Part shown: in pieces, positions 1-64,000 of the stretch
How the letters are laid out: the number at the start of each line of letters is the position of its first letter
How positions within the stretch are numbered: the first letter of the stretch is position 1
From: Escherichia coli O157:H7
GTDB taxonomy: Bacteria > Pseudomonadota > Gammaproteobacteria > Enterobacterales > Enterobacteriaceae
Reading direction: 5' to 3' (one strand)
Assembly: GCF_013167455.1 (NCBI RefSeq)
Contig: NZ_CP038328.1
Length of the DNA: 64,000 nucleotides
Notes under the pieces: generated by a model
The model's database searches: none
What the model was told of the DNA's origin: nothing
What the model saw: the letters and a program-made list of their open reading frames with translations, nothing else
Program-made: the position numbers and the translations under genes

Positions 1-52
1 CCAGGTCAAAGGTGAGCGCCGAGATGCGCCCCAAAGGCCGGTAAAAACGCAT
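1..52 (-). CDS. yigB: HAD-family hydrolase YigB, 5' end only (gene runs off the window start)
   Basis: Minus-strand ATG at 50-52 translating [17 protein letters not shown]...; overlaps xerC stop (TAATG); lies directly downstream of xerC as in the dapF-yigA-xerC-yigB operon. Confidence 0.6.
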   Translation of the reverse strand, partial: MRFYRPLGRISALTFDL

Positions 53-948
53 TATTTCCCCCGTTTGGCGCGTGGATGCGCCGCATCGTACACCGAGGCA
101 AGGTGTTGAAAATCAAGATGAGTATAGATTTGCGTGGTGGAGAGGTTGGCATGACCCAGCAGCTCCTGCACACCACGAAGATCGCCGCTCGACTCCAGCA
201 TATGCGTAGCGAACGAGTGACGTAATTTATGCGGGTGAACGTGATTATTCAGCCCTTGTTTTATGCCCCATTCGGCAAAGCGTTTCTGCACATTACGCGC
301 GGAGATACGCTTGCCCAGTTTCGACAGAAAAAGCGCGTCGTCTTCGCTACCAAACAGGTCGCGCAAATCAAGCCAGTGCTCAATCCATGACAAAGCGTTA
401 CGACCAATCGGCAGGCGGCGCTCTTTGCTGCCTTTCCCCATCACCCACACTTCGCCGGACTCCAGGTCGAGGTGTTTGATGTCCAGCCCCACCAGCTCGG
501 AAAGACGCAGGCCCGCGCCGTACATCACTTCCAGCATTGCACGGTCGCGCACAGCGAGGGGATCGTTGATATCAATATCCAACAGGCGATTTATATCATC
601 GACGTCGATATTTTTCGGCAGATGACGTGGCGTTTTCGGTGCCGAAACACCTTTCGCCGGGTTAGCTTTGAGTTCGTTCTGGCTGACCAGCCAGTCAAAA
701 AAGCTACGTAGCGCAGAGAGGCGTAATGCGAGGCTTGCCGCGCCCAGCCCTTTACGGCGACTGCGTACAGCAAAATTGCGCACCATCGCTGCATCGCATT
801 GCTGCCAGTTTTGCAGGCCGTTTTCGCTGGCAAAATTGATGATCGCCTCAAGCTGTCGCTGGTAGTTAAGCAGAGTTATCGGACTAAGCTGCCGCTCCAC
901 GCTCAGATAACGTAGGTAGCGTTCTACATCGGTGTGTAAATCGGTCAT
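52..948 (-). CDS. xerC: Tyrosine site-specific recombinase XerC (chromosome dimer resolution)
   Basis: 298-aa ORF; C-terminal tyrosine-recombinase signature ([10 protein letters not shown]...[14 protein letters not shown]); operon context. Confidence 0.95.
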
Positions 949-1652
949 ACGCGTTCAATCCAACGCTCCAGAAGCTCCGGCAACATCAGCGCAATTTCAT
1001 GAAGTAACTGCGTTCCCTGCCCTTGTTGATAGTGACTGGCATCGCGGCTGGTGAACAGCACCACGCCTAAATCAGCATCGCTTCCCAGCATCGACATCGC
1101 CACCGATCCCACCGCTTTCGCTTCCGGTAGTACCACCAGCAGCTCCGGTCCGTTAAGCGGCCCCAGATAATGCTGCTCCTGCCCCAGACGCTGAATACGC
1201 AGCGGTTCGAAAGACTGACGGCTTAATGCCAGATGAGTGTGGTTCGACGGCGCACCTAAGCGCCAGCGATCCGGAAACAGGCGCAGACTCGCACCTGCCA
1301 GGCCGAGATCACGCGCCCAGCGGTGAAAGCGCATCAGCATATCATCAAGACTGCTGGCGGCGGTGAGACTGCGCTGCAGGTAGAGTAAGCGATAAAACAG
1401 GCCTTCGTTGGCGATAGCCTGTTCCATCAACAGCGCCATGTTCTCTTCCAGAACATGAATATGATTACGTGCGCGGGCCATGTGCCACTCGACCAACGAA
1501 ACGGTACCGCGTACCGGATGCGGCACACGTATCGCTTCTACTGCGCGCGCATTGCGGATAAAAAACTCAGGATTTTTAATCAGATAATCGACAACCACCC
1601 GGTCATCAAGCTCCGTGAGTGTTTCCTGCAGTTCTTCCCCTGGTTGCTTCAT
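945..1652 (-). CDS. yigA: DUF484-family protein YigA
   Basis: 235-aa ORF, 4-nt overlap with xerC start and dapF stop; conserved position between dapF and xerC. Confidence 0.85.
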
Positions 1653-2473
1653 AGATGAATAAATCCGTCGTAGACATGTACCGCCGGGCCAGTCATATAT
1701 AACGGGTGACCCGGACCTTTCCAGGCGATATCAAGACGACCGCCTGGGAGTTCCACGCGTACTTCTTCGGCCAGCAAACCTTGCTGAATCCCTACTGCAA
1801 CCGCCGCACATGCGCCGCTGCCGCAGGCCTGGGTTTCTCCTGCCCCACGCTCATAAACGCGTAAACGAATATGCTCGCGCTTAACCACTTGCATAAAACC
1901 GATATTGGCGCGCTCCGGAAAACGCTCGTGGCTTTCCAGAACAGGCCCCAGTGTTTCTACCGCCGCAGTATCGACATCATCGACCTGAATCACGCAATGT
2001 GGATTTCCCATCGACACCACGCCGCATAAGATTGTCTGCTCGGCGGCGCGCATAATATAGGTCTTTTCCGCTTTGTTAGCGCGAAACGGCACGGCAGAAG
2101 GTTCGAAGTTGGGTTCGCCCATATTTACGCGGACCAGATCATCATCGGTGACGGTAAGAACCATCCGCCCGTTGGCGGTGCTGACGCGGATATCGCGCTT
2201 ATTGGTCAGCCCTTTCAGACGCACAAAACGGGCAAAGCAGCGTGCGCCGTTGCCGCACTGCGCCACTTCACTGCCATCAGCATTGAAAATGCGATAGTGA
2301 AAATCCAGTTCAGGATCATACGGCGGCTCAACCACCAGCAGTTGGTCAAACCCTACCCCCAGGTGCCGATCAGCTAGGCGACGAATCAGCTCCGGTGAAA
2401 AAAAGACATTCTGCGTTACCGCGTCGACGACCATAAAATCGTTGCCAAGGCCATGCATTTTCGAGAACTGCAT
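1649..2473 (-). CDS. dapF: Diaminopimelate epimerase
   Basis: ORF translation [19 protein letters not shown]... with paired active-site Cys regions ([14 protein letters not shown]); track ORF has one extra upstream Met, second ATG chosen. Confidence 0.92.
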
Positions 2474-2509
2474 CATTTACTCCAATCACGCGGGTACAGA
2501 AACTGACTT

Positions 2510-2713
2510 TTAGTAATTCACCTGGGATGGACCATCGCCAGTGGCGCGATCGTTTTTATCCGGCACCGTGGATTGCGTTTGCGTCTCTACCGGTTTGGTC
2601 GGCGGCGGTGCATTTTTATCTGCAGGCGGGAAATAGAGCGGACCTTTCAGACCGCAGCCCGTCAGGCTGAAGAGAGTAAGTAATACAGTGAGTGCCTTAA
2701 ACACGTTTTTCAT
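2510..2713 (-). CDS. yifL: Small lipoprotein YifL
   Basis: 67-aa ORF with signal peptide and lipobox (LTGC); immediately upstream of dapF. Confidence 0.8.
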   Translation of the reverse strand: MKNVFKALTVLLTLFSLTGCGLKGPLYFPPADKNAPPPTKPVETQTQSTVPDKNDRATGDGPSQVNY

Positions 2714-3175
2714 TATGGATTGCCTGTAAAGTTCATCGCTTTCTGCTTTCTATCATCGCAGGAGAAGGCGTAAAAGCAAGCGTTTAGCGACTCTTTATGA
2801 AGTCTGAAAAGTGAGGAAATGCTGCGAGTATAACGCTTACTCGTGAGGATTTATGTTCTGCTGGCAGTTTCGTGATCAACACCTCACGCCAGGATGGCTT
2901 TATGCACTATCGCAATGTGGTTTGTTTGTTGGCTTTTTTAGTTCCGTCAGCGTGAGGATGCTCGCTCGGTAAACCTGATCATAATGTTTACCAGAAACAG
3001 GGAAAGGCGTGGTGTAACTGCGCCCTAATGAAGAGACAAATCTTTCGCTACACAGAGACATCATTATTCCGGTGACGGATGAATCATGCCGTAACGCAGC
3101 CGCAGAGGTGCAAACTTTGAAGCCCTGACCCCATGCCGCTATACTGCCGCCATCACTTAAAAACAGGATACAACA

Positions 3176-3496
3176 ATGAACGACAGTGAATTTCATCGCC
3201 TGGCTGATCAACTGTGGCTGACCATTGAAGAGCGTCTGGACGACTGGGATGGCGACAGCGATATCGACTGCGAAATCAACGGCGGCGTGCTGACCATTAC
3301 CTTTGAGAATGGCAGCAAAATCATTATCAACCGCCAGGAACCGCTGCACCAGGTATGGCTGGCAACCAAACAAGGCGGCTACCATTTTGATCTGAAAGGC
3401 GATGAGTGGATTTGCGATCGCAGCGGCGAAACCTTCCGGGATTTGCTGGAACAGGCGGCGACGCAGCAGGCGGGTGAAACAGTCAGTTTCCGCTAA
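3176..3496 (+). CDS. cyaY: Frataxin homolog CyaY (iron-sulfur cluster assembly)
   Basis: 106-aa [36 protein letters not shown]...; acidic N-terminal ridge typical of frataxin. Confidence 0.92.
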
Positions 3497-3535
3497 GATT
3501 GCATGCCGGATAAGCCTCGCTTTCCGGCACGTTCA

Positions 3536-6082
3536 TCACGAAAAATACTGCTGTAATAGCGGCGTATCGTGATCCTGATTGGCAGGCGGCATGTTACCGA
3601 TAGATTTTGTGCGGAACGGAATCACCTGTTCACGACCATCAACCTTCACAATCTGATAGAACTGCGGCAGGTTGAAGTTGATGAAGCTTGAGCCGTAGGT
3701 AAAACGGTCATGCGATGACGAGTAGAAGCGACTGACGTCACGTACCAGCTCCTCTTTGCTGCCTTCGCAGTGGTGATACACCTCAACCCGATTGCTTTCG
3801 TCGAGAATGTAGATATTAAAGCCATTCTCATCTTGCGTTTCTTCGAAAAAGAACTGGATGATCCCTTCGCTGGCAAAGCCGTCCACCACCGCCGGTAATT
3901 TGACGTGATTGGTTTCAACCTGCACTGACAGGCCGTGCAGTTTGTTATGCGAAATAGCGCCATAAAACTCGATGGCGTTCTCCAGTTTCTGTACCGATAC
4001 ATTCAGGCGTTCGAAGAACAAGCCCCAGGTTTGACCAGAAACGCGCAGCGCCTTGAAACGCCCGGTTTCCTGGCGGGTGCTGGAAAGACGCAATTCAATA
4101 CACTCAGAAACCAGTTGCTGCACGCGAGTACGAATTAAGCCGCGCAGATGCTGGCTATAACAGAAGACTTCCACGCTATCTGGCGGTGCGGCGTCCTGAT
4201 GCATTTTGCCGAGAATAGTTTTCAGGGCTTCGATCATCGATTGCTCGCCGTTGAAGTGCAGCGTACGCACTTCATTCCACGAGTTGCGATACAGCAGGTC
4301 AACGCTACCTACCAGGCAATTTTGATTCTCGCCAAAGCTGAAGACATCCAGCTTACGGAAATCAAAATGCACCACCTGATTGCGGAACGCAGCTGTCGGG
4401 TCATATTCCAGGTTAACGATAATCGCCAGATGGCGGATCTCACACGGGCTGTAGAGCGCCTTCGGTGTCGGTGCAGGTAAGCGCAACGGGAAATGGTGCG
4501 ACACGTCGGCGACCATCTCCTGCAACTTAGGCAAATCGACAATGCCGTTACCTTTAATATACAAGCGGGTGCGCGAGGTCAGCAGGCCGTTAAACCATGC
4601 CCACGCCACCAGTTTATTCAGGTAACGGTTATATTCCAGCGGCTGATGGCTGATGATCGACTCAATATTTGGCGCGCGGTTATACAGATACCAACCTGAA
4701 CGGTTAGCCCGGCCCGGCGGCACATAAATAAAGGTCAGATTCGGTTCCGAGAGATCGGGTGAAATCTGCGGGTTTACCAGCGTCACTTTACCTGGTAATG
4801 CTTCAAACGCGGCATACAGCTTACGCGTCAGCACGCCGATATCCTGCGGACTGGCGGAGACGCTAAGGTTATTGCGACGCGCAAAGCGGATCAGATTACG
4901 GTAGCTCTGCATCATCGCGTCGAGCAACTCGTTGTGCGCCTCACGCACCTGATCAATCTTCCAGTTAGCGCGGTTATCGAGCATTGCCAGACGAGCTTCG
5001 TCCCACCCCCACTCGCTCACTAACTGGCTCAACACTGCGCGACGCCAGCCTACGCAGGCGCGTTCACGGCTGAGCTTTTCGCACACTTTTAAATAGAAGC
5101 AGCGACGTACTAAATCCAGACGGGTGAAATCTTCAATCGCCGTCAGGTATTCAGTAACACGCTCCAGCATCATGCAGTAAGGATCGAGGCCAAACGATAC
5201 AATCTCGCCGTCGTGCAAACGCTGTTTGATATCTTTCGCCAGCAGGCGTGGGTTCGGGTATTCCCAGGAATAGGCTTCCAGCAGCAGTGTCTTCAGCACC
5301 GCTTTGTATGGAGAATCGATACTCTTGTAGAGTTGCCAAAGGCTGGCACCGAAGTATTCTTCAGCGGAAAGCGAGCTTAAGCCGCCGAGATCCAGCCATT
5401 CATTTGGCGTCAGCACGCCTTGTGCGTAGAGCGTCATTACGTAGTCATCGTAATGCTCTTCTTCGTCGCACGGCACCATATTCCACAGAATACGCTTACC
5501 GGCGAGACGCACGGCGGTACGATAAAATTCATCAAGCAGCAGTATATGCTGGGTGGAGCCACAATCTTCGCCCCCCAGACTGCCACTCTCGTTGTGGCGA
5601 AAACGGTTTTCATCAATCAGGAAGAAGCTAACTTCCACACCCAGCGAGGCGGCCCAGCTTTCCAGCAGGCTGCATTTACGTTGTAGCAACTGGCGCTCTT
5701 CGCTATCGAGCCAGGATTGATGACAGACCCAGATATCCAGGTCAGAGGAACAACTTTGCCCTACGGACGAGGTGCTGCCCATGGTGTATACACCAGTAAT
5801 TGGAAGCTCACCTTTCGGCGGGTCCTGTACTGACATTCCACGATACAGTTCAAGCTCGTTCAGGTAGTGGCGTTGAGTTTCATCAGGCGTGTAAAGGCAA
5901 ATGCCTTTGGGAACGTTACCATCAAGGTAACCCGGCATTAGCGGATGGTGATAGTGCAACAATGTCGGCAGTAGACTGTAGACCTGTTGGAATGCAGGCC
6001 CCATAGCAGCAAGCGCGCGATCCACACGCAATTGATTTATGGCATCCAGTCTCTGTTTCAGAGTCTCAATATAGAGGTACAA
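3536..6082 (-). CDS. cyaA: Adenylate cyclase (class I), TTG start
   Basis: 848-aa [21 protein letters not shown]...; start codon at 6080-6082 is TTG on the minus strand (caa on +). Confidence 0.95.
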
Positions 6083-6468
6083 GACGTATCGCCTGATTTG
6101 CTACCCGTCATGACTGTGATTCCGCCAACATCAACGGTAACACGCGGCATTCGGGATATTTCGTATGTCAAAGGTAACCGTTACCACTTTTCGCGCCTGG
6201 TTTTTTTAGTTTCACGACGAAAAAATGGTCTAAAACGTGATCAATTTAACACCTTGCTGATTGACCGTAAAGAAAGATGCGCTACATACAAGTGTAGCAC
6301 CGTTTATTCTCTGTAAATTCCTTATTACGACGGCGTGAAACGCCTGTCAGGATCCACTGCCAGACCTCATTTTACGGTTTGCGCAGGCGTCTACGTTTCA
6401 CCACAACACTGACATCACTCTGGCAAGGATGTTAGGATGGACCACGGATGATAATGACGGTAACAAGC

Positions 6469-7410
6469 ATGTTAGACAATGTTTTAAGAATTGCCACACG
6501 CCAAAGCCCACTTGCACTCTGGCAGGCACACTATGTCAAAGACAAGTTGATGGCGAGCCATCCGGGCCTGGTCGTTGAACTGGTACCGATGGTGACGCGC
6601 GGCGATGTGATTCTTGATACGCCGCTGGCGAAAGTCGGCGGAAAAGGCTTATTTGTAAAAGAGCTGGAAGTCGCGCTCCTCGAAAATCGCGCCGATATCG
6701 CCGTACATTCAATGAAAGATGTGCCGGTTGAATTCCCGCAAGGTCTGGGCCTGGTCACTATTTGTGAGCGTGAAGATCCTCGCGATGCCTTTGTGTCCAA
6801 TAACTATGACAGTCTGGATGCGTTACCGGCAGGCAGTATCGTCGGGACGTCCAGTTTACGTCGCCAGTGCCAACTGGCTGAACGCCGCCCGGATCTGATT
6901 ATCCGCTCCCTGCGCGGCAACGTCGGCACTCGCCTGAGCAAACTGGATAACGGCGAATACGATGCCATCATTCTTGCCGTAGCCGGACTAAAACGTTTAG
7001 GTCTGGAGTCCCGCATTCGCGCCGCGTTGCCACCCGAGATTTCTCTTCCGGCGGTAGGACAAGGTGCAGTCGGTATTGAATGCCGCCTTGATGATACACG
7101 CACTCGCGAGCTGCTTGCCGCGCTGAATCACCACGAAACTGCACTGCGCGTTACCGCAGAACGCGCCATGAATACCCGTCTCGAAGGTGGATGTCAGGTG
7201 CCAATTGGTAGCTACGCCGAGCTTATTGATGGCGAAATCTGGCTGCGTGCGCTGGTCGGCGCGCCGGACGGTTCGCAGATTATTCGCGGTGAACGCCGCG
7301 GTGCGCCGCAAGATGCCGAACAAATGGGGATTTCGCTGGCAGAAGAGCTACTGAATAACGGCGCGCGCGAGATCCTCGCTGAAGTCTATAACGGAGACGC
7401 CCCGGCATGA
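6469..7410 (+). CDS. hemC: Porphobilinogen deaminase (hydroxymethylbilane synthase)
   Basis: Translation [20 protein letters not shown]...; track ORF begins 7 codons upstream at 6448, internal ATG at 6469 matches the known N-terminus. Confidence 0.93.
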
Positions 7411-8147
7411 GTATCCTTGTCACCCGCCCGTCTCCCGCTGGAGAAGAGTTAGTGAGCCGTCTGCGCACACTGGGGCAGGTGGCCTGGCATTTTCCGCTGA
7501 TTGAGTTTTCTCCGGGTCGACAATTACCGCAACTTGCTGATCAACTGGCAGCGCTGGGGGAGAGCGATCTGTTGTTTGCCCTCTCGCAACACGCGGTTGC
7601 TTTTGCCCAATCACAGCTACATCAGCAAGATCGTAAATGGCCCCGACTACCTAATTATTTCGCCATTGGACGCACCACCGCACTGGCACTACATACCGTA
7701 AGCGGACAGAAGATTCTCTACCCGCAGGATCGGGAAATCAGCGAAGTCTTGCTACAATTACCTGAATTACAAAATATTGCGGGCAAACGTGCGCTGATAT
7801 TACGTGGCAATGGCGGTCGTGAGCTAATTGGGGATACCCTGACGGCGCGCGGTGCTGAGGTCACTTTTTGTGAATGTTATCAACGATGCGCAATCCATTA
7901 CGATGGTGCAGAAGAAGCGATGCGCTGGCAATCCCGCGAGGTGACGACGGTCGTTGTTACCAGCGGTGAAATGTTGCAGCAACTCTGGTCGCTGATCCCA
8001 CAATGGTATCGTGAGCACTGGTTACTACACTGTCGACTATTGGTCGTCAGTGAGCGTTTGGCGAAACTCGCCCGGGAACTGGGCTGGCAAGACATTAAGG
8101 TCGCCGATAACGCTGACAACGATGCGCTTTTACGGGCATTACAATAA
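7407..8147 (+). CDS. hemD: Uroporphyrinogen-III synthase
   Basis: 246-aa ORF, ATGA overlap with hemC stop; hemCDXY operon context. Confidence 0.9.
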
Positions 8148-8168
8148 CTCTCATAACAGGAAGCCATA

Positions 8169-9428
8169 ATGACGGAACAAGAAAAAACCTCCGCCGTGGT
8201 TGAAGAGACCAGGGAGGCCGTGGACACCACGTCACAACCTGTCGCAACAGAAAAAAAGAGTAAGAACAATACCGCATTGATTCTCAGCGCGGTGGCTATC
8301 GCTATTGCTCTGGCGGCGGGCGTCGGTTTGTATGGCTGGGGTAAACAACAGGCCGTCAATCAGACCGCCACCAGCGATGCCCTGGCTAACCAACTGACGG
8401 CATTGCAAAAAGCCCAGGAGAGCCAAAAAGTCGAGCTGGAAGGCATTATTAAGCAACAAGCTGCACAGCTTAAGCAGGCGAATCGTCAGCAAGAAACGCT
8501 GGCAAAACAGTTGGATGAAGTCCAACAAAAGGTCGCCACCATTTCCGGCAGCGATGCTAAAACCTGGCTGCTGGCTCAGGCCGATTTTCTGGTGAAACTC
8601 GCCGGACGGAAGCTGTGGAGCGATCAGGACGTCACGACCGCTGCAGCGTTGCTGAAAAGTGCAGACGCCAGCCTGGCGGATATGAATGACCCGAGTCTGA
8701 TTACCGTTCGTCGGGCAATTACCGATGATATCGCCAGCCTTTCTGCAGTATCGCAGGTGGATTATGACGGCATCATCCTTAAGCTTAATCAGCTTTCAAA
8801 TCAGGTAGATAACCTGCGTCTGGCCGATAATGACAGCGATGGTTCGCCGATGGATTCCGACGGTGAAGAGCTTTCCAGTTCCATCAGCGAATGGCGTATC
8901 AATCTGCAAAAAAGCTGGCAGAACTTTATGGACAACTTCATTACGATTCGCCGTCGTGATGACACCGCCGTACCGCTGTTAGCGCCAAATCAGGATATCT
9001 ATCTGCGCGAAAATATTCGCTCTCGCCTGCTGGTCGCAGCACAAGCTGTACCGCGTCACCAGCAAGAGACTTATCGCCAGGCGCTGGAGAACGTCTCCAC
9101 CTGGGTACGTGCTTACTACGATACTGATGATGCCACCACCAAAGCGTTCCTCGACGAGGTAGACCAGTTAAGCCAGCAAAATATCTCGATGGATCTTCCG
9201 GAAACCCTGCAAAGCCAGGCGATGCTGGAAAAACTGATGCAGACTCGCGTGCGTAACCTGCTGGCACAACCGGCAGCGGGGACAACGGAAGCTAAACCTG
9301 CACCTGCACCTGCACCTGCACCTGCACCTGCACCTGCACCTGCACCTGCACCTGCACCTGCACCTGCACCTGCACCTGCACCTGCACCGCAAGCTGATAC
9401 TCCGGCAGCCGCGCCGCAAGGAGAATAA
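8169..9428 (+). CDS. hemX: HemX membrane protein with expanded C-terminal (Pro-Ala)15 tract
   Basis: 419-aa [21 protein letters not shown]..., single TM segment, coiled-coil rich; C-terminal PA repeat. Confidence 0.88.
9297..9386 (+). repeat. Perfect hexanucleotide microsatellite (CCTGCA)15, in frame within hemX
   Basis: 15 uninterrupted CCTGCA units read directly from the sequence, codon-aligned to hemX (cct gca = Pro-Ala). Confidence 0.95.
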
Positions 9429-9430
9429 CC

Positions 9431-10627
9431 ATGCTAAAAGTGTTATTGCTCTTTGTGTTGCTGATTGCGGGGATCGTGGTTGGCCCGATGATTGCCGGTC
9501 ATCAGGGTTATGTGCTGATCCAGACCGACAACTACAATATCGAAACCAGCGTCACGGGCCTGGCGATCATATTGATTCTGGCGATGGTAGTGCTGTTTGC
9601 CATTGAGTGGCTACTGCGGCGGATCTTCCGCACTGGCGCGCACACCCGTGGGTGGTTTGTCGGGCGTAAGCGTCGCCGTGCACGTAAGCAGACCGAACAG
9701 GCGCTGCTGAAACTGGCGGAAGGCGATTATCAGCAAGTTGAAAAGCTGATGGCGAAAAATGCCGATCACGCTGAACAACCGGTGGTGAACTATCTACTGG
9801 CTGCCGAAGCCGCGCAACAACGTGGTGATGAAGCGCGCGCCAACCAACATCTGGAACGCGCAGCGGAGCTGGCCGGCAATGACACCATTCCGGTAGAAAT
9901 CACCCGTGTACGTCTGCAACTGGCCCGTAATGAAAACCATGCTGCACGCCACGGCGTGGATAAGCTGCTGGAAGTTACGCCACGCCATCCGGAAGTATTA
10001 CGTCTGGCGGAACAGGCGTATATCCGCACAGGTGCATGGAGTTCGCTGCTGGATATTATCCCATCAATGGCGAAAGCCCATGTTGGTGATGAAGAACATC
10101 GTGCAATGCTGGAACAACAGGCATGGATTGGCCTGATGGATCAGGCGCGTGCCGATAACGGTAGCGAAGGTTTGCGTAACTGGTGGAAAAACCAAAGCCG
10201 GAAAACGCGTCATCAGGTAGCGTTGCAGGTGGCAATGGCGGAACATCTTATTGAATGTGACGATCATGATACTGCCCAGCAAATTATCATCGATGGCCTG
10301 AAACGCCAGTACGACGATCGCCTACTGCTGCCGATTCCTCGACTGAAAACAAACAATCCGGAACAGCTGGAAAAAGTGCTGCGCCAGCAAATCAAAAACG
10401 TCGGCGATCGCCCGCTGTTGTGGAGCACACTGGGCCAGTCACTGATGAAGCACGGAGAATGGCAGGAAGCATCGCTCGCCTTCCGCGCAGCGCTGAAACA
10501 ACGTCCGGACGCCTACGATTACGCATGGCTTGCCGACGCGCTGGACAGACTGCACAAGCCGGAAGAAGCTGCAGCGATGCGTCGCGACGGTTTGATGTTA
10601 ACGTTGCAGAACAACCCACCACAGTAG
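9431..10627 (+). CDS. hemY: HemY protein (TPR-containing inner-membrane protein)
   Basis: 398-aa ORF MLKVLLLFVLLIAGIVVGPMIAGHQGYVLIQTDNYNIE...; 2-nt gap after hemX. Confidence 0.9.
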   Translation: MLKVLLLFVLLIAGIVVGPMIAGHQGYVLIQTDNYNIETSVTGLAIILILAMVVLFAIEWLLRRIFRTGAHTRGWFVGRKRRRARKQTEQALLKLAEGDYQQVEKLMAKNADHAEQPVVNYLLAAEAAQQRGDEARANQHLERAAELAGNDTIPVEITRVRLQLARNENHAARHGVDKLLEVTPRHPEVLRLAEQAYIRTGAWSSLLDIIPSMAKAHVGDEEHRAMLEQQAWIGLMDQARADNGSEGLRNWWKNQSRKTRHQVALQVAMAEHLIECDDHDTAQQIIIDGLKRQYDDRLLLPIPRLKTNNPEQLEKVLRQQIKNVGDRPLLWSTLGQSLMKHGEWQEASLAFRAALKQRPDAYDYAWLADALDRLHKPEEAAAMRRDGLMLTLQNNPPQ

Positions 10628-10673
10628 TTCCTTCTCACCCGGAGGCAAGCACCTCCGGGACCTTCCTGACACA

Positions 10674-10880
10674 TAAAAAAACGCCTGCTCTTATTACGGA
10701 GCAGGCGTTAAAACAGGTCTGTATGACAACAAGTGGGTGCTTCACTCAACGTTGTGTCCATGGTGTCTGATGAGGCATAAGCGACATCTGTCAGTGGACG
10801 ATAAGCACCGTAAACGGCTCTGCGTCATTCCGGAGTTTATGAGGCACTAAGGCGAACATAAGAGATGGAATGAGCATCTA
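10674..10880 (-). ncRNA. glmZ: GlmZ small RNA (Hfq/RapZ-dependent activator of glmS)
   Basis: Minus-strand sequence GTAGATGCTCATTCCATCTCTTATGTTCGCC...CGCCTGCTCCGTAATAAGAGCAGGCGTTTTTTT matches the GlmZ sequence as I recall it; ends in an 11-bp perfect stem plus U7 terminator; hemY-aslA intergenic location. Confidence 0.85.
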
Positions 10881-11305
10881 CTCGTTTATTATGCCACAGA
10901 GAATCGGGAAATAACATCCCTTAACACTTGTTATGAGATAATTCTGTAATCCTCTTTGCTTCCTGAGTAATAACTTCCTGAGTGAATATTTAACCTGAGC
11001 TTGATCCTACACATACTTATTATGAATGATAAAATTCATTCAATTAATAACACATATATTAATTGCCGTTAAAACTAAAAACAGCATCAATAATCAACGC
11101 GATATAATAAACCTGCCTTACATATCAACTGCGCCAGAGGTAGGATTGAAAACGCTCTCCTGATTTTTAAATTCATTTCTTGGATAAATAAATAATTTAT
11201 TTTTATCACTATTATTTATGTAATCATCCTGTCAGGGAGAGGGATCTCAATTATCAATGCTTAATTACGTCATCATTTTGTTGACATGAAACCGGAGCAT
11301 TTTGC

Positions 11306-12961
11306 ATGGAATTTTCGTTTTCACCCAAACTTCTTGTTGTTGCTGTCGCCGCCGCTCTTCCTCTCATGGCCAGCGCAGCAGATACCCCGTCAACTGCCAC
11401 CGCGCGCAAAGGCTTTGCCGGATACGATCACCCAAACCAGTATCTGGTTAAACCGGCGACCACTATTGCCGACAACATGATGCCAGTAATGCAGCATCCG
11501 GCGCAGGATAAAGAACCCCAGCAGAAGCTGGCAGAACTTGAGAAAAAAACCGGTAAGAAACCGAATGTGGTTGTTTTCTTGCTGGACGATGTGGGCTGGA
11601 TGGACGTCGGTTTTAACGGTGGCGGCGTGGCGGTGGGTAACCCTACACCAGATATCGACGCCGTTGCCAGCCAGGGGCTGATTTTAACTTCGGCGTATTC
11701 TCAACCAAGCTCTTCCCCAACCCGCGCCACCATTCTCACCGGACAATACTCCATCCACCACGGCATTCTGATGCCGCCAATGTACGGGCAACCGGGCGGG
11801 CTGCAAGGGTTAACCACGCTGCCGCAGTTGCTGCACGATCAGGGCTACGTCACTCAGGCCATCGGGAAATGGCATATGGGGGAAAACAAAGAGTCGCAGC
11901 CGCAGAACGTTGGCTTTGATGATTTCCGTGGCTTTAACTCGGTGTCTGATATGTACACCGAATGGCGCGACGTTCACGTCAATCCGGAAGTGGCCCTGAG
12001 TCCGGACCGTTCTGAATACATCAAGCAATTACCATTTAGCAAAGATGACGTTCATGCGGTGCGCGGCGGCGAACAACAGGCCATTGCCGACATTACGCCG
12101 AAATATATGGAAGATCTGGATCAACGCTGGATGGAATATGGCGTTAAGTTCCTCGACAAGATGGCGAAGAGTGATAAGCCTTTCTTCCTCTATTACGGCA
12201 CTCGCGGCTGTCACTTCGATAACTACCCGAACGCCAAATATGCGGGTAGCTCTCCGGCACGCACCTCGTATGGCGACTGCATGGTGGAAATGAACGATGT
12301 GTTCGCTAATCTGTATAAAGCACTGGAGAAAAACGGTCAGCTTGATAACACGCTGATTGTCTTTACCTCCGATAACGGACCGGAAGCCGAAGTACCGCCG
12401 CACGGACGCACACCGTTCCGTGGTGCGAAAGGATCTACCTGGGAAGGCGGCGTTCGCGTACCGACTTTCGTTTACTGGAAAGGCATGATCCAACCGCGTA
12501 AATCTGACGGTATTGTTGATCTGGCAGATCTCTTCCCAACAGCACTGGATCTGGCGGGGCATCCTGGTGCGAAAGTGGCGAATTTAGTGCCGAAAACCAC
12601 CTTTATCGATGGTGTGGACCAGACATCTTTCTTCCTGGGAACAAATGGTCAGTCTAACCGTAAGGCCGAGCACTACTTCCTCAACGGTAAACTCGCTGCT
12701 GTGCGTATGGATGAATTCAAGTATCACGTCCTGATTCAGCAACCTTACGCTTATACCCAGAGCGGATATCAGGGTGGATTCACCGGCACAGTAATGCAAA
12801 CAGCCGGATCGTCGGTGTTTAACCTCTACACCGATCCGCAGGAGAGCGACTCTATCGGCGTGCGCCATATTCCGATGGGTGTACCGCTACAGACCGAAAT
12901 GCACGCGTATATGGAGATCCTGAAAAAGTATCCACCACGCGCGCAGATTAAATCTGATTAA
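11306..12961 (+). CDS. aslA: Arylsulfatase-like protein (periplasmic, sulfatase family)
   Basis: 551-aa ORF with signal peptide and sulfatase N-terminal motif region ([11 protein letters not shown]...[11 protein letters not shown]). Confidence 0.9.
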
Positions 12962-12989
12962 GCCGGCGCTATCGCTGAGATCTGCCTTT

Positions 12990-13093
<104 letters not shown>

Positions 13094-13128
13094 AATCAAC
13101 CGCAGGCGACCACAAAATGGCCGCTTTT

Positions 13129-14364
13129 TTACTTACTCACCACCAGCAAATGCGCCTGCATAATGTCGCTGGCCGGGCGACCGTGCGCCAGCAAATCAGC
13201 CATTGCTTTAAGATATGGCGGTAGATGGCGGAAATAACGCTGATACCCGGCACACAAATAATTCAGTCCCGGTTTGCCGCTGGCATCGAGCATGAAGCGG
13301 TGTTTCGGGCAGCCTCCCCAACATGCTTTTAACACGTTACAACTGCGACACTGCGCCGGTAATTGCTTAAATTTATCTTCACCAAACACCTGCTGTTGCG
13401 GGGAATCGATCATTTCTGCAATTGTTTGCTGGTGCATATTCCCCAGTCGATATTGCGGATAAACATAGTGATCGCAGGCGTAAACGTCGCCATTGTGCTC
13501 AACAATCACCGAGCGCCCACAGGTTGGCTGATGATGGCAAACCGCACCCGGCGCACCGACAAAATTGGCAAACGCCCATTCGATATTCATCACGAAAATC
13601 TTGCCGACGTCGCGTTTAATCCAGTGGTCGAATATCGCCACCAGAAATTCACCAAATTCATCGGGGCGCACAGACCATTCCGTCAGTTCCCCCTGAATAT
13701 CACCAGGCGCATGTAGTTTCAGTCCTTCGCGGGCAGTCGTTTCATCAGCCAGGCGCTCGACCACCGGAATAAACTGGATGAATTCGACTCCCGCATCGCA
13801 CAAAAAATCATAAACCTGTAACGGTTGCTGCGCGCTGGTGCGGTTGACGCAGACCAGCACGTTATAGTCGACATGATGTTTTTGCAGGAGCGTCAGGGCA
13901 CGCATCACCAGTTTATGCGTGGGTCTGCCGCCTTTTGTCACGCGATATTGATTGTGGATCTCAGCCGGACCATCCAGCGATAACCCAACAAGAAAATGAT
14001 TTTCTGCCAGAAATGCACACCATTCATCATCGAGCAGTACGCCGTTAGTCTGGAAGCTGTTACTTATCTTCCTGCCAGCACCATATTTCGCCTGTAGCGC
14101 CACGGCACGGCGGTAAAACTCCAGCCCGAGTAGCGTTGGTTCGCCGCCCTGCCAGGTAAAAGCCACTTCGTTTTGCGGTTCGCTGGCAGCGATATAGTGA
14201 CGGACATACGCTTCCAGCGTGTCATCGTCCATATGCGTGACTGGCTTTTCGCGGTAAAGGGATTGTTTTTCGAGATAAAAACAGTAGTCACAGTTCAGAT
14301 TACAATCGGAACCGCTCGGTTTCGCCATCACATGAAAAGCACGCGTTGGAACCTGTTGCAGCAT
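13129..14364 (-). CDS. aslB: Anaerobic sulfatase-maturating enzyme homolog (radical SAM)
   Basis: Translation MLQQVPTRAFHVMAKPSGSDCNLNCDYCFY... (CxxxCxxC radical-SAM motif); track ORF extends 10 codons upstream. Confidence 0.9.
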   Translation of the reverse strand: MLQQVPTRAFHVMAKPSGSDCNLNCDYCFYLEKQSLYREKPVTHMDDDTLEAYVRHYIAASEPQNEVAFTWQGGEPTLLGLEFYRRAVALQAKYGAGRKISNSFQTNGVLLDDEWCAFLAENHFLVGLSLDGPAEIHNQYRVTKGGRPTHKLVMRALTLLQKHHVDYNVLVCVNRTSAQQPLQVYDFLCDAGVEFIQFIPVVERLADETTAREGLKLHAPGDIQGELTEWSVRPDEFGEFLVAIFDHWIKRDVGKIFVMNIEWAFANFVGAPGAVCHHQPTCGRSVIVEHNGDVYACDHYVYPQYRLGNMHQQTIAEMIDSPQQQVFGEDKFKQLPAQCRSCNVLKACWGGCPKHRFMLDASGKPGLNYLCAGYQRYFRHLPPYLKAMADLLAHGRPASDIMQAHLLVVSK

Positions 14365-14475
14365 GGTCGCTCCTTGCCTGAAGTCATCCTTCAATACGTT
14401 AAGGGCGAAATCATACCGTGGGGCAATGAGTTATTACGGGCGTTTATTGCGAAGGGAGGGTGACGAAATGCACAG

Positions 14476-14504
14476 AAAACAAAAAACCCCGCCGAAGCGG
14501 GGTT
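14476..14504 (-). terminator. Intrinsic terminator of the tRNA operon (downstream of proM)
   Basis: Minus-strand hairpin AACCCCGCUUCGGCGGGGUU followed by U-rich run. Confidence 0.7.
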
Positions 14505-14510
14505 CAAAAT

Positions 14511-14587
14511 TGGTCGGCGAGAGAGGATTCGAACCTCCGACCCACTGGTCCCAAACCAGTTGCGCTACCAAGCTGCGCTACTCGCCG
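14511..14587 (-). tRNA. proM: tRNA-Pro (anticodon UGG)
   Basis: 77-nt reverse-complement match to canonical E. coli tRNA-Pro incl. encoded CCA. Confidence 0.95.
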
Positions 14588-14629
14588 AAATACTGCTTTT
14601 TGAATTTTTAGTTCAATTCTTTAAAGTCG

Positions 14630-14716
14630 TGGTGCGAGGGGGGGGACTTGAACCCCCACGTCCGTAAGGACACTAACACCTGAAGCTAGCGCGTCTACCA
14701 ATTCCGCCACCTTCGC
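14630..14716 (-). tRNA. leuT: tRNA-Leu (anticodon CAG), distal copy
   Basis: 87-nt match to E. coli tRNA-Leu(CAG) with long variable arm and CCA. Confidence 0.93.
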
Positions 14717-14736
14717 ATTGTCACAACTTCTAATAA

Positions 14737-14813
14737 TGGGGTGGCTAATGGGATTCGAACCTCCGACCCACTGGTCCCAAACCAGTTGCGCTACCAAGCT
14801 GCGCTACTCGCCG
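14737..14813 (-). pseudogene. Chimeric tRNA-like element: tRNA-Pro(UGG) 5' body fused at the T-loop to the tRNA-His 3' T-stem/acceptor strand
   Basis: Read 5'->3' on minus strand: CGGCGAGTAGCGCAGCTTGGTAGCGCAACTGGTTTGGGACCAGTGGGTCGGAG (proM-identical) + GTTCGAATCCCATTAGCCACCCCA (hisR-identical); acceptor and T stems no longer base-pair. Confidence 0.85.
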
Positions 14814-14855
14814 AAATACTGCTTTTTGAATTTTTAGTTCAATTCTTTAAAGTCG

Positions 14856-14942
14856 TGGTGCGAGGGGGGGGACTTGAACCCCCACGTCCGTAAGGACACT
14901 AACACCTGAAGCTAGCGCGTCTACCAATTCCGCCACCTTCGC
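14856..14942 (-). tRNA. leuT: tRNA-Leu (anticodon CAG), proximal copy
   Basis: Identical 87-nt sequence to the copy at 14630-14716. Confidence 0.93.
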
Positions 14943-14962
14943 ATTGTCACAACTTCTAATAA

Positions 14963-15039
14963 TGGGGTGGCTAATGGGATTCGAACCCACGACAACTGGA
15001 ATCACAATCCAGGGCTCTACCAACTGAGCTATAGCCACC
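14963..15039 (-). tRNA. hisR: tRNA-His (anticodon GUG)
   Basis: 77-nt match to E. coli tRNA-His incl. extra 5' G(-1) and CCA. Confidence 0.95.
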
Positions 15040-15096
15040 ACTACAAATCTTGTTACGCGGTATTACTACCACCGCAGCTCAAGCGCCGGGACTAAA

Positions 15097-15173
<77 letters not shown>

Positions 15174-15186
15174 TTAGCGCCGTTGC

Positions 15187-15240
15187 GGGGGTGGATAATA
15201 CGGACTTCCCCCCCCTCTGTCTAGTCCCTTTTTAAATAAA
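15187..15240 (-). promoter_or_regulatory. Sigma-70 promoter of the tRNA operon (-35 TAGACA, 17-bp spacer, -10 TATTAT, GC-rich discriminator, AT-rich upstream)
   Basis: Minus strand: TAGACA (15218-15223), TATTAT (15195-15200), then CCACCCCCGC before argX 5' end; inference from consensus. Confidence 0.6.
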
Positions 15241-15275
15241 TTGCGCGTTTGGTTACGGTTTGTGCGTTTTGCTGC

Positions 15276-16661
15276 TTATTCCTCCAGTTTATGCGCTTTC
15301 CCGTGGCGATTAAGGCCAAAAACTTTATAAATCGCCGTCACCGCCAGCATAAAGATGATGCCAACAAACAGCGACATACGCGTATCTTCATTAAAGTACA
15401 TGCCGATCAAAACGCAAATCAGGAATGCCATTGTTACGTAGTTGGCCCACGGGAACAGGATTGAGCGGAACGGATGGCTGGCAATCGCCGCTTTATGTGC
15501 ACGCCGAAAACGCAGCTGGCTTATCAATATCACAAACCATGGCACCATCCCCGGAAGCACGCTGGCACTGTAGACGTAGACAAACACACGCTGCGGATTG
15601 GGAATGATGTAGTTCAGGCATGAGCCAATTAGCAGAATAGCAATAGATACTGCCACACCCGCAACCGGTACGCCGTGACGGGAAACTTTCGCCATCGCCG
15701 CCGGTAACTGACGGTTTTTCGCCAGTGCGTAGAGCATACGTCCGCAACTGTACATGCCGCTGTTACAGCCAGAGAGCGCAGCCGTCAGCACCACAAAGTT
15801 GATAATGCCCGCCGCTGCGGTAATACCGATTTTGGCAAAAGTCAGTACGAACGGGCTGCCGTTGCTGCCTATTTCATTCCACGGGAAGATGGTGACGATA
15901 ACGAAAATCGCGCCAACGTAGAAAATCAGGATCCGCCACAGCACCTTGCCTACGGCACTGCGCAGCGTCACCTGCGGATTCTTCGCTTCACCGGCAGTAA
16001 TGCCAATCAGCTCCACGCCCTGGTAGGACGCCACCACAATACACAGCGCGGTCAGGAACCCTTTCCAGCCACCCGCAAAGAAACCGCCATGCTCTGTGAG
16101 ATTGCTAAAACCAATCGACTGCCCGCCATTGCCAAAGCCAAAGAAAATCACGCCCAGGCCAATGACAATCATCACGATAATCGTGGTGACTTTGATCATC
16201 GCGAACCAGAACTCGATTTCGCCGTACAACCGCACCGCTGCCAGATTCGCCAACGCCACCAGCGCCACTGCGATCAATGCGGGTATCCACTGCGCCATCT
16301 CCGGGAACCAGAACTGGACATAAACGCCAATGGCGGTGATTTCAGAGATCCCCACCGCCATCCACATAAACCAGTAAGACCAGGCGGTGAGATAGCCAAA
16401 GAACGGGCTCATATAACGATGCGCATAAACGGCGAACGAACCGGTAACCGGTTCGAGGAACAACATTTCGCCCATTGAACGCATGATGAAAAAGACGAAC
16501 AGCCCGGCGATGATATAGGCCAACAATACGGATGGCCCGGCCCATTTCAGGGTACTGGCGGCCCCCATAAACAGGCCGACGCCAATGGTGCCCCCCAGGG
16601 CGATGAGTTCGATATGTCGAGCTTCCAGCCCACGCTGTAGCTCTGGTTTGTTATCTGCCAT
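15276..16661 (-). CDS. yifK: Amino-acid permease family transporter YifK
   Basis: 461-aa polytopic membrane [36 protein letters not shown]... (APC-type N-terminal motif). Confidence 0.9.
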
Positions 16662-16795
16662 AAATCCTCGTGTTGTGTTTGCATGCTTTCCGGTGTTACC
16701 GGTTATCGTTATGGGTACATCGAGTGTTGCGAATGTTTTCGTAATTCAGGAGAAATGGCAAATAAAGCATTAAAAATTTGAATGCTTTGTGTAAT

Positions 16796-16833
16796 AAAAA
16801 AGCAGACAGGCGACGGAGTGACCACTCCGTCGC
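16796..16833 (-). terminator. Hairpin terminator at the 3' end of the wec cluster
   Basis: Minus-strand stem GCGACGGAGUGGUCACUCCGUCGC followed by CUGUCUGCUUUUUU. Confidence 0.5.
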
Positions 16834-16851
16834 TTTACAAAGAGAGGAAAA

Positions 16852-17592
16852 TCAGAGGTTGCCGGTGTAATGCCAGCGTAAATAACGCAGCAAACGAAGC
16901 TGACGCTTAATGCGGCTCGGCTGCGAAAGCAGGCGGTAGAGCCACTCCAGCCCCAGCGTTTGCCAGATTTTCGGTGCGCGTTTTACGTGACCGGTGAAAA
17001 CATCGTAAGTCCCGCCAACGCCCATATACAGCGCATCTGGATGCACCAGACGGCAGTCGCGCATGAAGATCTCCTGCTTTGGCGATCCCATCGCAACGGT
17101 GACGATTTGCGCTCCGCTGGCATGAATGCGTTCAAACAGCGCCTGACGCTGCTCGGGTTTAAAATAACCATCCTGACTGCCAACGATATTCACATTCCAC
17201 TGGTTGCGCAGTTTAGCTTCAGTTTGCGCCAGCACTTCAGGTTTACCGCCCACAAGAAATACCGTCGTCCCTTCTTTGCCTGCGCGCGCCATCAGCTCTT
17301 CCCAGAGATCGGCACCGGCAACGCGGGAAACCTGCGCCTGCGGGTACTTTTTACGTACTGAACGTACAACGCTGATGCCATCCGCATATTTAAATTCGGC
17401 AGCGTTAATTAACTCCCTGACCTCGGCGTTCTCTTCAATGGTCAGCATTTTTTCAGCATTAATGGCAACCAGCGTTCCCTGCTTAAGCTGCCCGTCAGCA
17501 AACAGATAATCGAGGGCATGCTGCATATCACGCCAACCAATCAACTGTAAGCCACGCAGCGTATAGGTCGGTGCCGTGGTGTTGTTATTCAT
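16852..17592 (-). CDS. wecG: UDP-ManNAcA transferase (ECA lipid III synthesis)
   Basis: 246-aa ORF; WecG/TagA glycosyltransferase family; last gene of wec cluster. Confidence 0.9.
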
Positions 17593-17594
17593 TG

Positions 17595-18947
17595 TTATCC
17601 TTCAACCTGCGTCCGGAGCGATGATTTTGTACGTTTATGAATGAGTCCGGCGCTTTCAAAAAGCCAGTACAACAGTTTTGCGATCATCAGACATGCGCCG
17701 AAGACCACGATAAAAAAGACCACGCGTGAGACAAACGAATCCAGCCCTTCACGCGCCAGCACGATCATATTGAAGATCGCCCCAAAGCAGAAACTGTGCA
17801 ATATCGCAGCCTTATAGCGATTAGTTTCGCGGTTGCCCAGCTCATACAGCCAGTCGAACCATTTGATGATCAGTCCAACCACAATCGCCCCGAGCGGGAT
17901 GAACAACGCGCCGCCCATCACCACCAGTGAGCCTATAAGCGTAGGCGAGATCGCCAGTCCGGAGTGGTTATTCAGCACTTCCCAGGTAAAGTAGTTGGCT
18001 GAGTTCAGCACCATACTCGGGCGACCCGGCCACAGCCAGGAAGGGATAAAGACATAGAAATCGCGGACAATTGGCGCCAGGCCCTGGAAGTCGATGTTGT
18101 CGTAGTTCTGCAACAGCAACGCCAGATTCTCCCACGGCGAGAAGGTGTCGCGAGTGAGATAGAGAAACGTATAGAACGCTTCATCGCCGCTCACATTCAT
18201 TCCATAGCGTTTTAGCGCCAGCCAGAACATGCCAACAATCCCCAGCACGCCCGCCGCCGCCAGCATCCACAACGAAATCCAGCCGCGAATAATGCCAATA
18301 AACAGGAAGATAGCGAATGCGATGATGATATTGGCGCGAGTGCCGCCGACAATCATATAAGTCAGCAAGCCAAAGGCGACCGTGCTGACGAGGAAAAACA
18401 GCCACGCTTTGCTGTCCTGGCGCAGAAAGTAGACCACCAGCATCGCCGGGATGAAAAAGTAAAAGAAGCGTTTTAACGCCACGCCGGAGACTTCACTGGA
18501 AAAGATCTGACTGTAGGAGTTAAGCCGGAACAGCAAAAAGCCGTTGTGCATGAAGAAGATGCCGACGCTTACCAGCGCGATACCCATCAGGATCACCCAC
18601 GTAAGATTGGTTTCCACGCGGTTCATGGTAAACAGCGGACGGCGCGGTACATCAGCAACGCGTTTGCGTAGGCGGGTTTTGTAGGTGACGTAGTAAACCG
18701 CGTAGAAGCAGCCCGCAGAAAGCAACGCCTGCAACAGGATTTCTGGCGGCGCGACACCAACATCAAAGCGAAACACCAGCACGCTGGTCAGCGGGAAGCC
18801 AAAGAAAAAGGTGAGCAGAAACAGCAATGAAAAGAATACATTGAAGTTAAAGCGCACACGACGAAACTCAAACCAGGTCAGCGTGGCAATAAACAGCGTG
18901 CAGAGCAGCCAGACAACAAACAGGCCACTGAATTGCAGCAGACTCAT
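17595..18947 (-). CDS. wzyE: ECA polymerase
   Basis: 450-aa polytopic membrane ORF; position between wecF and wecG. Confidence 0.88.
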
Positions 18948-20023
18948 GCGACCTCCCCGGCGGCAATCGCCAACGCCCGCTGCCAGCCTTGTAGATAGTT
19001 AGGGCTAAAGAAGGCAATGGTGTTTTTATCCACCGACGCCAACTGGCGCTGCGCTTCACGCACAATATCCTCGTTGAGATCGTCGGTAGTAAACAGCACC
19101 GGTAAATGCTGTTCCGTCATATCCTGCCAGAACGGATTTTCCCGGTTAAGCACACAAGGAATGCCCGCCTGAATCAGTAAGCACAGCGTACCAATGCCCT
19201 GCTGGCGGGCAAAAATAAAGTAACCAAGATCGCACTGACGAAGTAGCGTCAGATAGGCGTCAAATTCCAGTTTTTCACTCAGAACTTGCAGATTTTCTTC
19301 GCTGAATAACTCCAGCCCCGCCTGACGAACTTCCTCGATGTACGCTTCGTTATGAGGCGGATATCCCATCGGCACCACCACTTTTACCGTATCGCCAAAT
19401 TGCTGATGAACGGCGCGCAAGGCAGCAATATGCTCATTGCTGCGGTCGCCGGAGTTCCCCACCAGAATGGTCATTTTCCCTTCACGTTGCCGATCGTTCG
19501 CCATCGTATTGAGAGAAGCATCCATCCGCGTCGGGAAGTACAGCAGTTCGCCCCGCACCTTTGGGTGCGTTTTGGCAAAAAAGCTCAAATCACCACGGGT
19601 GGCAAATACACAGCCGACTCGCTTTTGCGCCAGGCGACGTAGTGGGTAAAAAAGCTTATATCTCAAGCCACTGGAAAGCTCGTACAGGTCTGCCCCCCAG
19701 ATATGCCAGTAAAACTGGCTGGGCTTAATGCCACCACTCAGCAGAGCCAGCCACAGTGTGGGATTGAACTGACCGTGGAAGAAAAAACGCTGCTGACGGT
19801 TAGCTTTTGCTTTCGCGATGACCGCTTCCGCCAGCGATTTTTTCCCAGGGAAAAATTGCACAGAAAGCGCCGGACAGCTATCACTTAAGCCGTCGTCCTT
19901 GCCAACAACCATAAACTCGCGCGCGTGCTCGCTCGTCGCGGCCAGCGCGTCATTGAAAAACCGCAAAACGGTTCGGTTATGGTGAGGGATATCCGATCCC
20001 AGTACGTGAATCAGTACAGTCAT
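18944..20023 (-). CDS. wecF: TDP-Fuc4NAc:lipid II Fuc4NAc transferase
   Basis: 359-aa [28 protein letters not shown]...; ATGA overlaps with neighbours. Confidence 0.88.
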
Positions 20024-21270
20024 GCCCGCCTACGCCAGAGTAAAAACACGCCACAACAAAGAGAAAAATAGACGATATAGGTTGCCATATATGCCTGTGC
20101 CGCGCCCAGCGCGCCGTGCGTAGGGATTAGCCAGTGGGCAAATACCATCAATAAAGTGAACTGGCTGACTTCCGCCAGAATATAAAACCGCAGTGAAGCT
20201 TTGGCGATCACCAGATAACCAAAGACATAAGCGCCCACTTTTAACACATCACCCACCAACTGCCAGGCAAAGAGATCGCGCATAGCGGTAAATTTATTCG
20301 ACAACAGCAGCCAGATAGCAAAATCACGCAGCAACCAGACGGTAAAACTCGCCGCCGCCACTGCCGGTAAGACGAATTTCAGCGATTTAACCACTTCCCG
20401 GGTGATATCGCGCTTTTCCGTTAGCCGCGACAACGTGGGCAGCAAATATACGCTGAACGATGCCGTAATAAATTGCAGGTAGGCATCGGAAATACTGCTC
20501 ACCCCTTGCCAGATCCCCACCTCATCCCAGCTATACTGCGCCGCCAGCAGTTTACGCATCATGATGTAAGCAACAGGCAAGGTCACCGACGTAATCAACG
20601 TCATGAGCGTAAATTTGCTCAACTGCCCTGCCAGACCGTTATCCCAGCTGGGTTTCAGATAGCTTAACGGGATAGCACCACGCTTAATTAACATGACGGC
20701 GGCAGGAATCACCACCAGCGCGGGAATCAACGCCAGACCCAGCAACGCCCCTTCATATCCGCCCAAACGGTAACTGACGTAGTACGCAAGAACGCCAATC
20801 AAGCTGCCAACAATCAGAGATAACGCATTACCTGCGGCATCGCGAAAGCCTTTCATCAACGCCAGTAACAGGTTGCCCCAGGCGATCCCCATTTGCACCA
20901 GCGCCACTAAACGCACCAGCCCCTGATAGTCGTGATTACCAAACAATCCCAAGCTGATTGGCGCAGCTGCCAGCACAAAAACCAGCGCCATCAGCGTAGA
21001 GAAGCCAAGTACCATCGCTGATGAAGTGCCGACCACGCGGCGCAGCTGTTGCGGATTATCATGGTACTGGGCAACGTATTTGGTTACACCGTTAAAGATG
21101 CCAGCCCCGGCAAGCACGCCGAGCACGGTAATCAACTGGCGGAAATTTGCCGCCAGCCCAAGCCCCGCCGGACCAAATGACACCGCCAGCAACTTACCGA
21201 CCAGTAACCCGGCACCAATCTTGACCAGTGTACTGGCCGCCGTCCACAAGGACGCTTTTGCCAACGACAT
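20020..21270 (-). CDS. wzxE: ECA lipid III flippase (Wzx family)
   Basis: 416-aa polytopic membrane ORF; wec context. Confidence 0.88.
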
Positions 21271-21271
21271 A

Positions 21272-22402
21272 TCAGGAGAAGTAGTTCAACAAAGTCGCAA
21301 TTACCGTACGCTGATTGACGGGCGACAGGTTGTAGAACAGCGGCAGGCGCAGCAGGCGCTCGCTCTCTTTGGTGGTGTAGCGATCTTCACCGTGGAACTC
21401 ACCAAAGCGTTCCCCCGCAGGGCAACCGTGCAGCGGAATGTAATGGAACACCGCCATGATTTCCGCTTCTTTCAGAAAGTTAATCAACGCGCTCCGGTCA
21501 CCAATATCCCGCAGTTTAATGTAAAACATATGCGCGTTCTGCAAGCAGCCATCGGGAATCGACGGCAGCTCGATACGCCCGGCTTTCGCCAGAGGTGCTA
21601 ACGCATCGTAGTAGTTTTGCCACAGCGCCAGACGTTGCTGGTTGATACGATCCGCTGCTTCCAGTTGCGCCCACAGGTACGCAGCTTGCAGATCGGACAT
21701 CAAATAGCTGGAGCCGATATCGCGCCAGGTATATTTATCGACCTGACCACGGAAGAACTGGCTGCGGTTTGTGCCTTTTTCACGGATGATCTCGGCTCGT
21801 TCGATCAACGCTTTATCGTTAATCAGCGTCGCGCCGCCTTCACCGCCCGCCGTGTAGTTTTTGGTTTCATGGAAGCTAAAGCAGCCAATATGACCAATGG
21901 TTCCCAGTGCACGCCCTTTGTAAGTGGACATCACGCCCTGAGCAGCATCTTCCACCACAAACAGATTATGCTTTTTCGCCAACGCCATAATGGTGTCCAT
22001 TTCGCAGGCCACGCCCGCGTAATGCACCGGCACGATAACGCGCGTTTTGTCGGTGATCGCCGCTTCAATCAACGTTTCGTCGATGTTCATGGTGTCCGGG
22101 CGAACATCCACAAAAACGATTTTTGCGCCACGCAGCACAAAGGCATTGGCGGTGGAGACAAAGGTGTAGCTCGGCATGATCACTTCATCGCCAGGCTGGA
22201 TATCGAGCAGCAGCGCCGCCATCTCCAGCGAAGCGGTGCAGGACGGCGTCAGTAACACTTTGGCGCTGCCAAAACGTTGCTCCAGCCACTGCTGGCAGCG
22301 ACGGGTAAAACCGCCATCGCCACACAGTTTGCCGCTACCCATTGCCGACTGCATATAGTCGAGTTCGGTTCCCACCACCGGCGGTGCGTTAAATGGAATC
22401 AT
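21272..22402 (-). CDS. wecE: dTDP-4-amino-4,6-dideoxygalactose transaminase (DegT/PLP family)
   Basis: 376-aa ORF MIPFNAPPVVGTELDYMQSAM...; PLP aminotransferase fold motifs. Confidence 0.9.
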   Translation of the reverse strand: MIPFNAPPVVGTELDYMQSAMGSGKLCGDGGFTRRCQQWLEQRFGSAKVLLTPSCTASLEMAALLLDIQPGDEVIMPSYTFVSTANAFVLRGAKIVFVDVRPDTMNIDETLIEAAITDKTRVIVPVHYAGVACEMDTIMALAKKHNLFVVEDAAQGVMSTYKGRALGTIGHIGCFSFHETKNYTAGGEGGATLINDKALIERAEIIREKGTNRSQFFRGQVDKYTWRDIGSSYLMSDLQAAYLWAQLEAADRINQQRLALWQNYYDALAPLAKAGRIELPSIPDGCLQNAHMFYIKLRDIGDRSALINFLKEAEIMAVFHYIPLHGCPAGERFGEFHGEDRYTTKESERLLRLPLFYNLSPVNQRTVIATLLNYFS

Positions 22403-22406
22403 GTGA

Positions 22407-23081
22407 TCACCTGTATAACCAGTACGCGGTGCTTTCTACATTCGCACCACTTTGTATGTATCGTTTAAGCGCGGCGGTGTTGCCCATTTGGGTCGCCACC
22501 CGCAAAGTTGTTTTACCGCGAGCATACGCCCAGTTTAGCGCCGTTTGCATCAGCTCAGCACCTGCACCGCGTCCAGCCAGCAGGCCAATTCGCGCATCTG
22601 TAGCATTGAGTTCCCGTAAAGAGACATAACCGCGAATATCGCCGGACGCCGCACGTAAAATCAGACATTGATGATCAAAGGTGCCGCGCACGGCATTTTC
22701 AATCCACTGTGCATAAAAGCGACTGCTGGCGTCAGGCGCATACCACGGCGCACGAAAACGGCTTTGCGCAAATGCGGCGCTGGCTAACTGACGTAATGCG
22801 GGAATATCGGTCTCTTGTGCCACTACAGCACCGCTATCACTGGCATTGTTCACGGGTAGCGCCAAATCAACTTCACCTTCTACCAGGGAGAATCCCAGCT
22901 GTTGCAGGGCATCCAGTTCCCCCGTATTTGATGCCGCAATTTTGGCCTGCACCCGTGACCACGGCGCTAACGCGTCTGGCGTCAGGAACGGTGCTTCAGA
23001 CGTAATGCGCACGATGGCGCTGTTAACACCAAAGAAGGCGTTTTCCCAGGTTAGTGGCTCAATACTGGCGCGGACGGGCAC
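22407..23081 (-). CDS. wecD: dTDP-fucosamine acetyltransferase (GNAT)
   Basis: 224-aa ORF; overlaps rffH 3' end by 23 nt; true start not verified. Confidence 0.8.
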
Positions 23082-23940
23082 GAAGTAACTCCAGCAGATA
23101 TTGGCCGTAGCCAGTTTTCGCTAATGAACTGGCAGCACGCTTCACACCCTCGTCATCGAGCCAGCCGTTACGCCAGGCGATCTCTTCCAGGCAGGCAATC
23201 TTAAAGCCCTGGCGTTTTTCCACCGTCTGTACAAAGGTGCTGGCTTCAATCAGGCTGTCGTGAGTGCCAGTGTCCAGCCAGGCAAATCCGCGCCCGAGCA
23301 GTTCAACGGTCAGGTTGCCCGCCTCGAGGTACATCTGGTTGATGGAGGTAATCTCCAGTTCACCACGCTCCGACGGCTTCACCTGCTTTGCGTACTCCAC
23401 GACTTTACTGTCGTAGAAATAAAGCCCGGTCACCGCCCAGTTTGATTTCGGCTGTTTTGGCTTTTCTTCCAGCGAGATAGCGCGGAAATTATCGTCAAAC
23501 TCCACCACGCCAAAGCGTTCCGGGTCCATCACCTGATAGCCAAAAACCGTCGCCACTTCCGTGCGCGCCGCAACATGACGCAGCTTCGGACTGAAGCCCT
23601 GACCGAAGAAGATGTTATCGCCCAGCACCAGACAAGAAGGTTCACCATTAAGGAAGGTTTCACCGATGATAAAGGCCTGCGCCAGACCGTCCGGGCTGGG
23701 CTGTTCGGCATATTCCAGCTGGATACCGAACTCACTACCATCGCCCAGCAGGCGCTGGAAATAACCTTTATCTTCCGGCGTAGTGATGATGAGAATTTCG
23801 CGGATACCGGCCAGCATCAGCACCGACAGCGGATAGTAAATCATTGGCTTATCGTAAATCGGCAACAGTTGCTTCGATACGCCGCGCGTAATCGGATGCA
23901 ATCGGGTACCGGAACCGCCCGCCAGGATAATACCTTTCAT
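23059..23940 (-). CDS. rffH: Glucose-1-phosphate thymidylyltransferase
   Basis: 293-aa [21 protein letters not shown]... (nucleotidyltransferase G-loop). Confidence 0.92.
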
Positions 23941-23958
23941 GTTTGCCTCCGCTGAAAA

Positions 23959-25026
23959 TTAGCCTTTCAGACCTAAACGCTCGCCCTGATAGCTGCCGTC
24001 CTGCACCTGCTTCCTCCAGCTTTCATTAGCCAGATACCACTGCACCGTTTTACGCATTCCACTTTCAAAGGTTTCCTGCGGCAGCCAGCCAAGTTCACGG
24101 GCAATTTTCGAAGCATCAATGGCATAGCGCAGATCATGCCCCGGACGGTCAGCGACAAAGGTGATCAAGTCACGATAATGCACCACGCCTTGCGGCTTGT
24201 TCGGAGCCAGTTCTTCCAGCAGCTCGCAAATGGTTTCCACAACATCGAGATTCTTACGCTCGTTGTGACCACCAATATTATAGGTTTCACCGACTTTCCC
24301 GGTGGTCGCCACGCAATACAGCGCGCGGGCGTGATCTTCAACATACAGCCAGTCACGGATTTGCTGCCCGTTGCCATATACCGGTAGCGGTTTACCCGCC
24401 AGCGCGTTGAGGATCATCAGCGGGATCAGTTTTTCCGGAAAGTGGTAAGGACCGTAGTTATTCGAGCAGTTGGTGATAAGCGTTGGCAGACCATAGGTTC
24501 GCAGCCAGGCGCGCACCAGATGGTCGCTGCTGGCTTTTGACGCGGAATAAGGGCTGCTCGGCGCATACGGCGTGGTTTCGGTGAAGAAATCATCCGTCGA
24601 GTGCAGGTCACCATATACTTCGTCAGTGGAGATATGATGAAAACGGAACGCTGATTTTTTATCTTCCGTCAGCGCATTCCAGTAAGCCCGCGCCGCTTCA
24701 AGCAATGTATAAGTCCCGACAATGTTGGTTTCAATAAACGCTGCCGGGCCGTCAATAGAACGGTCAACATGGCTTTCGGCTGCCAGATGCATGACACAGT
24801 CTGGCTGATGCTCAGTGAATACGCGCGCCAGTTCTGCCCGATCGCAGATATCAACTTTCTCAAAGGCAAAGCGCTCGCTTTGCGCGACCGGTGCCAGCGA
24901 CATCAGGTTTCCGGCGTAGGTCAGCTTATCGACCACTACCACCGCGTCGCTCGTTTCGTTGATGATATAACGCACCAGCGCCGAGCCAATAAACCCGGCA
25001 CCGCCTGTTATCAGAATCTTTCTCAT
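23959..25026 (-). CDS. rffG: dTDP-glucose 4,6-dehydratase
   Basis: 355-aa [22 protein letters not shown]... (Rossmann GxxGxxG, SDR family). Confidence 0.92.
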
Positions 25027-26288
25027 CAGCGCCAGACTCCTTTAGCATCGACGACATACTGCTGATGGACATTGTCGCCATTGATAACTTTGAACTGACT
25101 ATGATCGACCAGCATCACCAGCACGTCTGCCGTTGCCAGCGCCTCGTCAAGCTGCGCCAGAGTACAAAGCCCGGTCAGTTTTTTCGGCAACTGGTGGATG
25201 TTAGGCTCAACAACCAGAGTTTCGCCGCTATGCCACTGGGCGATCAGTTCAGCGATTTCCATCGCCGGGCTTTCGCGCAGGTCATCAATATTCGGTTTAA
25301 ACGCCAGACCAAAGCAGGCGATTTTCAGTTCACTGGCGCGTTTATCGGTAGCCGCCAGGCAATCAGCCACCGCCGCTTTCACCTGATCGATAACCCAGAA
25401 CGGTTTGTGATCGTTCACTTCGCGCGCGGTACGGATAAGCCGCGCCTGCTGGGGGTTCTGTGCCACGATAAACCACGGATCAACAGCAATGCAGTGACCG
25501 CCCACGCCAGGGCCAGGCTGAAGAATATTAACGCGAGGGTGACGATTCGCCAGGCGAATCAGTTCCCAGACGTTAATCCCCTGATCGGCACAAATCAGCG
25601 ACAATTCATTAGCAAAAGCGATATTCACATCGCGGAAGCTGTTTTCGGTGAGCTTACACATTTCCGCCGTCCGCGAGTTAGTGACGACACACTCACCTTC
25701 GAGGAAAATTTTGTACAGTTCGCTGGCGCGGGCCGAACAAACCGGCGTCATACCACCAATCACGCGATCGTTTTTAATCAGCTCGACCATAACCTGGCCC
25801 GGTAACACGCGTTCCGGGCAGTAAGCAATGTTGACGTCCGCCTGCTCGCCCACCTGCTGTGGGAAAGTGAGATCCGGACGCATCTCTGCTAACCATTCTG
25901 CCATCTTCTCGGTTGACCCCACCGGCGAGGTGGATTCAAGGATCACCAGCGCGCCTTTTTTCAGCACTGGCGCAATGGAGCGAGCAGCCGATTCAACGTA
26001 GGTCATATCTGGCTCATGATCGCCTTTAAACGGCGTGGGTACAGCAATCAGCCAGGCATCCGCTTCAACTGGCGTCGTGCTCGCTCGTAAAAAACCGCCT
26101 TCTACGGCAGTTTTTACTACGCTCGCCAAATCAGGCTCGACGATATGGATTTCGCCACGATTGATGGTATCAACCGCGTGTTGGTTGATATCGACACCAA
26201 TCACCTGTTTTTGCCGTGAGGCAAACGCTGCTGCTGTAGGCAGCCCGATGTAACCCAGTCCGATAACAGAAATGGTCGCAAAACTCAT
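25026..26288 (-). CDS. wecC: UDP-N-acetyl-D-mannosamine dehydrogenase
   Basis: 420-aa [26 protein letters not shown]... (UDP-sugar dehydrogenase family). Confidence 0.92.
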
Positions 26289-27415
26289 AGTGATATCCGA
26301 TTATTTTTTAACGCTTCCAGAATGCGAGAGCATGCCTGACCATCACCATACGGGTTATGGGCGCGGCTCATAGTTTGATATTCGTTTTCGTCTTTTAAAA
26401 GACGCGTCACTTCCTCGACAATTCGCTGCTTATCCGTGCCTACCAGACGCACCGTACCCGCCGTCACCGCTTCCGGACGCTCAGTGGTATCGCGCATCAC
26501 CAGCACCGGTTTCCCCAGCGAAGGCGCTTCTTCCTGAATGCCGCCTGAGTCGGTCAAAATCAGCCAGGCGTGGTTCATCAGCCAGACAAACGGTAAATAC
26601 TCCTGAGGATCGATCAGAATGACATTTTTCACATGCCCCAGAATGCGATTGACCGGCTCTCTGACGTTCGGGTTGAGATGCACCGGATAGACAATCTGGA
26701 TGTCCTGGTGCGTGGTGGCGATGTCTGCCAGCGCGTGGCAGATTTCTTCAAAGCCACGACCGAAGCTTTCACGCCTGTGACCGGTCACCAGAATCATCTT
26801 TTTATCGGGGTCGATAAACGGGTAATTTGCCGCAAGTTCTGAACGCAGCGTGTCGCTGCTCATCACCTGGTCACGCACCCATAACAGTGCATCAATGACT
26901 GTATTACCGGTAATGAAGATTCGGCTATCTGCAACGTTTTCACGCAGCAAGTTTTGCCGGGAAGTTTCGGTTGGAGAGAAATGATACATCGCCAGATGCC
27001 CGGTCAATGTACGGTTAGCCTCTTCCGGCCACGGCGAATAGAGATCGCCCGTGCGTAAACCAGCCTCAACGTGACCAACAGGAATACGCTGATAAAACGC
27101 CGCCAGGCTGGTTGCCAGCGTCGTCGTTGTGTCGCCGTGAACCAGCACGACGTCTGGTTTGAACTCGGCAAGAATAGGTTTTAGCCCTTCCAGAATCCGA
27201 CAGGTTATCTCTGTCAGGCCCTGTCCTGGCTGCATTATGTTGAGATCGTAGTCAGGTACAATGGAAAAGAGTTTCAGCACCTGATCGAGCATCTCCCGAT
27301 GCTGCGCAGTGACGCAAACTTTAGCCTCAAAAAAAGGATCTTTTGCCAACGCATGCACCAACGGAGCCATCTTGATGGCTTCCGGGCGCGTACCAAATAC
27401 AGTCAGTACTTTCAC
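26285..27415 (-). CDS. wecB: UDP-N-acetylglucosamine 2-epimerase, GTG start
   Basis: Translation (V)[19 protein letters not shown]...; track ORF extends to 27457; GTG at 27413-27415 matches the known N-terminus as I recall. Confidence 0.85.
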
Positions 27416-27470
27416 ATCGATTCTCTTCGAATAAGCGGCGAGCGCCTTTGCGCTCACCGCAGCAGTGTTG

Positions 27471-28520
27471 CTATTTCGAGCAACGGCGGGTTAATGCGAC
27501 ACCAGCCCCGATCAGCCCCCCGACAATGCCCCACATAATCATCAGGAAGGCACGACGTGGGCTATCGCGTTTTACCGGTTCTTCCGGCGTACGCAAATAG
27601 CGATAGGTCTGAAAACGCGGATCCAGGGTTGGACCAACATTCAGGGTGTTTAACATGGCCCGATTCTGATCATAGTCGAGATCAAAGGCCGGACCGACGG
27701 CCTGTAAATTTTCCAGTCGAGCCTGGAGCATTGGACGCCCAAGCAGGAACATTTCTGAATCAGGTAATTCCTCGGCAGGCACATCTGTCGCACTGCGCGA
27801 AATATTATGCTGCTCAGCAATTTTCAGCGCCTGCTCAATGCTGTTCATCCGGCGGTCGTAGATGGCTTTCGCCACCTCTTCCTGACGCTTCACCTGTGCT
27901 TTCATCTGGATGGTACGCGCCGCCCATGCGCCTTTCAGCTCATCATTCAGATGGCTGGCTGCACGCTGGCTGGCAAAAGCAACATACTGACGTAACAGGT
28001 TATTAGCGTCAGGCGCGGTTTCGGCAATAAGCTTCACGCTGTCATTGACCGCGCGGGTAAAGTCTCCGGGGATAAACTGGATGTTGTTAATCATTTCATC
28101 CAGCAACGCCGCATCGGCTTTGCTGTTGCCCACCATCCGCTGCTTGTAATAGTCGGTTTGCAGCCAGAACTCTCTGCGGGTATCCCACGAGGCCAGTTGC
28201 ATAACAAACTCTTTATAGGCTTCGTCCATGACCGATGGTTGGTCGGCAGAAGCCATGTTTGAACGGACATCCAGGTTACGCAAAAATTGCTGCTGCGAGT
28301 AATATCCCCCCAGCATATTCACCGTTGGACGATCGGTAATCGCCGTCGAGCTCCACTCCTGACGAGCAAAAAACGTATACGCCAGCGCGATTAACGCAAA
28401 CGCCAGCCCCATGCCAATAATCCATAGCTTCCCAGCCCACAAGGTACGAAACAACCCACGAATATCCAGTTCATTTTCAGCGTCTTCGGCCGGTTTCCCA
28501 GGCATTGGTTGTGTCATCAC
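27471..28520 (-). CDS. wzzE: ECA chain-length regulator (Wzz family)
   Basis: 349-aa ORF with N- and C-terminal TM segments flanking a periplasmic coiled-coil domain. Confidence 0.9.
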
Positions 28521-28528
28521 ATCCTCAT

Positions 28529-29632
28529 TTATTTGGTTAAATTGGGGCTGCCACCACGATTTCTACGCAGTCTGCGTTTTACGCGCTTAATAAAGCGAGC
28601 AACTTTCCAGGCACGCTTAATGCAATATCCATAGAGGAGGAATGCTAGCAAAAAGAGCACCAACATGACCCACTCCGGGACAAAATGAGAATATTCTGCC
28701 AGCACGCCAATGGAAGCGAGCAGTGCTGCGGCAAGGGTAATCAGCACAAACGCCTGGCGGGAAGTAAACCCGGCACGCATGATCAAATGGTGAATATGCT
28801 GACGGTCAGGAGAGAATGGGCTCATGCCTTTACGCAGGCGACGGTACATAATCGCCACCATATCCATTAGCGGAATGGCGATTATCCACAAAGCGGTAAC
28901 CGGGCTGATGGGATGGGTTTTGCCTTGGGTCGTTTCGAGCAGGATCCAGATCACGGTAAAACCAATCAGCGTACTGCCCGCATCACCCATAAAGACTTTG
29001 TAGCGGCGACCCAGGATACCAAGGTTAAGCATGATATATGGCAGGATGGCGGCGATCATCGCAAAGCACCAGATTGCGAGGCTGGTTTGCCCGTCGAACC
29101 ACAAAATCATACCGATTGCTGCAAACGAGACGCAGGACAACCCGCCCAGCAAGCCATCAATGCCATCAACCATGTTGAACGCATTAATGGCCGCCCAGAC
29201 GGCAAATAGCGTCAGGAAGTAACCAAACGGTCCGAGCACCATCTCCCAGGAGCCAAAGATATAACCCAGGCTACTGAGATAAAGGTTGCCAAACACCATC
29301 ATAACAATGCCAACAGCGGCCTGTATGGTGGCACGGATTTTTACGCTGATATCAAAACGGTCATCCAGCGCGCCAATGAAAACAAGCACACCGGCACAAG
29401 CGAGATAGAGAGATGCATGCGGAATATAGTAATCGACAATTCCGAACGTGAAGCAAATCCCTGCGTAAACCGAAATACCCCCAACGAGTGGTATCAACCC
29501 CTGGTGACGTTTGCGGAAGTTTGGTTTATCCACTAAACCGACTTTTTTTGCCACCTTACGGGCAAAAAACAGAAACAGTGTCGTGAATAAAAAAATACTG
29601 ATGAGATCAGTACTCACTGTCAGTAAATTCAC
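28529..29632 (-). CDS. wecA: UDP-GlcNAc:undecaprenyl-phosphate GlcNAc-1-phosphate transferase
   Basis: 367-aa polytopic membrane ORF MNLLTVSTDLISIFLFTTLFLFFARKVAKKVGLVDKPNFRKRH...; first gene of wec cluster. Confidence 0.92.
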   Translation of the reverse strand: MNLLTVSTDLISIFLFTTLFLFFARKVAKKVGLVDKPNFRKRHQGLIPLVGGISVYAGICFTFGIVDYYIPHASLYLACAGVLVFIGALDDRFDISVKIRATIQAAVGIVMMVFGNLYLSSLGYIFGSWEMVLGPFGYFLTLFAVWAAINAFNMVDGIDGLLGGLSCVSFAAIGMILWFDGQTSLAIWCFAMIAAILPYIMLNLGILGRRYKVFMGDAGSTLIGFTVIWILLETTQGKTHPISPVTALWIIAIPLMDMVAIMYRRLRKGMSPFSPDRQHIHHLIMRAGFTSRQAFVLITLAAALLASIGVLAEYSHFVPEWVMLVLFLLAFLLYGYCIKRAWKVARFIKRVKRRLRRNRGGSPNLTK

Positions 29633-29820
29633 AATGCATGCTCTCAGAGAAAATTATTAGCAGAAGTATAACCACGAAGACCTTTATTCAGAAGGGAAAG
29701 TCCGTTCCGAACCCACCAGTCCTGTGCAAAAATTAACCATTTGATATGCAAATTGCATAACATGCCAGCAAATTCCAGGAATTTTCCTAACATCGCCAGC
29801 GCGGCATTAAGATTACAGAT

Positions 29821-29856
29821 ATAAAAGCAAAACGCCACGTAAACACGTGGCGTTTT
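29821..29856 (-). terminator. Intrinsic terminator downstream of rho
   Basis: Minus-strand hairpin AAAACGCCACGUGUUUACGUGGCGUUUU followed by GCUUUUAU. Confidence 0.75.
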
Positions 29857-29871
29857 TGGCATAAGACAAAT

Positions 29872-31131
29872 TTATGAGCGTTTCATCATTTCGAAGAAAT
29901 CGTCATTGGTCTTGGTCATTGCCAGTTTATTAATGAGGAATTCCATTGCATCGATTTCGCCCATCGGGTGAATGATTTTGCGCAGGATCCACATTTTCTG
30001 CAGTTCTTCCTGAGTCGTGAGCAGCTCTTCTTTACGGGTACCGGAACGGTTGTAGTCGATAGCCGGGAAGACGCGTTTTTCAGCGATCTTACGAGAGAGG
30101 TGCAGTTCCATGTTGCCTGTACCTTTAAACTCTTCGTAAATAACTTCGTCCATTTTAGAACCGGTATCGATAAGCGCCGTCGCGATAATGGTCAGGCTGC
30201 CGCCCTCTTCCACGTTACGCGCCGCACCGAAGAAGCGTTTCGGACGATGCAGGGCGTTGGCATCCACACCACCGGTCAACACTTTACCTGACGCCGGAAC
30301 AACGGTGTTGTAAGCGCGCGCCAGACGAGTGATGGAGTCGAGCAGAATGATAACGTCTTTCTTGTGCTCAACCAGGCGTTTCGCCTTCTCGATCACCATT
30401 TCCGCAACCTGAACGTGGCGAGATGCGGGTTCGTCAAAGGTAGAAGCAACAACTTCACCTTTTACCAGTCGCTGCATCTCGGTTACTTCTTCCGGACGTT
30501 CGTCGATCAGCAGAACCATCAGCACACAATCCGGGTGGTTGTAAGCAATGCTCTGAGCAATGTTCTGCAGCAGCATGGTTTTACCGGCTTTCGGCGGTGC
30601 CACAATCAGACCACGCTGACCACGACCGATAGGTGATGCCAGATCCAGTACGCGAGCGGTTAAATCTTCAGTAGAACCGTTACCACGTTCCATACGCAGA
30701 CGAGAGTTTGCGTGCAGCGGGGTTAAGTTCTCAAAGAGGATTTTGTTGCGGGCGTTTTCAGGTTTGTCGAAGTTAACTTCGTTAACTTTCAGCAGCGCAA
30801 AATAGCGTTCACCTTCTTTCGGCGGGCGAATCTTACCAGAGATGGTATCACCAGTGCGGAGGTTGAAACGGCGGATTTGGCTAGGGGAAACGTAGATGTC
30901 ATCAGGACCGGCGAGGTAGGAGCTGTCTGCGGAACGGAGGAAACCAAATCCATCCTGCAATATCTCCAGTACGCCATCACCAAAGATATCTTCGCCACTC
31001 TTTGCGTGCTGCTTCAGGATGGCAAAAATAATGTCCTGCTTACGCATACGAGCCAGGTTTTCCAGCCCCATATTTTCGCCGAGAGTGATCAGCTCAGAAA
31101 CCGGCGTATTCTTTAATTCGGTAAGATTCAT
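29872..31131 (-). CDS. rho: Transcription termination factor Rho
   Basis: Translation [41 protein letters not shown]..., Walker [16 protein letters not shown]; track ORF has a 24-codon upstream extension. Confidence 0.97.
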
Positions 31132-31215
31132 AGTGGTGTGAGTTCTTAAACTTGGGGTAAATCTCGAACTTAATGTTGTGAATGGTATGGCAGGATCATC
31201 CATGCCTGTTTACGG

Positions 31216-31317
31216 TCATCGACTCATGTCTTTTCGCTGCCTGGTCACAGGAGAGTACGCAGAACTGAAACGACAAGACGGATTGAGTGACGAGCCAGAA
31301 ATCTGTTCACTTCGCAT
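31216..31317 (-). CDS. rhoL: rho leader peptide
   Basis: 33-codon minus-strand ORF MRSEQISGSSLNPSCRFSSAYSPVTRQRKDMSR in the rho 5' leader (below the ORF-track size cut-off). Confidence 0.7.
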   Translation of the reverse strand: MRSEQISGSSLNPSCRFSSAYSPVTRQRKDMSR

Positions 31318-31457
31318 TTAAGATAAAACGGGAAGCGTTGGAAATTACAAGATTCAAACTTAATAAGGTATGTTTAATACGAAGTCAACACTAAGTTAGC
31401 ATGACTCACGCCGGGCGTCCAGTTTTTAGCGACGGGGCACCCGAACATGAAATTCCC

Positions 31458-31787
31458 TTACGCCAGGTTAGCGTCGAGGAACTCTTTCAACTGACCTTTA
31501 GACAGTGCGCCCACTTTGGTTGCCGCCACTTCACCGTTTTTGAACAGCAGCAGAGTCGGGATACCACGGATGCCATATTTCGGCGCAGTGCCAGGGTTTT
31601 GATCGATGTTCAGTTTTGCAACGGTCAGTTTGCCCTGATATTCGTCAGCGATTTCATCCAGAATCGGGGCGATCATTTTGCACGGACCGCACCACTCTGC
31701 CCAGAAATCGACGAGGATCGCCCCGTCCGCTTTGAGTACATCCGTGTCAAAACTGTCGTCAGTCAGGTGAATAATTTTATCGCTCAT
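31458..31787 (-). CDS. trxA: Thioredoxin 1
   Basis: Translation [41 protein letters not shown]... (WCGPC active site); track ORF has a 35-codon upstream extension. Confidence 0.97.
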
Positions 31788-31917
31788 ATATAACTCCACA
31801 GGAATAAGCCTGGCGTGTTGGTTTCGTTGTTGGTGTAACATTAACCAACTAAAGGTTGACTTTATTTCACCGGATACGCTTTCGTAAAGCAATAGTAAGC
31901 TGATATTCTACCACACT

Positions 31918-33183
31918 ATGAGCAAAACACATTTAACAGAACAGAAGTTTTCCGACTTCGCCCTGCATCCGAAGGTTGTAGAAGCCCTTGAAAAAAAAGG
32001 GTTTCATAACTGTACGCCCATTCAGGCACTGGCCCTTCCGCTGACGCTGGCGGGTCGTGACGTAGCCGGGCAGGCGCAAACCGGTACCGGGAAAACGATG
32101 GCGTTTCTTACGTCAACGTTTCATTGTCTTCTCTCTCATCCCGCGATTGCCGATCGCAAGGTGAATCAGCCGCGTGCCTTAATTATGGCACCGACGCGTG
32201 AACTTGCCGTGCAGATCCATGCCGATGCGGAACCGCTGGCGGAAGCTACCGGCCTGAAGCTGGGTCTGGCTTACGGTGGTGATGGTTACGACAAACAGCT
32301 GAAAGTGCTGGAAAGCGGCGTTGACATTCTGATTGGCACCACGGGGCGTTTAATTGACTACGCCAAGCAGAACCACATTAACCTCGGTGCCATTCAGGTA
32401 GTGGTACTGGACGAAGCCGATCGCATGTACGATCTGGGCTTTATTAAAGATATCCGCTGGCTGTTCCGCCGTATGCCGCCTGCAAACCAGCGCCTCAACA
32501 TGCTGTTCTCCGCCACGCTTTCGTACCGGGTACGTGAACTGGCGTTCGAGCAGATGAACAATGCCGAATATATTGAAGTGGAACCGGAACAGAAAACGGG
32601 CCACCGTATTAAAGAAGAGCTTTTCTACCCTTCTAACGAAGAAAAAATGCGTTTGCTGCAAACGCTGATCGAAGAAGAGTGGCCAGACAGAGCGATTATT
32701 TTCGCCAATACCAAACACCGTTGTGAAGAGATCTGGGGCCACCTGGCGGCAGATGGTCATCGTGTCGGTTTGTTGACAGGCGATGTCGCGCAGAAAAAAC
32801 GTCTGCGTATTCTTGATGAATTTACCCGTGGCGATCTGGATATTCTGGTTGCCACCGACGTTGCCGCGCGTGGTTTGCATATTCCGGCAGTGACGCACGT
32901 CTTTAACTACGATTTACCCGATGACTGTGAAGATTACGTTCACCGTATTGGTCGTACAGGTCGCGCAGGCGCAAGCGGTCACTCTATTAGCCTGGCGTGT
33001 GAAGAGTATGCATTGAATTTGCCTGCTATTGAGACCTATATTGGTCACTCAATTCCGGTAAGCAAATACAATCCGGACGCATTGATGACCGATCTGCCAA
33101 AACCGCTGCGCCTCACGCGCCCGCGCACAGGCAATGGTCCGCGTCGTACTGGCGCTCCGCGTAATCGTCGTCGTTCAGGTTAA
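31918..33183 (+). CDS. rhlB: ATP-dependent RNA helicase RhlB (degradosome DEAD-box helicase)
   Basis: 421-aa ORF with Q-motif, [23 protein letters not shown] motifs and Arg-rich C-tail. Confidence 0.95.
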
Positions 33184-33318
33184 ATAAAAAATGTCATACT
33201 CAAAATCATTCAAACTGTATCAAGATGGCAAGAGAATGAATCCCGATGAGCTTACTGTAGTAAGTGATTCAGGTGAAAGAATGCAGCCAACACAGAGACA
33301 GATTGAAGGATGAAGAGT

Positions 33319-34803
33319 ATGGGTTCCACCTCATCGCTGTATGCAGCCATTGATCTCGGTTCGAATAGTTTTCATATGCTGGTTGTGCGCGAGGTGGCTG
33401 GAAGCATCCAGACGCTGACGCGAATAAAACGCAAAGTGCGTCTGGCTGCTGGCCTGAATAGCGAAAATGCCCTCTCCAATGAAGCAATGGAGCGCGGTTG
33501 GCAATGTTTGCGCCTGTTTGCTGAACGTCTGCAAGATATTCCTCCCTCGCAAATTCGCGTTGTCGCTACGGCGACGTTACGCCTTGCCGTCAATGCGGGT
33601 GATTTTATTGCCAAAGCGCAGGAAATCCTCGGTTGTCCGGTACAGGTGATCAGCGGTGAAGAGGAAGCACGTCTGATTTATCAGGGTGTTGCTCACACCA
33701 CTGGCGGTGCCGATCAGCGCCTGGTAGTGGATATCGGCGGTGCCAGTACTGAACTGGTAACCGGCACGGGTGCACAAACCACCTCGTTGTTCAGCCTGTC
33801 GATGGGCTGCGTCACCTGGCTGGAACGCTATTTTGCCGATCGTAATCTGGGGCAGGAAAATTTTGATGCTGCAGAAAAAGCGGCACGCGAAGTGTTACGT
33901 CCGGTTGCCGATGAATTACGGTATCACGGCTGGAAAGTGTGCGTTGGTGCTTCCGGCACCGTGCAGGCGTTACAGGAAATCATGATGGCACAGGGGATGG
34001 ATGAACGCATTACCCTGGAAAAGTTGCAGCAATTGAAACAGCGAGCCATTCATTGCGGTCGGCTGGAGGAACTGGAGATTGACGGGCTGACGCTGGAACG
34101 TGCGTTAGTGTTCCCGAGTGGTCTGGCGATCCTGATCGCCATTTTTACCGAACTGAATATTCAGTGTATGACCCTGGCGGGCGGTGCGCTGCGTGAAGGC
34201 CTGGTCTACGGCATGTTGCATCTGGCCGTCGAGCAGGATATTCGCAGCCGTACGCTGCGTAATATTCAACGCCGCTTTATGATCGATATTGATCAGGCAC
34301 AGCGCGTAGCCAAAGTTGCGGCTAACTTCTTCGATCAGGTGGAAAACGAATGGCATCTTGAAGCAATAAGCCGCGATTTGCTCATCAGCGCCTGTCAGCT
34401 TCATGAAATCGGCCTGAGCGTTGACTTCAAACAAGCGCCGCAACACGCTGCTTATCTGGTGCGTAATCTGGATCTTCCCGGTTTTACCCCCGCACAGAAA
34501 AAATTGCTGGCGACGCTACTGCTCAACCAGACTAATCCGGTCGATCTCTCATCGCTGCATCAGCAAAATGCCGTACCGCCGCGCGTCGCAGAACAACTCT
34601 GCCGTTTACTACGCCTGGCCATCATTTTTGCCAGCCGTCGCCGTGACGATCTCGTGCCAGAGATGACATTACAGGCTAACCATGAACTGTTGACCTTGAC
34701 GCTTCCGCAAGGTTGGCTAACCCAACATCCGCTGGGTAAAGAGATTATTGCTCAGGAAAGCCAGTGGCAGAGCTATGTCCACTGGCCGCTGGAAGTGCAT
34801 TAA
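33319..34803 (+). CDS. gppA: Guanosine pentaphosphate phosphohydrolase / exopolyphosphatase family
   Basis: Translation [23 protein letters not shown]... (Ppx/GppA fold); track ORF begins 3 codons upstream. Confidence 0.92.
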
Positions 34804-34812
34804 TGAGTAAGT

Positions 34813-34845
34813 GCCGGATGCGATGCTGACGCATCTTTTCCGGCC
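34813..34845. repeat. REP element in the gppA-rep convergent spacer
   Basis: GCCGGATGCGATGCTGACGCATCTTTTCCGGCC palindromic unit, same family as the aslA-aslB BIME. Confidence 0.7.
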
Positions 34846-34849
34846 TTGA

Positions 34850-47089: not shown

Positions 47090-47188
47090 CTAAGCCTTTC
47101 CTCGTCCAAGTGCAGCCCCGCACGGTGGGATAATAATCACCACCACGCTAATCACGACCAGGCTAATCACTCGTAGAAGGGCTGTCAT
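47090..47188 (-). CDS. ilvL: ilvGMEDA leader peptide (Val/Ile/Leu-rich)
   Basis: 32-codon minus-strand ORF MTALLRVISLVVISVVVIIIPPCGAALGRGKA. Confidence 0.9.
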   Translation of the reverse strand: MTALLRVISLVVISVVVIIIPPCGAALGRGKA

Positions 47189-47540
47189 TTTGTCTTTTCT
47201 TGCATCTTGTTCGAAGGAATGCCTAAAGAGTTACCATAGATTTTGCGAATAGCACAAGATATTTTTTGGCCGTTTTTTATGATGGCTTTAATAATTTCAA
47301 TAGAAATTGTTGTTTTTTAAAAAGAAAATAGTGAGTGAAAAAAATTCAATTTCAGTACGAATGTTGTTCCCTCCCTCGTAGTTCATCCTTTGTCCGCTGC
47401 ATTTTTGCGAGCATCATTCCACCGCCAGAACAACTCAACTTCACTTGCACAAATAAACAGGAATCAGCCACTAAAATTCACGAATTAGCGGGCTACAGCA
47501 GCGATATCTTATGCACATAATGGTGACTCAAGGAGGGCTT

Positions 47541-49061
47541 ATGTCACTGTCAATTGTTCATACCCGCGCAGCCCTGGGAGTAAATGCGCCCCCAATCACT
47601 GTTGAGGTACATATCAGTAAAGGTTTGCCCGGCTTAACGATGGTGGGCTTACCAGAAACAACGGTAAAAGAAGCTCGCGATCGCGTGCGCAGCGCCATTA
47701 TCAATAGCGGATATGAATATCCGGCGAAAAAAATCACCATTAACCTTGCTCCAGCCGATCTACCAAAAGAAGGGGGACGATATGATTTACCTATCGCCAT
47801 TGCGTTGCTGGCGGCCTCAGAACAGCTTACAGCCAATAAGTTAGATGAATATGAATTAGTCGGAGAACTGGCGCTTACAGGCGCTCTGCGTGGCGTTCCC
47901 GGTGCAATCTCCAGTGCAACTGAAGCTATTAAGTCGGGCAGAAAAATTATCGTCGCGAAAGATAACGAAGATGAAGTGGGGCTAATTAACGGTGAAGGAT
48001 GCCTGGTAGCCGATCATCTGCAAGCTGTCTGTGCGTTTCTGGAAGGTAAGCACGCTCTCGAACGCCCGAAACCAACTGATGCAGTATCCCGGGCGCTACA
48101 ACATGATCTCAGTGATGTTGTCGGTCAGGAGCAAGGAAAGCGAGGACTGGAAATTACCGCCGCTGGCGGGCACAACCTTTTACTGATTGGGCCGCCGGGA
48201 ACAGGTAAAACAATGCTCGCCAGCCGTATTAATGGTCTTTTGCCAGATTTAAGCAATGAAGAGGCACTGGAGAGCGCTGCGATATTAAGTCTGGTAAATG
48301 CTGAATCAGTACAAAAACAATGGCGGCAGCGCCCGTTCCGCTCACCTCATCACAGTGCGTCGTTAACGGCGATGGTGGGCGGTGGTGCAATTCCAGGGCC
48401 AGGTGAAATTTCGTTGGCGCATAACGGCGTGCTTTTTCTTGATGAGCTACCTGAATTTGAACGGCGTACACTGGATGCTTTGCGAGAGCCGATTGAATCC
48501 GGGCAGATCCATCTTTCACGCACACGAGCAAAAATAACCTATCCAGCCCGTTTCCAGCTTGTTGCGGCGATGAATCCCAGCCCTACCGGACATTATCAGG
48601 GAAACCATAACCGCTGCACGCCAGAACAGACATTACGTTATCTCAACCGGCTCTCGGGGCCCTTTCTCGACCGCTTCGATCTCTCACTGGAGATCCCATT
48701 ACCACCCCCCGGCATTTTGAGTAAAACGGTAGTGCCGGGAGAAAGCAGCACCACCGTTAAACAACGTGTAATGGCTGCCAGAGAGCGCCAATTTAAGCGG
48801 CAGAATAAGTTGAACGCCTGGCTGGATAGTCCGGAAATACGCAAATTCTGCAAGCTTGAGAGCGAAGATGCGCAGTGGCTGGAAGAAACGCTGATCCATC
48901 TGGGGTTATCGATTCGTGCCTGGCAGCGGTTATTGAAAGTTGCACGAACCATTGCTGATATTGATCAGTCTGACATTATCACACGTCAGCATTTGCAGGA
49001 GGCAGTTAGCTATCGTGCGATTGACCGTTTGCTCATCCATCTGCAAAAACTACTGACATAA
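47541..49061 (+). CDS. comM: Mg-chelatase-like AAA+ ATPase ComM/YifB
   Basis: Translation MSLSIVHTRAALGVNAPPITVEVHISKGLPG... with Walker A GPPGTGKT; RBS AGGAGG before ATG 47541; track ORF begins 10 codons upstream. Confidence 0.9.
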   Translation: MSLSIVHTRAALGVNAPPITVEVHISKGLPGLTMVGLPETTVKEARDRVRSAIINSGYEYPAKKITINLAPADLPKEGGRYDLPIAIALLAASEQLTANKLDEYELVGELALTGALRGVPGAISSATEAIKSGRKIIVAKDNEDEVGLINGEGCLVADHLQAVCAFLEGKHALERPKPTDAVSRALQHDLSDVVGQEQGKRGLEITAAGGHNLLLIGPPGTGKTMLASRINGLLPDLSNEEALESAAILSLVNAESVQKQWRQRPFRSPHHSASLTAMVGGGAIPGPGEISLAHNGVLFLDELPEFERRTLDALREPIESGQIHLSRTRAKITYPARFQLVAAMNPSPTGHYQGNHNRCTPEQTLRYLNRLSGPFLDRFDLSLEIPLPPPGILSKTVVPGESSTTVKQRVMAARERQFKRQNKLNAWLDSPEIRKFCKLESEDAQWLEETLIHLGLSIRAWQRLLKVARTIADIDQSDIITRQHLQEAVSYRAIDRLLIHLQKLLT

Positions 49062-49085
49062 AAAAAGGGCATTTCGCCCTTTTTA
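49061..49085. terminator. Bidirectional terminator between convergent comM and maoP
   Basis: AAAAAAGGGCATTTCGCCCTTTTT: GC stem flanked by complementary A and T runs. Confidence 0.75.
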
Positions 49086-49424
49086 TTAATCGTCAGAATC
49101 GGTGTAGTCTTCAGCACCTTCAACCTGCGGTTTACCGCCGGAAAGGGTGTGAAAACGTTTTGGACGCTTGATACGCGTCATATACTTGGACCACACGCGT
49201 TCTGCTTCTGTCACTGGCTCACGTTCGCCACGGCATACTGCTACGAAGAGTTTCTCTTCCTCGGTAACCGGCTCGCGTTTGCCAAGATCCAACTCATTGA
49301 AGGCATAACCATGACGCTCAAGCAGTTGTGCCTCTTTGATGGTGAAATCACCATGGCGAGAGAATCCACGTGGATAATGTTTATTGTCGAAATATCGATT
49401 AGTCGTCGTAAAGCTTTCCGCCAT
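49086..49424 (-). CDS. maoP: Macrodomain Ori protein MaoP (YifE)
   Basis: 112-aa [45 protein letters not shown]... Confidence 0.88.
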
Positions 49425-49542
49425 CCTGCACGCTCCTAATTCTTTGACCGAGCTAGTTATGGCGCGGAGTATTAGTTACGCTTGACAGAGTGTAAAACAA
49501 AACATTTAAATCATAACGACAAATAATTTTGCGGAGAGCACT

Positions 49543-50382
49543 GTGGATACGGAATTGTTAAAAACTTTCCTGGAAGTTAGCCGAACGCGTCACTTTGGTC
49601 GAGCGGCTGAATCGCTCTATCTGACCCAGTCAGCAGTGAGCTTTCGAATCAGACAACTGGAAAATCAACTGGGTGTGAACCTTTTCACCCGCCACAGAAA
49701 CAATATCCGTTTAACCGCTGCCGGTGAAAAACTACTGCCTTATGCAGAAACGCTCATGAGCACCTGGCAGGCCGCCCGTAAGGAGGTGGCGCATACCTCA
49801 CGACATAACGAGTTTTCTATCGGTGCCAGCGCCTCATTGTGGGAATGTATGCTTAATCAGTGGCTGGGACGTTTGTATCAAAATCAGGATGCCCATACAG
49901 GCTTACAGTTCGAAGCGCGAATTGCCCAACGGCAGTCTCTGGTAAAACAGCTGCATGAACGCCAGCTTGATCTTCTTATTACCACTGAAGCGCCCAAAAT
50001 GGACGAATTTAGTAGTCAGTTGCTGGGGTATTTCACTTTAGCGCTTTATACCAGTGCCCCTTCTAAACTAAAGGGAGATCTTAACTATCTGCGACTGGAG
50101 TGGGGGCCAGATTTTCAACAGCATGAGGCAGGTTTGATCGGTGCTGACGAAGTGCCCATTCTGACAACCAGTTCTGCTGAACTGGCACAGCAACAGATTG
50201 CGATGCTTAATGGTTGCACCTGGCTACCCGTCAGCTGGGCGCGTAAAAAAGGCGGCCTGCATACCGTTGTCGATAGCACAACACTTTCACGGCCGCTTTA
50301 TGCCATATGGCTGCAAAATAGCGATAAAAATACGTTGATTCGCGATCTATTGAAAATTAACGTGCTGGATGAAGTGTATTAA
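49543..50382 (+). CDS. hdfR: LysR-family regulator HdfR, GTG start
   Basis: 279-codon ORF (V)[39 protein letters not shown]...; first codon GTG at 49543. Confidence 0.9.
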
Positions 50383-50442
50383 TCTGAATGGCTGGCAAGG
50401 ATGCCGGTAGAAGGATTTACTTCAGAGAGGGTTATTTCAGAT

Positions 50443-50470
50443 AAAAAAAATCCTTAGCTTTCGCTAAGGA
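50443..50470 (-). terminator. rRNA operon terminator (downstream of trpT)
   Basis: Minus-strand hairpin UCCUUAGCGAAAGCUAAGGA followed by U8. Confidence 0.8.
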
Positions 50471-50477
50471 TGATTTC

Positions 50478-50553
50478 TGGCAGGGGCGGAGAGACTCGAA
50501 CTCCCAACACCCGGTTTTGGAGACCGGTGCTCTACCAATTGAACTACGCCCCT
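50478..50553 (-). tRNA. trpT: tRNA-Trp (anticodon CCA), distal gene of rRNA operon
   Basis: 76-nt reverse-complement match to E. coli tRNA-Trp. Confidence 0.95.
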
Positions 50554-50561
50554 AATTAGGG

Positions 50562-50638
50562 TGGCGGAACGGACGGGACTCGAACCCGCGACCCCCTGCG
50601 TGACAGGCAGGTATTCTAACCGACTGAACTACCGCTCC
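50562..50638 (-). tRNA. aspT: tRNA-Asp (anticodon GUC), distal gene of rRNA operon
   Basis: 77-nt reverse-complement match to E. coli tRNA-Asp. Confidence 0.95.
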
Positions 50639-50690
50639 ACCGAATTCTTTTACAACCACCGGTTTTATGACCGGCTTACTGCTTAATTTG

Positions 50691-50810
50691 ATGCCTGGCA
50701 GTTCCCTACTCTCGCATGGGGAGACCCCACACTACCATCGGCGCTACGGCGTTTCACTTCTGAGTTCGGCATGGGGTCAGGTGGGACCACCGCGCTAAGG
50801 CCGCCAGGCA
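50691..50810 (-). rRNA. rrfC: 5S ribosomal RNA
   Basis: 120-nt match to E. coli 5S rRNA (minus strand begins TGCCTGGCGGC..., ends ...CCAGGCAT). Confidence 0.95.
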
Positions 50811-50902
50811 AATTCTGTTTTATCAGACCGCTTCTGCGTTCTGATTTAATCTGTATCAGGCCGAAAATCTTCTCTCATCCGCCAAAACACCTTCGGCGTT
50901 GT

Positions 50903-53807
<2,905 letters not shown>

Positions 53808-54000
53808 TCACAACCCGAAGATGTTTCTTTCGATTCATCATCGTGTTGCGAAAATTTGAGAGACTCACGAACAACTCTCGTTGTTCAGTGTTTCAATTTT
53901 CAGCTTGATCCAGATTTTTAAAGAGCAAATATCTCAAACATCACCCGAAGATGAGTTTTGAGATATTAAGGTCGGCGACTTTCACTCACAAACCAGCAAG

Positions 54001-54076
54001 TGGCGTCCCCTAGGGGATTCGAACCCCTGTTACCGCCGTGAAAGGGCGGTGTCCTGGGCCTCTAGACGAAGGGGAC
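54001..54076 (-). tRNA. gltU: tRNA-Glu (anticodon UUC) in the 16S-23S spacer
   Basis: 76-nt reverse-complement match to E. coli tRNA-Glu. Confidence 0.95.
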
Positions 54077-54161
54077 GTATCAGTCTGCTTCGCAAGACGC
54101 CTTGCTTTTCACTTTCTATCAGACAATCTGTGTGAGCACTGCAAAGTACGCTTCTTTAAGG

Positions 54162-55703
<1,542 letters not shown>

Positions 55704-55834
55704 AAAAGTTTGATGCTCAAAGAATTAAACTTCGTAATGAATTACGTGTTCACTCTTGAGACTTGGTATTCATTTTTCGTCTTGCGACGTTAAGAATCCG
55801 TATCTTCGAGTGCCCACACAGATTGTCTGATAAA

Positions 55835-55915
55835 TTGTTAAAGAGCAGTGCCGCTTCGCTTTTTCTCAGCGGCGCGGGGTGTGCATAATACGCTTTCCCG
55901 CTACAGAGTCAAGCA
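55835..55915 (-). promoter_or_regulatory. rrn P2 promoter (-35 TTGACT, -10 TATTAT) and leader boxA antitermination element
   Basis: Minus strand TTGACT (55907-55912), TATTAT (55885-55890); boxA TGCTCTTTAACAA at 55835-55847. Confidence 0.8.
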
Positions 55916-55994
55916 TTTATTTTTGCTTTCTCTGCCGGAATTCTCAGGAGAACCCCGCTGACCCGGCGGCGTGCTTGCCGTTGTTCCGTGTCAG

Positions 55995-56056
55995 TGGTGG
56001 CGCATTATAGGGAGTTATTCCGGTCTGACAAGAGGAAATTTAAAATAATTTTCTGA
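55995..56056 (-). promoter_or_regulatory. rrn P1 promoter with UP element
   Basis: Minus strand -35 TTGTCA (56026-56031), 16-bp spacer, -10 TATAAT (56004-56009), GCGCCACCACTG discriminator; upstream AGAAAATTATTTTAAATTTCCT UP-element-like A/T tract. Confidence 0.85.
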
Positions 56057-56183
56057 CCGCGCATTTTTTCAGCAAAAGCCCCGTTAATGTGCCATAAAAC
56101 AAGCAATTTGCCGTTTTTGCAACCGTAATCACACTTCCTGGTGGCATACTAAGGAGGAATAAAAAGAAAAAGGAAGATTAGTA

Positions 56184-56876
56184 ATGCCTTTAAGCGCACA
56201 ACAGTTAGCTGCACAGAAAAACCTTTCGTATGTTCTGGCTGAGAAGCTGGCGCAACGGATCTTAAAAGGTGAATATGAACCCGGCACCATTTTGCCCGGT
56301 GAGATTGAGCTGGGCGAGCAATTTGGAGTGAGTCGTACAGCGGTACGCGAAGCGGTCAAAACGTTAACGGCAAAAGGGATGGTTTTACCGCGACCGCGAA
56401 TTGGTACCCGGGTCATGCCACAATCGAACTGGAATTTTCTTGATCAGGAATTGCTTACCTGGTGGATGACAGAAGAGAACTTTCATCAGGTCATCGATCA
56501 CTTTCTGGTTATGCGTATCTGTCTGGAGCCACAAGCTTGCCTACTGGCAGCAACGGTTGGCACCGCGGAACAGAAAGCGCATCTCAATACGTTAATGGCC
56601 GAAATGGCGGCATTAAAAGAGAACTTTCGCCGTGAACGCTGGATCGAAGTCGATATGGCCTGGCATGAGCATATCTATGAAATGAGCGCCAATCCGTTTT
56701 TGACCTCATTCGCCTCGCTATTCCATTCGGTTTATCACACTTACTTCACGTCAATTACCAGCGACACAGTGATAAAGCTGGATCTGCATCAGGCGATAGT
56801 CGATGCGATTATCCAAAGCGATGGCGACGCGGCATTTAAAGCTTGTCAGGCGCTGCTACGCTCACCTGATAAGTGA
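56184..56876 (+). CDS. yieP: GntR/FadR-family transcriptional regulator YieP
   Basis: 230-aa ORF with N-terminal winged-HTH (GEQFGVSRTAVREAVKTL) and FCD domain. Confidence 0.88.
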   Translation: MPLSAQQLAAQKNLSYVLAEKLAQRILKGEYEPGTILPGEIELGEQFGVSRTAVREAVKTLTAKGMVLPRPRIGTRVMPQSNWNFLDQELLTWWMTEENFHQVIDHFLVMRICLEPQACLLAATVGTAEQKAHLNTLMAEMAALKENFRRERWIEVDMAWHEHIYEMSANPFLTSFASLFHSVYHTYFTSITSDTVIKLDLHQAIVDAIIQSDGDAAFKACQALLRSPDK

Positions 56877-56898
56877 TAACCCGATAACAGGACATTGA

Positions 56899-58326
56899 AT
56901 GAGCGATAAAAAGAAGCGCAGTATGGCGGGTTTGCCGTGGATCGCGGCGATGGCCTTCTTCATGCAGGCACTTGATGCCACTATTCTGAATACCGCCTTA
57001 CCCGCAATCGCTCATAGCCTTAATCGTTCTCCTCTCGCGATGCAATCAGCCATCATCAGTTATACGCTGACGGTGGCGATGCTTATTCCGGTAAGCGGAT
57101 GGCTAGCCGATCGCTTCGGTACGCGTCGCATTTTTACCCTTGCCGTGAGTCTGTTCACATTGGGTTCTCTGGCCTGCGCACTTTCTAATTCGCTACCACA
57201 GCTGGTTGTCTTCCGGGTTATTCAGGGGATAGGCGGCGCAATGATGATGCCTGTTGCTCGGCTGGCCTTACTGCGCGCTTATCCTCGTAATGAACTTCTT
57301 CCAGTATTGAATTTTGTCGCCATGCCGGGTCTGGTGGGGCCAATTTTAGGCCCCATTCTTGGCGGCGTGCTGGTCACCTGGGCAACCTGGCACTGGATAT
57401 TTTTAATCAATATCCCCATAGGTATTGCGGGCCTTCTTTACGCGCGCAAACATATGCCCAATTTCACCACCGCACGACGCAGATTCGATATCACTGGCTT
57501 TTTGCTGTTTGGCCTCAGCCTTGTTCTCTTCTCAAGCGGAATAGAGCTATTCGGGGAAAAGATTGTCGCCAGCTGGATTGCCTTGACGGTAATTGTCACC
57601 AGCATCGGGTTACTGCTTCTCTATATTCTCCATGCACGACGCACGCCAAACCCATTAATTTCATTAGATTTATTTAAAACCCGCACTTTCTCGATCGGTA
57701 TCGTAGGCAATATTGCAACCCGTCTGGGGACCGGCTGTGTACCGTTCCTTATGCCATTAATGTTACAGGTAGGATTTGGTTATCAGGCGTTTATTGCTGG
57801 CTGTATGATGGCACCGACAGCGTTAGGTTCCATTATTGCAAAATCGATGGTTACCCAAGTCTTACGTCGTCTGGGCTATCGCCATACATTAGTGGGGATC
57901 ACGGTGATTATTGGGCTAATGATCGCTCAGTTCTCTTTGCAATCACCGGCAATGGCAATATGGATGCTGATCTTGCCGTTGTTTATATTAGGGATGGCTA
58001 TGTCGACGCAGTTTACCGCGATGAATACCATCACACTTGCCGATCTGACCGATGACAACGCCAGCAGCGGTAACAGTGTTCTGGCGGTCACGCAGCAACT
58101 GTCTATCAGTTTAGGCGTAGCTGTAAGTGCGGCCGTCCTTCGCGTTTATGAAGGAATGGAAGGCACAACGACTGTCGAACAATTCCACTATACGTTTATC
58201 ACAATGGGCATTATTACTGTTGCTTCAGCAGCAATGTTCATGCTTCTGAAAACAACCGATGGTAATAATTTGATCAAAAGACAGCGTAAATCTAAGCCGA
58301 ACCACGTTCCATCAGAATCGGAGTAA
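56899..58326 (+). CDS. hsrA: MFS transporter HsrA (YieO), putative efflux pump
   Basis: 475-aa 14-TM-type [44 protein letters not shown]... Confidence 0.88.
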
Positions 58327-59284
58327 GTTGTAATCGTTGTTGCTGAAGGGTCGGCTGGGTTATCCGATGGATGAGTACATCAATCGCCAGCTCCCCCAGT
58401 TCATCTTTTGGTTGATGGATCGTGGTTAATGGTGGCGTCATAAAGCTTGCCAGTTCGATATCGTCATAGCCAATCACCGCGATATCCTGCGGAACCTGTA
58501 ACTCTGCCTGATATAACGCCTGGTAAACGCCAACAGCCATAGCGTCATTTCCGGTAAAGACGGCCTGAGGACGCAGCGGATGTGATAGCAGTTGGCGCAT
58601 AGCGTCAAACCCGCCGTTAAATTCAAAATCACCAGTGACTTCATAGCCATCAGGAATGTTGAGACCCGCACGTTTCATCGCCGCCCGATAACCTTCCAAC
58701 CGCAGGCGCGCCGGAGTTTTATCCAGCGGGCCGGTAATACAGGCGATACGGGTATGACCTTTATCGATCAGATATTGCGTTGCTAAGTCTCCGCCCAGCA
58801 ACGAGTTATCCTGAATAAGATCGCTGTCGCCATCGAACGGAGCCCAGTCCATCATCACAGTAGGCACTGTCGGATAACGTTGCATGATTTCACGCGAAGG
58901 TTGATGCGTTTCGGTGCACAGTAACAGCAAGCCATCAACGCGTTTTTGCATCAGCGTTTCCAGATTGCGATTCATCCGCTGTTCATCGCCTTCGGTATTG
59001 CAAAGGACGAGACTATAACCGCGTTCGAAGCAGCTGCGTTCAACGCCACGCACCAGTTCTGAATAGAAAGGATTGGTACTGGCAGTGATCAACATGCCAA
59101 TGGTATGTGTTTGATTGAGTTTGAGGCTACGCGCCAGAGCTGATGGCGCGTAATTGAGTTCTTTAATCGCCGCTTCAACTTTGGCGGTAATCGCTTCACT
59201 GACGAAGCGATCTTTATTGATAACGTGAGAAACTGTTGAGGTAGAAACGCCCGCCAGGCGGGCAACATCTTTCATTGTAGCCAA
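58292..59284 (-). CDS. rbsR: Ribose operon repressor (LacI family)
   Basis: 330-aa [34 protein letters not shown]... (LacI HTH). Confidence 0.93.
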
Positions 59285-59287
59285 GCG

Positions 59288-60217
59288 TCACCTCTGCCTG
59301 TCTAAAAATGCGTCGATCTCTTCACGCCACGGTACGGAAGGTTGTGCGCCTTTACGTGTTACGGCAATCGCAGCGGCAGCATGGGCAAACCGAATCGCCT
59401 CTGGCAATGGTTTTTCTTCCAGCAACGCCGTGATTAACGCGCCGTTAAAGGTATCTCCGGCAGCAATGGTATCGACAGCCTGCACCCGGAATCCAGGAAC
59501 GCGCTGACCTTCACCATTCACGCTAGCCCATACACCACGACTTCCTAAAGTAATCAGTACAGTACGGATACCTTTTTCATGCAGTACCTGCGCCGCCTTC
59601 GCTGCATCTTCATCATTTTCAACACGAATACCGGTGAGCTTTTCTGCTTCCGTTTCGTTTGGCGTAATAATGTCCACCAGCGCCAGCAGTTCGTCAGGAA
59701 GTTCGCGAGCCGGAGCCGGGTTAAGCGCAACGATAGTCTTATTTTGATGGGCGATTTTCGCCGCTGCCATCACACTTTCGAGTGGTGATTCCAGCTGCAT
59801 TAATAATGCTGACGCGTTGGCAATACGCTCACGTTGCGCTTCCACCAGCGCCGGGGAAAGGGCAGCATTAGCGCCGGCATGAATACCGATGACATTCTCA
59901 CCTTCGCCATTAACAAAAATCAGCGCCACACCTGTTGATTCGCCTTTGATCACGCTGACCGGAGTAATATCGATGTTATCAGTGGCGAGCTGCTGGCGAA
60001 CGCTCTCGCCAATGCTGTCATCGCCAGTACAGGCAATAAACGCGATATTCGCACCGCTACGCCCAGCAGCCACAGCCTGATTCGCGCCTTTGCCGCCAAA
60101 TGCAACCTGATAGTGGTTACCGGTTACGGTTTCGCCTGGAGTAGGAAAAGATTGAAGATTAAGAATGTGGTCAGCATTAATGCTGCCAAGAACAACGAGG
60201 CTGCCTGCGTTTTGCAT
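59288..60217 (-). CDS. rbsK: Ribokinase
   Basis: Translation MQNAGSLVVLGSINADHILNLQSFPTPGETV... (PfkB family); track ORF has a 9-codon upstream extension. Confidence 0.93.
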   Translation of the reverse strand: MQNAGSLVVLGSINADHILNLQSFPTPGETVTGNHYQVAFGGKGANQAVAAGRSGANIAFIACTGDDSIGESVRQQLATDNIDITPVSVIKGESTGVALIFVNGEGENVIGIHAGANAALSPALVEAQRERIANASALLMQLESPLESVMAAAKIAHQNKTIVALNPAPARELPDELLALVDIITPNETEAEKLTGIRVENDEDAAKAAQVLHEKGIRTVLITLGSRGVWASVNGEGQRVPGFRVQAVDTIAAGDTFNGALITALLEEKPLPEAIRFAHAAAAIAVTRKGAQPSVPWREEIDAFLDRQR

Positions 60218-60342
60218 ATTCGGGATGTCCATAAAATGCGCCACCGTGTTAGGGTGGCGCGTGCCCTGCTTTTCTTTATATTACACGTTCATCTGTCGAT
60301 GACGTATTTATGTCACCATCAGGTCATACAACCTGATTAAAA

Positions 60343-61233
60343 CTACTGCTTAACAACCAGTTTCAGATCAACCGGATACTTAGCCTGAACTTTCTCGCCT
60401 TTCAGCACTTTATCTGCGGTTTCAACGCCTTTCGCGCCAATCTGATCGGGTAGCTGAGCGATAGTCGCTGCTAGTTTGCCATCATTCACCGCTTTTTCGC
60501 CATCCGGTGTACCGTCAAATCCGACGACCATCACATCCGATTTACCGGCAGTTTGCAGTGCGCGCAGCGCGCCCAGCGCCATTTCATCATTCTGCGCGAA
60601 TACAGCCTGAACATCCGGATGAGCGGTCAACAGGTTCTGCATTACGTTCAAACCTTTGGTGCGATCAAAATCTGCTGGCTGGCTGGCAAGAACATTAAAC
60701 TTGTGAGCAGCAACGGCCTGCTGGAAGCCTTCGCCACGTTCACGGGCTGCGGATGTACCAGCAATGCCTTGCAGCTCGATAACTTTGGCACCTTCACCCG
60801 CTTTCTTCGCGATGTAATCACCGGCGATTTTGCCACCCAGTACGTTATCAGAAGCAATGTGGCTCACCACTTCACCTTTCGTTGCCTGGCGGTCAAGAGT
60901 GATAACCGGGATGTTCGCCTGGTTAGCCATCTTCACAGCATTACCTACTGCGTCGGAGTCGGTCGGGTTAATCAGCAGAATTTTGGTGCCGCGAACGGTT
61001 AAGTCCTGCACGTTCGCCAGCTCTTTCGCCGGGTTGTTCTGGGAGTCCAGCACCACCAGGTTATAGCCAAGTTTATCCGCCTCTTTCTGCGCGCCATCTT
61101 TCAGCGATACAAAGAACGGGTTGTTAAGCGTGGAGACCACCAGCGCGATGGTGTCTTTTGCCATCGCATTCGCACTGACGGTGGCGCTTAGCGCAACAGC
61201 GGAAACCAGGGTAGCCAGTTTTTTCATGTTCAT
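60343..61233 (-). CDS. rbsB: Ribose ABC transporter periplasmic binding protein
   Basis: Translation [35 protein letters not shown]...; signal peptide. Confidence 0.95.
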
Positions 61234-61257
61234 ATTCAAGATGTCCTGTAGTCGTTA

Positions 61258-62223
61258 TTACTGCTTTTTGTTGTCTACCAGCACCGCCAGCAAAATCACC
61301 ACCGCTTTGACGATCATCTGGTAATAGGAGGAAACACCTAACAAATTCAATCCATTATTAAGGAAGCCAAGAATTAATGCGCCGATCAACGTCCCAACAA
61401 TGCGACCTTTTCCGCCCGCCAGACTCGTACCGCCCAGAACCACCGCAGCAATAGCATCCAGCTCATAGCCAGTCCCCGCCGTGGGTTGTGCGGAGGAGAG
61501 ACGCGCCACTTCAATGATCCCGGCCAGTGATGCCAGCAGACCACAAAGAGAATAGACGATGATTTTGATTTTATTGACGTTGATACCAGAAAGACGCGTT
61601 GCCGCTTCGTTGCCGCCCAGCGCGTAGATGTAACGCCCCAGACGCGTGTGATGCAGCATGTACCAGGCCGCGAGGAAGACAATCCCCATGATCCAGACTG
61701 GCGTCGGTACGCCCAGCGGACGACCAATACCAAACCAGCCAAACAGATCGGCGTTCTCAGTAAAGCCGGTATTCACTGGGCTACCGTTGGTATAAACCAT
61801 GGTCACGCCGCGCAGTAAAAGCATCATAACCAGCGTAGCGATAAACGCCTGGACGCGACCTTTCGCTACAATCACTCCGGTTACCGCACCAATTGCGGCA
61901 CCTAACGCGAGAGCGGCAGCGACAGCCACCAGCGCATTGACTTCAATGCCGACGATAGATGCAGCAACTGCGCCGGTTAGCGCCAACAGAGAACCTACCG
62001 ACAAGTCGATGCCCGACGTCAGGATCACCAGCGTCATCCCGACCGCCATAATGGCGTTCACTGAGGTTTGCTGGAGAATATTGAATAAGTTATTGATGGT
62101 GAAAAAGTTCGGGCTTAACGTCGAGACAATCGCGATCAGCACCAGCAGAGCGATAAGCGATTTCTGCTCCATCAGCCACGCTTTCGTGAAATAACGGCGA
62201 CCAGAGACAGTCTGGGTTGTCAT
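61258..62223 (-). CDS. rbsC: Ribose ABC transporter permease
   Basis: 321-aa polytopic membrane ORF MTTQTVSGRRYFTKAWLMEQKSLIALLVLIAIVS... Confidence 0.93.
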   Translation of the reverse strand: MTTQTVSGRRYFTKAWLMEQKSLIALLVLIAIVSTLSPNFFTINNLFNILQQTSVNAIMAVGMTLVILTSGIDLSVGSLLALTGAVAASIVGIEVNALVAVAAALALGAAIGAVTGVIVAKGRVQAFIATLVMMLLLRGVTMVYTNGSPVNTGFTENADLFGWFGIGRPLGVPTPVWIMGIVFLAAWYMLHHTRLGRYIYALGGNEAATRLSGINVNKIKIIVYSLCGLLASLAGIIEVARLSSAQPTAGTGYELDAIAAVVLGGTSLAGGKGRIVGTLIGALILGFLNNGLNLLGVSSYYQMIVKAVVILLAVLVDNKKQ

Positions 62224-62227
62224 TTTT

Positions 62228-63733
62228 TTACTCCTGATTCACGCGATTAAGCTTGCCCACAGCGGCAGCCATTAACACTTCCTGGGTGGCCTGCTCACGA
62301 GTAAATTCCCCGCTGAGATGCCCTTCATGCATGACGATGATGCGATCGCTCATGCCTAATACTTCTGGCATCTCCGATGACACCAGAATGATGCTCAAGC
62401 CATCGGCTTTGAACTGGTTAATCAGTTGATAGATCTCTTTTTTCGCGCCGACATCTACGCCACGGGTAGGTTCATCAAGGATCAACACTTTGGGGCGTGT
62501 CATCAGACCGCGGGCAATCGCCACTTTTTGCTGATTGCCACCGGAAAGCAGACCAATTGCCTGCTCCATCGACGGCGTTTTCACATTGAACAGGCGAATA
62601 AAATCACTCACAGCCTGCTGTTCATCGGCATGCTTCAAACTGCCGCCAGCGCGGCTGAAGTAGCGCAGCGCTGTCAGCGACATGTTCTCTTTTACTGACA
62701 TGCCCAACACTAAACCGTCACGTTTACGGTCTTCGGAGATATACACAATGCCGTTTGCCAGGCCATCCTGCGGTGAACGGGTAACGACTTCATGCCCATC
62801 CAGGGTGACGTAACCGCTGGTGCGCGGTAGTGCGCCGTAGAGCACTTTCATCAGTTCGGTACGACCTGCGCCCATCAAACCAGAGACGCCAAGAATTTCG
62901 CCTTTGCGTAAAGTAAAAGAGACATCGTTAACGCCAGGTCCGCAGAGATTATCGACTTTCAGGCGGATATCTCCCGGCGCTTTGTCCAGGTGCGGATATT
63001 GATCTTCCAGCTTGCGACCCACCATCATCTCAATCAGCGAATCTTCGGTCAGTGATGCCACTTCGCGCTCAGCAATAAATTGTCCGTCACGAAAAACGGT
63101 AACGTCATCGCAACTCTCGAAGATTTCTTTCATGCGGTGGGAGATATAGACAATACCGCGGCCTTGCGATTTCAGCTCGCGGATGACGCGGAACAGGGAT
63201 TCGGTTTCGGTATCGGTCAGCGCATCGGTCGGTTCATCCATAATGATGACTTTCGACTCAAAGCTCAGCACTTTGGCTATTTCAACCATTTGCTGGTCAC
63301 CGATGGAAAGATCGCCCACCAGCTTGTCGCTTTTAAAGCGCAGGTTAAGTTTAGCCAGCAATTTATCCGCTTCGGCATACATGGTTTTCCAGTCAATTTT
63401 GCCAAAGCGATTAACAAACTCACGACCGAGGAAAATGTTTTCGGCAATGGTTAACTGCGGGATCAGGTTCAGTTCCTGATGGATAATCCCAATCCCGGCT
63501 TCCTGGGAAGATTTCGGCCCGGTAAATGTCGTTTCTTTCCCCAGCCATAAAAGCGTACCGGCATCGCGAGTATAGATGCCAGTAAGCACTTTCATCATGG
63601 TGGATTTACCCGCGCCGTTTTCGCCCACCAGCGCCATCACGCGGCCCGGATAGACATTTAACGCTGCGCCCGAGAGGGCTTTTACGCCCGGGAAGGCTTT
63701 ATCGATGCCTTTAAGCTGAAGTAATGCTTCCAT
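62228..63733 (-). CDS. rbsA: Ribose ABC transporter ATP-binding protein (tandem ABC domains)
   Basis: 501-aa ORF with two Walker A motifs ([18 protein letters not shown]) and ABC signature LSGGNQQK. Confidence 0.95.
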
Positions 63734-63740
63734 GACGGCC

Positions 63741-64000
63741 TCAGAACGTCACGCCAGCACAGAGAATGATATTCGCATACGGAGAACATTCTCCGCTGCG
63801 AATTACCGCCTGACTTTCTGCGGTTTGTTGTTTGAATTGTTCATGCGTGGTGTAACGAATTTCAATGGTATTTCCCTGGTGTTTTTGCAGCTGCTCAAGG
63901 TGAGTGAGCAACGTTTCGTGGAGTTGCGGATTATGGTGTTTGATCTCTTCCGCGATAATGGCAGCCTCGACCTGCATTTCATTTGTGACGACGCCCAGCA
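63741..64000 (-). CDS. rbsD: D-ribose pyranase, 3' portion only (gene start lies beyond window end)
   Basis: Minus-strand frame ending ...[25 protein letters not shown]; frame continues open to the window edge; rbs operon context. Confidence 0.8.

Follow-up and report, generated by a model that had tools for sequence, protein, structure and literature searches.

The 462-bp spacer between lptM (formerly yifL) and cyaY in Escherichia coli O157:H7 very probably holds in its middle an ordinary pseudogene scar of a DKNYY island, flanked by normal lptM and cyaY promoters, with no hidden gene for an RNA or a small protein. The spacer occupies positions 2714-3175 of the window, the stretch of 64,000 nucleotides that was analyzed. 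A preliminary description of this DNA had found no feature in the spacer that could be assigned. This is no longer the case, as 350 of the 462 bp are a recognizable pseudogene scar that carries the PGAP annotation "DKNYY family protein." The DKNYY pseudogene as such was already known, having been flagged by RefSeq. In the history that we propose, the two ends (2714-2789 and 3140-3175) would correspond to the usual control region from which lptM-dapF and cyaY are divergently transcribed. Between its two promoters a variable island would have been inserted that carries two genes, here called A and B, often preceded by a DUF3304 (Tli1-like) gene. A single in-frame deletion of 2,549 bp would then have left codons 1 to 52 of gene A joined to the final 25 of gene B, and in the K-12/O157 allele a frameshift and two nonsense mutations would subsequently have killed this 75-codon fusion ORF. 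On this view, gene loss rather than an overlooked regulator explains why lptM and cyaY lie so far apart in K-12 and O157, which settles a small annotation puzzle. The coordinates of all features are given in Table 1.

Table 1. Features of the lptM-cyaY region (window positions, unless a locus is named)
Feature	Position	Strand	Remarks
lptM (formerly yifL)	2510-2713	-	
Core block, lptM side	2714-2789	-	Shared with the basal spacer of ~138 bp; lptM 5' UTR, ribosome-binding region, and putative promoter
Putative lptM promoter	-35, 2774-2779; extended -10, 2752-2760	-	TTGCTT, 16-nt spacer, TGcGATGAT; read by eye
Island left end, upstream leader of gene A	2790-2901	+	Collinear with M-17; contains the hairpin, SD-like GAGGA (2845-2849), ATG (2853), and gene A SD AGGA (2890-2893)
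Hairpin CGAGTATAACGCTTACTCG	2825-2843	+	6-bp stem CGAGTA/TACTCG, 7-nt loop TAACGCT; within the gene A leader
39-codon ORF starting ATGTTCTGCTGG	2853-2972	+	ATG at 2853; out of frame with gene A
PGAP pseudogene "DKNYY family protein"	2872-3050	+	Frameshifted, internal stop, missing C terminus; start is an upstream in-frame GTG (2872)
yzcX (K-12 b3808)	2900-3385	-	161 codons; from the K-12 annotation and the ORF list
Gene A 5' fragment, dead	2902-3051	+	Codons 1 to 52; signal peptide and start of the mature protein
T-run TTTTTT	2934-2939	+	TTT TTA, coding for Phe-Leu in the dead signal peptide, MHYRNVVCLLAFLVPSA followed by a stop
Lesion 1	2953-2955	+	TGG to TGA
Lesion 2	about 2997-3001	+	1-nt deletion in a G-run
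Lesion 3	3015-3017	+	TAC to TAA
Gene B 3' fragment	3052-3128	+	Last 25 codons and stop TGA (3126-3128)
Predicted sigma-70 cyaY promoter	3117-3145	+	-35 TTGAAG (3117-3122), 17-nt spacer, -10 TATACT (3140-3145)
Core block, cyaY side	3140-3175	+	Shared with the basal spacer; cyaY -10 element and 5' UTR
cyaY	3176-3496	+	
DUF3304 gene	L006 6350-6904; L007 6342-6896; L008 5193-5747		

Spacer length was surveyed at 78 cyaY loci of Enterobacteriaceae, one genome per species, by measuring the lptM-cyaY distance. At 49 of the 78 loci the distance was 134 to 139 bp, which bears out the earlier remark that the 462-bp spacer is long for a divergent promoter region. Genera with this basal spacer of about 138 bp include Salmonella, Citrobacter, Klebsiella, Raoultella, Enterobacter, Kosakonia, and Kluyvera. 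The spacer of NZ_AP018488 is 100% identical to that of the window. Only 2714-2789 and 3140-3175 correspond to the basal spacer of other Enterobacteriaceae; the island-derived portion, 2790-3139 (350 bp), is absent from basal spacers.

The basal spacers were aligned as 50 distinct sequences, in which TTGCC.GT, TTTCTATCATCGCAGGAGAAG, and AAAAGCAAG are conserved in at least 95%. The most conserved motifs are retained in the window, with TTGCCTGT, TTTCTATCATCGCAGGAGAAG, and AAAAGCAAG on the lptM side and TATACTGCCGCCATCAC on the cyaY side, and positions 3140-3175 are 100% identical in all of the E. coli, E. whittamii, and Escherichia sp. strain E1V33 sequences compared. Relative to the basal region of Salmonella, Citrobacter, Klebsiella, Enterobacter, and others, with which the two ends align, the window lacks the central ~25 bp, including a conserved CTGCAAC upstream of the cyaY -10 element, and has the 350-bp island remnant in its place. 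In Klebsiella michiganensis and K. spallanzanii (L048 and L056, 1-7000) synteny is broken: lptM and dapF are absent from the 7 kb upstream of cyaY, and the region contains other large ORFs of up to 558 codons.

E. coli strain M-17 carries two intact genes between lptM and cyaY, both in the orientation of cyaY. Gene A encodes ~489 to 502 amino acids and gene B ~438 to 441, and the products are paralogous, signal-peptide-bearing proteins of the DKNYY family. In the M-17/UTI89-type island they are WP_001350350.1 (489 amino acids) and WP_001014284.1 (438 amino acids), and their counterparts in strain RM7190 are WP_000580518.1 and WP_001014280.1. The spacer in the window is orthologous to this pair at both ends and lies at the same position in the same orientation, but it misses 2,549 bp and has three disabling lesions in the remainder. 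In BLASTN comparisons, window 2400-3051 matched M-17 829-1487 at 94% and window 3052-3600 matched M-17 4037-4585 at 92.5%; exactly 2,549 bp are missing between the two matching halves, which places the junction at 3051/3052. RM7190, GPEC673, and 1297KP have the same flanks. In TBLASTN searches of the window, residues 1 to 52 of intact gene A gave E values of 1e-14 to 7e-20 in matches that are broken by stops and change frame, and residues 417 to 441 of gene B gave an E value of 1e-13, with 24 of 25 residues identical to the C terminus of RM7190 gene B. The deletion is in frame and joins the two genes via a hybrid codon. Its junction is identical in all aligned scar alleles, which comprise six further E. 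coli alleles of both allele classes, E1V33, and E. whittamii. Reading of the junction, as opposed to a formal test, revealed no breakpoint microhomology beyond 1 to 2 nt and no obvious flanking repeat. A mobile-element origin of the spacer was rejected; the spacer is single copy per genome here, and apparent multiple match places are split matches in island-bearing strains.

Lesions in the remnant were mapped against the intact 75-codon allele of E1V33. All three are also present in K-12, and the first two are present in E. whittamii. The gene A fragment of the K-12/O157 type is just 81 to 83% identical to any intact gene A seen, and no intact gene A with a 5' allele of this type was found among the fetched loci or by protein search. 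Pfam DKNYY (PF13644) scores of the intact orthologues are marginal, at 26.5 bits for gene A and 24.9 bits for gene B with a gathering cutoff of 25, and an NCBIfam search gave no family match. The PF13644 match starts at gene A residue 41 and covers gene B residues 110 to 244, so that the surviving fragments lie almost wholly outside it; DKNYY membership would apply to the window fragment by orthology only. Comparison with the reference annotation, which the preliminary description had proposed, agrees with this origin: RefSeq/PGAP has the DKNYY pseudogene on the same sequence, at 2872-3050 (ECpv15279_RS29755 in O157:H7 PV15-279 and OLR78_RS20110 in DH10B). However, that feature covers the gene A fragment only and is without the gene B tail at 3052-3128, the in-frame junction, and the two-gene origin.

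Among 5,426 complete E. coli genomes, the contiguous scar occurs in 3,836 (71%), while the interior of genes A and B is kept in 1,584 (29%). The decayed fragment of the K-12/O157 type is found in 2,492 genomes (46%), leaving about 1,345 scars in the other allele class. At this site, DKNYY genes or fragments of them are also present in E. albertii, Pseudocitrobacter, Citrobacter sp. strain FP75, Phytobacter, Atlantibacter, Kosakonia, and Superficieibacter. The lptM-cyaY locus is thus a variable hotspot of long standing at which genes have been lost repeatedly.

In the fusion ORF that the deletion produced, a signal peptide with SAWGC at its end precedes about 30 gene A residues, and 25 gene B residues follow. 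This ORF is intact, at 75 to 77 codons, in a minority of Escherichia (S1IND, JCH767, E1V33, and the database proteins P0024 to P0029), and was located at L089 789-1022, L091 789-1019, and L011 6726-6953, homologous to window 2902-3128. Gene callers give fusion proteins of 75 to 87 amino acids (P0024 to P0029), one of them named "putative lipoprotein." The two scar allele classes share one junction and differ over the fusion ORF with a dS of ~0.45 and a dN/dS of ~0.21. One could conclude that the deletion made a new mini-gene for a 75- to 87-residue protein with a signal peptide, possibly a lipoprotein, which was or still is under purifying selection in some lineages and has since died in O157 and K-12, although we consider this distinctly unlikely. 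The low dN/dS was more likely inherited from the intact parents via recombination on both sides of the junction than produced by long-term selection on the fusion. We favor recombination because all four combinations of left and right alleles occur (E1V33, P0025, S1IND, and P0027). As neither the fetched loci nor the protein search yielded an intact gene A with a K-12/O157-type 5' end, the fusion mini-ORF may nevertheless have passed through a phase of selection.

Both promoters of the spacer are predictions with inferred positions. A consensus scan of 2400-3600 made a sole promoter-like call, TTGAAG-17-TATACT upstream of cyaY, which matches 9 of 12 consensus positions and is also called in the full island; the 1 site found in the region compares with 1.2 expected by chance. 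In the 50 spacers, the genera hardly differ in the cyaY -10 element TATACT or in GCCGCCATCAC downstream of it. The predicted -35 element TTGAAG sits inside the last codons of the gene B tail; in E. coli, therefore, the tail of a dead gene would supply the cyaY -35 element and replace the CTGCAAC block. This element lies in the last 23 bp of the island, and no other part of the scar has a likely present-day role. The rest probably lacks a function, and 2790-3116 can be treated as decaying sequence in the design of deletions, reporters, and screens for small proteins or small RNAs. The putative lptM promoter falls wholly within the most conserved block, and its hexamers were not called by the consensus scan. 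A literature search for yifL together with cyaY or promoter found nothing on promoters or transcription start sites. The preliminary description had offered a small RNA, a small protein, or only promoters as the content of the spacer; promoters hold for the two conserved end blocks alone, and neither a small RNA nor a conserved small protein is supported.

The scar might nevertheless have been co-opted as a regulatory region, a reading that is compatible with a pseudogene origin. Either the promoter and leader of gene A (2790-2901) would drive a longer cyaY transcript, or the hairpin and a mini-ORF behind it would form a cis-regulatory leader. No terminator-like site occurs from 2790 to cyaY, and the predicted cyaY -35 element is itself island derived. 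GAGGA and an ATG come after the hairpin, which folds with a local z of about -2 to -2.5 (-10.7 kcal/mol and z = -2.0 in a hand-picked 43-nt window); given this position just upstream of an SD-like sequence, it may retain a residual leader function. The mini-ORF is kept in both repeat copies of the island. Against co-option, 2790-2901 is without a promoter call in the consensus scan, in the window as well as in the intact island, and this block is the least conserved one between O157 and K-12 (94.6%). The hairpin is absent from the paralogous repeat copy (z = -0.2) and shows no covariation, as two other Escherichia species have T2841A, which disrupts a pair, and lack a compensatory change. The one perfect 6-bp hairpin in the spacer is at chance level, given that shuffled sequences yield 0.66 and the window as a whole has 1.2 per 462 bp. 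On balance, co-option is improbable, if worth keeping in mind. The preliminary description had pointed to the hairpin, the T-run, and the 39-codon ORF. All three exist, with slightly corrected coordinates (the hairpin lies 3 nt further left and the ATG is at 2853), and they are incidental by-products of the leader and signal-peptide region of the dead gene. A terminator scan called neither the hairpin nor any other terminator-like site inside the spacer, and the T6 run is 90 nt downstream of the hairpin. A K-12-like variant of the hairpin was called a terminator in RM7190, where 4 sites were found and 3.6 were expected.

A long noncoding stretch with a modest hairpin could also suggest a trans-acting small RNA, for which we see very little chance. 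An Rfam search of 2400-3600 at a permissive E value gave a best score of 19 bits (gathering threshold, 55; E = 0.94), to an unrelated viral element. Folding in 100-nt sliding windows on both strands gave z values all above -1.7, none of them significant, and no hairpin-plus-U-tract terminator was found. The sequence is absent from most Enterobacteriaceae, and its substitutions and indels have the pattern of a decaying coding sequence. The 39-codon ORF, with an SD-like GAGGA 3 nt upstream of its ATG and a hydrophobic predicted peptide, almost certainly does not encode a small protein. Codon 5 is a TAG stop in 8 of the 10 alleles compared (K-12, G5, S1IND, FDA1291, JCH767, M-17, E. whittamii, and Escherichia sp. 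strain E1V33) and CAG only in the window and EC21Z, so that conservation already refutes it. It also overlaps the start of gene A out of frame and has no Pfam or NCBIfam match. This ORF is an accident that is confined to the O157-type allele. The 4-codon mini-ORF ATG TTY TGC TGG TAG (window 2853-2867; L006 7224-7238) follows GAGGA in both repeat copies and in most scar alleles, and in O157 a change of its TAG to CAG opens the 39-codon ORF. The mini-ORF is possibly a leader peptide of gene A.

The preliminary description had also mentioned a small gene, yzcX, near this site without placing it, and such a gene does lie here. In K-12 (NC_000913.3 3993850-3994335) it is the same ORF at the same position as in the window, on the minus strand and 161 codons long. 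Its first 70 codons are antisense to codons 1 to 70 of cyaY (the first 210 nt); beyond them it lies opposite the gene B tail, then the junction, and finally the gene A fragment. Because yzcX runs across the junction, it exists in this form only as a result of the deletion. It is not a plus-strand feature of the scar but an antisense ORF that is unconserved beyond one allele class. K-12 RefSeq annotates it as "protein YzcX," and all four of the K-12/O157-type alleles examined have the full 161 codons, a length that is reached only in that type. It appears in lists of outer-membrane genes for phage-receptor screens (PMC7414163, PMC8594841), and the cyaY-yzcX overlap is listed as a "divergent excludon" (PMC12288877) because the annotated coding sequences overlap. 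A literature search on yzcX and b3808 found only gene lists and this annotation-derived overlap call. These entries would fit a real lineage-specific protein gene that arose de novo from the deletion, which we think very unlikely. Of the ORF, only 31, 31, and 118 codons are left in three further scar alleles of E. coli, 55 in two other Escherichia species, and 13 to 55 in other genera. Searches of Pfam and NCBIfam found no family match, and the sequence upstream of the ATG has no SD. Furthermore, cyaY imposes its own constraint on the first 70 codons from the opposite strand, and the remainder is antisense to a pseudogene. In our view, yzcX is most likely spurious.

The intact island, which lies outside the window, is the more interesting object: it occupies a recombination-prone hotspot and is present in ~29% of E. 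coli and patchily in other genera. In its fullest form (RM7190 and 1297KP) the gene order is DUF3304, gene A, gene B, and a DUF3304 gene lies between lptM and gene A in RM7190, 1297KP, and GPEC673. DUF3304 is a domain of Tli1 immunity proteins against T6SS Tle1 phospholipases (PMC13133936). The presence of this gene in the fullest island is the likeness to Tli1-type immunity genes; the window itself is without DUF3304 sequence in a TBLASTN search. Any tie of the DKNYY island to T6SS immunity would be one of gene neighborhood only. A DUF3304 copy of at least 90% identity is found in about 1,160 of the 5,426 E. coli genomes, and another ~500 match at 60 to 80% only.

The island of RM7190 (E. coli O91) contains a 169-bp direct repeat (L006 6080-6248 and 7163-7331) whose copies are 87% identical and correspond to the gene A leader plus the first ~30 codons. 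Window 2790-2901 is part of this repeat. Copy 1 is a truncated pseudo-start (MHYRNVVCLLACSLFLSSAWSF followed by a stop) upstream of the DUF3304 gene. The cassettes of the island seem to share a common 5' module. In GPEC673 (L007 7238-9295), one 685-amino-acid gene, presumably an A-B fusion, replaces the gene A/gene B pair, and in UTI89 (H32) an IS1 insertion lies within the island. In Escherichia sp. strain MOD1-EC7003 (L010 2446-6917), the lptM-cyaY spacer measures 5 kb and is filled by a tandem row of three or four DKNYY paralogues; the locus thus acts like an array of paralogues that can expand.

The gene B family has few members, all of them from Enterobacteriaceae, and a search with the gene B sequence found no relative in the PDB. 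An AF2 model of gene B is all-beta with a pLDDT of 79, and the intact proteins are predicted to be all-beta repeat proteins. A Foldseek search of this model against the PDB returned only beta-propeller matches with TM scores of at most 0.27, which are too low for a functional inference. A literature search on DKNYY found nothing relevant. Downstream of dapF, yigA is annotated as a pseudogene with an internal stop in the DH10B assembly NZ_CP110018 (L002 1-439) and is intact in the window (945-1652, minus strand).

Follow-up and report, generated by a model that had tools for sequence, protein, structure and literature searches.

Non-ATG start codons of cyaA and seven other genes in the xerC-rbsA segment of an Escherichia coli O157:H7-type chromosome

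Introduction

Several genes between xerC and rbsA on the Escherichia coli O157:H7-type chromosome are annotated as beginning with a codon other than ATG. Are these codons the true translation starts, and does their identity matter for expression? The stretch of DNA analysed here (64,000 nucleotides, called the window) covers this segment. A 2-kb probe around the cyaA start, lying under cyaA and hemC, matches many chromosomes of E. coli O157:H7 at 100% identity; of 5426 complete E. coli genomes, 5425 contain it. An initial annotation, made from the sequence, had named five non-ATG starts, namely TTG for cyaA and GTG for wecB, ilvY, hdfR and yifN.

Results

Start codons in the window

The RefSeq/PGAP record of NZ_CP022689.1 was mapped onto the window to provide the annotation. 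The two sequences differ only by 54 bp in hemX and five SNPs; the 54 extra hemX bases are in the window, so that window coordinates past about 9335 equal those of the reference plus 54. The hemX gene carries an (ACCTGC)15.5 repeat (9296-9388) encoding a Pro-Ala run in HemX, and since this repeat is 54 bp (nine units) longer in the window than in NZ_CP022689.1, it is a strain-variable in-frame repeat.

The mapped annotation contains 52 coding sequences (CDS), with 44 ATG, six GTG and two TTG starts. The eight non-ATG genes (15%) are cyaA and rbsR with TTG, and wecB, the yifN-like gene, ilvY, hdfR, wecA and rffC/wecD with GTG (Table 1). In all eight, the GTG or TTG stands in frame at the 5' end and the translation runs without internal stops. 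For the five genes of the initial annotation, the gene name, codon and coordinate were each right and equal to those of the mapped record; its list left out the TTG of rbsR and the GTG of wecA and of rffC/wecD.

Table 1 Start codons and other features of the window (coordinates are window positions).
Feature	Position	Strand	Basis
cyaA UUG initiation codon	6080..6082	-	sequence read; RefSeq CDS 3536-6082
cyaA conserved translation-initiation region AATCAGGCGATACGTC, weak SD-like AGG	6083..6099	-	98 distinct sequences
GlmZ/SraJ sRNA	10675-10881	-	Rfam gathering-level match
rffC/wecD GUG initiation codon	23079..23081	-	RefSeq CDS; cross-species reads
wecB GUG initiation codon	27413..27415	-	RefSeq CDS; four further species
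wzzE-wecB intergenic hairpin	27435..27460	-	11-bp GC-rich stem, -29.6 kcal/mol, z = -4.2
wecA GUG initiation codon	29630..29632	-	RefSeq CDS; GTG 37/37 species
TrxA 5'UTR thermometer	31758-31857	-	Rfam gathering-level match
GUG initiation codon of yifN-like PemK/MazF toxin gene	37088..37090	+	RefSeq CDS; 19 homologs
ilvY GUG initiation codon	39688..39690	+	RefSeq CDS; 80-species comparison
Rev39 5'UTR family over ilvL leader	46970-47259	-	Rfam gathering-level match
hdfR GUG initiation codon	49543..49545	+	first start-type codon after stop; 50-species comparison
StyR-44 in rrn spacer	53815-53923	-	Rfam gathering-level match
rbsR UUG initiation codon	59282..59284	-	RefSeq CDS and mechanical ORF

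The initial annotation had also remarked that the open reading frame (ORF) track extends several genes upstream. This is consistent with the six-frame ORF list, whose mechanical ORFs begin upstream of the annotated start in three genes, at a GTG (27457) in wecB, an ATG (39604) in ilvY and a GTG (37046) in yifN. These longer ORFs lend some support to the alternative that a part of the non-ATG starts is mis-annotated, with the true starts at the upstream codons just given or at downstream ATGs (codon 27 of cyaA, codon 16 of wecB, codon 41 of yifN and codon 72 of hdfR). WecB proteins of 390-391 aa in JGI and older NCBI records, together with upstream-extended CyaA calls, point in the same direction. 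Judged against the gene-by-gene evidence given below, we consider this alternative extremely improbable. The ortholog alignment proposed with the initial annotation was run for all five of its genes and backed each start position, and for none of the five did the orthologs favour another in-frame ATG. Throughout the cyaA, ilvY, hdfR, wecB, wecA and yifN comparisons, the homologous codon is ATG, GTG or TTG. The coding sequence 5' of the starts is not conserved, and the upstream stops of the orthologs are variable in position or very close.

The non-ATG background of E. coli K-12 is about 17%. In the O157 Sakai annotation, 10% of the starts are non-ATG (PMC5597208). The probability of at least eight non-ATG starts among 52 is 0.14 at a background of 10% and 0.68 at one of 17%, and an enrichment in the window was rejected on these values, 8 of 52 being unremarkable. 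As 15% is a normal E. coli rate, the window is without enrichment.

A Shine-Dalgarno (SD)-like sequence 5-13 nt upstream was the feature looked for: rbsR and yifN have a strong match, hdfR, ilvY and rffC a moderate one, and cyaA, wecB and wecA a weak one (duplexes of -2.7 to -2.9 kcal/mol), so that the SD gives little independent support to the last three starts. The SD strength of the ATG and non-ATG genes of the window is alike (Mann-Whitney p = 0.85), and the idea that a stronger SD compensates for a non-ATG start was rejected accordingly. The TRAINSPOTTER N-terminomics supplements contain no match for cyaA, wecB, ilvY, hdfR, wecA or rbsR.

A second alternative accepts the non-ATG codons as true starts and regards them as selectively neutral mutation accidents, without a role in the expression level. 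The agreement of the window frequency with the genome background and the similar SD strength of the two groups of genes are in its favour. We hold this alternative to be possible, if unlikely, and the conservation of the individual start codons bears on it.

The UUG start of cyaA

Read on the minus strand, the start of cyaA is ...caggcgatacgtc TTG TAC CTC TAT ATT GAG..., with T-T-G at 6082-6080 (caa on the plus strand). An in-frame TAG lies seven codons 5' of the TTG, and no ATG occurs in frame before codon 27. Further cyaA starts were collected from metagenome contigs with a degenerate DNA pattern matching residues 6-19; because the pattern begins 15 nt 3' of the start, it does not select for the identity of the start codon. 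TTG was found in 118 of the 118 contigs with a readable site, which are not phylogenetically independent and share the N-terminal peptide by construction. These contigs represent 98 distinct sequences, with identities to E. coli over the first 100 residues down to about 55%, and TTG is present in 98/98 without any interchange with ATG. At Leu codons 8, 12, 18 and 24, the same 98 sequences switch freely between CTG, TTG, CTA and TTA; the ATG of codon 27 is absent in two of them, and GTG is not kept at codon 20. The TTG recurs in the same sequence context in Serratia grimesii and Pantoea, and the cyaA start of Vibrio ponticus (53% identity) is also TTG. The Pseudomonas CyaA homolog starts with ATG and has a non-homologous N-terminus. 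The invariance of the TTG across the sampled sequences indicates that this codon is under selection.

These observations also speak against mis-annotation of cyaA. The in-frame upstream stop lies 6 to 98 codons from the TTG across the scanned sequences, so the upstream extension is not conserved, and public CyaA gene calls that are extended upstream have Leu at the TTG position. A start at codon 27 would remove the first 26 conserved residues of CyaA.

The UUG start of E. coli cyaA was described previously (Roy et al. 1983; Reddy, Peterkofsky & McKenney 1985, both cited in PMC5499595), and the window has the same gene with the same codon. According to PMC5499595, mutagenesis gave an adenylate cyclase output of 1:2:6 for UUG:GUG:AUG (Reddy et al. 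1985), the UUG to AUG mutation caused a six-fold rise in expression, and conservation of the UUG in many Enterobacterales and other gammaproteobacteria had already been noted. The description of the cyaA TTG as a classic low-efficiency start in the initial annotation agrees with this ratio, and the six-fold rise argues against neutrality of the codon. Experimental proof of low efficiency pertains to cyaA, and for the GTG genes we infer it. We see no difference from the literature case; the present analysis adds the conservation count of 118/118 contigs plus Vibrio, and the translation-initiation sequence of the window cyaA matches that of other Enterobacterales.

Nearly every one of the 17 nt 5' of the TTG (AATCAGGCGATACGTC) is conserved to 90% or more among the 98 distinct sequences, and the sequence further 5' is not conserved. 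The SD duplex has an energy of only -2.9 kcal/mol, so that a weak SD is joined to the weakest canonical start codon.

The 5' coding end was inspected in the same 98 sequences. Codons 2-13 (6044-6079, minus strand) show unusually low synonymous variation at codons 2, 3, 6 and 10-13, and codon 11 is the rare Arg codon AGA in 92 of the 98, a pattern of low variation that suggests a constraint at the RNA level. One could go further and view the invariant UUG, the 17 nt and the near-invariant codons as a conserved cis-acting translational control element and not just a weak start, a proposal that we regard as quite doubtful. Such an element could be a binding site, or a small hairpin occluding the SD, that tunes initiation to the nutritional state. 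RNAalifold around the cyaA start gave only -5.3 kcal/mol, with a 5-bp hairpin in which the SD-like AGGCG pairs with CGUCU (-4 to +1); a conserved RNA structure was judged unconvincing, as this hairpin is marginal and shows no compensatory changes.

Two further observations concern the cyaA neighbourhood. A PDB search at E <= 1e-20 returned no chain related in sequence to the class I adenylate cyclase CyaA (window 3536-6082). Between lptM and cyaY, the RefSeq record places a frameshifted and truncated pseudogene of the DKNYY family at 2926-3104 on the plus strand (2872-3050 in L001).

GUG starts in the wec genes

The GTG of wecB lies in the conserved sequence cgaagagaatcgatGTGaaagta in all four further species compared (Salmonella, Kluyvera, Enterobacter and Pseudescherichia), and most WecB ortholog proteins have 376 aa. 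The first residue of the E. coli WecB chains 1F6D and 1VGV (PDB) is the GUG-start residue, which reflects construct design. Two points argue against the longer wecB ORF. A stop is found six codons upstream in two of the four species, and the upstream in-frame GTG (27457-27455) is buried in the 11-bp stem of the wzzE-wecB hairpin and has no SD.

The stem of this hairpin is formed by GCGGUGAGCGC/GCGCUCGCCGC and is followed by UUAUUC. The hairpin might serve in attenuation, mRNA stabilisation or re-initiation within the wec operon. The wecB GTG also overlaps an out-of-frame ATG-TGA start-stop (cgATGTGAaa, window 27412-27417, minus strand); the cgATGTGA motif is kept in Salmonella, Kluyvera and Enterobacter, and Pseudescherichia has cgTTGTGA.

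The start of rffC/wecD is GTG in Salmonella and Kluyvera and ATG in Pseudescherichia. The wecA start was followed in the species sample described next.

Conserved and variable starts of ilvY, hdfR and wecA

A genome-collection scan with IlvY and its 10-kb flanks yielded 80 Enterobacteriaceae species, from which the ilvY, hdfR and wecA comparisons were drawn. The codon homologous to the ilvY start is GTG in 64 species, ATG in 15 of the 80 and TTG in one (E. albertii), and thus of start type in 80/80. A GGAG-like SD is conserved across the sample. An in-frame stop occurs at most seven codons upstream in most of the 80 species, so the 28-codon ATG extension of E. coli ilvY is not conserved. A literature search for the ilvY GTG start found no useful statement on it.

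Of the 50 species compared for hdfR, 49 have GTG at the homologous position and one has TTG. The SD GCGGAGA is conserved, an upstream TAA lies at a distance of 12 codons, and in nearly all of these species no further ATG occurs before codon 72. Counted from the annotated starts, the Pfam domain HTH_1 (LysR HTH) begins at residue 3 of IlvY and residue 4 of HdfR, and a start at the downstream hdfR ATG would remove the HTH of HdfR, against the mis-annotation of this gene.

The three genes differ in how far their start codons vary. The ilvY codon changed among GTG, ATG and TTG inside one family, as would be expected under neutrality. In the same sample of species, by contrast, hdfR (49/50) and wecA (37/37) have retained GTG, and this suggests that the two codons may be under real constraint. 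The cyaA TTG is likewise difficult to reconcile with neutrality: it is invariant in 98 distinct sequences with N-terminal identities down to about 55%, and Vibrio shares it, whereas ilvY varies in a far narrower taxon sample.

The yifN-like toxin gene and rbsR

The yifN-like gene has the SD TAAGGAG upstream of its GTG (-9.2 kcal/mol). All 19 homologs, from Klebsiella to Xanthomonas, start at the alignment column of 37088 with M-A/P-I-x-F/Y-x-P-K-V/I-G. The same codon is ATG in Klebsiella, Serratia and Pseudomonas; GTG in E. coli and ATG in other genera is again compatible with neutrality. For both ilvY and yifN, the different start codons are exchanged exactly at the annotated codon, which is evidence against mis-annotation, and a start at the downstream yifN ATG would cut off the conserved N-terminal stretch PKVGEILEC of YifN.

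The gene is accessory: 4018 of 5426 E. coli genomes carry it and about 26% do not, and yifN is frameshifted in K-12. The 80 IlvY-anchored loci of other species gave no tblastn match to yifN, and the homologs came from a separate search; one Klebsiella michiganensis genome has a yifN-like gene at the same rep-ppiC site. In the window, this PemK/MazF gene (37088-37537, plus strand) is intact, and the RefSeq record has no adjacent antitoxin gene. Its homologs form a conserved set of about 150 aa from Klebsiella to Xanthomonas.

The rbsR TTG is preceded by the strong SD GAGGTGA, located 3 nt 5' of the codon (6 nt from the GAGG core; -10.1 kcal/mol), and the TTG is favoured as the start by SD spacing alone. 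An ATG is also present at codon 4 of rbsR. Both ATG and non-ATG calls occur for rbsR across E. coli genomes (PMC11445065).

A tandem duplication in a tRNA operon of the window

The argX-hisR-leuT-proM tRNA operon contains a perfect 226-bp tandem duplication (window 14525-14987), giving a second tRNA-Leu(cag) and a chimeric tRNA-like element at 14739-14813 on the minus strand. In the chimeric element, the first 63 nt come from tRNA-Pro(tgg) and the final part is the last 12 nt of tRNA-His, the junction being the shared T-loop GGTTCGAATCC. It is unannotated in the RefSeq record, was called tRNA-Pro by ARAGORN, and has an Rfam score of 34.6 bits compared with 65.8 for the real tRNA-Pro. As its acceptor stem is unable to pair, the element is probably a dead recombination scar.

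Discussion

The non-ATG starts of the window are real, correctly interpreted and already known. We are highly confident that the eight codons are ordinary bacterial non-AUG initiation codons, together with the following explanation as a whole. fMet-tRNA(fMet) decodes GUG and UUG in the P site of the ribosome, so that the protein would still begin with formyl-methionine; owing to the mismatch at the first codon position, initiation is less efficient than at AUG. Adenylate cyclase synthesis is probably kept low by the UUG of cyaA jointly with the weak SD and the conserved 17-nt region, and the UUG appears to be held by strong purifying selection across Enterobacterales, being present in Vibrio too. 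The GUG codons of hdfR and wecA, which are nearly invariant across the sampled Enterobacteriaceae, and that of wecB, seen in four further species, most likely hold down the expression of a LysR regulator and of the enzymes that open the ECA pathway. The start-codon identity of ilvY and yifN looks weakly constrained, as these codons drift among GUG, AUG and UUG in relatives. The analysis itself establishes where each start codon lies, which codon it is and how far it is conserved; for the starts other than that of cyaA, both the low efficiency and the adaptive value are what we infer. The highly expressed tufA and hupB also use GUG, as stated in PMC5499595, so a non-AUG start alone is no proof of low expression.

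Some known systems resemble the genes studied here. The low-abundance transcription regulators lacI, cra and mlc also initiate at GTG or TTG (PMC11445065, Nat Microbiol 2024), and three of the eight non-ATG genes of the window (ilvY, hdfR and rbsR) encode low-copy transcription regulators, which fits the carbohydrate-regulator pattern of that study. In that work, the experiments demonstrated a fitness effect of the start codon for lacI only. A non-AUG start is likewise found in infC, where it serves a regulatory purpose (PMC5499595). However, the infC codon is the non-canonical AUU, which is discriminated against by IF3, and infC is autoregulated via IF3; the window genes use the canonical alternatives GUG and UUG, and for them an autoregulatory loop is neither known nor indicated.

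In conclusion, these results matter chiefly for the quality of annotation. Tracks built on the longest ORF make wecB, ilvY and yifN too long and conceal non-ATG starts; ortholog comparison confirms the RefSeq starts. No open question is made newly testable, and the limitation of adenylate cyclase synthesis by the cyaA UUG restates a textbook case. What is added for these bacteria is the contrast between strongly conserved non-ATG starts (cyaA, hdfR and wecA) and drifting ones (ilvY and yifN).

What the first reader, a model, noticed from the sequence alone, without database searches (positions are those of the whole stretch)
9297..9386. In-frame (CCTGCA)15 microsatellite encoding a (Pro-Ala)15 tract at the HemX C-terminus
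Fifteen perfect hexanucleotide repeats are an unusually long simple-sequence tract for an E. coli core gene. A 6-nt unit preserves the reading frame under slipped-strand mispairing, so this is a plausible length-variable (VNTR-like) locus. HemX here is 419 aa, while I recall the K-12 protein as roughly 393 aa, which would match fewer repeat units. The PA-rich linker lies just before the short C-terminal tail.
Basis: partly seen in the sequence, partly recalled or inferred. Interest (0 to 1): 0.5.

Follow-up and report, generated by a model that had tools for sequence, protein, structure and literature searches.

The report
Known hemX VNTR (MLVA locus CVN014)
The 15-copy CCTGCA repeat at the end of the E. 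coli hemX gene is real and varies in length between strains. It is the already-described typing marker CVN014, so it is an ordinary known microsatellite that adds Pro-Ala pairs to a floppy protein tail.

Summary
Window 9297-9386 is (CCTGCA)15 with no mismatch, in frame in hemX (8169-9428, 419 aa), and encodes (Pro-Ala)15 at residues 377-406.

The published primers of CVN014, from the generic E. coli MLVA scheme, match the window exactly at 9273-9292 and 9450-9473. They give a 201-bp amplicon, and (201-111)/6 = 15. Papers call CVN014 the most polymorphic locus of that scheme.

Across 5,425 complete E. coli genomes, hemX length changes in steps of 6 bp:
- The range is 0 to 25 units and the median is 6.
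- O157:H7 strains have 5 to 17 units.
- Fifteen units lies in roughly the top 2%.
- In 14 loci read base by base, the arrays were perfect and differed only in copy number. One strain has lost the tract entirely.

The tract lies after the HemX Pfam domain, in a tail that AlphaFold leaves unstructured. That tail is unconserved in length and sequence across the family.

Best explanation: replication slippage in a near-neutral, in-frame microsatellite. Novelty: already known. Interest is low.

The parts
8169..9428 (+). hemX coding sequence (419 aa including the repeat; stop TAA at 9426-9428)
   Evidence: ORF list. Pfam HemX PF04375 covers aa 130-363, E = 5.7e-108. NCBIfam NF008173 scores 719.6 bits against a cut-off of 313. 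Annotated hemX in all matching RefSeq genomes.
9297..9386 (+). (CCTGCA)15 perfect hexanucleotide VNTR, codons 377-406, encoding (Pro-Ala)15; this is the variable core of MLVA locus CVN014
   Evidence: Exact string match, TRF, and copy-number polymorphism across genomes.
9273..9292 (+). Binding site of published CVN014 primer R (GCAGCRGGGACAACGGAAGC)
   Evidence: Exact match, none expected by chance. Primer sequence taken from PMC8143711 and PMC8261245.
9450..9473 (-). Binding site of published CVN014 primer F (TCCCCGCAATCAGCAAMACAAAGA), inside the start of hemY
   Evidence: Exact match. Amplicon 9273-9473 is 201 bp, and the published formula (PS-111)/6 gives 15.
9387..9425 (+). Invariant 13-codon tail [13 protein letters not shown] that follows the repeat
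   Evidence: Sequence. The QGE end is kept in Citrobacter and Salmonella orthologues.
9418..9423 (+). AAGGAG, the likely Shine-Dalgarno of hemY, lying inside the last hemX codons (Q-G-E) and 7 nt before the hemY ATG
   Evidence: Read directly from the sequence. Its role as a ribosome-binding site is inferred.
9431..10627 (+). hemY coding sequence, starting 2 nt after the hemX stop; its distance from the repeat is constant in all alleles
   Evidence: ORF list and RefSeq annotation.

Best explanation
The tract is a hexanucleotide microsatellite (VNTR) in the 3' end of the core gene hemX. It is the same locus as CVN014 of the generic E. coli MLVA typing scheme. Copy number changes by slipped-strand mispairing during replication. 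Because the array is perfectly homogeneous, a nascent strand can re-anneal out of register by whole units, which gains or loses 6n bases. Three mechanistic points are inferred rather than shown. First, six-base loops are larger than the insertion/deletion loops that MutS-dependent mismatch repair corrects efficiently (established knowledge: up to about 4 nt), so slips would persist. Second, the unit contains the self-complementary TGCA, so single strands can form imperfect hairpins that may stabilise slipped intermediates. Third, because the unit is two codons, every slip only adds or removes Pro-Ala pairs. The changes fall in an unstructured, poorly conserved tail downstream of the folded HemX domain, on the predicted periplasmic side. 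They are therefore close to neutral, and copy number drifts freely between and within clones. Shown here: the identity with CVN014, the polymorphism, the in-frame nature, the position outside the domain, and natural alleles from 0 to 25 units. Inferred: the slippage mechanism, escape from mismatch repair, neutrality, and the periplasmic location.
For: The CVN014 primers match exactly and the amplicon arithmetic gives 15. Papers describe CVN014 as a 6-bp locus and the most variable or most polymorphic of the scheme: Nei's D is 0.83 with a range of 4-15 in non-O157 STEC, and 2-11 within ST131. In 14 of 14 loci read directly, the arrays are uninterrupted CCTGCA and differ only in copy number. In an evenly spaced sample of 60 of the 5,425 genomes the median is 6, and 15 allele lengths (14 copy numbers plus the tract-deleted allele) give D of about 0.89 (my arithmetic). 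The maximum seen is 25, and 1,228 of 5,425 genomes have 9 or more units. Within the young O157:H7 clone the counts are 5 (Sakai), 6, 7, 8, 9, 15, 16 and 17. The hemX ORF is intact in every allele. The HemX domain ends at aa 363. AlphaFold gives pLDDT above 90 for most of 130-366, but no secondary structure and pLDDT 55-66 for 367-419. In 133 family representatives the post-domain tail is 0-118 aa (median 13), low-complexity and unconserved. Strain NCTC11023 lacks the whole tract plus 7 more codons. The same GCACCT/CCTGCA unit occurs at the same position in Citrobacter gillenii and C. rodentium. The single strands fold into TGCA-stem hairpins of -17.6 and -21.4 kcal/mol.
Against: No mutation rate was measured for this locus here. 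The rates I read (4e-5 to 2e-3 per generation) are for other O157 6-bp VNTRs. Neutrality is argued only from tolerance of 0-25 units. The distribution (median 6, few alleles above 17) could also reflect weak selection or a length-dependent mutation bias. Most copy numbers come from BLAST span lengths rather than direct counts. No read-level data were available.
Confidence: 0.93

Rival explanations
1. The (Pro-Ala)n tract is a functional, semi-rigid spacer. Its length would tune how far the conserved C-terminal end of HemX reaches across the periplasm, so copy-number variation would be adaptive tuning of an envelope protein.
For: Pro-Ala repeats are known to form extended, stiff segments in envelope proteins (general knowledge: OmpA hinge, TonB). 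HemX is a bitopic membrane protein with a conserved two-hybrid interaction with the division protein YhcB/ZapG (PMC8163987). It is regarded as a distant Mic60 relative (bioRxiv 10.1101/2022.06.14.496148). The last residues, APQGE, are conserved among enterobacteria.
Against: Only 13 residues follow the tract and AlphaFold predicts no structure there, so it links no second domain. Natural isolates span 0-25 units, including complete loss. Closely related strains differ widely. Salmonella and most family members lack the tract. Conservation of QGE is more simply explained by the overlapping hemY Shine-Dalgarno AAGGAG.
Confidence: 0.05
2. The 15-unit length is a sequencing or assembly expansion, and the true allele is shorter.
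For: Simple repeats can be mis-assembled, and the exact 419-aa protein is absent from the 15-billion-protein collection.
Against: The tract is only 90 bp, which single reads can span. Four independent complete assemblies from the UK and Japan carry the identical 15-unit allele. Other O157:H7 genomes have 16 and 17 units, and other lineages reach 25. MLVA by PCR has independently reported CVN014 alleles up to 15.
Confidence: 0.01
3. The repeat is a contingency (phase-variation) locus that switches or modulates expression of hemX or of the downstream, translationally adjacent hemY.
For: It is a hypermutable simple-sequence repeat 44 nt upstream of the hemY start. Its RNA or DNA can form a long imperfect hairpin whose stability grows with copy number.
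Against: The unit is a multiple of three, and all sampled alleles keep hemX in frame, so no ON/OFF switch is possible. The spacing between the repeat end, the Shine-Dalgarno and the hemY ATG is identical in all alleles. No effect on expression was tested.
Confidence: 0.01

Closest known systems
CVN014, a locus of the generic E. coli MLVA scheme (Lindstedt et al. 2007; GECM-7/GECM-10)
   Same: It is the same locus. Both published primers match the window exactly and flank the repeat. The unit is 6 bp, and the published offset of 111 bp gives exactly 15 units for the 201-bp amplicon. The polymorphism seen in genomes matches the reports that this is the most variable locus of the scheme.
   Different: Nothing differs structurally. 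This allele (15 units) is at the upper end of reported ranges: 4-15 in non-O157 STEC and up to 12 in Swedish ESBL isolates. The open-access papers I could search do not name the gene. No paper in the library links hemX with VNTR or MLVA in E. coli.
E. coli O157:H7-specific MLVA loci (TR1-TR7 / Vhec / O157-n)
   Same: Most are 6-bp units that vary within the O157:H7 clone by slippage, with measured rates of about 4e-5 to 2e-3 per generation (PMC3777172).
   Different: They are different loci. Their units are AAATAG, TGGCTC, TATCTT, TGCAAA, AAGGTG, an 18-mer and GACCAC. None of the TR1-TR7 primers occurs in the window. I could not obtain the units or primers of O157-37 and the Japanese EHC loci.
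In-frame hexanucleotide VNTRs of Salmonella MLVA (for example STTR5 in yohM)
   Same: They are the same kind of element: a 6-bp in-frame coding microsatellite in a chromosomal gene, used for typing (general knowledge; scheme discussed in PMC5183578).
   Different: They lie in a different gene and species. Salmonella hemX itself lacks the Pro-Ala tract (tails ...TASTEAPATRAAAPQGE).
Pro/Ala-rich extended segments of envelope and multidomain proteins (OmpA hinge, TonB, lipoyl-domain linkers of E2p)
   Same: They share the composition (alternating Pro-Ala) and the expected extended, non-globular conformation (general knowledge). AlphaFold gives coil with low confidence here.
   Different: Those segments connect two folded or functional parts and have a fairly constant length. 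Here only 13 residues follow, and length varies from 0 to 50 residues among strains.

Membership tests
MLVA locus CVN014 (generic E. coli MLVA) | Flanked by the published CVN014 primer pair | tested here: met
   Exact matches at 9273-9292 (+) and 9450-9473 (-), with none expected by chance. Primers are from PMC8143711 and PMC8261245.
MLVA locus CVN014 (generic E. coli MLVA) | 6-bp unit; amplicon = 111-bp offset + 6n | tested here: met
   201 bp = 111 + 15 x 6. The formula also gives whole numbers 1, 2, 6, 8, 10, 11, 12, 13 and 16 for eleven other strains read directly.
VNTR (variable-number tandem repeat) | Copy number differs between strains of the species | tested here: met
   0 to 25 units across 5,425 complete genomes, with 15 allele lengths in an evenly spaced sample of 60.
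VNTR (variable-number tandem repeat) | Ongoing instability within a clone (recurrent slippage) | tested here: inconclusive
   O157:H7 genomes carry 5, 6, 7, 8, 9, 15, 16 and 17 units, and ST131 isolates carry 2-11 (PMC3407997). This strongly suggests recurrent change. No mutation rate or phylogenetic mapping was done here.
Contingency / phase-variable simple-sequence repeat | Slippage shifts the reading frame or promoter spacing so that expression switches ON/OFF | tested here: not met
   The unit is two codons, and every sampled allele leaves hemX intact and the hemY start region unchanged.
Inter-domain Pro/Ala-rich linker | Connects two folded domains | tested here: not met
   The Pfam domain ends at aa 363. 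AlphaFold shows no secondary structure from 367 to the end. Only 13 residues follow the tract.
HemX family (Pfam PF04375; NCBIfam NF008173) | Full-length match to the family profile above its threshold | tested here: met
   PF04375 E = 5.7e-108. NF008173 scores 719.6 bits against a cut-off of 313.
Uroporphyrinogen-III C-methyltransferase (the product name in RefSeq) | A recognisable methyltransferase domain or fold | tested here: not met
   Pfam finds only HemX and weak coiled-coil or low-complexity hits. PDB sequence and fold searches give nothing significant. The name appears to be historical. Enzymatic activity cannot be tested with these tools.

The most novel reading that the evidence does not exclude
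The number of Pro-Ala pairs could set the length of an extended periplasmic tether at the C-terminus of HemX. HemX is a Mic60-like, YhcB/ZapG-interacting inner-membrane protein of unknown function. Under this reading the hypervariable repeat would be a heritable, quickly reversible tuner of an envelope or division property, not neutral drift. A long allele such as 15 units in some O157:H7 lineages would then have a measurable phenotype.
Probability: 0.05. Interest if true: 0.45.

Novelty: already known. Interest (0 to 1): 0.12.

Why it matters
There is little new biology here. The tract is a validated typing marker, and its behaviour (in-frame slippage in a tolerant protein tail) is textbook.

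The practical points are modest:
- CVN014 can be read directly from assemblies as (hemX length - 1170)/6. This held for all but one of the loci read directly.
- The window's strain carries an unusually long allele (15 units, about the top 2%). Only three other listed O157:H7-type genomes share the identical allele.
- Analyses that align hemX without handling the repeat may produce artefacts. One PAML scan ranks hemX as by far the top 'positively selected' gene in E. coli (PMC9110714). I suspect this reflects the VNTR, but I did not test it.

Tried and rejected
- **O157-specific MLVA loci.** The units of TR1-TR7 differ, and none of their primers occurs in the window. I could not obtain the units or primers of O157-37 and the EHC loci, so a second name for the locus in those schemes is not excluded.
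- **Literature searches.** Searches for hemX with VNTR, MLVA or uroporphyrinogen found only an unrelated SNP in Salmonella hemX. A search for the unit sequence with O157 gave nothing relevant.
- **Exact look-up of the 419-aa protein.** It is not in the 15-billion-protein collection. This says nothing about whether the allele is real, because RefSeq genomes carry it.
- **Minus-strand ORF 9168-9419 (83 aa, '(RC)n').** This is a mechanical by-product of the repeat inside a well-supported plus-strand gene and was rejected.
- **PDB searches for HemX.** The sequence search gave only a low-complexity hit to a ribosomal protein tail. Foldseek gave no match with E below 0.1. There is no structural lead to function.
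- **Phase variation and inter-domain linker readings.** Both were tested and not met (see the membership test).

Full report
**1. The observation**

Window 9297-9386 is exactly CCTGCA repeated 15 times. Tandem Repeats Finder reports 9296-9388, period 6, 15.5 copies, 100% matches. No other simple repeat in the 64-kb window comes close.

The tract lies in the ORF 8169-9428 (+), 419 aa. The offset from the start codon is divisible by three, so the units are read as CCT GCA. The protein ends ...TEAK(PA)15[13 protein letters not shown].

The ORF is HemX. Pfam PF04375 covers residues 130-363 with E = 5.7e-108. NCBIfam NF008173 scores 719.6 bits against a cut-off of 313. The neighbours are hemC, hemD and hemY. 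The window is E. coli O157:H7, and hemX is 100% identical to strain Z885.

**2. It is a VNTR, and a known one**

A megablast of hemX against 5,426 complete E. coli genomes found the gene in 5,425. Spans differed in steps of 6 bp, from 1155 to 1266 bp in the first sample.

I fetched 13 loci and read them. In every case the array is an uninterrupted run of CCTGCA and the flanks are collinear. The counts are:

| Units | Strain |
|---|---|
| 1 | H2 |
| 2 | K-12 (1182 bp = 393 aa) |
| 6, 8 | two further isolates (EC20; 38A23CPO011) |
| 8 | EC4115 |
| 9 | O145:H28 RM13516 |
| 10, 11, 12, 12, 13 | five further isolates |
| 16 | ZH48 |

Strain NCTC11023 has lost the whole tract plus seven more codons and ends ...[12 protein letters not shown].

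None of the O157-specific MLVA loci TR1-TR7 has this unit, and none of their primers is in the window. However, the primers of locus CVN014 of the generic E. coli MLVA scheme (listed in PMC8143711 and PMC8261245) match the window exactly, at 9273-9292 (+) and 9450-9473 (-). The amplicon is 201 bp. The published conversion (product size - 111)/6 gives 15, and it gives whole numbers for all the other loci that contain both primer sites. The finding is therefore CVN014.

Papers describe CVN014 as the most variable or most polymorphic locus of that scheme:
- Nei's D is 0.83 with a range of 4-15 units in non-O157 STEC.
- ST131 isolates carry 2-11 units.
- It showed the largest variation among Swedish ESBL isolates.

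**3. How unusual is 15?**

I used a synthetic query with 39 units, so that BLAST ranking rises with copy number.
- The 60 top genomes carry 25, 23, 22, 21 (5 genomes), 20 (4), 19 (7), 18 (6), 17 (21) and 16 (at least 14) units.
- The evenly spaced sample of the same ranking acts as a quantile function. The median is 6, and 15 units sits at about rank 92 of 5,425, roughly the top 2%.
- 1,228 genomes (22.6%) have 9 or more units.
- The 15 allele lengths in 60 genomes (14 copy numbers plus the tract-deleted allele) give a diversity index of about 0.89 (my arithmetic).

Within O157:H7 I saw 5 (Sakai, hemX 1200 bp), 6, 7, 8, 9, 15, 16 and 17 units. This is wide variation inside a young clone.

Four complete genomes share the window's exact 15-unit allele (Z885, Z887, Z1626, CEC13002). 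An assembly artefact is therefore very unlikely, although I could not look at reads. Apart from the 14 loci read directly, copy numbers are derived from BLAST span lengths.

**4. Where the tract sits in the protein**

The HemX domain ends at residue 363. An AlphaFold model built on 61 diverse homologues (mean pLDDT 79.8) shows three regions:
- one long helix at 36-126, comprising the membrane span and a coiled coil;
- a confidently predicted helical domain at 130-366;
- no secondary structure from 367 to 419, with pLDDT 55-66.

In 133 representatives of the family, the stretch after the domain is 0-118 residues long (median 13), low in complexity and unconserved.

Close relatives have short Pro/Ala-rich tails ending in QGE. 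Citrobacter gillenii and C. rodentium carry four to five copies of the same GCACCT/CCTGCA unit at the same place. Salmonella does not. The seed of the microsatellite therefore predates E. coli or arises easily.

The conserved terminal Q-G-E codons contain AAGGAG at 9418-9423, 7 nt before the hemY ATG at 9431. I read this as hemY's ribosome-binding site, which would explain their conservation without any role for the tail (sequence; the reading is inference).

**5. Mechanism**

*Shown:* a perfectly homogeneous 6-bp array; gains and losses only in whole units; the ORF always intact; tolerance of 0-25 units in nature; and a position outside the folded domain.

*Inferred:* copy number changes by slipped-strand mispairing at replication. 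Six-base loops are poor substrates for MutS-dependent repair (established knowledge). The self-complementary TGCA in each unit lets single strands form imperfect hairpins that may stabilise slipped intermediates. The predicted energies are -17.6 and -21.4 kcal/mol for the two strands, against -7.9 and -15.2 for shuffles. The resulting Pro-Ala gains and losses are close to neutral.

Mutation rates of about 4e-5 to 2e-3 per generation have been measured for other 6-bp O157 VNTRs, rising for alleles longer than about 13 units (PMC3777172). No rate is available to me for CVN014 itself.

**6. Rivals**

- **Functional spacer.** This cannot be excluded. HemX has no known function, and nothing in Pfam or the PDB supports its 'methyltransferase' name. 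It has a conserved two-hybrid interaction with YhcB/ZapG and is considered a distant Mic60 relative. Against this reading, the tract links no second domain, is absent from most of the family, can be deleted in nature, and differs widely between close relatives.
- **Phase variation.** This is ruled out by the two-codon unit and the constant hemY start region.
- **Assembly artefact.** This is very unlikely for the reasons given in section 3.

**7. Verdict**

The feature is already known as CVN014 and is ordinary in kind. Interest is low.

Noticed in passing
window 14511-15173 (- strand); repeat 14525-14987: There is a perfect 226-bp tandem duplication inside the argX-hisR-leuT-proM tRNA operon. 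It gives six tRNA genes (Arg, His, Leu, Pro, Leu, Pro) instead of four. In an evenly spaced sample of complete E. coli genomes, only the first 3 of 40 rows (O157:H7 and its kin) have the 951-bp duplicated form. The next 36 rows have a ~725-bp single copy (723-725 bp) and the last is only a partial hit. The duplication is annotated in the Sakai reference genome as leuT1, tRNA51, leuT2, proM2. It is therefore a known trait of the O157:H7 lineage.
   Followed up: yes
hemX, window 8169-9428 (literature): [quoted passage not shown] Given the hypervariable in-frame repeat, I suspect this is an alignment artefact of the VNTR. I did not test it.
   Followed up: no
L012 (NCTC11023) 401-1555, corresponding to window 9297-9407: This is a natural hemX allele of 1155 bp in which the entire Pro-Ala tract plus the next seven codons are deleted. 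The tail reads ...[12 protein letters not shown] and the junction lies at a shared CC dinucleotide. It shows the tract is dispensable in at least one isolate.
   Followed up: partly
P0001 (485 aa, ENA contig) and P0061 (413 aa, Salmonella Berta): Two HemX proteins in the public collection carry larger in-frame tandem duplications. In P0001, roughly 80 residues (HQEETYRQ...TEAKPA) are duplicated, with the junction at the start of the Pro-Ala tract, and its second tract has a Thr interruption. In P0061, 24 residues are duplicated just after the membrane span. I could not tell whether these are real or assembly artefacts.
   Followed up: no
hemX, window 8169-9428: RefSeq names the product 'uroporphyrinogen-III C-methyltransferase'. 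However, no methyltransferase domain is detected: Pfam finds only HemX, described as 'putative'. No solved structure resembles the AlphaFold model, with the best Foldseek E-value at 0.14. The name looks historical and the function remains unknown.
   Followed up: partly
E. coli genome collection: One of about 5,429 hemX-hemY matches lies on a record labelled as a plasmid, and one of the 5,426 genomes has no match at all. Neither was examined.
   Followed up: no

What the first reader, a model, noticed from the sequence alone, without database searches (positions are those of the whole stretch)
10628..10960. GlmZ sRNA with back-to-back hairpins in the hemY-aslA spacer (not in the ORF track)
A 207-nt minus-strand sRNA, convergent with hemY, ends in an 11-bp perfect stem (AACGCCTGCTC/GAGCAGGCGTT) plus U7. 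A second perfect 8-bp inverted repeat (CCCGGAGG/CCTCCGGG at about 10636-10658) lies between the hemY stop and the GlmZ terminator and probably terminates hemY. The glmZ promoter should lie at about 10881-10960. A TGGCAT block sits just upstream of the 5' end; it does not fit the sigma-54 consensus well, so I regard the promoter as sigma-70-type but unverified.
Basis: partly seen in the sequence, partly recalled or inferred. Interest (0 to 1): 0.3.

Follow-up and report, generated by a model that had tools for sequence, protein, structure and literature searches.

The report
Known GlmZ small RNA gene

Summary
The finding is confirmed and is ordinary. The window is E. coli O157:H7. Positions 10675-10881 (minus strand) match the whole Rfam GlmZ_SraJ model at 218 bits (gathering score 60). 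This stretch and about 280 bp upstream are base-for-base identical to glmZ (b4456) of K-12. Both inverted repeats exist: 11 bp at 10680-10690/10699-10709 followed by U7, and 8 bp at 10638-10645/10652-10659. The promoter is the published sigma-70 promoter ATGTTA-N15-tggCATAAT (window 10917-10888). It lies in register with the tgcAATAAT (-12/-10) of relatives, not with their sigma-54 -24 box, which Escherichia lacks. No GlrR site or sigma-54 consensus is present. The small hairpin does mark the hemY mRNA 3' end: published K-12 Term-seq places it 7 nt after the stem, which is window 10666. It has no U-tract, and a Rho-dependent region lies just downstream. It may therefore be a protective 3' stem-loop of a Rho-terminated transcript rather than a true intrinsic terminator. 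Novelty: already known. Side observations: an accessory ORF replaces this hairpin in up to about 13% of E. coli genomes (checked in one genome), and the nearby tRNA operon carries a duplication with a chimeric tRNA.

The parts
10675..10881 (-). glmZ, the gene for the 207-nt small RNA GlmZ (SraJ/RyiA). The 5' end is G at 10881 and the 3' end is the last U at 10675.
   Evidence: Rfam RF00083 at 218.4 bits over the full model. 100% identical to K-12 b4456, whose annotated start 3986432 corresponds to window 10881. In an alignment of 23 species, 13 of 51 predicted pairs show compensatory changes.
10882..10921 (-). Minimal sigma-70 promoter of glmZ (-1 to -40). The -35 is ATGTTA at 10917-10912, the extended -10 TG is at 10896-10895, and the -10 is CATAAT at 10893-10888. 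The spacer is 18 nt.
   Evidence: Read from the sequence. It is the same string ATGTTA-N15-tggCATAAT that was tested by deletion and mutation in K-12 (PMC3045617). The simple -35/-10 scan misses it because the -35 matches only 3 of 6.
10675..10709 (-). Intrinsic terminator of glmZ: an 11-bp stem (10709-10699 pairs with 10690-10680), an 8-nt loop, and U7 (10681-10675).
   Evidence: The stem covaries across 23 Enterobacterales, for example GC to AU in 8 sequences at one pair. K-12 DirectRNA-seq coverage falls from 1924 to 30 across this region (PMC7815308 supplementary file 2).
10713..10732 (-). Single-stranded linker of GlmZ (about nt 150-169, UUGUUGUCAUACAGACCUG). It holds the glmS-pairing sequence and the RNase E processing site. 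The processed 3' ends correspond to window 10730 and 10728 (nt 152 and 154).
   Evidence: Term-seq 'internal' 3' ends at K-12 3986583 and 3986585. UGUUGUC and GACCUG are conserved in nearly all of the 23 species aligned, and the most distant ones (Proteus, Providencia, Morganella) differ in the first block. The predicted duplex with the K-12 glmS leader is -22.9 kcal/mol, and 23 of 1000 shuffles do as well. RNase E cleavage inside the pairing sequence is stated in the abstract of PMC6602413.
10638..10659 (+). Hairpin in the hemY 3' UTR: an 8-bp stem with 7 G-C pairs and a 6-nt loop. The mapped hemY mRNA 3' end corresponds to window 10666, 7 nt after the stem.
   Evidence: The Term-seq primary 3' end of hemY is at K-12 3986647 on the minus strand. 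The stem is invariant in divergent E. coli while its flanks vary, and E. albertii has a compensatory G-C to A-U change.
9431..10627 (+). hemY coding sequence (398 aa), last gene of hemCDXY and convergent with glmZ. Listed as context.
   Evidence: ORF list and RefSeq annotation of the identical O157:H7 record.
11306..12961 (+). aslA coding sequence (551 aa), divergent from glmZ across a 424-bp A+T-rich spacer. Listed as context.

Best explanation
Window 10675-10881 (minus strand) is glmZ of E. coli O157:H7.

Transcription. RNA polymerase with sigma-70 starts at G10881 from a weak -35 / extended -10 promoter (ATGTTA-N15-tggCATAAT, 10917-10888). No activator is involved. Transcription stops at an 11-bp hairpin followed by U7 (10709-10675), giving a 207-nt RNA with three stem-loops.

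Function. The single-stranded linker before the terminator (about nt 150-169) pairs, with the help of Hfq, with the glmS leader. This opens the hairpin that hides the ribosome-binding site, so more GlmS (glucosamine-6-phosphate synthase) is made. When glucosamine-6-phosphate is plentiful, the adaptor protein RapZ hands GlmZ to RNase E. RNase E cuts inside the pairing sequence (about nt 152-154) and inactivates the RNA. When the metabolite is scarce, the paralogous decoy GlmY sequesters RapZ and full-length GlmZ accumulates. In EHEC the same RNA also lowers LEE4 and LEE5 mRNA and promotes EspFu synthesis.

The second hairpin. The hairpin at 10638-10659 belongs to the convergent hemCDXY transcript and fixes its 3' end 7 nt after the stem (10666). 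Because no U-tract follows it, the more likely mechanism is that Rho stops transcription a little further on, inside antisense glmZ, and exonucleases then trim the RNA back to this protective stem. I put this at roughly 55% against 35% for a weak intrinsic terminator. Either way, the two hairpins keep the convergent transcripts apart.

Basis. Shown here: the identity of the locus, the anatomy, conservation and covariation, and the absence of sigma-54 and GlrR motifs. Taken from K-12 and EHEC experiments on an identical sequence: the promoter type, the RNA ends and the targets. Taken from the literature's account of the family (abstracts seen, and my own knowledge): the roles of Hfq, RapZ, GlmY and RNase E. 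Inferred: the mechanism by which the hemY 3' end is formed.
For: Identity. The Rfam GlmZ_SraJ hit covers the full model at 218.4 bits. The stretch from about 280 bp upstream of glmZ through its terminator is 100% identical to K-12 MG1655, and the K-12 glmZ start corresponds to window 10881. The locus is present in 5425 of 5426 complete E. coli genomes. In all 48 Enterobacterales loci where both genes could be located, glmZ is convergent with hemY.

Structure. In 23 species, 13 of 51 predicted pairs show compensatory changes, and the glmS-pairing words are conserved in nearly all.

Promoter. The published string ATGTTA-N15-tggCATAAT is present. K-12 experiments show that -40 to +32 is sufficient, that -35 and -10 mutations reduce or abolish expression, that deleting rpoN or glrR has no effect, and that GlrR does not bind. 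In EHEC, deleting qseF or qseB has no effect. There is no TGTCN10GACA with up to 1 mismatch in 10882-11305, and no TGGCAC-N5-TTGCA with up to 3 mismatches within 300 bp upstream of glmZ.

Terminator.. K-12 coverage is 1924 upstream against 30 downstream.

Processing. Term-seq 3' ends lie at GlmZ nt 152 and 154.

Pairing. -22.9 kcal/mol with the glmS leader, and 23 of 1000 shuffles do as well.

hemY hairpin. 27 of 20,000 shuffles give such a repeat. The stem is invariant in divergent E. coli and compensatory in E. albertii. The primary hemY 3' end lies 7 nt after the stem. The tail is ACCUUCCU, with no U in its first three positions. A Rho termination region with score 10.3 lies 51 nt (50 positions) downstream. 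Dar and Sorek 2018 describe exactly this class: a stable stem-loop, no U-rich tail, and a precise 3' end on Rho-dependent transcripts.

EHEC targets. PMC3903284.
Against: No experimental data come from this strain. All RNA ends and promoter tests are from K-12 or EHEC 86-24, although the sequence is identical.

The glmS leader used for the pairing test is from K-12 and lies outside the window. The pairing energy is only moderately better than shuffles (p about 0.02).

The full-length GlmZ 3' end (K-12 3986638) does not appear among the rows naming glmZ in the Adams et al. 3' end list: six mentions of glmZ were counted and the four rows displayed were internal or hemY-antisense ends. The 3' end therefore rests on the terminator anatomy and the Rfam alignment.

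For the hemY hairpin, the Rho score is computed from 800-nt windows, and the downstream window includes the aslA promoter region on the same strand. The bicyclomycin effect may therefore not be read-through from hemY. A 3' end 7 nt after a stem is equally typical of intrinsic termination. Many E. coli strains and E. albertii have a more U-rich tail (CUUUCU, CUUUUCU).
Confidence: 0.9

Rival explanations
1. The 8-bp hairpin at 10638-10659 is itself a weak intrinsic, Rho-independent terminator of hemCDXY. RNA polymerase releases the transcript 7 nt after the stem.
For: The Term-seq 3' end lies 7 nt after the stem, the usual distance for intrinsic termination. The stem is G+C-rich, about -15 to -17 kcal/mol. 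At the same position after hemY, Enterobacter, Lelliottia, Pseudocitrobacter, Pluralibacter and Shimwellia have unrelated hairpins followed by T5-T7, which are canonical terminators. E. albertii has GCUUUUCUC after the homologous stem.
Against: In this window the tail is ACCUUCCUGA: no U in the three positions next to the stem and 3 U in the first 8. The terminator scan does not report it. A Rho-dependent region with score 10.3 lies 50 positions downstream. Stable stems without a U-tail are the signature of trimmed, Rho-terminated transcripts (PMC6061677).
Confidence: 0.35
2. glmZ here is transcribed from a sigma-54 promoter that uses the TGGCAT block as its -24 element and is activated by GlrR/QseF, as in most other Enterobacterales.
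For: TGGCAT resembles TGGCAC. Most relatives have TGGCAC-N5-(G/T)TGCA in front of glmZ (PMC3045617).
Against: TGGCAT lies at -15 to -10, not at -27 to -22. The sequence five bases downstream is ACGAG, not TTGCA. The pattern does not match even with 3 mismatches. No GlrR site is present. When anchored on +1, TGGCATAAT aligns with tgcAATAAT, the -12/-10 of relatives, and the relatives' -24 box position reads CCCGAT in Escherichia. K-12 and EHEC experiments exclude dependence on rpoN, glrR or qseF.
Confidence: 0.02
3. The RNA is the paralogous decoy GlmY, or a non-functional GlmZ-like copy, rather than the base-pairing GlmZ.
For: GlmY and GlmZ belong to one Rfam clan (CL00011) and share sequence. 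The 17-nt pattern used to collect relatives matched at two separate loci in several genomes, only one of them next to hemY, which suggests that both paralogues carry it.
Against: The best clan member at this position is GlmZ_SraJ, at full length. The locus is next to hemY, not upstream of glrK/qseE. It is identical to b4456 and carries the glmS-pairing linker and the mapped processing site.
Confidence: 0.01
4. The region encodes a protein. Mechanical ORFs run through it: 10420-10770 on the plus strand (116 aa, GTG start) and 10519-10674 on the minus strand (51 aa).
For: Both ORFs are in the mechanical ORF list.
Against: The first overlaps the 3' end of hemY out of frame and runs antisense through the glmZ terminator. 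The second lies antisense inside hemY. Neither is annotated in RefSeq. Conservation in the region follows RNA pairing rather than codons.
Confidence: 0.01

Closest known systems
GlmZ (SraJ/RyiA; Rfam RF00083; b4456 of E. coli K-12)
   Same: The sequence is identical over the 207 nt and the promoter. The neighbours are the same (hemY convergent, aslA divergent), as are the 5' end, the terminator, the glmS-pairing linker and the processing site.
   Different: Nothing in the sequence differs. The host is an O157:H7 strain, in which GlmZ has the additional published targets LEE4, LEE5 and espFu. RefSeq does not annotate the gene in O157:H7 genomes. K-12 annotates only 172 nt (3986432-3986603), which stops before the terminator.
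[quoted passage not shown]
   Same: The RNA is homologous with the same three stem-loops and linker. hemY synteny is the same. The -10 region is in the same register (tgcAATAAT against tggCATAAT, with the hexamer ending at -7).
   Different: Escherichia lacks the TGGCAC -24 box and the GlrR and IHF sites. Similarity to relatives ends at about -17. Transcription is constitutive rather than controlled by GlrK/GlrR (QseE/QseF).
GlmY (Rfam RF00128), the decoy paralogue
   Same: Same clan, similar fold, and bound by RapZ.
   Different: [quoted passage not shown]
Protective 3' stem-loops of Rho-dependent transcripts (Dar and Sorek 2018, PMC6061677)
   Same: The hemY hairpin is a stable G+C-rich stem with no U-rich tail, a sharp steady-state 3' end just after it, and a Rho-dependent region just downstream.
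   Different: Rho dependence of hemY termination and exonuclease trimming have not been shown for this transcript. Relatives have canonical terminators at the same place.

Membership tests
GlmZ_SraJ sRNA (RF00083) | Covariance-model score at or above the curated gathering score over the full model | tested here: met
   218.4 bits against 60, model positions 1-214 of 214, E = 3.4e-56, best member of clan CL00011 at this place.
GlmZ_SraJ sRNA (RF00083) | Genomic position: convergent with hemY at the end of hemCDXY | tested here: met
   hemY at 9431-10627 (+) and glmZ at 10675-10881 (-). The same arrangement holds in all 48 Enterobacterales loci where both genes could be located.
GlmZ_SraJ sRNA (RF00083) | Three stem-loops, including a Rho-independent terminator with a long U tail, supported by covariation | tested here: met
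   Minimum free energy -60.8 kcal/mol, z = -3.3. RNAalifold on 23 species finds 51 pairs, 13 with compensatory changes, most densely in the terminator.
GlmZ_SraJ sRNA (RF00083) | Single-stranded linker complementary to the glmS leader, the feature that separates GlmZ from GlmY | tested here: met
   UGUUGUC...GACCUG is present and conserved in nearly all of the 23 species aligned. The duplex with the K-12 glmS leader is -22.9 kcal/mol, and 23 of 1000 shuffles do as well. The leader lies outside the window.
GlmZ_SraJ sRNA (RF00083) | RapZ- and RNase E-dependent processing to a species of about 150 nt, and Hfq dependence | not testable with these tools
   Published K-12 Term-seq shows 3' ends at nt 152 and 154 of the identical sequence. 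The protein dependence comes from the literature (abstracts).
Sigma-70 promoter with extended -10 | A -10 hexamer at about -12 to -7 preceded by TG at -15/-14, with a -35 at 16-18 nt | tested here: met
   CATAAT at -12 to -7, TG at -15/-14, and ATGTTA (3 of 6) at -36 to -31 with an 18-nt spacer. This is identical to the promoter tested by mutation in K-12.
Sigma-54 promoter with GlrR/QseF enhancer | TGGCAC-N5-TTGCA at about -26 to -12, plus TGTCN10GACA activator sites upstream | tested here: not met
   No match with up to 3 mismatches within 300 bp upstream. No GlrR site with up to 1 mismatch in 10882-11305. The -24 box present in relatives is absent.
Intrinsic (Rho-independent) terminator: glmZ hairpin 10675-10709 | G+C-rich stem followed directly by a U-run | tested here: met
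   11 bp with 7 G-C pairs, followed by U7.
Intrinsic (Rho-independent) terminator: hemY hairpin 10638-10659 | G+C-rich stem followed directly by a U-run | tested here: not met
   The stem qualifies (8 bp, 7 G-C pairs), but the tail ACCUUCCU has no U next to the stem. The terminator scan does not report it.
Protective 3' stem-loop of a Rho-dependent transcript | Stable stem without a U-rich tail, a precise steady-state 3' end just after it, and Rho-dependent read-through downstream | tested here: inconclusive
   The anatomy is met. The 3' end lies 7 nt after the stem and a Rho region with score 10.3 lies 50 positions downstream in K-12. However, the 800-nt scoring window also covers the aslA promoter region. 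Trimming by PNPase or RNase II was not tested.
REP or other dispersed palindromic element (hemY hairpin) | Many copies per genome | tested here: not met
   The median is one place per genome for the 131-nt query. Each arm word occurs once in the window. Citrobacter has a different GCCCGGTG...ACCGGGC palindrome, which resembles REP elements as I recall them, at this position.

The most novel reading that the evidence does not exclude
The most novel reading not excluded concerns the tail-to-tail junction. hemCDXY transcripts that pass the U-less hairpin run antisense through the 3' half of glmZ, including its glmS-pairing sequence, until Rho stops them. Rho activity, or the transcription rate of the haem operon, could then modulate GlmZ through antisense pairing or polymerase collision. 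On this reading, the conserved hairpin together with the glmZ terminator would act as an insulator that sets this leak. The same junction is an insertion point for accessory genes in up to about 13% of E. coli genomes and in several other genera, which would change the insulation.
Probability: 0.08. Interest if true: 0.35.

Novelty: already known. Interest (0 to 1): 0.07.

Why it matters
GlmZ is a textbook riboregulator of cell-envelope precursor synthesis and, in EHEC, of attaching-and-effacing virulence genes. Recognising it here only fills a gap in automatic annotation, because RefSeq O157:H7 records omit it. Three small additions come from this check. First, the sigma-70 -10 element of Escherichia glmZ lies in register with the -12/-10 of the ancestral overlapping sigma-54/sigma-70 promoter, and similarity ends near -17. 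The published comparison treated the two promoter groups as unalignable. Second, the hemY 3' hairpin is conserved as a structure but looks more like a protective stem than a terminator. Third, the hemY-glmZ junction varies between strains. None of this changes the understanding of the system.

Tried and rejected
1. RNAduplex of full-length GlmZ against the whole glmU-glmS spacer gave a meaningless end-to-end duplex that was worse than shuffles. I replaced it with the linker-only test.

2. The simple sigma-70 scan did not find the glmZ promoter because the -35 is weak. I read the promoter by hand and confirmed it against the published string.

3. Two other Term-seq resources gave nothing. The supplements of the TERMITe paper do not mention hemY or glmZ. 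No supplements are held for Dar and Sorek 2018.

About half were chance matches outside Enterobacterales, and Salmonella and Klebsiella were not among the loci. Statements about those two genera therefore rest on PMC3045617 only.

5. The 196-aa ORF that other E. coli strains carry between hemY and glmZ has no Pfam match, and only noise-level NCBIfam and PADLOC matches over its hydrophobic stretch. It has no relative in the other loci or in the window.

6. I considered a bidirectional role for the glmZ terminator in this window. On the plus strand the hairpin forms (-21.6 kcal/mol) but is followed by UUAAAACA, so it is not a canonical terminator in the hemY direction. In species with only 9-10 nt between hemY and glmZ there is no room for a separate hairpin.

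Full report
Source and context. A 1-kb query around the finding is 100% identical to many E. coli O157:H7 chromosomes and is present in 5425 of 5426 complete E. coli genomes. In K-12 MG1655 the same place carries ncRNA glmZ (b4456) at 3986432-3986603. An alignment of window 10560-11320 (minus strand) with K-12 shows no difference from about 280 bp upstream of glmZ through its terminator. The K-12 start 3986432 falls on window 10881. K-12 coordinates convert as window = 10881 - (K-12 coordinate - 3986432).

Checking the observation. The Rfam scan gives GlmZ_SraJ (RF00083) at 10675-10881 on the minus strand: 218.4 bits against a gathering score of 60, full model, 207 nt. The 11-bp inverted repeat is at 10680-10690/10699-10709, with an 8-nt loop. 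As RNA it folds at -19.8 kcal/mol, z = -5.8. It is followed by a run of seven U, of which the first two belong to the stem. It arises in 27 of 20,000 shuffles of the 47-nt spacer and is unique in the window. hemY (9431-10627, +) and glmZ (-) are convergent.

The RNA. The 207-nt sequence folds at -60.8 kcal/mol, z = -3.3. I collected relatives with one pattern scan of the species-representative genomes. Using blastn and tblastn I identified 54 glmZ loci, and in all 48 where hemY could also be located the two genes are convergent. An RNAalifold run on 23 of them, from E. albertii to Proteus, Providencia and Morganella, predicts 51 pairs. Thirteen of these have compensatory changes, most densely in the terminator stem but also in stem-loops 1 and 2.

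The linker before the terminator carries UGUUGUC and GACCUG in nearly all species; the most distant ones differ in the first block. This linker pairs with the K-12 glmS leader at -22.9 kcal/mol, and 23 of 1000 shuffles do as well. The test is modest but positive, and the target lies outside the window. Published K-12 Term-seq (Adams et al. 2021, PMC7815308, supplementary file 1) lists 'internal' glmZ 3' ends at 3986583 and 3986585. These are nt 152 and 154 (window 10730 and 10728), inside that linker. This is the known RNase E processing site (abstract of PMC6602413). In the same paper's DirectRNA-seq table, coverage in the 800-nt windows around 3986668 (+) is 1924 upstream and 30 downstream without bicyclomycin. 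That fits an efficient glmZ terminator.

The promoter. Upstream of G10881 the minus strand reads GGGATGTTATTTCCCGATTCTCTGTGGCATAATAAACGA. CATAAT occupies -12 to -7 (10893-10888), TG occupies -15/-14, and ATGTTA occupies -36 to -31 (10917-10912). Goepel et al. 2011 (PMC3045617) give exactly 'ATGTTA-N15-tggCATAAT' for Escherichia and Shigella. They show in K-12 that -40 to +32 suffices and that removing or mutating the -35 drastically lowers expression. Mutating the -10 abolishes expression. Deleting rpoN or glrR, or adding plasmid glrR, has no effect, and GlrR does not bind the fragment. In EHEC 86-24, deleting qseF or qseB did not change a glmZ-lacZ fusion (PMC3903284). In the window there is no TGTCN10GACA with up to one mismatch between glmZ and aslA. 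There is also no TGGCAC-N5-TTGCA with up to three mismatches within 300 bp upstream of glmZ.

What the TGGCAT block is. When the upstream regions of the 54 loci are anchored on +1, most species show TGGCAC at -27 to -22 and (G/T)TGCA at -16 to -12. Enterobacter, Citrobacter, Lelliottia, Kosakonia and others add an overlapping tgcAATAAT whose hexamer ends at -7. The Escherichia sequence tggCATAAT sits in exactly that register, and the relatives' -24 position reads CCCGAT in Escherichia. TGGCAT is therefore the extended -10 of the sigma-70 promoter. Positionally it corresponds to the -12/-10 part of the ancestral overlapping promoter, not to a -24 box. Similarity to the relatives ends at about -17. 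The published comparison treated the two promoter groups as unalignable, so this is a small refinement and no more.

The hemY hairpin. In K-12 the dominant 'primary' 3' end of hemY is at 3986647 (minus strand there). The end was detected in the growth conditions shown. The printed context is ...CCCGGAGGCAAGCACCTCCGGGGCCTTCC followed by TGATACATAA. Using the tRNA proM row of the same table as a check, the last ten printed bases lie downstream of the end. Sequence and coordinate arithmetic therefore both place the end at window 10666, 7 nt after the stem. The hairpin does define the hemY mRNA 3' end.

Selection acts on the structure. In divergent E. coli the 8-bp stem is invariant while the bases between the stop codon and the stem, and the tail, vary. 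In E. albertii, GAGG/CCTC has become GAGAT/ATCTC, a compensatory change. The element is single-copy and so is not a REP element. Whether it causes termination is open. The tail ACCUUCCU has no U next to the stem, and the terminator scan ignores it. Adams et al. list a Rho termination region at 3986596 on the hemY strand, 50 positions further on inside antisense glmZ, with Rho score 10.3. Dar and Sorek 2018 (PMC6061677) describe stable stems without U-rich tails as the trimmed, protected ends of Rho-terminated transcripts. A C-over-G excess (ratio 1.5-1.9) spans 10580-10720.

Three points weigh against this reading. The Rho score uses 800-nt windows that also include the aslA promoter region on the same strand. 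Seven nt is the normal distance for intrinsic termination. Relatives have canonical terminators at this position, namely unrelated hairpins followed by T5-T7 in Enterobacter, Lelliottia, Pseudocitrobacter, Pluralibacter and Shimwellia. I put the protective-stem reading at about 55% and the weak intrinsic terminator at about 35%.

Variation of the junction. The distance from the hemY stop to the GlmZ 3' end ranges from 9 nt (Pseudescherichia vulneris, with no room for a second hairpin) to more than 1 kb. Within E. coli, 700 of 5424 genomes match only the glmZ-terminator part of a 131-nt query. In the one I opened (strain S103EC), hemY is followed by a canonical terminator (ATCGCC.../...GGCGAT followed by T7). 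Next comes a 196-aa ORF whose stop codon overlaps the A-run in front of the glmZ terminator. The ORF has no family assignment.

Comparison with what is known, and verdict. Every defining feature of GlmZ that can be tested in silico is met, and the sequence is identical to the K-12 gene. The promoter, ends, processing and targets are published. The only open point is the mechanism by which the hemY 3' end is formed, which is of minor interest.

Noticed in passing
window 14511-15173 (minus strand): The argX-hisR-leuT-proM tRNA operon has six tRNA-like genes here: Arg, His, Leu, Pro-like, Leu, Pro. The internal 'Pro' (14739-14813) is identical to proM for 63 nt and then switches to CCCATTAGCCACCC, which matches the 3' end of hisR as printed in the Term-seq table. 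It looks like a Pro/His chimera left by a duplication through the shared T-arm. It scores only 34.6 bits as a tRNA, and RefSeq annotates two Leu but only one Pro. K-12 and most E. coli have four genes. 289 genomes match the O157 arrangement at 99% or better.
   Followed up: partly
L125 (E. coli S103EC, NZ_CP076693.1) 866-1505; corresponds to window 10628-10674: In up to 700 of 5424 complete E. coli genomes the hemY-glmZ spacer differs. In S103EC, a 196-aa ORF (WP_001260226.1; a hydrophobic N-terminal part and an acidic C-terminal part) with no family match replaces the 8-bp hairpin. hemY then has a canonical hairpin-plus-T7 terminator, and the ORF's stop codon abuts the glmZ terminator. Only one such genome was inspected.
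   Followed up: partly
window 10959-10968 and 10975-10984 (plus strand): A direct repeat CTTCCTGAGT occurs twice, 16 bp apart, with a partial third copy (CCTGAG) at 10994-10999. It lies 78-118 bp upstream of the glmZ start in the glmZ-aslA spacer. Published deletions show that this region is dispensable for the glmZ promoter. Its function is unknown, and it might relate to aslA.
   Followed up: no
L002 (K-12 NC_000913.3) 3986432-3986603: RefSeq K-12 annotates glmZ as 172 nt, ending before the terminator hairpin. The Rfam model and the terminator place the 3' end 35 nt further on (3986638; 207 nt). PGAP-annotated O157:H7 genomes omit the gene altogether.
   Followed up: yes
window 46970-47259 (minus strand): Full-length Rfam hit to Rev39_5p_UTR (RF02744, 156.5 bits against a gathering score of 88). 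The family was described from soft-rot Enterobacteriaceae, and here it appears in E. coli.
   Followed up: no
window 31758-31857 (minus strand) and 53815-53923 (minus strand): Rfam hits to the TrxA 5' UTR thermometer (78.8 bits) and to StyR-44 (122.9 bits). The StyR-44 hit lies just upstream of the 23S rRNA gene in the rrn operon at 50.5-55.7 kb.
   Followed up: no
L032 and L053 (Pseudescherichia vulneris, Escherichia sp. ESNIH1); L030: Only 9-10 nt separate the hemY stop codon from the glmZ 3' end in these genomes. The glmZ terminator hairpin is therefore the only structure available to end both convergent transcripts.
   Followed up: partly
window 11041-11065 and 11184-11222: A+T-rich perfect palindromes lie in the glmZ-aslA spacer: CAATTAATA/TATTAATTG, and ATAAATAA-type repeats. 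They are typical of an A+T-rich silenced intergenic region and were not examined further.
   Followed up: no

Follow-up and report, generated by a model that had tools for sequence, protein, structure and literature searches.

The AT-rich block that precedes aslA in the stretch of DNA analysed here (64,000 nucleotides of an Escherichia coli O157:H7 genome, called the window below) is almost certainly the 424-bp divergent spacer between glmZ and aslA, which belongs to the core genome of E. coli O157:H7 and has a three-part anatomy. The three parts are the sigma70 core promoter of glmZ (10882–10934, minus strand), recognized by its sequence motifs and its identity with K-12; a poorly conserved middle segment of 28.6% GC (10935–11074), delimited by divergence and invariant columns; and a constrained region of 32.9% GC beside aslA (11075–11305, plus strand), delimited by divergence and invariant runs, which presumably contains the aslA promoter, operators and 5′ untranslated region. 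The best explanation is that the spacer is a divergent control region of glmZ and aslA in which H-NS-type proteins keep aslA low, and we give this explanation a probability of roughly 0.6.

Locus and gene order

With the full-length gene of the small RNA GlmZ on the minus strand at 10675–10881, the block becomes a divergent control region. This gene, glmZ (also called sraJ), encodes a 207-nt RNA whose transcription starts at 10881, and it was identified with the Rfam model RF00083 (GlmZ_SraJ), which matched over model positions 1–214 of 214 with 218.4 bits (gathering score 60) and E = 1e-57. An intrinsic terminator on the same strand, with an 11-bp stem followed by a T-run, was found at 10675–10709 by a terminator scan and agrees with the 3′ hairpin of the Rfam model. 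According to the annotation, hemY occupies 9431–10627 on the plus strand. On the other side of the spacer, aslA (11306–12961, plus strand; from the list of open reading frames, RefSeq WP_000395856.1) encodes an arylsulfatase-like protein of 551 aa, and the annotated aslB (13129–14364, minus strand) encodes an anaerobic sulfatase maturase of the radical-SAM type. The next feature, at 14484–14587 on the minus strand, consists of the annotated tRNA-Pro gene proM (14511–14587) and the terminator of the tRNA operon (14484–14505, terminator scan); together they are the conserved far boundary of the aslA-aslB cassette.

The region is 100% identical to that of another O157:H7 genome (NZ_AP018488.1), and at least 80% of an 801-bp query containing the spacer and its flanks was found in 5415 of 5426 complete E. 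coli genomes. RefSeq/PGAP records carry no glmZ annotation, and through this gap the spacer gets misread as a plain 680-bp aslA upstream region. The sequence-only reading gave the block as 10900–11305, which is essentially right, the actual limits being the glmZ start at 10881 and the ATG of aslA at 11306. Its description of the block as lying upstream of aslA was correct in that the block directly precedes this gene, but incomplete, as the same DNA is just as much the upstream region of glmZ on the opposite strand.

Base composition

The GC content of 10900–11305 (406 bp) is 31.5%, compared with a mean of 52.3% for the window (z = −5.5; the standard deviation of 406-bp windows across the 64 kb is 3.8% GC). 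Only 0.11% of the 406-bp windows are equally low in GC, and every one of these overlaps the block; the minimum, at 10885, is the lowest such stretch in the 64 kb. Short A/T-rich signals follow the same pattern. AATAA occurs in 7 copies (17.2/kb against 1.1/kb window-wide) and TTATT in 3 copies (7.4/kb against 1.2/kb), and A/T runs of at least 6 reach 41.9/kb against 7.4/kb, so that the pentamers and the A/T runs are 6–16 times denser than the background. The neighbouring genes have a normal composition (aslA 52.8%, aslB 51.5% and hemY 54.9% GC). Thus, the sequence-only reading was correct in calling the block markedly AT-rich, in noticing repeated TTATT/AATAA tracts and in contrasting it with GC-balanced surroundings.

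Because coding sequence is always GC-richer than spacers, the 35 annotated intergenic regions of the window (mean 44.6% GC, sd 7.1) were added as a fairer baseline. Against these, the true spacer (10882–11305; 31.8% GC, that is, 68% AT over 424 bp) has the second lowest GC content. The single region below it is a 42-bp tRNA spacer, and the glmZ-aslA spacer is therefore the lowest of real length. A promoter scan showed that 4 of the 16 promoter-like hexamer pairs found in 20 kb lie inside the 424 bp, about 15 times the background density.

The glmZ promoter

Reading toward glmZ, the sequence is GGATGTTATTTCCCGATTCTCTGTGGCATAATAAACGA followed by G. The promoter has the −10 element CATAAT (10888–10893), an extended −10 TG (10895–10896) and a weak −35 element, ATGTTA (10912–10917), the last assigned by our reading of the sequence and not taken from a published figure. 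It is conserved to about −53, with 65–85% of the columns in 10882–10934 invariant among five Escherichia lineages, and O157 is identical to K-12 over 10882–10973. In K-12, everything upstream of −40 is dispensable, since its deletion leaves promoter activity unchanged, and mutations in −35/−10 abolish glmZ expression (PMC3045617). GlrR did not bind the fragment from −424 to +32 in an electrophoretic mobility shift assay (EMSA), and glrR and rpoN mutations had no effect on glmZ; Göpel et al. (NAR 2011) concluded that K-12 glmZ has a single constitutive sigma70 promoter (PMC3045617). In EHEC, expression of glmZ::lacZ was unchanged by deletion of qseF or qseB (PMC3903284). Consistent with these results, no match to the sigma54 motif TGGCAC-N5-TTGCA at −24/−12 was found near the glmZ start within 3 mismatches, and no GlrR site (TGTC-N10-GACA) was found in 10882–11305 with up to 2 mismatches allowed. 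The glmZ promoter is independent of sigma54 and of GlrR/QseF.

Genomic SELEX with the sigma70 holoenzyme of K-12 gave the glmZ-aslA spacer a peak of 0.98 of the genome maximum; only the promoter of tmRNA (ssrA) is above it, at 1.00, the next peaks are 0.93 and 0.86, and the majority of sites are at 0.03–0.36 (PMC3946193, Table S1A). The glmZ promoter site is among the strongest RNA polymerase (RNAP) binding sites known in vitro. The glmZ end of the block is not silenced; it carries this constitutive sigma70 promoter and the second-highest SELEX peak. The extended −10 sigma70 promoter of glmZ takes up the first ~50 bp of the spacer on that side.

Constraint in the spacer and the aslA side

We aligned the spacers of O157, K-12, two B2-type E. 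coli, E. albertii and two further Escherichia genomes, which were deposited as E. coli and have a divergence about that of E. albertii. Fourfold-degenerate sites of aslA and hemY, with a divergence of 0.27–0.40, served as the reference. The glmZ gene is near-invariant across Escherichia (divergence p = 0.01), and its core promoter (10882–10926) diverges by 0.18–0.22. The divergence of 10927–11075 is 0.33–0.37, the same rate as at the fourfold-degenerate sites, and that of 11076–11305 is 0.10–0.18, which is 2–4 times below them. A 20-bp conservation profile gave the same three-part pattern. In the middle segment (10935–11074), only 13–57% of the columns are invariant among five Escherichia lineages. 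These ~140 bp are the most AT-rich part of the spacer, 28.6% GC compared with 32.9% in the aslA-proximal part, and contain a 15-bp tandem duplication (10959–10988) and a palindrome, CAATTAATA-N7-TATTAATTG (11041–11065).

On the aslA side, invariant runs were observed at 11089–11097, 11115–11125, 11139–11152, 11154–11164, 11188–11196 and 11212–11219. The longest run, TCAATTATCAATGCTTAATTACG, spans 23 bp at 11247–11269, and another at 11288–11302 contains the Shine-Dalgarno sequence GGAG (11294–11297). An inverted repeat links 11154–11163 with 11232–11241. Judged from the aligned sequences, the ~230 bp beside aslA are under purifying selection, and therefore carry a sequence-specific function. 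This constrained segment would hold the aslA promoter, operators and leader. The best sigma70-like candidate for an aslA promoter in O157, predicted by a promoter scan, is TTGAAA-16-TAAATT at 11146–11173 on the plus strand. Its −35 element is invariant, and its −10 element was created by substitutions of the O157 lineage at 11168–11169; these are two of the six substitutions that distinguish O157 from K-12 in the aslA-proximal half (11168, 11169, 11179, 11180, 11205 and 11281), and they give O157 the better −10-like hexamer (TAAATT). Apart from these differences, the K-12 aslA-glmZ region is the same locus, with the same order hemY, glmZ, aslA, aslB and proM, and with glmZ and its promoter identical out to 10973.

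Structured RNA was looked for in the constrained part, which gave a fold z of −1.0, a covariation term of −0.11 and compensatory changes in 2 of 61 pairs. Rfam gave no match other than GlmZ at E ≤ 1 over 10000–12000. A structured leader or riboswitch of aslA was rejected on these grounds: no Rfam match, a fold z of −1.0 and no covariation. Two open reading frames that could encode hidden small proteins, of 45 aa on the plus strand and 40 aa on the minus strand, were also rejected, as their starts are lost or stops are gained in other Escherichia. The sequence-only reading described the expression conditions of aslA as poorly understood, and the regulation of this gene is indeed uncharacterized; the sole statement that a literature search on it returned is an indirect effect of RpoE in E. 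coli K1.

The spacer withstands an IS1 insertion accompanied by a deletion, as well as small tandem duplications. It is also used as a permissive locus of the chromosome into which reporters are inserted (PMC13069688).

Comparison of glmZ loci among genera

Species-representative genomes were scanned with a pattern of the GlmZ 5′ end, which gave 120 loci; four were chance matches with no GlmZ homology, leaving 116. aslA adjoins glmZ in only seven of these: in E. albertii, two further Escherichia, two Kluyvera, Pseudocitrobacter faecalis and one other Enterobacteriaceae genome. All seven spacers have 30–36% GC, no sigma54 motif and no perfect GlrR site, and among the 116 loci an AT-rich spacer was found only where aslA is adjacent. 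In genomes without aslA, the tRNA operon argX-hisR-leuT-proM ends 145–530 bp upstream of glmZ, and these proM-glmZ spacers (n = 69; median length 340 bp) have a mean of 43–44% GC and a minimum of 35%. The sigma54 promoter TGGCAY-N5-NTGCW is present in 89 loci without aslA; in most Enterobacterales other than the aslA-bearing ones, the DNA upstream of glmZ is a short spacer with ~43% GC that carries a sigma54 promoter and, as a rule, perfect GlrR sites. The difference in GC between aslA-adjacent and other spacers is strong (p = 8e-6 in a Mann-Whitney test), but the test ignores kinship, the seven loci representing perhaps three or four independent lineages. Klebsiella, Raoultella and some Citrobacter also have no sigma54 motif. 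Because their spacers stay at 39–48% GC (39–44% in Klebsiella), low GC tracks aslA and not the type of glmZ promoter.

Genomes that have aslA and genomes that lack it are homologous over proM and the terminator up to ~40 bp past proM, and the homology resumes only in the final ~25 bp of the promoter of glmZ. These breakpoints mark out the AT-rich block, aslA and aslB as one lineage-specific segment of ~3.55 kb between proM and glmZ. The identity of AslA to its counterparts in other genera is 84–91%, roughly parallel to that of HemY (90–92%), and because of this parallel the cassette appears to be old and not a recent import. Composition of the spacer is conserved between Escherichia and Kluyvera, but its sequence is barely alignable. 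In Escherichia, Kluyvera, Pseudocitrobacter and the one other Enterobacteriaceae genome, the AT-rich spacer goes together with the aslA-aslB cassette, which is placed between proM and the glmZ core promoter. Klebsiella may have lost aslA by deletion from an ancestor that carried it; its upstream DNA showed no remnant homology beyond about −27 to −7 of the promoter.

It is conceivable, though unlikely, that the cassette displaced an ancestral GlrR/IHF/sigma54 enhancer and thereby rewired the GlmY/GlmZ system, making glmZ constitutive in E. coli, with the block acting as an insulator. The cassette might have arrived by insertion, or by recombination between the flanking proM and glmZ RNA genes. 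If this were true, the insulator would part a silent sulfatase gene from a very strong small RNA promoter within 424 bp.

H-NS and the possible silencing of aslA

The sequence-only reading called the block typical of silenced promoters bound by H-NS, and that H-NS silences aslA is plausible, though not proven. A high AT content promotes the binding of H-NS, and a tract with 68% AT over 424 bp is typical of its targets. Published binding data are ambiguous: Table 1 of Shimada et al. (2014) flags an H-NS SELEX site in the aslA<>glmZ spacer, and in Table S2A of the same paper the HNS flag is missing for aslA<>glmZ and kept for yifB<>ilvL (PMC3946193). Of the four RpoD-bound divergent spacers of the window that appear in Table 1, the two flagged HNS, glmZ-aslA and yifB-ilvL, are the two most AT-rich. 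In a preprint on IPOD-HR, glmZ appears only in a transcription-factor table. Taken together, we consider that H-NS probably occupies the block in vivo, and that control of aslA by H-NS is possible at somewhat less than even odds.

Two sequence properties that would support, without strictly defining, an H-NS target were computed. Curvature, which the sequence-only reading had proposed as a check, did not bear the proposal out: according to a wedge model (Bolshoy/Trifonov), the spacer is not curved, with end-to-end/contour ratios of 0.953–0.988 against a window mean of 0.966, and in 97% of composition-matched shuffles the most curved 120-bp segment is more strongly bent than that of the spacer. 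This model does mark two other places in the window as curved, the DNA upstream of the rrn 16S gene and the hemC<>cyaA spacer. For the H-NS motif TCGATAAATT, the block offers a single match, at 8 of 10 positions, and the window is not enriched for it. The gene bodies beside the block are not AT-rich, in contrast to those of classical xenogeneic targets, and the use of the spacer as a permissive insertion site (PMC13069688) also counts against the H-NS explanation.

The block does not silence glmZ, because removal of the DNA upstream of −40 does not raise the activity of the promoter on a plasmid (PMC3045617). Any silencing would stop short of the glmZ promoter, which by its activity would bound the silenced tract. 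On the aslA side, AT-richness and the ~15-fold density of promoter-like sites may make the DNA a preferred target of H-NS-type nucleoid proteins. These proteins, together with idle RNAP, would hold aslA low in the laboratory until some signal or activator relieves it.

Alternative explanations

A control region has to be weighed against a purely passive origin of the composition. According to the passive explanation, which we regard as rather unlikely, a long and weakly constrained spacer was made when the aslBA cassette met glmZ and then drifted to an AT-biased equilibrium; that binding of H-NS and RNAP is an incidental by-product with no regulatory effect on aslA is, to the same degree, rather unlikely. 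Drift would agree with the fourfold-site rate of divergence in the most AT-rich ~140 bp (28.6% GC) and with Escherichia and Kluyvera spacers that are alike in composition and barely alignable. Tolerance of the IS1 insertion with deletion, of tandem duplications and of engineered cassettes points in the same direction, as do the dispensability of the DNA upstream of the glmZ promoter (PMC3045617), the lack of curvature and the lack of enrichment of the H-NS motif. However, the aslA-proximal part (231 bp, 32.9% GC) comes close to this AT-richness yet is clearly constrained, and because it is constrained its low GC is not mere decay. Moreover, the other proM-glmZ spacers, which are about as long (median 340 bp), keep ~43% GC, and it is established that H-NS binds AT-rich tracts of such a length largely whatever their origin. 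In another explanation, transcription of aslA begins at a promoter that stands back-to-back with that of glmZ (TTAACA-18-TGTAAT, 10921–10950, predicted in Shimada 2014), which would produce an AT-rich untranslated leader of ~350 nt and place control at a later step than initiation, be it Rho-dependent premature termination, for instance, or translation. The predicted hexamers are indeed present at 10921–10926 and 10945–10950 (PMC3946193), conservation reaches about 10950, past the −40 that glmZ needs, and the plus strand, with 77 C and 58 G and a GC skew of −0.23 to −0.26, resembles a Rho-utilization site; the very high RNAP SELEX signal also lies at the glmZ end (PMC3946193). We nevertheless consider such a leader improbable. 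The promoter is only a best-match prediction, from a table that gives glmZ the promoter TTGAGA-17-GATGAT, far from the proven one (PMC3946193); the segment just past the predicted start has no detectable constraint; and the conserved part shows neither structure nor covariation, with Rfam empty.

Two further explanations, both of them extremely improbable, concern the history of the locus. One of them regards the block as a decayed sigma54 enhancer, in which GlrR/QseF and IHF sites like those that drive glmZ in Salmonella and Yersinia have been eroding where they stand since E. coli went over to sigma70. Such an enhancer lies at the equivalent position upstream of glmZ, IHF sites are AT-rich, and a gradual loss of sigma54 control has been described (Göpel 2011, PMC3045617). 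Nevertheless, 10882–11305 contains no TGTC-N10-GACA even with 2 mismatches, there is no −24/−12 motif near the glmZ start, GlrR does not bind −424 to +32 (PMC3045617), and no homology to the upstream DNA of Salmonella, Citrobacter or Enterobacter was found from the glmZ start to the proM flank. Real sigma54-type spacers have ~43% GC, and the AT-rich spacer follows aslA and not the loss of sigma54, as seen in Klebsiella (no sigma54, 39–44% GC). With no GlrR or sigma54 sites even when mismatches are allowed, this explanation is effectively refuted. The other regards the block as a recently acquired foreign AT-rich islet, a classical target of xenogeneic silencing, to which low GC and a patchy distribution among genera would correspond. 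Against it, AT-richness is confined to the 424-bp spacer, with aslA and aslB at 51–53% GC, and nearly all E. coli genomes (5415 of 5426) carry the region. AslA identity (84–91%) roughly follows that of HemY (90–92%), which suggests an old, largely vertical history, and the annotation of the segment shows no integrase, att-like repeats or genes of mobile elements.

Relation to known systems and significance

The position upstream of the conserved glmZ is the same as that of the sigma54/GlrR(QseF)/IHF regions of glmZ and glmY in Yersinia, Salmonella and most Enterobacterales. A resemblance is still visible in the ~17 bp that directly precede the glmZ start, TGTG-CATAAT here compared with TGTGCAATAAT in the sigma54 type. 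Unlike those regions, the spacer has no −24 TGGCAC and no GlrR sites or binding, and its GC content is 32% compared with ~43%; its length is 424 bp to aslA, compared with 145–530 bp to proM in loci of the sigma54/GlrR type. Spacers of core genes that are bound by H-NS (the 'type-A' csgD-csgB spacer and yifB-ilvL) are likewise long, AT-rich, divergent and bound by RNAP in vitro, and the glmZ-aslA spacer is flagged as an H-NS SELEX site in Table 1 of Shimada et al. (PMC3946193). It differs from them in that the flag is absent in the supplement of that paper, no curvature is predicted, the motif is not enriched and the glmZ promoter is constitutively strong. So-called promoter islands (Ozoline group) are a further class for comparison. 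They are reportedly AT-rich, with dense promoter-like signals, strong RNAP binding and little productive transcription. The glmZ-aslA spacer resembles them in its ~15-fold density of promoter-like hexamers and its near-maximal RNAP SELEX signal and differs in having a genuinely productive promoter, that of glmZ.

Much about this spacer was already known: the glmZ promoter had been dissected, the loss of sigma54 described and RNAP binding tabulated, and H-NS binding had been tabulated, ambiguously (PMC3946193). What we add is modest: a map that divides the spacer into three parts by constraint, the observation that across genera an AT-rich spacer goes with an adjacent aslA, the breakpoints at which the cassette begins and ends, and a caveat on the published H-NS flag. 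The block is ordinary intergenic DNA of a genome that is among the best studied, and its direct importance is small. aslA has been scored as a virulence factor in surveys of ExPEC and K1, and GlmZ controls LEE and EspFu expression in EHEC. The constrained 230-bp segment and the invariant 23-bp element are concrete targets for mapping the promoter and regulators of aslA. In addition, insulation of the glmZ promoter from an AT-rich and possibly H-NS-coated tract helps to interpret constructs and insertions at this popular 'neutral' site.

Conserved elements of the aslA-proximal spacer

In the aslA-proximal part of the 424-bp divergent spacer between glmZ and aslA (window 10882-11305), the widely spaced arms of a conserved inverted repeat, GCTCTCCTGA ... 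TCAGGGAGAG (11154-11163 / 11232-11241), flank an AT palindrome, TAAATAAATAAT / ATTATTTATGTA (11185-11222). Across Escherichia, repeat and palindrome alike show no or almost no variation, and no compensatory changes were found in either of them. The inverted repeat and the palindrome could be paired protein-binding sites. The longest invariant run in this part of the spacer, the 23-bp element TCAATTATCAATGCTTAATTACG (11247-11269), is unchanged apart from a duplication in one genome. In that genome, E. coli TUM10008 (L126), TCAATTA is tandemly duplicated (7 bp) within the element, at the equivalent of window 11247-11253.

Six spacer positions differ between O157 and K-12: 11168, 11169, 11179, 11180, 11205 and 11281. 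In O157, the change of CC to TA at 11168-11169 yields TAAATT, 16 bp past an invariant TTGAAA, and the change of A to T at 11281 yields a perfect TTGACA just 20 bp ahead of the aslA ATG. By the wedge model, the strongest predicted intrinsic curvature in the window lies at four sites (6131-6181, 29671-29721, ~49921 and ~56031); two of these maxima sit in the hemC-cyaA and rho-wecA spacers, one close to 49921 and one upstream of the rrn 16S gene, and the AT-rich block is not among the most curved sites by this model.

Annotation and promoter of glmZ

The glmZ gene (10675-10881) is absent from the PGAP annotation of the complete genomes NZ_AP018488.1 and NZ_CP152467.1 (RefSeq records). Because this feature is missing, the hemY-aslA gap resembles 680 bp of empty intergenic DNA. 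When species-representative genomes were scanned for the GlmZ 5' end, four of the 120 pattern hits (L053, L058, L074 and L086) were rejected as chance matches, since they had no GlmZ homology past the 25-nt pattern; they come from MAGs labelled uncultured proteobacterium (RUG13362), Methanosarcinaceae, Burkholderiaceae and Gracilibacteria.

According to a 2024 preprint (PMC11230228, Table 1), AraC is a candidate for repressing the GlmZ promoter, from plasmid Miller assays in casamino-acid medium. Repression of this promoter (10882-~10934) by AraC would temper its label as "unregulated". A different glmZ promoter, TTGAGA-17-GATGAT (11250-11223), was predicted in PMC3946193, ~340 bp from the experimentally proven one. 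The H-NS flag of the aslA-glmZ spacer is inconsistent within the same paper (Table 1 versus Tables S1A and S2A), whose Table S1A writes aslA as "asiA". In E. coli PSS-16 (L127), the glmZ start is preceded at a distance of ~50 bp by an IS1A element (3333-4100, corresponding to window ~10931 onward), which has removed the remaining spacer together with the 5' portion of aslA; the glmZ core promoter is kept.

Other features of the window

A PemK/MazF-family toxin gene (~37088-37537) is annotated alone, with ppiC and rep on either side and no partner antitoxin in the annotation. Next to the aslB end of the cassette formed by aslA, aslB and the spacer, leuT-proM is partly duplicated in tandem: the O157 tRNA region (14630-14855, especially 14751-14813) has two copies of tRNA-Leu, separated by a 63-nt piece from the 5' end of proM (tRNA-Pro). 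The corresponding site in Kluyvera cryocrescens (L110) carries two full copies of proM.

What the first reader, a model, noticed from the sequence alone, without database searches (positions are those of the whole stretch)
14525..14987. Perfect 226-bp tandem duplication inside the argX-hisR-leuT-proM tRNA operon
Two base-for-base identical 226-bp units (14525-14750, 14751-14976) sit head to tail, each bounded by the 11-bp motif GGATTCGAACC that the hisR and proM T-arms share. The operon therefore reads argX-hisR-leuT-[chimera]-leuT-proM rather than the four-gene arrangement I recall for K-12. This is the expected product of unequal crossing-over at the 11-bp microhomology. Zero divergence between copies suggests a recent event, an unstable amplification, or an assembly artifact.
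Basis: partly seen in the sequence, partly recalled or inferred. Interest (0 to 1): 0.75.

Follow-up and report, generated by a model that had tools for sequence, protein, structure and literature searches.

The report
O157:H7 tandem leuT tRNA duplication
The perfect 226-bp tandem repeat is real, but it is the normal, long-annotated form of the argX tRNA operon in E. coli O157:H7; it adds a second leucine tRNA gene plus a broken proline/histidine hybrid, so it is a lineage marker and not an artefact or a new kind of element.

Summary
Window 14525-14750 and 14751-14976 are identical, and the 11-mer GGATTCGAACC lies at both ends and at the junction. On the minus strand the operon reads argX-hisR-leuT-[proM 5' part/hisR 3' end]-leuT-proM.

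It is not an assembly artefact or a private amplification. The chimeric junction occurs, always at 100% identity, in 287 of 5,426 complete E. coli genomes. All are the O157:H7 clone, including Sakai, EDL933 and TW14359. Sakai's record already names the genes leuT1, tRNA51, leuT2 and proM2.

O55:H7 genomes and the early-branching O157:H7 strain LSU61 have one unit, so the duplication arose once, at the T-loop microhomology. The locus later varied in copy number. Two genomes have three units. Eleven crown O157:H7 genomes have one unit, and flanking SNPs show at least two independent contractions (or assembly collapses).

The reciprocal deletion and the four other possible T-loop recombinants are absent from all 5,426 genomes. 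Every base is native, identical to K-12.

The hybrid cannot form a cloverleaf, so it is a pseudo-tRNA. The extra leuT keeps both native spacers and is probably functional; this is inferred, not shown.

Already known and ordinary; low interest.

The parts
15195..15223 (-). Sigma-70-type promoter-like site upstream of argX (TAGACA, 17-nt spacer, TATTAT). It lies where the published pArgX promoter and precursor 5' end are.
   Evidence: Consensus scan. The 5' end of the in vitro precursor used in PMC3985628 (AACGGCGCTAAGCGCCCG) begins a few bases downstream. The sequence is identical to K-12.
15097..15173 (-). argX, tRNA-Arg(CCG). It lies outside the duplication. Its T-loop also carries the 11-mer, at 15111-15121.
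   Evidence: ARAGORN. Rfam tRNA model 64.1 bits. 11-mer position.
14963..15038 (-). hisR, tRNA-His(GTG), intact. Its T-loop 11-mer (14977-14987) is the promoter-proximal boundary of the repeat.
   Evidence: ARAGORN. Rfam 69.7 bits. Canonical cloverleaf as the MFE structure.
14751..14976 (.). Repeat unit 2 (promoter-proximal). In the sense direction it holds the hisR 3' end, the hisR-leuT spacer, leuT, the leuT-proM spacer and the first 63 nt of proM.
   Evidence: 226 of 226 columns are identical to K-12.
14856..14942 (-). leuT copy 1 (Sakai 'leuT1'), tRNA-Leu(CAG), with native 5' and 3' spacers.
   Evidence: ARAGORN. Rfam 48.5 bits. Sakai annotation.
14737..14813 (-). Chimeric pseudo-tRNA (Sakai 'tRNA51'). 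The proM 5' 63 nt, including anticodon TGG, is joined at the T-loop to the hisR 3' acceptor strand and CCA.
   Evidence: 63-nt prefix equals proM and 25-nt suffix equals hisR. The T-stem has 2 Watson-Crick pairs and 1 G-U of 5. The acceptor stem has 1 Watson-Crick pair and 1 G-U of 7. There is no cloverleaf and z = -0.02. Rfam tRNA score is 34.6 bits against 65.8 for proM. ARAGORN and the Sakai record call it tRNA-Pro; PGAP leaves it out.
14751..14761 (.). Novel junction: the central copy of the 11-nt microhomology GGATTCGAACC (sense strand GGTTCGAATCC, the T-loop).
   Evidence: The 60-nt junction probe matches 287 of 5,426 genomes, all at 100%.
14525..14750 (.). Repeat unit 1 (promoter-distal), identical to unit 2.
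14630..14716 (-). leuT copy 2 (Sakai 'leuT2'), tRNA-Leu(CAG), with native spacers on both sides.
14511..14587 (-). proM (Sakai 'proM2'), intact tRNA-Pro(TGG). Its T-loop 11-mer (14525-14535) is the distal boundary of the repeat.
   Evidence: ARAGORN. Rfam 65.8 bits. Cloverleaf as the MFE structure.
14475..14505 (-). Rho-independent terminator of the operon: a 9-bp stem followed by a T-run.
   Evidence: Terminator scan. It matches the reverse primer for the precursor 3' end in PMC3985628.

Best explanation
This is the O157:H7 form of the chromosomal argX-hisR-leuT-proM tRNA operon.

Origin (inferred from structure and distribution): in an ancestor of today's O157:H7 clone, after it split from O55:H7 and from LSU61-like early O157:H7, one illegitimate exchange occurred. 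It was either replication slippage or unequal sister-strand exchange. It joined the 11-nt T-loop sequence GGTTCGAATCC of proM to the identical sequence in hisR, 226 bp upstream. This duplicated the segment between them.

Product (shown): the operon has six elements. argX, hisR and proM are untouched. There are two identical leuT genes, each with its native 5' and 3' spacers. Between them lies a hybrid with a proM body and a hisR 3' strand that cannot form an acceptor stem or a full T-stem.

Expression (inferred): the roughly 713-nt transcript from the argX promoter is cut by RNase E in the duplicated AU-rich spacers, as in K-12. Both leuT copies mature, taking tRNA-Leu(CAG) genes from 4 to 5. 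The hybrid is a poor RNase P substrate and is degraded.

Later history (shown by distribution and SNPs): the two 226-bp repeats now give enough homology for ordinary unequal recombination. The array has therefore contracted to one unit at least twice and expanded to three units in two genomes.

Reciprocal deletion (absence shown, reason from general knowledge): it would destroy hisR, the only tRNA-His gene. It is never seen.
For: Structure. All sequence is native; both units and the argX-hisR part are 100% identical to K-12.

Distribution: the junction is in 287 of 5,426 complete genomes, always 100% identical, and all named carriers are O157 or O157:H7. An unnamed pig isolate, NJS001, differs from the window by 2 mismatches in 11.4 kb, so it is the same clone. 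The junction is absent from the representative genomes of about 100,000 species.

Ancestral state: eight named O55:H7 genomes and LSU61 have one unit with identical or one-SNP flanks. CB9615 and LSU61 carry ancestral alleles at five sites where all crown strains are derived.

Secondary contraction: single-copy 26_141088 shares derived SNPs 12049 and 17925 with two-copy TW14359. Single-copy Xuzhou21, F8952 and RIMD 0509939 share derived 19230 with two-copy EDL933 and Sakai.

Expansion: strain 319 has three exact units at 226-bp spacing, and AR-0430 has three leuT genes.

No reciprocal deletion and no other T-loop recombinant.

The hybrid is non-functional by structure.

Processing model: RNase E sites E1-E5 lie in single-stranded AU-rich spacers of this precursor (PMC3985628). 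proM is released by RNase E cuts 3, 4 and 15 nt upstream and matured at its 3' end by RNase E (PMC5291269). Those spacers are duplicated intact.
Against: No RNA data for O157:H7 were examined, so expression of the second leuT and the fate of the hybrid are inferences. The Rfam tRNA model still scores the hybrid above its gathering threshold (34.6 against 29), and ARAGORN calls it a tRNA. Some of the 11 single-copy O157:H7 assemblies could be collapsed repeats and not real contractions; read data and sequencing platforms could not be checked. Three single-copy strains (Z887, Z1835, MB9-1) are not resolved by SNPs in the region examined and could in principle be basal. Slippage and unequal exchange cannot be told apart from sequence.
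Confidence: 0.9

Rival explanations
1. Assembly artefact: the assembler wrongly doubled a 226-bp segment.
For: Perfect identity of the copies is what an artefact would also give.
Against: The identical junction is present in 287 independently assembled complete genomes from many laboratories and years, including Sakai, EDL933, TW14359 and EC4115. It is specifically absent from the sister O55:H7 genomes.
Confidence: 0.01
2. A recent, private or transient amplification in this particular isolate.
For: Zero divergence between copies. Copy number does vary from 1 to 3 within the clone.
Against: About 96% of crown O157:H7 genomes share exactly two units, on both sides of internal SNP splits: EDL933 and Sakai on one side, TW14359, FRIK944 and NJS001 on the other. 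The duplication therefore predates the diversification of the clone. Zero divergence is expected for 226 bp made mostly of tRNA sequence in a young clone. The flanks show only about 0-2 SNPs per 14-35 kb between strains.
Confidence: 0.03
3. Recurrent independent duplications at the same microhomology, instead of one origin followed by losses.
For: The 11-mer is a natural slippage site. Single-copy and two-copy strains are interleaved on the SNP table.
Against: In 5,139 genomes outside the clone the junction never occurs. None of the four other possible T-loop recombinants occurs anywhere. De novo formation at an 11-nt repeat is therefore rare. Loss by recombination between two 226-bp repeats is expected to be far more frequent (general knowledge of repeat-length dependence).
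Confidence: 0.04
4. Remnant of a mobile element or prophage integration at a tRNA gene (att-site duplication of a tRNA 3' end).
For: O157:H7 carries many elements integrated at tRNA genes, and a partial tRNA copy is typical of att sites (general knowledge).
Against: There is no foreign DNA. Every base of both units is identical to the K-12 operon. The partial copy is a tRNA 5' body fused to another tRNA's 3' end, not a duplicated 3' end flanking an insert. The neighbours are aslB and thrP, as in K-12.
Confidence: 0.01
5. The duplication is kept by selection for higher tRNA-Leu(CAG) gene dosage. This is an addition to the structural explanation, not an alternative to it.
For: It is retained in about 96% of crown genomes although direct repeats allow loss. 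Changes in tRNA gene copy number by tandem duplication can be adaptive in experimental evolution of Pseudomonas (PMC7661048 and PMC10954465, listed).
Against: No fitness or expression data exist. A 4-to-5 gene change is modest. Single-copy revertants persist in nature. Retention can also be explained by a low loss rate over a short clone history.
Confidence: 0.2

Closest known systems
The argX-hisR-leuT-proM operon of E. coli O157:H7 str. Sakai (NC_002695.2: argX, hisR, leuT1, tRNA51, leuT2, proM2)
   Same: 100% identical over window 14400-15300, with the same six elements in the same order. EDL933, TW14359, EC4115 and about 280 other complete O157:H7 genomes are also identical.
   Different: Nothing in the sequence differs. 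Only the annotation varies: Sakai calls the hybrid a tRNA-Pro, while RefSeq PGAP omits it.
The four-gene argX-hisR-leuT-proM operon of E. coli K-12 (b3796-b3799)
   Same: The promoter region, all four genes, all spacers and the terminator are base-for-base identical. The published RNase E and RNase P processing scheme applies to the same spacers (PMC3985628, PMC5291269).
   Different: K-12 and about 95% of E. coli genomes have one 226-bp unit, so one leuT and no hybrid.
Tandem duplication and unequal recombination of bacterial tRNA genes. Examples: the tyrT-tyrV pair and the glyV-X-Y and leuQPV arrays of E. coli (general knowledge), and experimentally evolved tRNA gene duplications in Pseudomonas fluorescens SBW25 (PMC7661048, PMC10954465).
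   Same: Gene copy number changes through head-to-tail duplication. The resulting repeats later expand and contract by homologous recombination.
   Different: Here the unit is very small (226 bp, against tens of kb or more in SBW25). The breakpoints lie inside two different tRNA genes at their shared T-loop. A non-functional hybrid tRNA is therefore a by-product.

Membership tests
Microhomology-bounded tandem duplication (illegitimate recombination or slippage product) | Two head-to-tail units of identical sequence | tested here: met
   226 of 226 bases identical, TRF score 926.
Microhomology-bounded tandem duplication (illegitimate recombination or slippage product) | Unit boundaries coincide with a short direct repeat that already exists in the single-copy ancestral sequence; n+1 copies flank n units | tested here: met
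   GGATTCGAACC lies at 14525, 14751 and 14977. In K-12 the same 11-mer is in the hisR and proM T-loops, 226 bp apart.
Microhomology-bounded tandem duplication (illegitimate recombination or slippage product) | Closest outgroups carry the single-copy state with otherwise identical flanks | tested here: met
   O55:H7 genomes and LSU61 match a synthetic single-copy query at 99.9-100% in one piece.
Microhomology-bounded tandem duplication (illegitimate recombination or slippage product) | No foreign DNA at the junction | tested here: met
   Both units have 0 mismatches to K-12.
Functional tRNA-Pro(UGG) gene (for the hybrid at 14737-14813) | Cloverleaf with a 7-bp acceptor stem and a 5-bp T-stem | tested here: not met
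   The acceptor stem has 1 Watson-Crick pair and 1 G-U of 7. The T-stem has 2 Watson-Crick pairs and 1 G-U of 5. The MFE structure is not a cloverleaf and z = -0.02.
Functional tRNA-Pro(UGG) gene (for the hybrid at 14737-14813) | Covariance-model score comparable to genuine tRNAs | tested here: inconclusive
   34.6 bits is above the Rfam gathering score of 29, but it is about half of proM's 65.8 bits and five pairs are flagged as non-canonical. ARAGORN accepts it; PGAP does not annotate it.
Functional tRNA-Pro(UGG) gene (for the hybrid at 14737-14813) | Processed, stable, aminoacylated RNA in vivo | not testable with these tools
   No RNA data are available.
Integrative-element att-site duplication at a tRNA gene | Duplicated tRNA 3' segment flanking inserted foreign DNA that carries an integrase | tested here: not met
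   There is no insert, and the unit is entirely native operon sequence.
Assembly artefact | Not reproduced in independent assemblies of related strains | tested here: not met
   Reproduced in 287 complete genomes.
argX polycistronic tRNA operon | Single promoter upstream of argX, tRNA genes on one strand, Rho-independent terminator after proM | tested here: met
   Promoter-like site at 15223-15195 and terminator at 14505-14484. Gene order. Identity to K-12.

The most novel reading that the evidence does not exclude
The duplication is not neutral. Either the extra leuT is kept by selection because it raises the supply of tRNA-Leu(CAG) in the O157:H7 clone, or the proM/hisR hybrid accumulates as a stable tRNA-like RNA with a role of its own, for example as a decoy for RNase P or RNase E or as a source of tRNA-derived fragments. 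The 1, 2 or 3 copy variation would then be a tunable dosage switch.
Probability: 0.08. Interest if true: 0.4.

Novelty: already known. Interest (0 to 1): 0.15.

Why it matters
It matters little for new biology. The arrangement has been in the Sakai reference annotation for years, and the mechanism is textbook.

Its practical value is threefold:
1. It is a clean structural marker. A 226-bp size difference across argX-proM separates crown O157:H7 from O55:H7, from LSU61-like ancestors and from all other E. coli in the collection, with about 4% reversion.
2. It is an annotation trap. ARAGORN, the Rfam tRNA model and the Sakai record count the hybrid as a tRNA-Pro, whereas PGAP does not, so tRNA gene counts for O157:H7 differ between pipelines.
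3. It is a small natural example of a tRNA gene copy-number change. It has a single microhomology-mediated origin, later homologous contraction and expansion, and a missing lethal reciprocal product. It could serve as a convenient assay locus for repeat instability.

Tried and rejected
1. Reciprocal deletion junction (proM 3' end, 11-mer, hisR body): no match in 5,426 genomes.
2. Four other possible T-loop recombinants, tested as one concatenated probe: hisR-body/argX-3' and proM-body/argX-3' duplications, and argX-body/hisR-3' and argX-body/proM-3' deletions. No match, although argX shares the 11-mer, and a 13-mer with proM.
3. Exact 33-nt junction in about 100,000 species representative genomes: no match.
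4. Literature. Searches combining leuT, proM, argX, hisR, O157, O55, duplication and the Sakai gene names found no paper on this duplication. One further search for a strain name returned only EDL933 locus-tag matches. The E. coli tRNA copy-number study (PMC4539685) treats plus-or-minus-one variation only in a supplement and says no tandem arrangement was evident for its enriched tRNAs. The O55:H7 to O157:H7 derivation paper does not mention it.
5. Other Rfam families at E-value up to 1 in the region (rsmX, PrrF, istR and others) all score far below their gathering thresholds. They are driven by the terminator hairpin or the tRNA sequence, so I rejected them.
6. Apparent TW14359 'variants' at 14988-15027 are a BLAST alignment-boundary artefact at the repeat. 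One search shows that strain to be 100% identical there.
7. I could not resolve whether Z887, Z1835 and MB9-1 lost the unit or never had it. There is no informative SNP in the region examined.

Full report
**1. Observation**

The sequence at 14200-15400 contains a perfect tandem repeat. Tandem Repeats Finder reports a single array at 14525-14987 with period 226, 2.0 copies, 100% matches and no indels, score 926. A direct comparison shows that 14525-14750 equals 14751-14976, and that period-226 identity begins exactly at 14525 and ends exactly at 14987.

The 11-mer GGATTCGAACC is found at 14525, 14751 and 14977. These are the two outer boundaries and the junction. It is also found in argX at 15111. 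The only other copy in the 64-kb window is in a tRNA-Glu T-arm.

ARAGORN places six tRNA-like genes on the minus strand: Arg(CCG), His(GTG), Leu(CAG), 'Pro(TGG)', Leu(CAG) and Pro(TGG).

**2. Anatomy**

Read in the direction of transcription (minus strand), the locus has these parts:
- a promoter-like site at 15223-15195;
- argX, hisR, leuT, a hybrid, leuT and proM;
- a Rho-independent terminator at 14505-14484.

The predicted primary transcript is about 713 nt, against about 487 nt for the four-gene form.

The hybrid (14813-14737) is identical to proM for its first 63 nt, through the anticodon arm and into the T-loop. It is identical to hisR for its last 25 nt. The overlap between the two is the shared 11-mer.

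Its T-stem keeps 2 Watson-Crick pairs and 1 G-U pair of 5. Its acceptor stem keeps 1 Watson-Crick pair and 1 G-U pair of 7. Its minimum-energy fold is not a cloverleaf and is no more stable than shuffled sequence (z = -0.02), while proM and hisR fold as canonical cloverleaves.

The Rfam tRNA model gives the hybrid 34.6 bits with five flagged non-canonical pairs. That compares with 65.8 bits for proM and 69.7 for hisR.

Both leuT copies are intact. Each is flanked by the native hisR-leuT and leuT-proM spacers. Both units, and the argX-hisR part, have no mismatch to E. coli K-12. There is no foreign DNA.

**3. Distribution**

A 901-nt query across the locus matches many complete O157:H7 genomes at 100% in one piece, including Sakai, EDL933, TW14359 and EC4115.

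A 60-nt probe centred on the novel junction was run with an E-value limit that excludes half-matches. It hits 287 of 5,426 complete E. coli genomes, all at 100% identity and all on chromosomes.
- Every carrier with a serotype in its name is O157 or O157:H7.
- An unnamed pig isolate (NJS001) differs from the window by 2 mismatches in 11.4 kb of flank, so it is the same clone.
- The junction is absent from the representative genomes of about 100,000 bacterial and archaeal species.

The Sakai reference record annotates the six elements as argX, hisR, leuT1, tRNA51 (tRNA-Pro), leuT2 and proM2. RefSeq PGAP annotation of other strains lists two tRNA-Leu genes and omits the hybrid.

This rules out an assembly artefact and a private amplification. 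It also shows that the arrangement is already on public record.

**4. Origin**

A synthetic single-copy version of the locus with 1-kb O157 flanks matches, in one piece at 99.9-100%, these genomes:
- all named O55:H7 genomes in the top rows (DEC5A, DEC5B, DEC5D, DEC5E, CB9615, RM12579, TB182A, USDA5905);
- the deer isolate O157:H7 LSU61;
- eleven typical O157:H7 genomes.

In a SNP table of the surrounding region, CB9615 and LSU61 share ancestral alleles at five sites (window 11516, 15211, 19354, 20601, 20952). Every other O157:H7 strain is derived at those sites.

The duplication therefore arose once, after the split from O55:H7 and LSU61-like strains. It arose by joining the proM T-loop to the identical 11 nt of the hisR T-loop 226 bp upstream. 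Whether this was replication slippage or unequal sister-strand exchange cannot be decided from sequence.

The event is rare. No other lineage among 5,139 non-carrier genomes has the junction. None of the four other recombinants that the shared argX, hisR and proM T-loop sequence would allow is found anywhere.

**5. Later copy-number change**

Strain 319 (UK, human) has three exact units at 226-bp spacing with three annotated tRNA-Leu genes. AR-0430 also has three.

Among single-copy O157:H7 genomes:
- 26_141088 shares two derived SNPs (12049, 17925) with two-copy TW14359.
- Xuzhou21, F8952 and RIMD 0509939 share derived 19230 (and, for Xuzhou21, also 32975) with two-copy EDL933 and Sakai.
- Other two-copy strains (FRIK944, NJS001 and the window itself) and the outgroups have the ancestral alleles at these sites.

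Single-copy genomes are thus nested in at least two different duplication-bearing subclades. That means at least two independent contractions, or assembly collapses, which I could not exclude without reads. Z887, Z1835 and MB9-1 are unresolved.

In round numbers, about 96% of crown genomes have two units, about 4% have one and under 1% have three. This is what ordinary homologous unequal recombination between two 226-bp direct repeats should produce.

**6. The reciprocal product**

The deletion that unequal exchange would also generate is a hisR body joined to the proM 3' end, with leuT lost. It is absent from all 5,426 genomes. From general knowledge, hisR is the only tRNA-His gene of E. coli, so this product should be lethal. 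That explains its absence.

**7. Function (inferred)**

In K-12 the argX precursor is opened by RNase E at sites in the single-stranded, AU-rich spacers (PMC3985628). proM is released by RNase E cuts 3, 4 and 15 nt upstream of its 5' end, and its 3' end is made by RNase E just after CCA (PMC5291269).

The duplicated unit carries complete copies of the hisR-leuT and leuT-proM spacers. Both leuT copies should therefore be excised and matured normally, raising tRNA-Leu(CAG) genes from four (leuT, leuQ, leuP and leuV in K-12, general knowledge) to five.

The hybrid lacks the acceptor and T-stem stack that RNase P recognises. It is expected to be discarded. No RNA data were available to test either point.

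**8. Literature**

I found no paper that discusses this duplication.
- A study of tRNA gene copy number in E. coli that included Sakai, EDL933, TW14359, EC4115, CB9615 and RM12579 dealt with plus-or-minus-one differences only in a supplementary table. It stated that no tandem arrangement was evident for the tRNAs it called enriched in O157:H7 (PMC4539685).
- The O55:H7 to O157:H7 derivation paper does not mention it (PMC2806823).
- Tandem duplication as a route to tRNA copy-number change is well documented elsewhere (PMC7661048, PMC10954465).

**9. Verdict**

The suggestions of a recent event, a strongly unstable amplification or an assembly artefact are not supported.

The feature is the standard, already annotated O157:H7 allele of a housekeeping tRNA operon. 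What this analysis adds is modest: a single origin bracketed between LSU61-like strains and the crown clone, 1-3 copy variation with at least two reversions, the absence of every alternative recombinant, and the hybrid as an annotation trap.

Interest is low (0.15). Novelty: already known.

Noticed in passing
window 9296-9388 (inside hemX): A perfect 6-bp tandem repeat, ACCTGC x 15.5. Its length differs between almost all strains compared: the distance between anchor sequences ranges from 172 to 250 bp in 6-bp steps, and annotated hemX length ranges from 1182 to 1260 nt. It is probably one of the hexamer VNTR loci used for O157 MLVA typing (from memory, not checked). The window shares its long allele with UK strain Z887.
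   Followed up: partly
window 14737-14813; L016-L019 (EDL933, TW14359, FRIK944, 180-PT54): Annotation is inconsistent. ARAGORN, the Rfam tRNA model (34.6 bits, above the gathering score of 29) and the Sakai record call the hybrid a tRNA-Pro. PGAP omits it, and PGAP locus tags skip one number exactly there (for example EDL933_RS25260 then RS25250), which suggests a feature was once annotated and later dropped. tRNA counts for O157:H7 therefore depend on the pipeline.
   Followed up: partly
L003 (NZ_CP044140.1, AR-0430) 806-891 and 1031-1116: Two of the three leuT copies in this triple-unit genome are annotated as 86 nt instead of 87. A one-base deletion is consistent with the 99.7% identity over 285 bases, probably in the G8 homopolymer, so this is likely a sequencing error and not a real mutation. 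The position was not inspected.
   Followed up: no
E. coli genome search results: A few matches to the operon lie on plasmids: 8 places with the 901-nt query and 1 place with the 286-nt leuT-centred probe at E<=1e-50. One genome has 4 places for the probe, and a third genome has two junction places without being a simple triplication. This suggests a larger segmental duplication or a second copy of the operon in some strains.
   Followed up: no
window 15111-15121 (argX T-loop): argX shares the same 11-mer with hisR and proM, and a 13-mer (AGGTTCGAATCCT) with proM. Even so, none of the duplications or deletions that this would allow is present in 5,426 genomes.
   Followed up: yes
window 10675-10881, 31758-31857, 46970-47259, 50481-55703: The rest of the window's RNA content is ordinary for this chromosomal region: GlmZ sRNA, the trxA 5' UTR element, a Rev39-type 5' UTR match, and a complete rRNA operon (16S, tRNA-Glu, 23S, 5S, tRNA-Asp, tRNA-Trp) on the minus strand.
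   Followed up: no

What the first reader, a model, noticed from the sequence alone, without database searches (positions are those of the whole stretch)
14737..14813. Chimeric Pro/His tRNA-like gene at the duplication junction
The junction element has the tRNA-Pro(UGG) 5' acceptor strand, D-arm and anticodon arm, joined at the T-loop to the tRNA-His 3' T-stem and acceptor strand. The 5' strand CGGCGAG cannot pair with 3' UAGCCAC, and the T-stem has two mismatches, so it should not fold as a cloverleaf. It sits inside a strongly transcribed operon with native spacers on both sides, so it is probably transcribed and processed. It may be a rapidly degraded pseudo-tRNA, or a rare tRNA-derived fragment source.
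Basis: inference. Interest (0 to 1): 0.6.

Follow-up and report, generated by a model that had tools for sequence, protein, structure and literature searches.

The report
Pro/His hybrid pseudo-tRNA from tRNA-operon duplication
A 226-base stretch of the E. coli argX-hisR-leuT-proM tRNA operon is duplicated in the O157:H7 lineage, which adds a second intact leucine tRNA gene and leaves at the join a half-proline, half-histidine tRNA-like remnant that almost certainly cannot work as a tRNA; this is an ordinary by-product of unequal recombination.

Summary
Window 14737-14813 (- strand) is a 77-nt element. Its first 63 nt match tRNA-Pro(UGG) proM and its last 25 nt match tRNA-His hisR; the two overlap in the 11-nt T-loop core GGTTCGAATCC. 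It is the junction of an exact 226-bp tandem duplication, giving argX-hisR-leuT-[chimera]-leuT-proM under one promoter and one terminator.

In the normal register only 2 of 7 acceptor pairs and 3 of 5 T-stem pairs form. The cloverleaf is worth -1.9 kcal/mol against an MFE of -24.4. Rfam scores it 34.6 bits against 65.8 and 69.7 for its parents. ARAGORN and Rfam detect it only through an acceptor helix shifted by 1 nt.

The exact junction is in 287 of 5,426 complete E. coli genomes; every one named by serotype is O157. It is absent from O55:H7 CB9615 and from 100,044 species-representative genomes. Three genomes carry the unit three times.

The Sakai reference labels it tRNA-Pro ("tRNA51"); NCBI's annotation pipeline (PGAP) leaves it blank.

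Best reading: an inert recombination scar that is co-transcribed, cut out by RNase E, not matured or charged, and degraded. The functional change is one extra leuT copy. Low interest; a new instance of a known kind.

The parts
15195..15223 (-). argX operon promoter-like site (TAGACA-17-TATTAT). It is the only promoter-like site in 14350-15450.
   Evidence: An A/T-rich stretch lies upstream and a G+C-rich stretch downstream in the sequence.
15097..15173 (-). argX, tRNA-Arg(CCG), intact
   Evidence: ARAGORN; Rfam 64.1 bits
14963..15039 (-). hisR, tRNA-His(GUG) including the encoded G-1 at 15039; intact. Donor of the chimera's 3' end.
   Evidence: 69.7 bits; cloverleaf MFE, z = -2.85
14856..14942 (-). 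leuT copy 1, tRNA-Leu(CAG), intact
   Evidence: 48.5 bits
14814..14855 (-). Exact copy of the leuT-proM spacer, forming the 5' leader of the chimera. In K-12, RNase E cuts this spacer 3, 4 and 15 nt upstream of proM.
   Evidence: Lies inside the 100% identical repeat. RNase E sites from PMC5291269 and PMC3985628; their transfer to this copy is inferred.
14737..14813 (-). Pro(5')/His(3') chimeric pseudo-tRNA, 77 nt, anticodon UGG, ending ...UAGCCAC-C-CCA
   Evidence: (34.6 bits)
14751..14761 (-). Crossover interval: the 11-nt T-arm core GGTTCGAATCC (G52 G53, T-loop, C61 C62), identical in argX, hisR and proM
   Evidence: (repeat boundary at 14750/14751)
14717..14736 (-). Exact copy of the hisR-leuT spacer, forming the 3' trailer of the chimera and the 5' leader of leuT copy 2
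   Evidence: The RNase E cut 1-2 nt after the tRNA-His CCA is; its transfer to this copy is inferred.
14630..14716 (-). leuT copy 2, tRNA-Leu(CAG), intact and identical to copy 1. This is the functional gain of the duplication.
14511..14587 (-). proM, tRNA-Pro(UGG), intact. Donor of the chimera's 5' 63 nt.
   Evidence: (65.8 bits)
14484..14505 (-). Rho-independent terminator of the operon. It is the only terminator-like site in 14350-15450.
14525..14976 (.). The two 226-bp tandem units (14525-14750 and 14751-14976), 100% identical

Best explanation
The element is a recombination scar. An unequal exchange between sister or misaligned chromosomes took place within the 11-nt identity GGTTCGAATCC in the T-arms of hisR and proM. 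This duplicated the 226 bp between them. The product is argX-hisR-leuT-[proM 5' 63 nt | hisR 3' end]-leuT-proM. It keeps hisR and proM intact, adds a second intact leuT in native leader and trailer context, and leaves a Pro/His hybrid at the novel joint.

The event happened once, on the branch leading to E. coli O157:H7 after its split from O55:H7, and is now near-fixed in that clone. The copy number still changes occasionally, as shown by the triplications.

Inferred steps:
- The hybrid is co-transcribed from the argX promoter.
- It is released as a species of about 81-94 nt. RNase E cuts in its copied spacers (3, 4 or 15 nt upstream, 1-2 nt downstream of CCA), and RNase P cuts at the 5' end of leuT copy 2.
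- It lacks an acceptor/T-arm coaxial stack, so RNase P does not mature it.
- It lacks the acceptor identity elements of both ProRS (it has C72 and C73 where tRNA-Pro has G72 and A73) and HisRS (position -1 is U where tRNA-His has G-1), so it is not aminoacylated.
- It is removed by the poly(A) polymerase/PNPase/RNase R pathway that clears defective tRNAs.

Its biological effect is therefore nil or slightly costly. The only functional change from the duplication is one more tRNA-Leu(CAG) gene.
For: Shown here:
- Exact 226-bp tandem repeat with its boundary in the shared 11-mer.
- Both parental genes are intact on either side.
- One promoter and one terminator for the whole array.
- Canonical register pairs 2 of 7 in the acceptor and 3 of 5 in the T stem. 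Cloverleaf energy is -1.9 kcal/mol against an MFE of -24.4, and the z-score is -0.02 against -1.59 (proM) and -2.85 (hisR).
- Rfam gives 34.6 bits against 65.8 and 69.7.
- Position -1 is U; positions 72 and 73 are C and C.
- The junction is in 287 of 5,426 genomes, all O157 where named, compared with 305 genomes carrying the O157 wzy gene. It is absent from O55:H7 CB9615, from K-12 and from 100,044 species representatives.
- Strain 319 has a triplication, and 290 junctions occur in 287 genomes.
- None of the other five possible T-loop recombinant junctions of this operon occurs anywhere in the 5,426 genomes, and a positive control retrieved the 287.
- PGAP does not annotate the element.

From the literature:
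- RNase E sites E1-E5 in the K-12 precursor (PMC3985628).
- Cuts 3, 4 and 15 nt upstream of proM and 1-2 nt after the tRNA-His CCA (PMC5291269).
- The first nucleotide (C1) is part of the ProRS recognition element and governs the position of the RNase E cut after the CCA (PMC8860583).

From my own knowledge, not checked here: HisRS needs G-1:C73, ProRS needs A73/G72, and defective tRNA is degraded through PAP I/PNPase.
Against: - No expression data were available. Transcription, excision, lack of maturation and decay are all inferred.
- A fold with a 1-nt-shifted acceptor helix (6 of 7 pairs) lies only 1.1 kcal/mol above the MFE. ARAGORN, Rfam and the Sakai annotators all accept the element as tRNA-Pro on that basis.
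- Near-fixation in 287 genomes, with no sequence decay, could be read as selection. However, the O157:H7 clone is too young for neutral decay to be visible, and the linked extra leuT could be the selected part.
- A single origin is inferred from clonal distribution and identical flanks. No phylogeny was built.
Confidence: 0.85

Rival explanations
1. It is a working extra tRNA-Pro(UGG) gene, as annotated in the Sakai reference genome (tRNA51, ECs_R0111). It would use the shifted acceptor helix G2-U8 / A64-C70.
For: ARAGORN calls tRNA-Pro(tgg). Rfam scores 34.6 bits, above the gathering score of 29. The shifted register pairs 6 of 7, and a four-way fold with it costs only +1.1 kcal/mol. The D arm, anticodon arm and UGG anticodon are intact. 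Sakai annotates it as a tRNA.
Against: - The shifted helix consumes U8 and two T-stem nucleotides. This leaves a 2-bp T stem and one linker nucleotide before the D stem.
- In the low-energy version of the fold the T-loop is replaced by a different hairpin, so the D-loop/T-loop elbow needed by RNase P, EF-Tu and the ribosome is lost.
- The 3' tail would be A-CCCCA, not N-CCA.
- The helix would start G:C, and changing C1 to G in proline tRNAs blocks charging by ProRS (PMC8860583).
- PGAP does not call it.
- The score is about half that of every neighbouring class I tRNA.
Confidence: 0.03
2. The excised hybrid, or a fragment of it, is a stable non-tRNA RNA with an activity of its own. Possibilities are a tRNA-derived fragment, an Hfq/sRNA sponge like spacer-derived RNAs of other tRNA operons, a decoy for ProRS (which reads the anticodon), or a folding competitor of hisR and proM in the precursor.
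For: It is made in an operon with a stable-RNA-type promoter and has native RNase E sites on both sides. Its D and anticodon arms still fold. In a fold of the whole 710-nt precursor, the MFE pairs the chimera's 5' acceptor strand with proM's 3' strand. In the ensemble, chimera-proM accounts for 1.45 expected pairs against 5.38 for proM-proM, and hisR-chimera for 2.8 against 4.33 for hisR-hisR. It has been retained in 287 genomes.
Against: - Nothing here shows accumulation.
- The isolated element folds no better than shuffled sequence (z = -0.02).
- Equilibrium folding ignores co-transcriptional folding and fast RNase E cleavage, both of which favour local tRNA folds.
- Retention in a young clone carries no information about selection.
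- No literature on such an RNA was found.
Confidence: 0.08
3. It is an assembly or collapse artefact of repetitive tRNA sequence.
For: Tandem repeats of tRNA genes can be mis-assembled.
Against: The identical junction is in 287 complete genomes from many laboratories and over two decades. These include Sakai and EDL933, and cover variants with 2 and 3 units. The repeat unit of 226 bp is shorter than a single read on most platforms.
Confidence: 0.01

Closest known systems
E. coli K-12 argX-hisR-leuT-proM tRNA operon
   Same: Same promoter, genes, spacers and terminator. All four parental tRNAs are intact here. Its processing by RNase E (sites E1-E5) and RNase P is well characterised (PMC3985628, PMC5291269).
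   Different: This window has an extra 226-bp unit (the 3' end of hisR, a spacer, leuT, a spacer and the 5' part of proM). That gives six tRNA-like units instead of four. K-12 genomes have no junction match.
tRNA gene copy-number change by tandem duplication (for example Pseudomonas fluorescens SBW25 serTGA and glyGCC, PMC10954465)
   Same: Tandem duplication raises the dosage of a tRNA gene. Copy number is dynamic: 2 and 3 units are seen here.
   Different: Those duplications are 45 kb to 1 Mb, unstable, and have endpoints outside the tRNA genes. This one is 226 bp, has endpoints inside two different tRNA genes, produces a hybrid gene, and is stably inherited in a natural clone.
Partial or non-canonical tRNA gene fragments mis-categorised as canonical tRNA genes (van der Gulik et al. 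2023, PMC9897764)
   Same: A low-scoring, non-canonical tRNA-like sequence is listed as an ordinary tRNA in a reference annotation (Sakai tRNA51).
   Different: The fragments described there come from integration of genetic elements, CRISPR-Cas activity or ambiguous bases. Here the source is unequal recombination between two neighbouring tRNA genes of different isotype.
Spacer-derived regulatory RNAs of tRNA operons (for example the 3'ETS of glyW-cysT-leuZ acting as an sRNA sponge; my own knowledge, not checked here)
   Same: A non-tRNA by-product released from a polycistronic tRNA precursor by RNase E.
   Different: No evidence here of stability, Hfq binding or sRNA complementarity. This is only a lead.

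Membership tests
Canonical functional bacterial tRNA (tRNA-Pro) | 7-bp acceptor stem pairing nt 1-7 with 66-72 | tested here: not met
   2 of 7 pairs in register. Only a register shifted by 1 nt gives 6 of 7.
Canonical functional bacterial tRNA (tRNA-Pro) | 5-bp T stem closing the conserved 7-nt T-loop | tested here: not met
   G-U, G.A, A.C, G-C, G-C, which is two mismatches. ARAGORN draws only 2 solid pairs.
Canonical functional bacterial tRNA (tRNA-Pro) | Cloverleaf is the thermodynamically favoured fold | tested here: not met
   Cloverleaf -1.9 against MFE -24.4 kcal/mol; z = -0.02. proM and hisR both give cloverleaf MFEs.
Canonical functional bacterial tRNA (tRNA-Pro) | Covariance-model score comparable to genuine tRNAs | tested here: inconclusive
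   Rfam RF00005 gives 34.6 bits, above the gathering score of 29 but about half the score of proM (65.8) and hisR (69.7). tRNAscan-SE itself was not available.
Canonical functional bacterial tRNA (tRNA-Pro) | ProRS identity elements: anticodon G35 G36, plus A73 and the C1:G72 pair | tested here: not met
   The UGG anticodon and C1 are present, but positions 72 and 73 are C and C. Role of the first nucleotide: PMC8860583. A73/G72 come from my own knowledge.
tRNA-His | G-1 paired with C73, and a GUG anticodon | tested here: not met
   C73 is present, but the nucleotide at -1 is U and the anticodon is UGG. The HisRS requirement comes from my own knowledge.
Hybrid pseudogene created by unequal recombination (tandem-duplication junction) | Flanked by exact direct repeats whose boundary falls in a sequence shared by the two parents | tested here: met
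   226-bp units at 100% identity. The boundary is in the 11-nt core common to hisR and proM.
Hybrid pseudogene created by unequal recombination (tandem-duplication junction) | Both parental genes are retained intact on either side, in the order predicted (X ... [Y5'|X3'] ... Y) | tested here: met
   hisR-leuT-[Pro5'|His3']-leuT-proM.
Hybrid pseudogene created by unequal recombination (tandem-duplication junction) | The ancestral unduplicated state is present in close relatives | tested here: met
   O55:H7 CB9615 has Arg-His-Leu-Pro, with flanks matching the window at 99.9% over 1,950 bp on one side and 99.3% over the alignment that spans the collapsed repeat on the other. 5,139 other E. coli genomes lack the junction.
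Stable tRNA-derived or spacer-derived regulatory RNA | Accumulates in vivo and binds a partner (Hfq, an sRNA, an mRNA or a protein) | not testable with these tools
   No RNA data could be searched. No paper was found.

The most novel reading that the evidence does not exclude
The hybrid may not be inert. It carries exact copies of proM's 5' three-quarters and of hisR's 3' quarter. It could therefore compete in the polycistronic precursor for proM's only 3' acceptor strand. It could also compete for hisR's 5' strand. hisR is the sole tRNA-His gene and proM the key tRNA-Pro gene (my own knowledge), so such competition would lower or modulate their yield. Alternatively it could accumulate as an uncharged, anticodon-bearing decoy or tRNA fragment specific to the O157:H7 clone.
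Probability: 0.08. Interest if true: 0.5.

Novelty: new member of a known kind. Interest (0 to 1): 0.22.

Why it matters
The practical points are modest.

1. The Sakai reference genome lists this element as an ordinary tRNA-Pro. tRNA counts and codon-adaptation models built on that annotation overcount tRNA-Pro(UGG) by one. They should instead note five (sometimes six) tRNA-Leu(CAG) genes, against four in K-12 (the K-12 count is from my own knowledge).

2. The junction 41-mer is a compact marker. It is present in 287 of the 305 O157-wzy genomes and in none of the other lineages sampled. It is absent from O55:H7 CB9615.

3. It is a clean natural example of an 11-nt T-loop identity mediating unequal exchange between tRNA genes of different isotype. 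Of the six possible junction types in this operon, this is the only one that both adds an intact tRNA and loses none, and it is the only one observed. That pattern fits purifying selection on hisR and proM.

4. It offers a ready natural substrate for studying bacterial tRNA quality control, if anyone wants one.

Tried and rejected
- **Literature.** Searches for hisR/leuT/proM + O157, 'chimeric tRNA' + 'tandem duplication', leuT + O157 + duplication, the Sakai gene names, 'hybrid tRNA' + unequal recombination, and tRNA pseudogene + O157/Sakai found no description of this element.
- **O55:H7 to O157:H7 comparison paper.** Its main text does not contain the words 'tandem' or 'duplication', and its four mentions of tRNA do not concern this operon.
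- **Withers et al. 2006 (RNA 12:933).** This is the most likely place for a prior description, but it is not held in the library.
- **Exact 30-nt junction in 100,044 species-representative genomes.** No hits, so there is no evidence of recurrence in other species.
- **The five other possible T-loop recombinant junctions of this operon.** No hits in 5,426 E. coli genomes. The search format was validated by a positive control.
- **First 41-mer search at a loose E-value.** It also matched ordinary hisR at 90% identity and could not separate carriers from non-carriers. Repeating it at E <= 1e-8 solved this.
- **Functional tRNA through a shifted acceptor.** Rejected. It destroys the T arm, gives a G:C first pair and an A-CCCCA tail, and C1-to-G proline tRNAs are not charged.
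- **Assembly artefact.** Rejected.
- **Not done.**
  - I did not determine which of the 18 O157-wzy genomes that lack the junction are H7 and which are other H types. At least some are O157:H16.
  - I did not determine the serotype of the 5.1-Mb pig isolate NJS001, which carries the junction.

Full report
**What is there**

On the - strand, window 15223-14484 holds the argX tRNA operon. ARAGORN finds six tRNA-like genes in a row: Arg(CCG) 15173-15097, His(GUG) 15038-14963, Leu(CAG) 14942-14856, 'Pro(UGG)' 14813-14739, Leu(CAG) 14716-14630 and Pro(UGG) 14587-14511. Repeat analysis shows an exact tandem duplication of 226 bp, 14525-14750 and 14751-14976, at 100% identity (TRF period 226, 2.0 copies, 100% matches).

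Its nt 1-63 are identical to proM and its last 25 nt are identical to hisR. The two parents overlap in the 11-nt T-arm core GGTTCGAATCC (14751-14761), which argX, hisR and proM all share.

**Origin**

The gene order is hisR-leuT-[Pro 5' | His 3']-leuT-proM. This is the order expected from an unequal exchange between the T-loop of hisR on one copy and the T-loop of proM on the other. Both parents stay intact. Everything between them, including leuT and both spacers, is duplicated. The novel joint is a Pro/His hybrid.

The spacers around the hybrid are therefore exact copies. The 42-nt leuT-proM spacer lies upstream and the 20-nt hisR-leuT spacer lies downstream. Only one promoter-like site (TAGACA-17-TATTAT, 15223-15195) and one terminator (14505-14484) occur in 14350-15450. 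The hybrid must therefore be co-transcribed with its neighbours.

**Can it be a tRNA?**

- In the canonical register the acceptor strands form 2 of 7 pairs. The T stem is G-U, G.A, A.C, G-C, G-C.
- With non-pairs removed, the cloverleaf is worth -1.9 kcal/mol, against an MFE of -24.4 kcal/mol that is not a cloverleaf. The element folds no better than shuffled sequence (z = -0.02). proM and hisR give cloverleaf MFEs with z = -1.59 and -2.85.
- Rfam's tRNA model scores it 34.6 bits. That is just above the gathering score of 29, against 65.8 for proM and 69.7 for hisR.
- Rfam and ARAGORN both reach their calls through the same trick. The acceptor helix is shifted by one nucleotide (G2-U8 with A64-C70) and has 6 of 7 pairs with a G.A mismatch. 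It consumes U8 and two T-stem nucleotides and leaves a 2-bp T stem.
- A four-way fold with that helix lies only 1.1 kcal/mol above the MFE. In it, however, the T-loop is replaced by a different hairpin and the 3' tail is A-CCCCA.
- Identity elements are also wrong for both parents. Position -1 is U, not G-1, so the His element G-1:C73 is missing. Positions 72 and 73 are C and C, not G and A, so the Pro acceptor elements are missing (the requirements are from my own knowledge).
- Mohanty et al. showed that the first nucleotide of the proline tRNAs is part of the ProRS recognition element and governs the position of the RNase E cut after the CCA (PMC8860583). The shifted fold would begin with G:C, the very change that abolished charging in that study.

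**Predicted fate (inferred, not tested)**

In K-12 the precursor is cut by RNase E at five sites in the AU-rich single-stranded spacers (PMC3985628). These include cuts 3, 4 and 15 nt upstream of proM and 1-2 nt after the CCA of tRNA-His (PMC5291269). The same sequences flank the hybrid.

The hybrid should therefore be released as a species of about 81-94 nt. It has no acceptor/T-arm stack, so RNase P should not mature it. It should then be cleared by the polyadenylation-dependent decay that removes defective tRNAs (my own knowledge). Both leuT copies keep native leaders and trailers and should mature normally. The net functional change is one extra tRNA-Leu(CAG) gene.

**Distribution**

- The 41-nt junction occurs at 100% identity in 287 of 5,426 complete E. 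coli genomes, at 290 places. Every carrier named by serotype is O157:H7 or O157, including EDL933, Sakai, TW14359 and EC4115-type strains.
- For comparison, 305 genomes carry the O157 wzy gene, and these include non-H7 types such as O157:H16.
- O55:H7 CB9615, a close relative of the clone, has the plain Arg-His-Leu-Pro operon with almost identical flanks.
- K-12, BL21 and all other sampled lineages lack the junction.
- No exact junction was found in 100,044 species-representative genomes.
- Three genomes have two junctions. In strain 319 the operon reads Arg-His-Leu-x-Leu-x-Leu-Pro, which is a triplication by further unequal exchange.
- None of the other five possible T-loop recombinant junctions occurs in any genome: Arg5'/His3', Arg5'/Pro3', His5'/Arg3', His5'/Pro3' and Pro5'/Arg3'. 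The same query format retrieves the 287 carriers when the observed junction is added.
- Three of those five are deletions, which would remove argX, hisR and/or proM (the two that remove hisR or proM are presumably lethal; my own knowledge of gene essentiality). One adds no intact tRNA. The observed type adds a tRNA and loses nothing.

**Annotation status and literature**

The Sakai reference annotates the hybrid as a tRNA-Pro: 'tRNA51', ECs_R0111, 75 nt, anticodon tgg. It names the neighbours leuT1, leuT2 and proM2. The extra unit has therefore been in public annotation for years, but as an ordinary tRNA.

PGAP-annotated genomes leave the interval blank. In EDL933 and strain 319 the locus-tag series skips exactly one number at each hybrid. 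This suggests that a feature was once called there and later dropped (inference).

I found no paper describing the hybrid. The most likely source, Withers et al. 2006, is not in the library. The case fits the general problem of non-canonical tRNA fragments being listed as canonical tRNAs (PMC9897764). It also fits the known flexibility of tRNA gene copy number through tandem duplication (PMC10954465).

**A loose end**

I folded the whole 710-nt precursor at equilibrium. In the MFE the hybrid's 5' acceptor strand pairs with proM's 3' strand. In the ensemble:

| Pairing | Expected pairs |
|---|---|
| chimera 5' strand with proM 3' strand | 1.45 |
| proM 5' strand with proM 3' strand | 5.38 |
| hisR 5' strand with chimera 3' strand | 2.8 |
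| hisR 5' strand with hisR 3' strand | 4.33 |

. This is expected, because the hybrid carries exact copies of those strands. Co-transcriptional folding and fast RNase E cleavage should favour the local tRNAs. The result is still the only concrete route by which the scar could have a cost or an effect.

**Verdict**

The element is a recombination scar, a Pro/His hybrid pseudo-tRNA that marks a lineage-specific 226-bp duplication whose functional content is an extra leuT. It is a new, well-documented instance of a known kind. It is mildly useful as an annotation correction and clone marker, and of low general interest unless RNA data show that it accumulates.

Noticed in passing
window 9296-9388 (+ strand, 3' end of hemX): A perfect hexanucleotide tandem array, (ACCTGC) x 15.5, encodes a (Pro-Ala)n tract at the C-terminus of HemX. 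There are 15 units here, 5 in Sakai (L005), and no run of 4 or more in O55:H7 CB9615 (L003). It is a hypervariable in-frame VNTR within a coding gene.
   Followed up: partly
L004 (strain 319, NZ_CP018241.1) 1183-2071: The 226-bp unit is present three times (Arg-His-Leu-x-Leu-x-Leu-Pro). Three of the 287 carrier genomes have two junctions, so copy number still changes by unequal exchange.
   Followed up: partly
L005 (Sakai NC_002695.2) 1268-1342; L001 (EDL933) 1501-1639: The annotations conflict. Sakai lists the hybrid as tRNA-Pro 'tRNA51' (ECs_R0111). PGAP genomes leave it blank, and their locus-tag numbering skips one tag at each hybrid (RS25250 to RS25260 in EDL933; RS26190 to RS26200 to RS26210 in strain 319).
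   Followed up: yes
window 14478-15187 (- strand), whole operon precursor: In an equilibrium fold of the 710-nt precursor, the MFE pairs the hybrid's 5' acceptor strand with proM's 3' strand, giving a long-range 'split' tRNA-Pro, and misfolds proM's own 5' part. The ensemble still favours the local proM and hisR helices.
   Followed up: partly
L002 (NJS001, NZ_CP114130.1, pig gut, China): A 5.1-Mb genome, small for O157:H7, carries the junction with 3 kb of flank 100% identical to the window, but has a different ThrP protein accession. Its serotype and lineage were not determined.
   Followed up: no
E. coli genome collection: With the 139-nt query, some genomes show up to 6 matching places, and 2 places lie on plasmids. 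This suggests larger duplications or plasmid-borne copies of parts of this operon in a few strains.
   Followed up: no
window 10675-10881, 31758-31857, 46970-47259, 50478-55703: Ordinary known RNA features on the - strand: GlmZ sRNA (218 bits), the trxA 5'UTR thermometer, an Rfam 'Rev39 5'UTR' match that contains a 15-nt tandem repeat (47134-47170), and a complete rrn operon (16S, tRNA-Glu, 23S, 5S, tRNA-Asp, tRNA-Trp).
   Followed up: no

Follow-up and report, generated by a model that had tools for sequence, protein, structure and literature searches.

The junction between yifK and the argX tRNA operon of Escherichia coli O157:H7 is very probably made up of the tRNA promoter pArgX, whose upstream region reaches back to the yifK stop codon, of a yifK gene devoid of a terminator of its own, and of yifK transcripts that run on into the tRNA operon. 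Both the promoter and the yifK read-through are already known from the literature. The promoter and its start have been established in K-12, and this promoter has served since 1984 as a model in studies of stringent control, supercoiling and the curvature of upstream DNA; the read-through RNA was described in 2014, in Salmonella. The absence of a terminator and the conservation of the junction come from the present analysis, where the comparison adds an invariant promoter geometry, the lack of a terminator in 70 of 72 Enterobacterales species, and a conserved sequence that ends at the yifK stop codon in Enterobacteriaceae. The position of this end explains why no terminator fits there and leaves the overall picture unchanged.

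The window is the whole stretch of DNA that was analysed (64,000 nucleotides), in which the region 14400..15400 is a 100% match to complete E. coli O157:H7 chromosomes. According to the RefSeq annotation of an identical O157:H7 genome, yifK/thrP encodes an APC transporter of 461 amino acids, a threonine/serine:H+ symporter, and the genes follow one another on the minus strand in the order wecG, thrP, tRNA-Arg, tRNA-His, tRNA-Leu, an unannotated gap, tRNA-Leu, tRNA-Pro and aslB; the order in K-12 MG1655 is thrP-argX-hisR-leuT-proM-aslB. The yifK stop codon TAA occupies 15278..15276 on the minus strand. The features of the junction and of the operon, together with the source of each, are the following:

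16661..15276, minus strand: coding sequence of yifK, now thrP (open reading frame list and RefSeq annotation of the identical O157:H7 and K-12 loci)
15275..15224, minus strand: yifK 3' UTR, from about -37 to -88 of the tRNA promoter, for which it doubles as upstream activating region (sequence, composition, folds and conservation)
15243..15224, minus strand: A/T block resembling an UP element, GCAATTTATTTAAAAAGGGA, -57..-38 (sequence and conserved A-run columns)
15223..15218, minus strand: -35 hexamer TAGACA, -36..-31 (consensus scan)
15217..15201, minus strand: G-rich spacer of 17 bp (consensus scan)
15200..15195, minus strand: -10 hexamer TATTAT, -13..-8 (consensus scan)
15194..15188, minus strand: GC-rich discriminator CCACCCC (sequence)
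15187..15174, minus strand: transcription start at about C15187 and 14-nt 5' leader CGCAACGGCGCTAA (initiating nucleotides of Lyzen et al., 2016, PMC5137449)
15097..15173, minus strand: argX, tRNA-Arg(CCG), first gene of the operon (ARAGORN, Rfam at 64.1 bits and RefSeq annotation)
15038..14963, minus strand: hisR (ARAGORN, Rfam and RefSeq annotation)
14942..14856, minus strand: first copy of leuT (ARAGORN, Rfam and RefSeq annotation)
14813..14739, minus strand: proM/hisR chimera (ARAGORN, Rfam and the 226-bp repeat of TRF)
14716..14630, minus strand: second copy of leuT (ARAGORN, Rfam, the 226-bp repeat of TRF and RefSeq annotation)
14587..14511, minus strand: proM (ARAGORN, Rfam and RefSeq annotation)
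14505..14484, minus strand: intrinsic terminator of the tRNA operon, a GC-rich stem of 9 bp followed by a T run (terminator scan)

A Rfam search of 14400..15400 returned the tRNAs and sub-threshold chance matches only, with nothing in 15174..15300. The name argX also turned up in two reviews for an unrelated Lactococcus sRNA, different from the tRNA-Arg gene argX, and these mentions were set aside.

Regarding the tRNA operon itself, TRF delineates a perfect 226-bp tandem duplication at 14525..14987 of the minus-strand operon (2.0 copies, 100% identity), the junction of which falls within GGATTCGAACC, a T-arm sequence common to hisR and proM. The O157 operon is thus ordered argX-hisR-leuT-chimera-leuT-proM as compared with argX-hisR-leuT-proM in K-12, and the duplication adds a second tRNA-Leu(CAG) gene, i.e. 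leuT. The chimera at 14813..14739 combines the 5' portion of proM (acceptor 5' strand, D arm and UGG anticodon arm) with the 3' portion of hisR; its T stem is cut to 3 pairs, its acceptor stem pairs only in a register shifted by 1 nt, and its Rfam tRNA score is 34.6 bits against 65.8 for proM. It is called tRNA-Pro by ARAGORN and in the Sakai annotation (tRNA51), and is left unannotated by PGAP. A junction-spanning query was fully covered in 287 of the 5,426 complete E. coli genomes. The 60 genomes among the matches listed, of these 287, were all O157:H7, O157 or of no stated serotype, and included EDL933, Sakai, TW14359 and 493/89; judging by these 60 of 287 matches, some of them with no stated serotype, the duplication appears to be specific to O157:H7. 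Two junctions were present in 3 of the 287 genomes, e.g. strain 319 (NZ_CP018241.1), making 290 places in 287 records, which points to a third copy of the 226-bp unit (triplication) and consequently to variation in its copy number. A literature search on the O157 leuT duplication found no relevant report.

From the letters alone, the sequence-only reading had proposed a consensus-like promoter, TAGACA and TATTAT, some 50 bp downstream of the yifK stop codon, with an A/T-rich upstream element overlapping the yifK 3' UTR. Both proposals hold: the minus-strand consensus scan locates the hexamers at 15223..15218 and 15200..15195 with a score of 10/12, 52 nt separate the end of the stop codon from the start of the -35 hexamer, and the upstream activating region fills all 52 of these nucleotides. 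The 17 nt between the hexamers lie within the 16-18 bp looked for with sigma-70 hexamers near consensus, and 21 nt separate the end of the -10 hexamer from the mature 5' end of argX. A hexamer match of 10/12 alone is not significantly above chance, however, as the 64-kb window holds 8 sites scoring at least 10/12 for 10.6 +/- 3.4 expected from first-order Markov resamples, and a local scan of 4 kb holds 2 promoter-like sites for 4.0 +/- 2.1 expected. As the hexamer match alone is not significant, a real promoter has to be argued from position, conservation and experiment, and the promoter is real on all three counts, namely its fixed position 21 nt before argX, its invariance in 72 species and its published mapping in K-12. 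Taken by itself, the chance frequency of matches of at least 10/12 in the window would suit the alternative that TAGACA/TATTAT is fortuitous and that transcription of the tRNA operon comes from another start, or for the most part from the promoter of yifK. This alternative nonetheless has next to no probability and can be considered effectively refuted already, since 72 species show no change in the hexamers, in their spacing or in their distance to argX, since the activity is confirmed by DNase I footprinting, by in vitro transcription and by a minimal -40..+5 construct (PMC5137449), and since in Salmonella the wild-type yifK mRNA is undetectable whereas the tRNA precursor of about 500 nt is abundant (PMC3879156).

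Elsewhere in the window, two promoter-like sites, TTGTCA-16-TATAAT and TTGACT-16-TATTAT, occur about 120 bp apart at 56031 and 55912 on the minus strand, upstream of tRNA-Glu and, later, of tRNA-Asp and tRNA-Trp (tRNAs at 54001-54076 and 50478-50638). From its sequence, this pair resembles the tandem P1 and P2 of an rRNA operon, most likely rrnC judging by the tRNA content, and it is unrelated to the yifK-argX junction.

The TAGACA and TATTAT hexamers are those of the experimentally characterised promoter pArgX, which drives argX-hisR-leuT-proM and for which the UAS, the -35, the -10 and the start site have been described (Lyzen et al., 2016; PMC5137449). In K-12, ppGpp and DksA together inhibit pArgX both in vitro and in vivo, DksA alone stimulates it, the open complexes are very stable, and a -40..+5 fragment keeps the regulation by ppGpp/DksA (PMC5137449). 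The UAS was shown by experiment in Hsu (1991), as cited in PMC5137449; a strong promoter immediately upstream of argX is mentioned in PMC3879156, with Bossi and Smith (1984) as the source; and the Salmonella hisR promoter appears in PMC8422995 as a classic model for supercoiling and discriminator effects. Studies of the pArgX/hisR promoter include those of Lyzen et al. (2016), Figueroa-Bossi et al. (1998), Hsu et al. (1991) and Bossi and Smith (1984).

In the alignment, K-12 and the window are identical over -91..+14 except for one spacer base, so that the K-12 data transfer directly to the window. The spacer base in question, at 15211 (about -24), is a G in O157, where it completes a run of eight G (G8), and a T in K-12 (GGGGTGGG). 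The G8 run is also encountered in several other genera, and the T-to-G change is probably neutral. Placing the start of transcription at about C15187, +/- 2, fits the K-12 literature: the footprints of pArgX were made with the initiating nucleotides C, then CG, then CGA (PMC5137449), and these sets fit a transcript beginning with CGCAA. By our own calculation from the primer sequences, the -265/+135 SmaI-HindIII fragment of the same study agrees with C15187 within 2 nt. The 14-nt leader that follows is removed by RNase P. Just upstream of the start, the 7-nt discriminator CCACCCC has G/C at 6 of its 7 bases, with flanking bases kept across species; a GC-rich discriminator is a feature linked to stringent and supercoiling control, and PMC8422995 reviews what the discriminator does at the hisR promoter of Salmonella.

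Upstream of the hexamers, the 52-nt yifK 3' UTR (A 23, C 13, G 9, T 7; A+T 58%; C/G 1.4) is A/C-rich and displays A/T tracts every 8-11 bp. An A/T-rich upstream element at -40 to -60 and beyond is present in the form of the GCAATTTATTTAAAAAGGGA block and of the tracts extending to about -81, and the run TTTATTTAAAAAG adjoins the -35 hexamer on its upstream side. The proximal half of the A/T block, AAAAAGGGA, presumably resembles the proximal UP subsite consensus of Estrem et al.

Across the Enterobacterales, an exact-match scan for argX yielded 120 loci, and of the 114 loci whose upstream sequence was long enough, 72 have a YifK homologue directly upstream of argX on the same strand. The geometry T[A/G]GACA-17-TAnTAT-21 nt-argX is invariant in the species keeping yifK upstream (72/72). 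The motifs CACT[A/G]GACAG and CCGTAnTATCC as well as the leader CCGCAACGGCGCTA are almost invariant across these 72 species, and the spacer varies in sequence among species at a constant length of 17. Further upstream, 67 distinct sequences share conserved A/T columns at about -81, -74/-73, -63/-62, -53/-52 and -46..-42, the A run at -46..-42 being conserved at 0.85-1.00 (0.91-1.00 over -45..-42). In the MAFFT alignment, homology ends at about -85, which is the position of the stop codon in Enterobacteriaceae. The gap between yifK and argX is 102-120 nt in the latter family, with 102 nt common to all 32 Enterobacteriaceae loci of that length, and 135-172 nt in Yersiniaceae, Pectobacteriaceae and Morganellaceae, where 35-70 poorly conserved nucleotides are inserted after the yifK stop, ahead of the conserved promoter region. 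These inserts (in loci L013, L029, L067, L087, L120 and others) contain GGGTGG and GCTG(N)CTTT motifs that recur loosely, and no canonical terminator was found in this sequence by the rule used.

The sequence-only reading had further noted no obvious terminator hairpin between yifK and the promoter, and had concluded that yifK transcripts may read into the tRNA operon. The first point is borne out by an empty scan, by unremarkable folds and by 70 clear junctions out of 72 species, and the second agrees with a 2.0-kb RNA seen in a Salmonella promoter-up mutant (PMC3879156). On the minus strand, the terminator scan of 15276..15174 returned no terminator-like site, and the RNA folds of 15320..15174 (-29.9 kcal/mol, z = +1.34) and of 15300..15224 (-8.6 kcal/mol, z = -0.12) have no extra stability over dinucleotide shuffles; yifK and the promoter have no intrinsic (Rho-independent) terminator between them. 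The same scan makes 14505..14484 the first terminator met by a yifK transcript. When the 72 homologous junctions were scanned with a re-implemented terminator rule and with a relaxed rule, no canonical intrinsic terminator appeared between the stop codon and the -35 hexamer in 70 of the species; the remaining two have marginal terminator-like matches with a 5-bp stem, located inside the conserved upstream block, and the few other terminator-like matches among the 72 loci fall in the coding region or in the promoter spacer. The long-gap families (135-172 nt) were also considered as possible keepers of a terminator lost by E. coli, and none was found by this rule.

Downstream of the -35 hexamer, the G8...C5 inverted repeat (15215..15187) might act in the read-through RNA as a cryptic terminator or a pause, all the more as the MFE fold of 15320..15174 pairs GGGGGGGG with CCACCCCC in a helix, the only one seen in the folds, that spans the promoter spacer and the discriminator. 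Such a role is nevertheless very improbable: the hairpin comes without a U tract downstream, the next bases being GCAACGGCGCUAA, the region taken as a whole folds less stably than its shuffles (z = +1.34), conservation between species does not extend to the spacer sequence, the K-12 G run is broken by a T, and the terminator scan reports nothing there.

In Salmonella, the yifK mRNA could not be detected in the wild type; a promoter-up mutant was therefore employed, and Northern analysis then revealed two yifK RNAs, one of 1.4 kb covering yifK and one of 2.0 kb extending into argX-hisR-leuT-proM, an extension confirmed with a probe for the argX-hisR spacer (Yang, Figueroa-Bossi and Bossi, 2014; PMC3879156). 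With no obvious termination signals, the authors suggest that the 1.4-kb RNA arises by processing; the two RNAs build up when RNase E is inactivated, and the tRNAs owe only a small fraction to yifK transcription (PMC3879156). RNase E and RNase P both take part in processing the operon precursor (PMC3879156, PMC2190699). Read-through would likewise take place in this O157:H7 strain, where yifK and the tRNA operon are adjacent on the same strand with no terminator between them; it has been seen directly in Salmonella only, in the yifK promoter-up mutant, and the spanning 2.0-kb RNA is known from Salmonella only. For E. coli yifK, the only 3' end in the Term-seq table of Adams et al. (2021) lies in the 5' UTR, and this table may be truncated or may leave out tRNA regions. 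The 3' end in question, at about 16667 (K-12 3980881), lies 6 nt upstream of the yifK start codon and near the GcvB pairing site of Salmonella, and could result from premature termination or from processing. The SMRT-Cappable-seq supplements mention neither yifK nor argX.

Alternatively, Rho could end most yifK transcripts within the 3' UTR or shortly beyond it, with read-through as a minor leak, in that the unstructured A/C-rich RNA would load Rho once the ribosome has been released at the stop codon. The 52-nt 3' UTR is indeed unstructured, with more C (13) than G (9), and in Salmonella a 1.4-kb species restricted to yifK coexists with the 2.0-kb species (PMC3879156). Yet a Rho terminator is expected to offer about 70-80 nt or more of unstructured, C-rich and G-poor RNA; the yifK 3' UTR offers 52 unstructured nucleotides at a C/G of 13/9, i.e. 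only 1.4, and with the G-rich spacer and the tightly folded tRNAs coming next, this leaves little room for both a rut site and a release zone. Besides, the authors of the Salmonella study trace the 1.4-kb RNA back to processing and the two species build up once RNase E is inactivated (PMC3879156), and the E. coli Term-seq table of Adams et al. (2021) has no 3' end after yifK, which is weak negative evidence. Termination of most transcripts by Rho is therefore unlikely; partial Rho action in the yifK 3' UTR may occur, although it is disfavoured by the short length of the latter and by the RNase E dependence of both RNAs.

With yifK transcripts reading through the tRNA promoter as the preferred account, RNA polymerase uses TAGACA/TATTAT with its 17-bp spacer, the A/T-rich UP-like block together with the A/T tracts to about -85 functions as an upstream activating sequence, the GC-rich discriminator confers sensitivity to ppGpp/DksA and to supercoiling, and transcription begins at about C15187, 14 nt before argX. 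As the promoter upstream region fills the entire 52-nt yifK 3' UTR and no terminator would fit without disrupting it, yifK lacks one; for want of this terminator, weak yifK transcripts, under Lrp and GcvB control, would pass through the promoter into the tRNA genes and end at 14505..14484. Processing by RNase P and/or RNase E would then split the yifK mRNA of about 1.4 kb from the tRNAs, and we infer that RNase P cleavage at argX (15174) makes the 3' end of the yifK mRNA. In terms of annotation, yifK/thrP should be given no terminator of its own and its transcription unit should be allowed to reach the proM terminator. A much bolder extension, speculative and in our view improbable, is that the terminator-less yifK-argX junction, found in 72 of 114 loci and in several families, has been selected, RNase P at argX providing a dedicated mechanism for the 3' end of the yifK/thrP mRNA and a threonine/serine transporter regulated by Lrp and GcvB being thereby linked to transcription through a stringently controlled tRNA promoter; the 226-bp duplication of O157:H7 with its malformed chimera might then also alter the processing of both transcripts.

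Compared with known systems, the promoter corresponds to E. coli pArgX and to the Salmonella hisR promoter (argT-hisR-leuT-proM), with the same locus, -35, -10, discriminator, start and upstream activating region. O157 differs from K-12 pArgX by the single T-to-G change at about -24 (G8 run) and by an operon that is 226 bp longer downstream following the tandem duplication. With stable-RNA promoters such as rrnB P1, tyrT and leuV, pArgX has in common an A/T-rich block at -40..-60, a GC-rich discriminator and a negative control by ppGpp/DksA; unlike them, it exhibits unusually stable open complexes and a stimulation by DksA alone, and its -35 is TAGACA rather than TTGTCA with a spacer of 17 instead of 16 bp. 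The yifK-argX transcript of Salmonella enterica offers the same gene order, the same terminator-less intergenic region and the same terminator after proM, an equivalence of the two junctions that is drawn from sister genera, as the loci retrieved here included no Salmonella sequence. Because of the 226-bp duplication, the read-through RNA is predicted at about 2.2 kb in O157 as compared with 2.0 kb in Salmonella. Finally, secG-leuU and thrU-tyrU-glyT-thrT-tufB likewise unite a protein gene and tRNA genes on one transcript that is split by tRNA-processing nucleases; the yifK-argX arrangement departs from both in that the tRNA genes have a strong promoter of their own, which gives nearly all of the tRNA transcription, while the share coming from the mRNA is minor.
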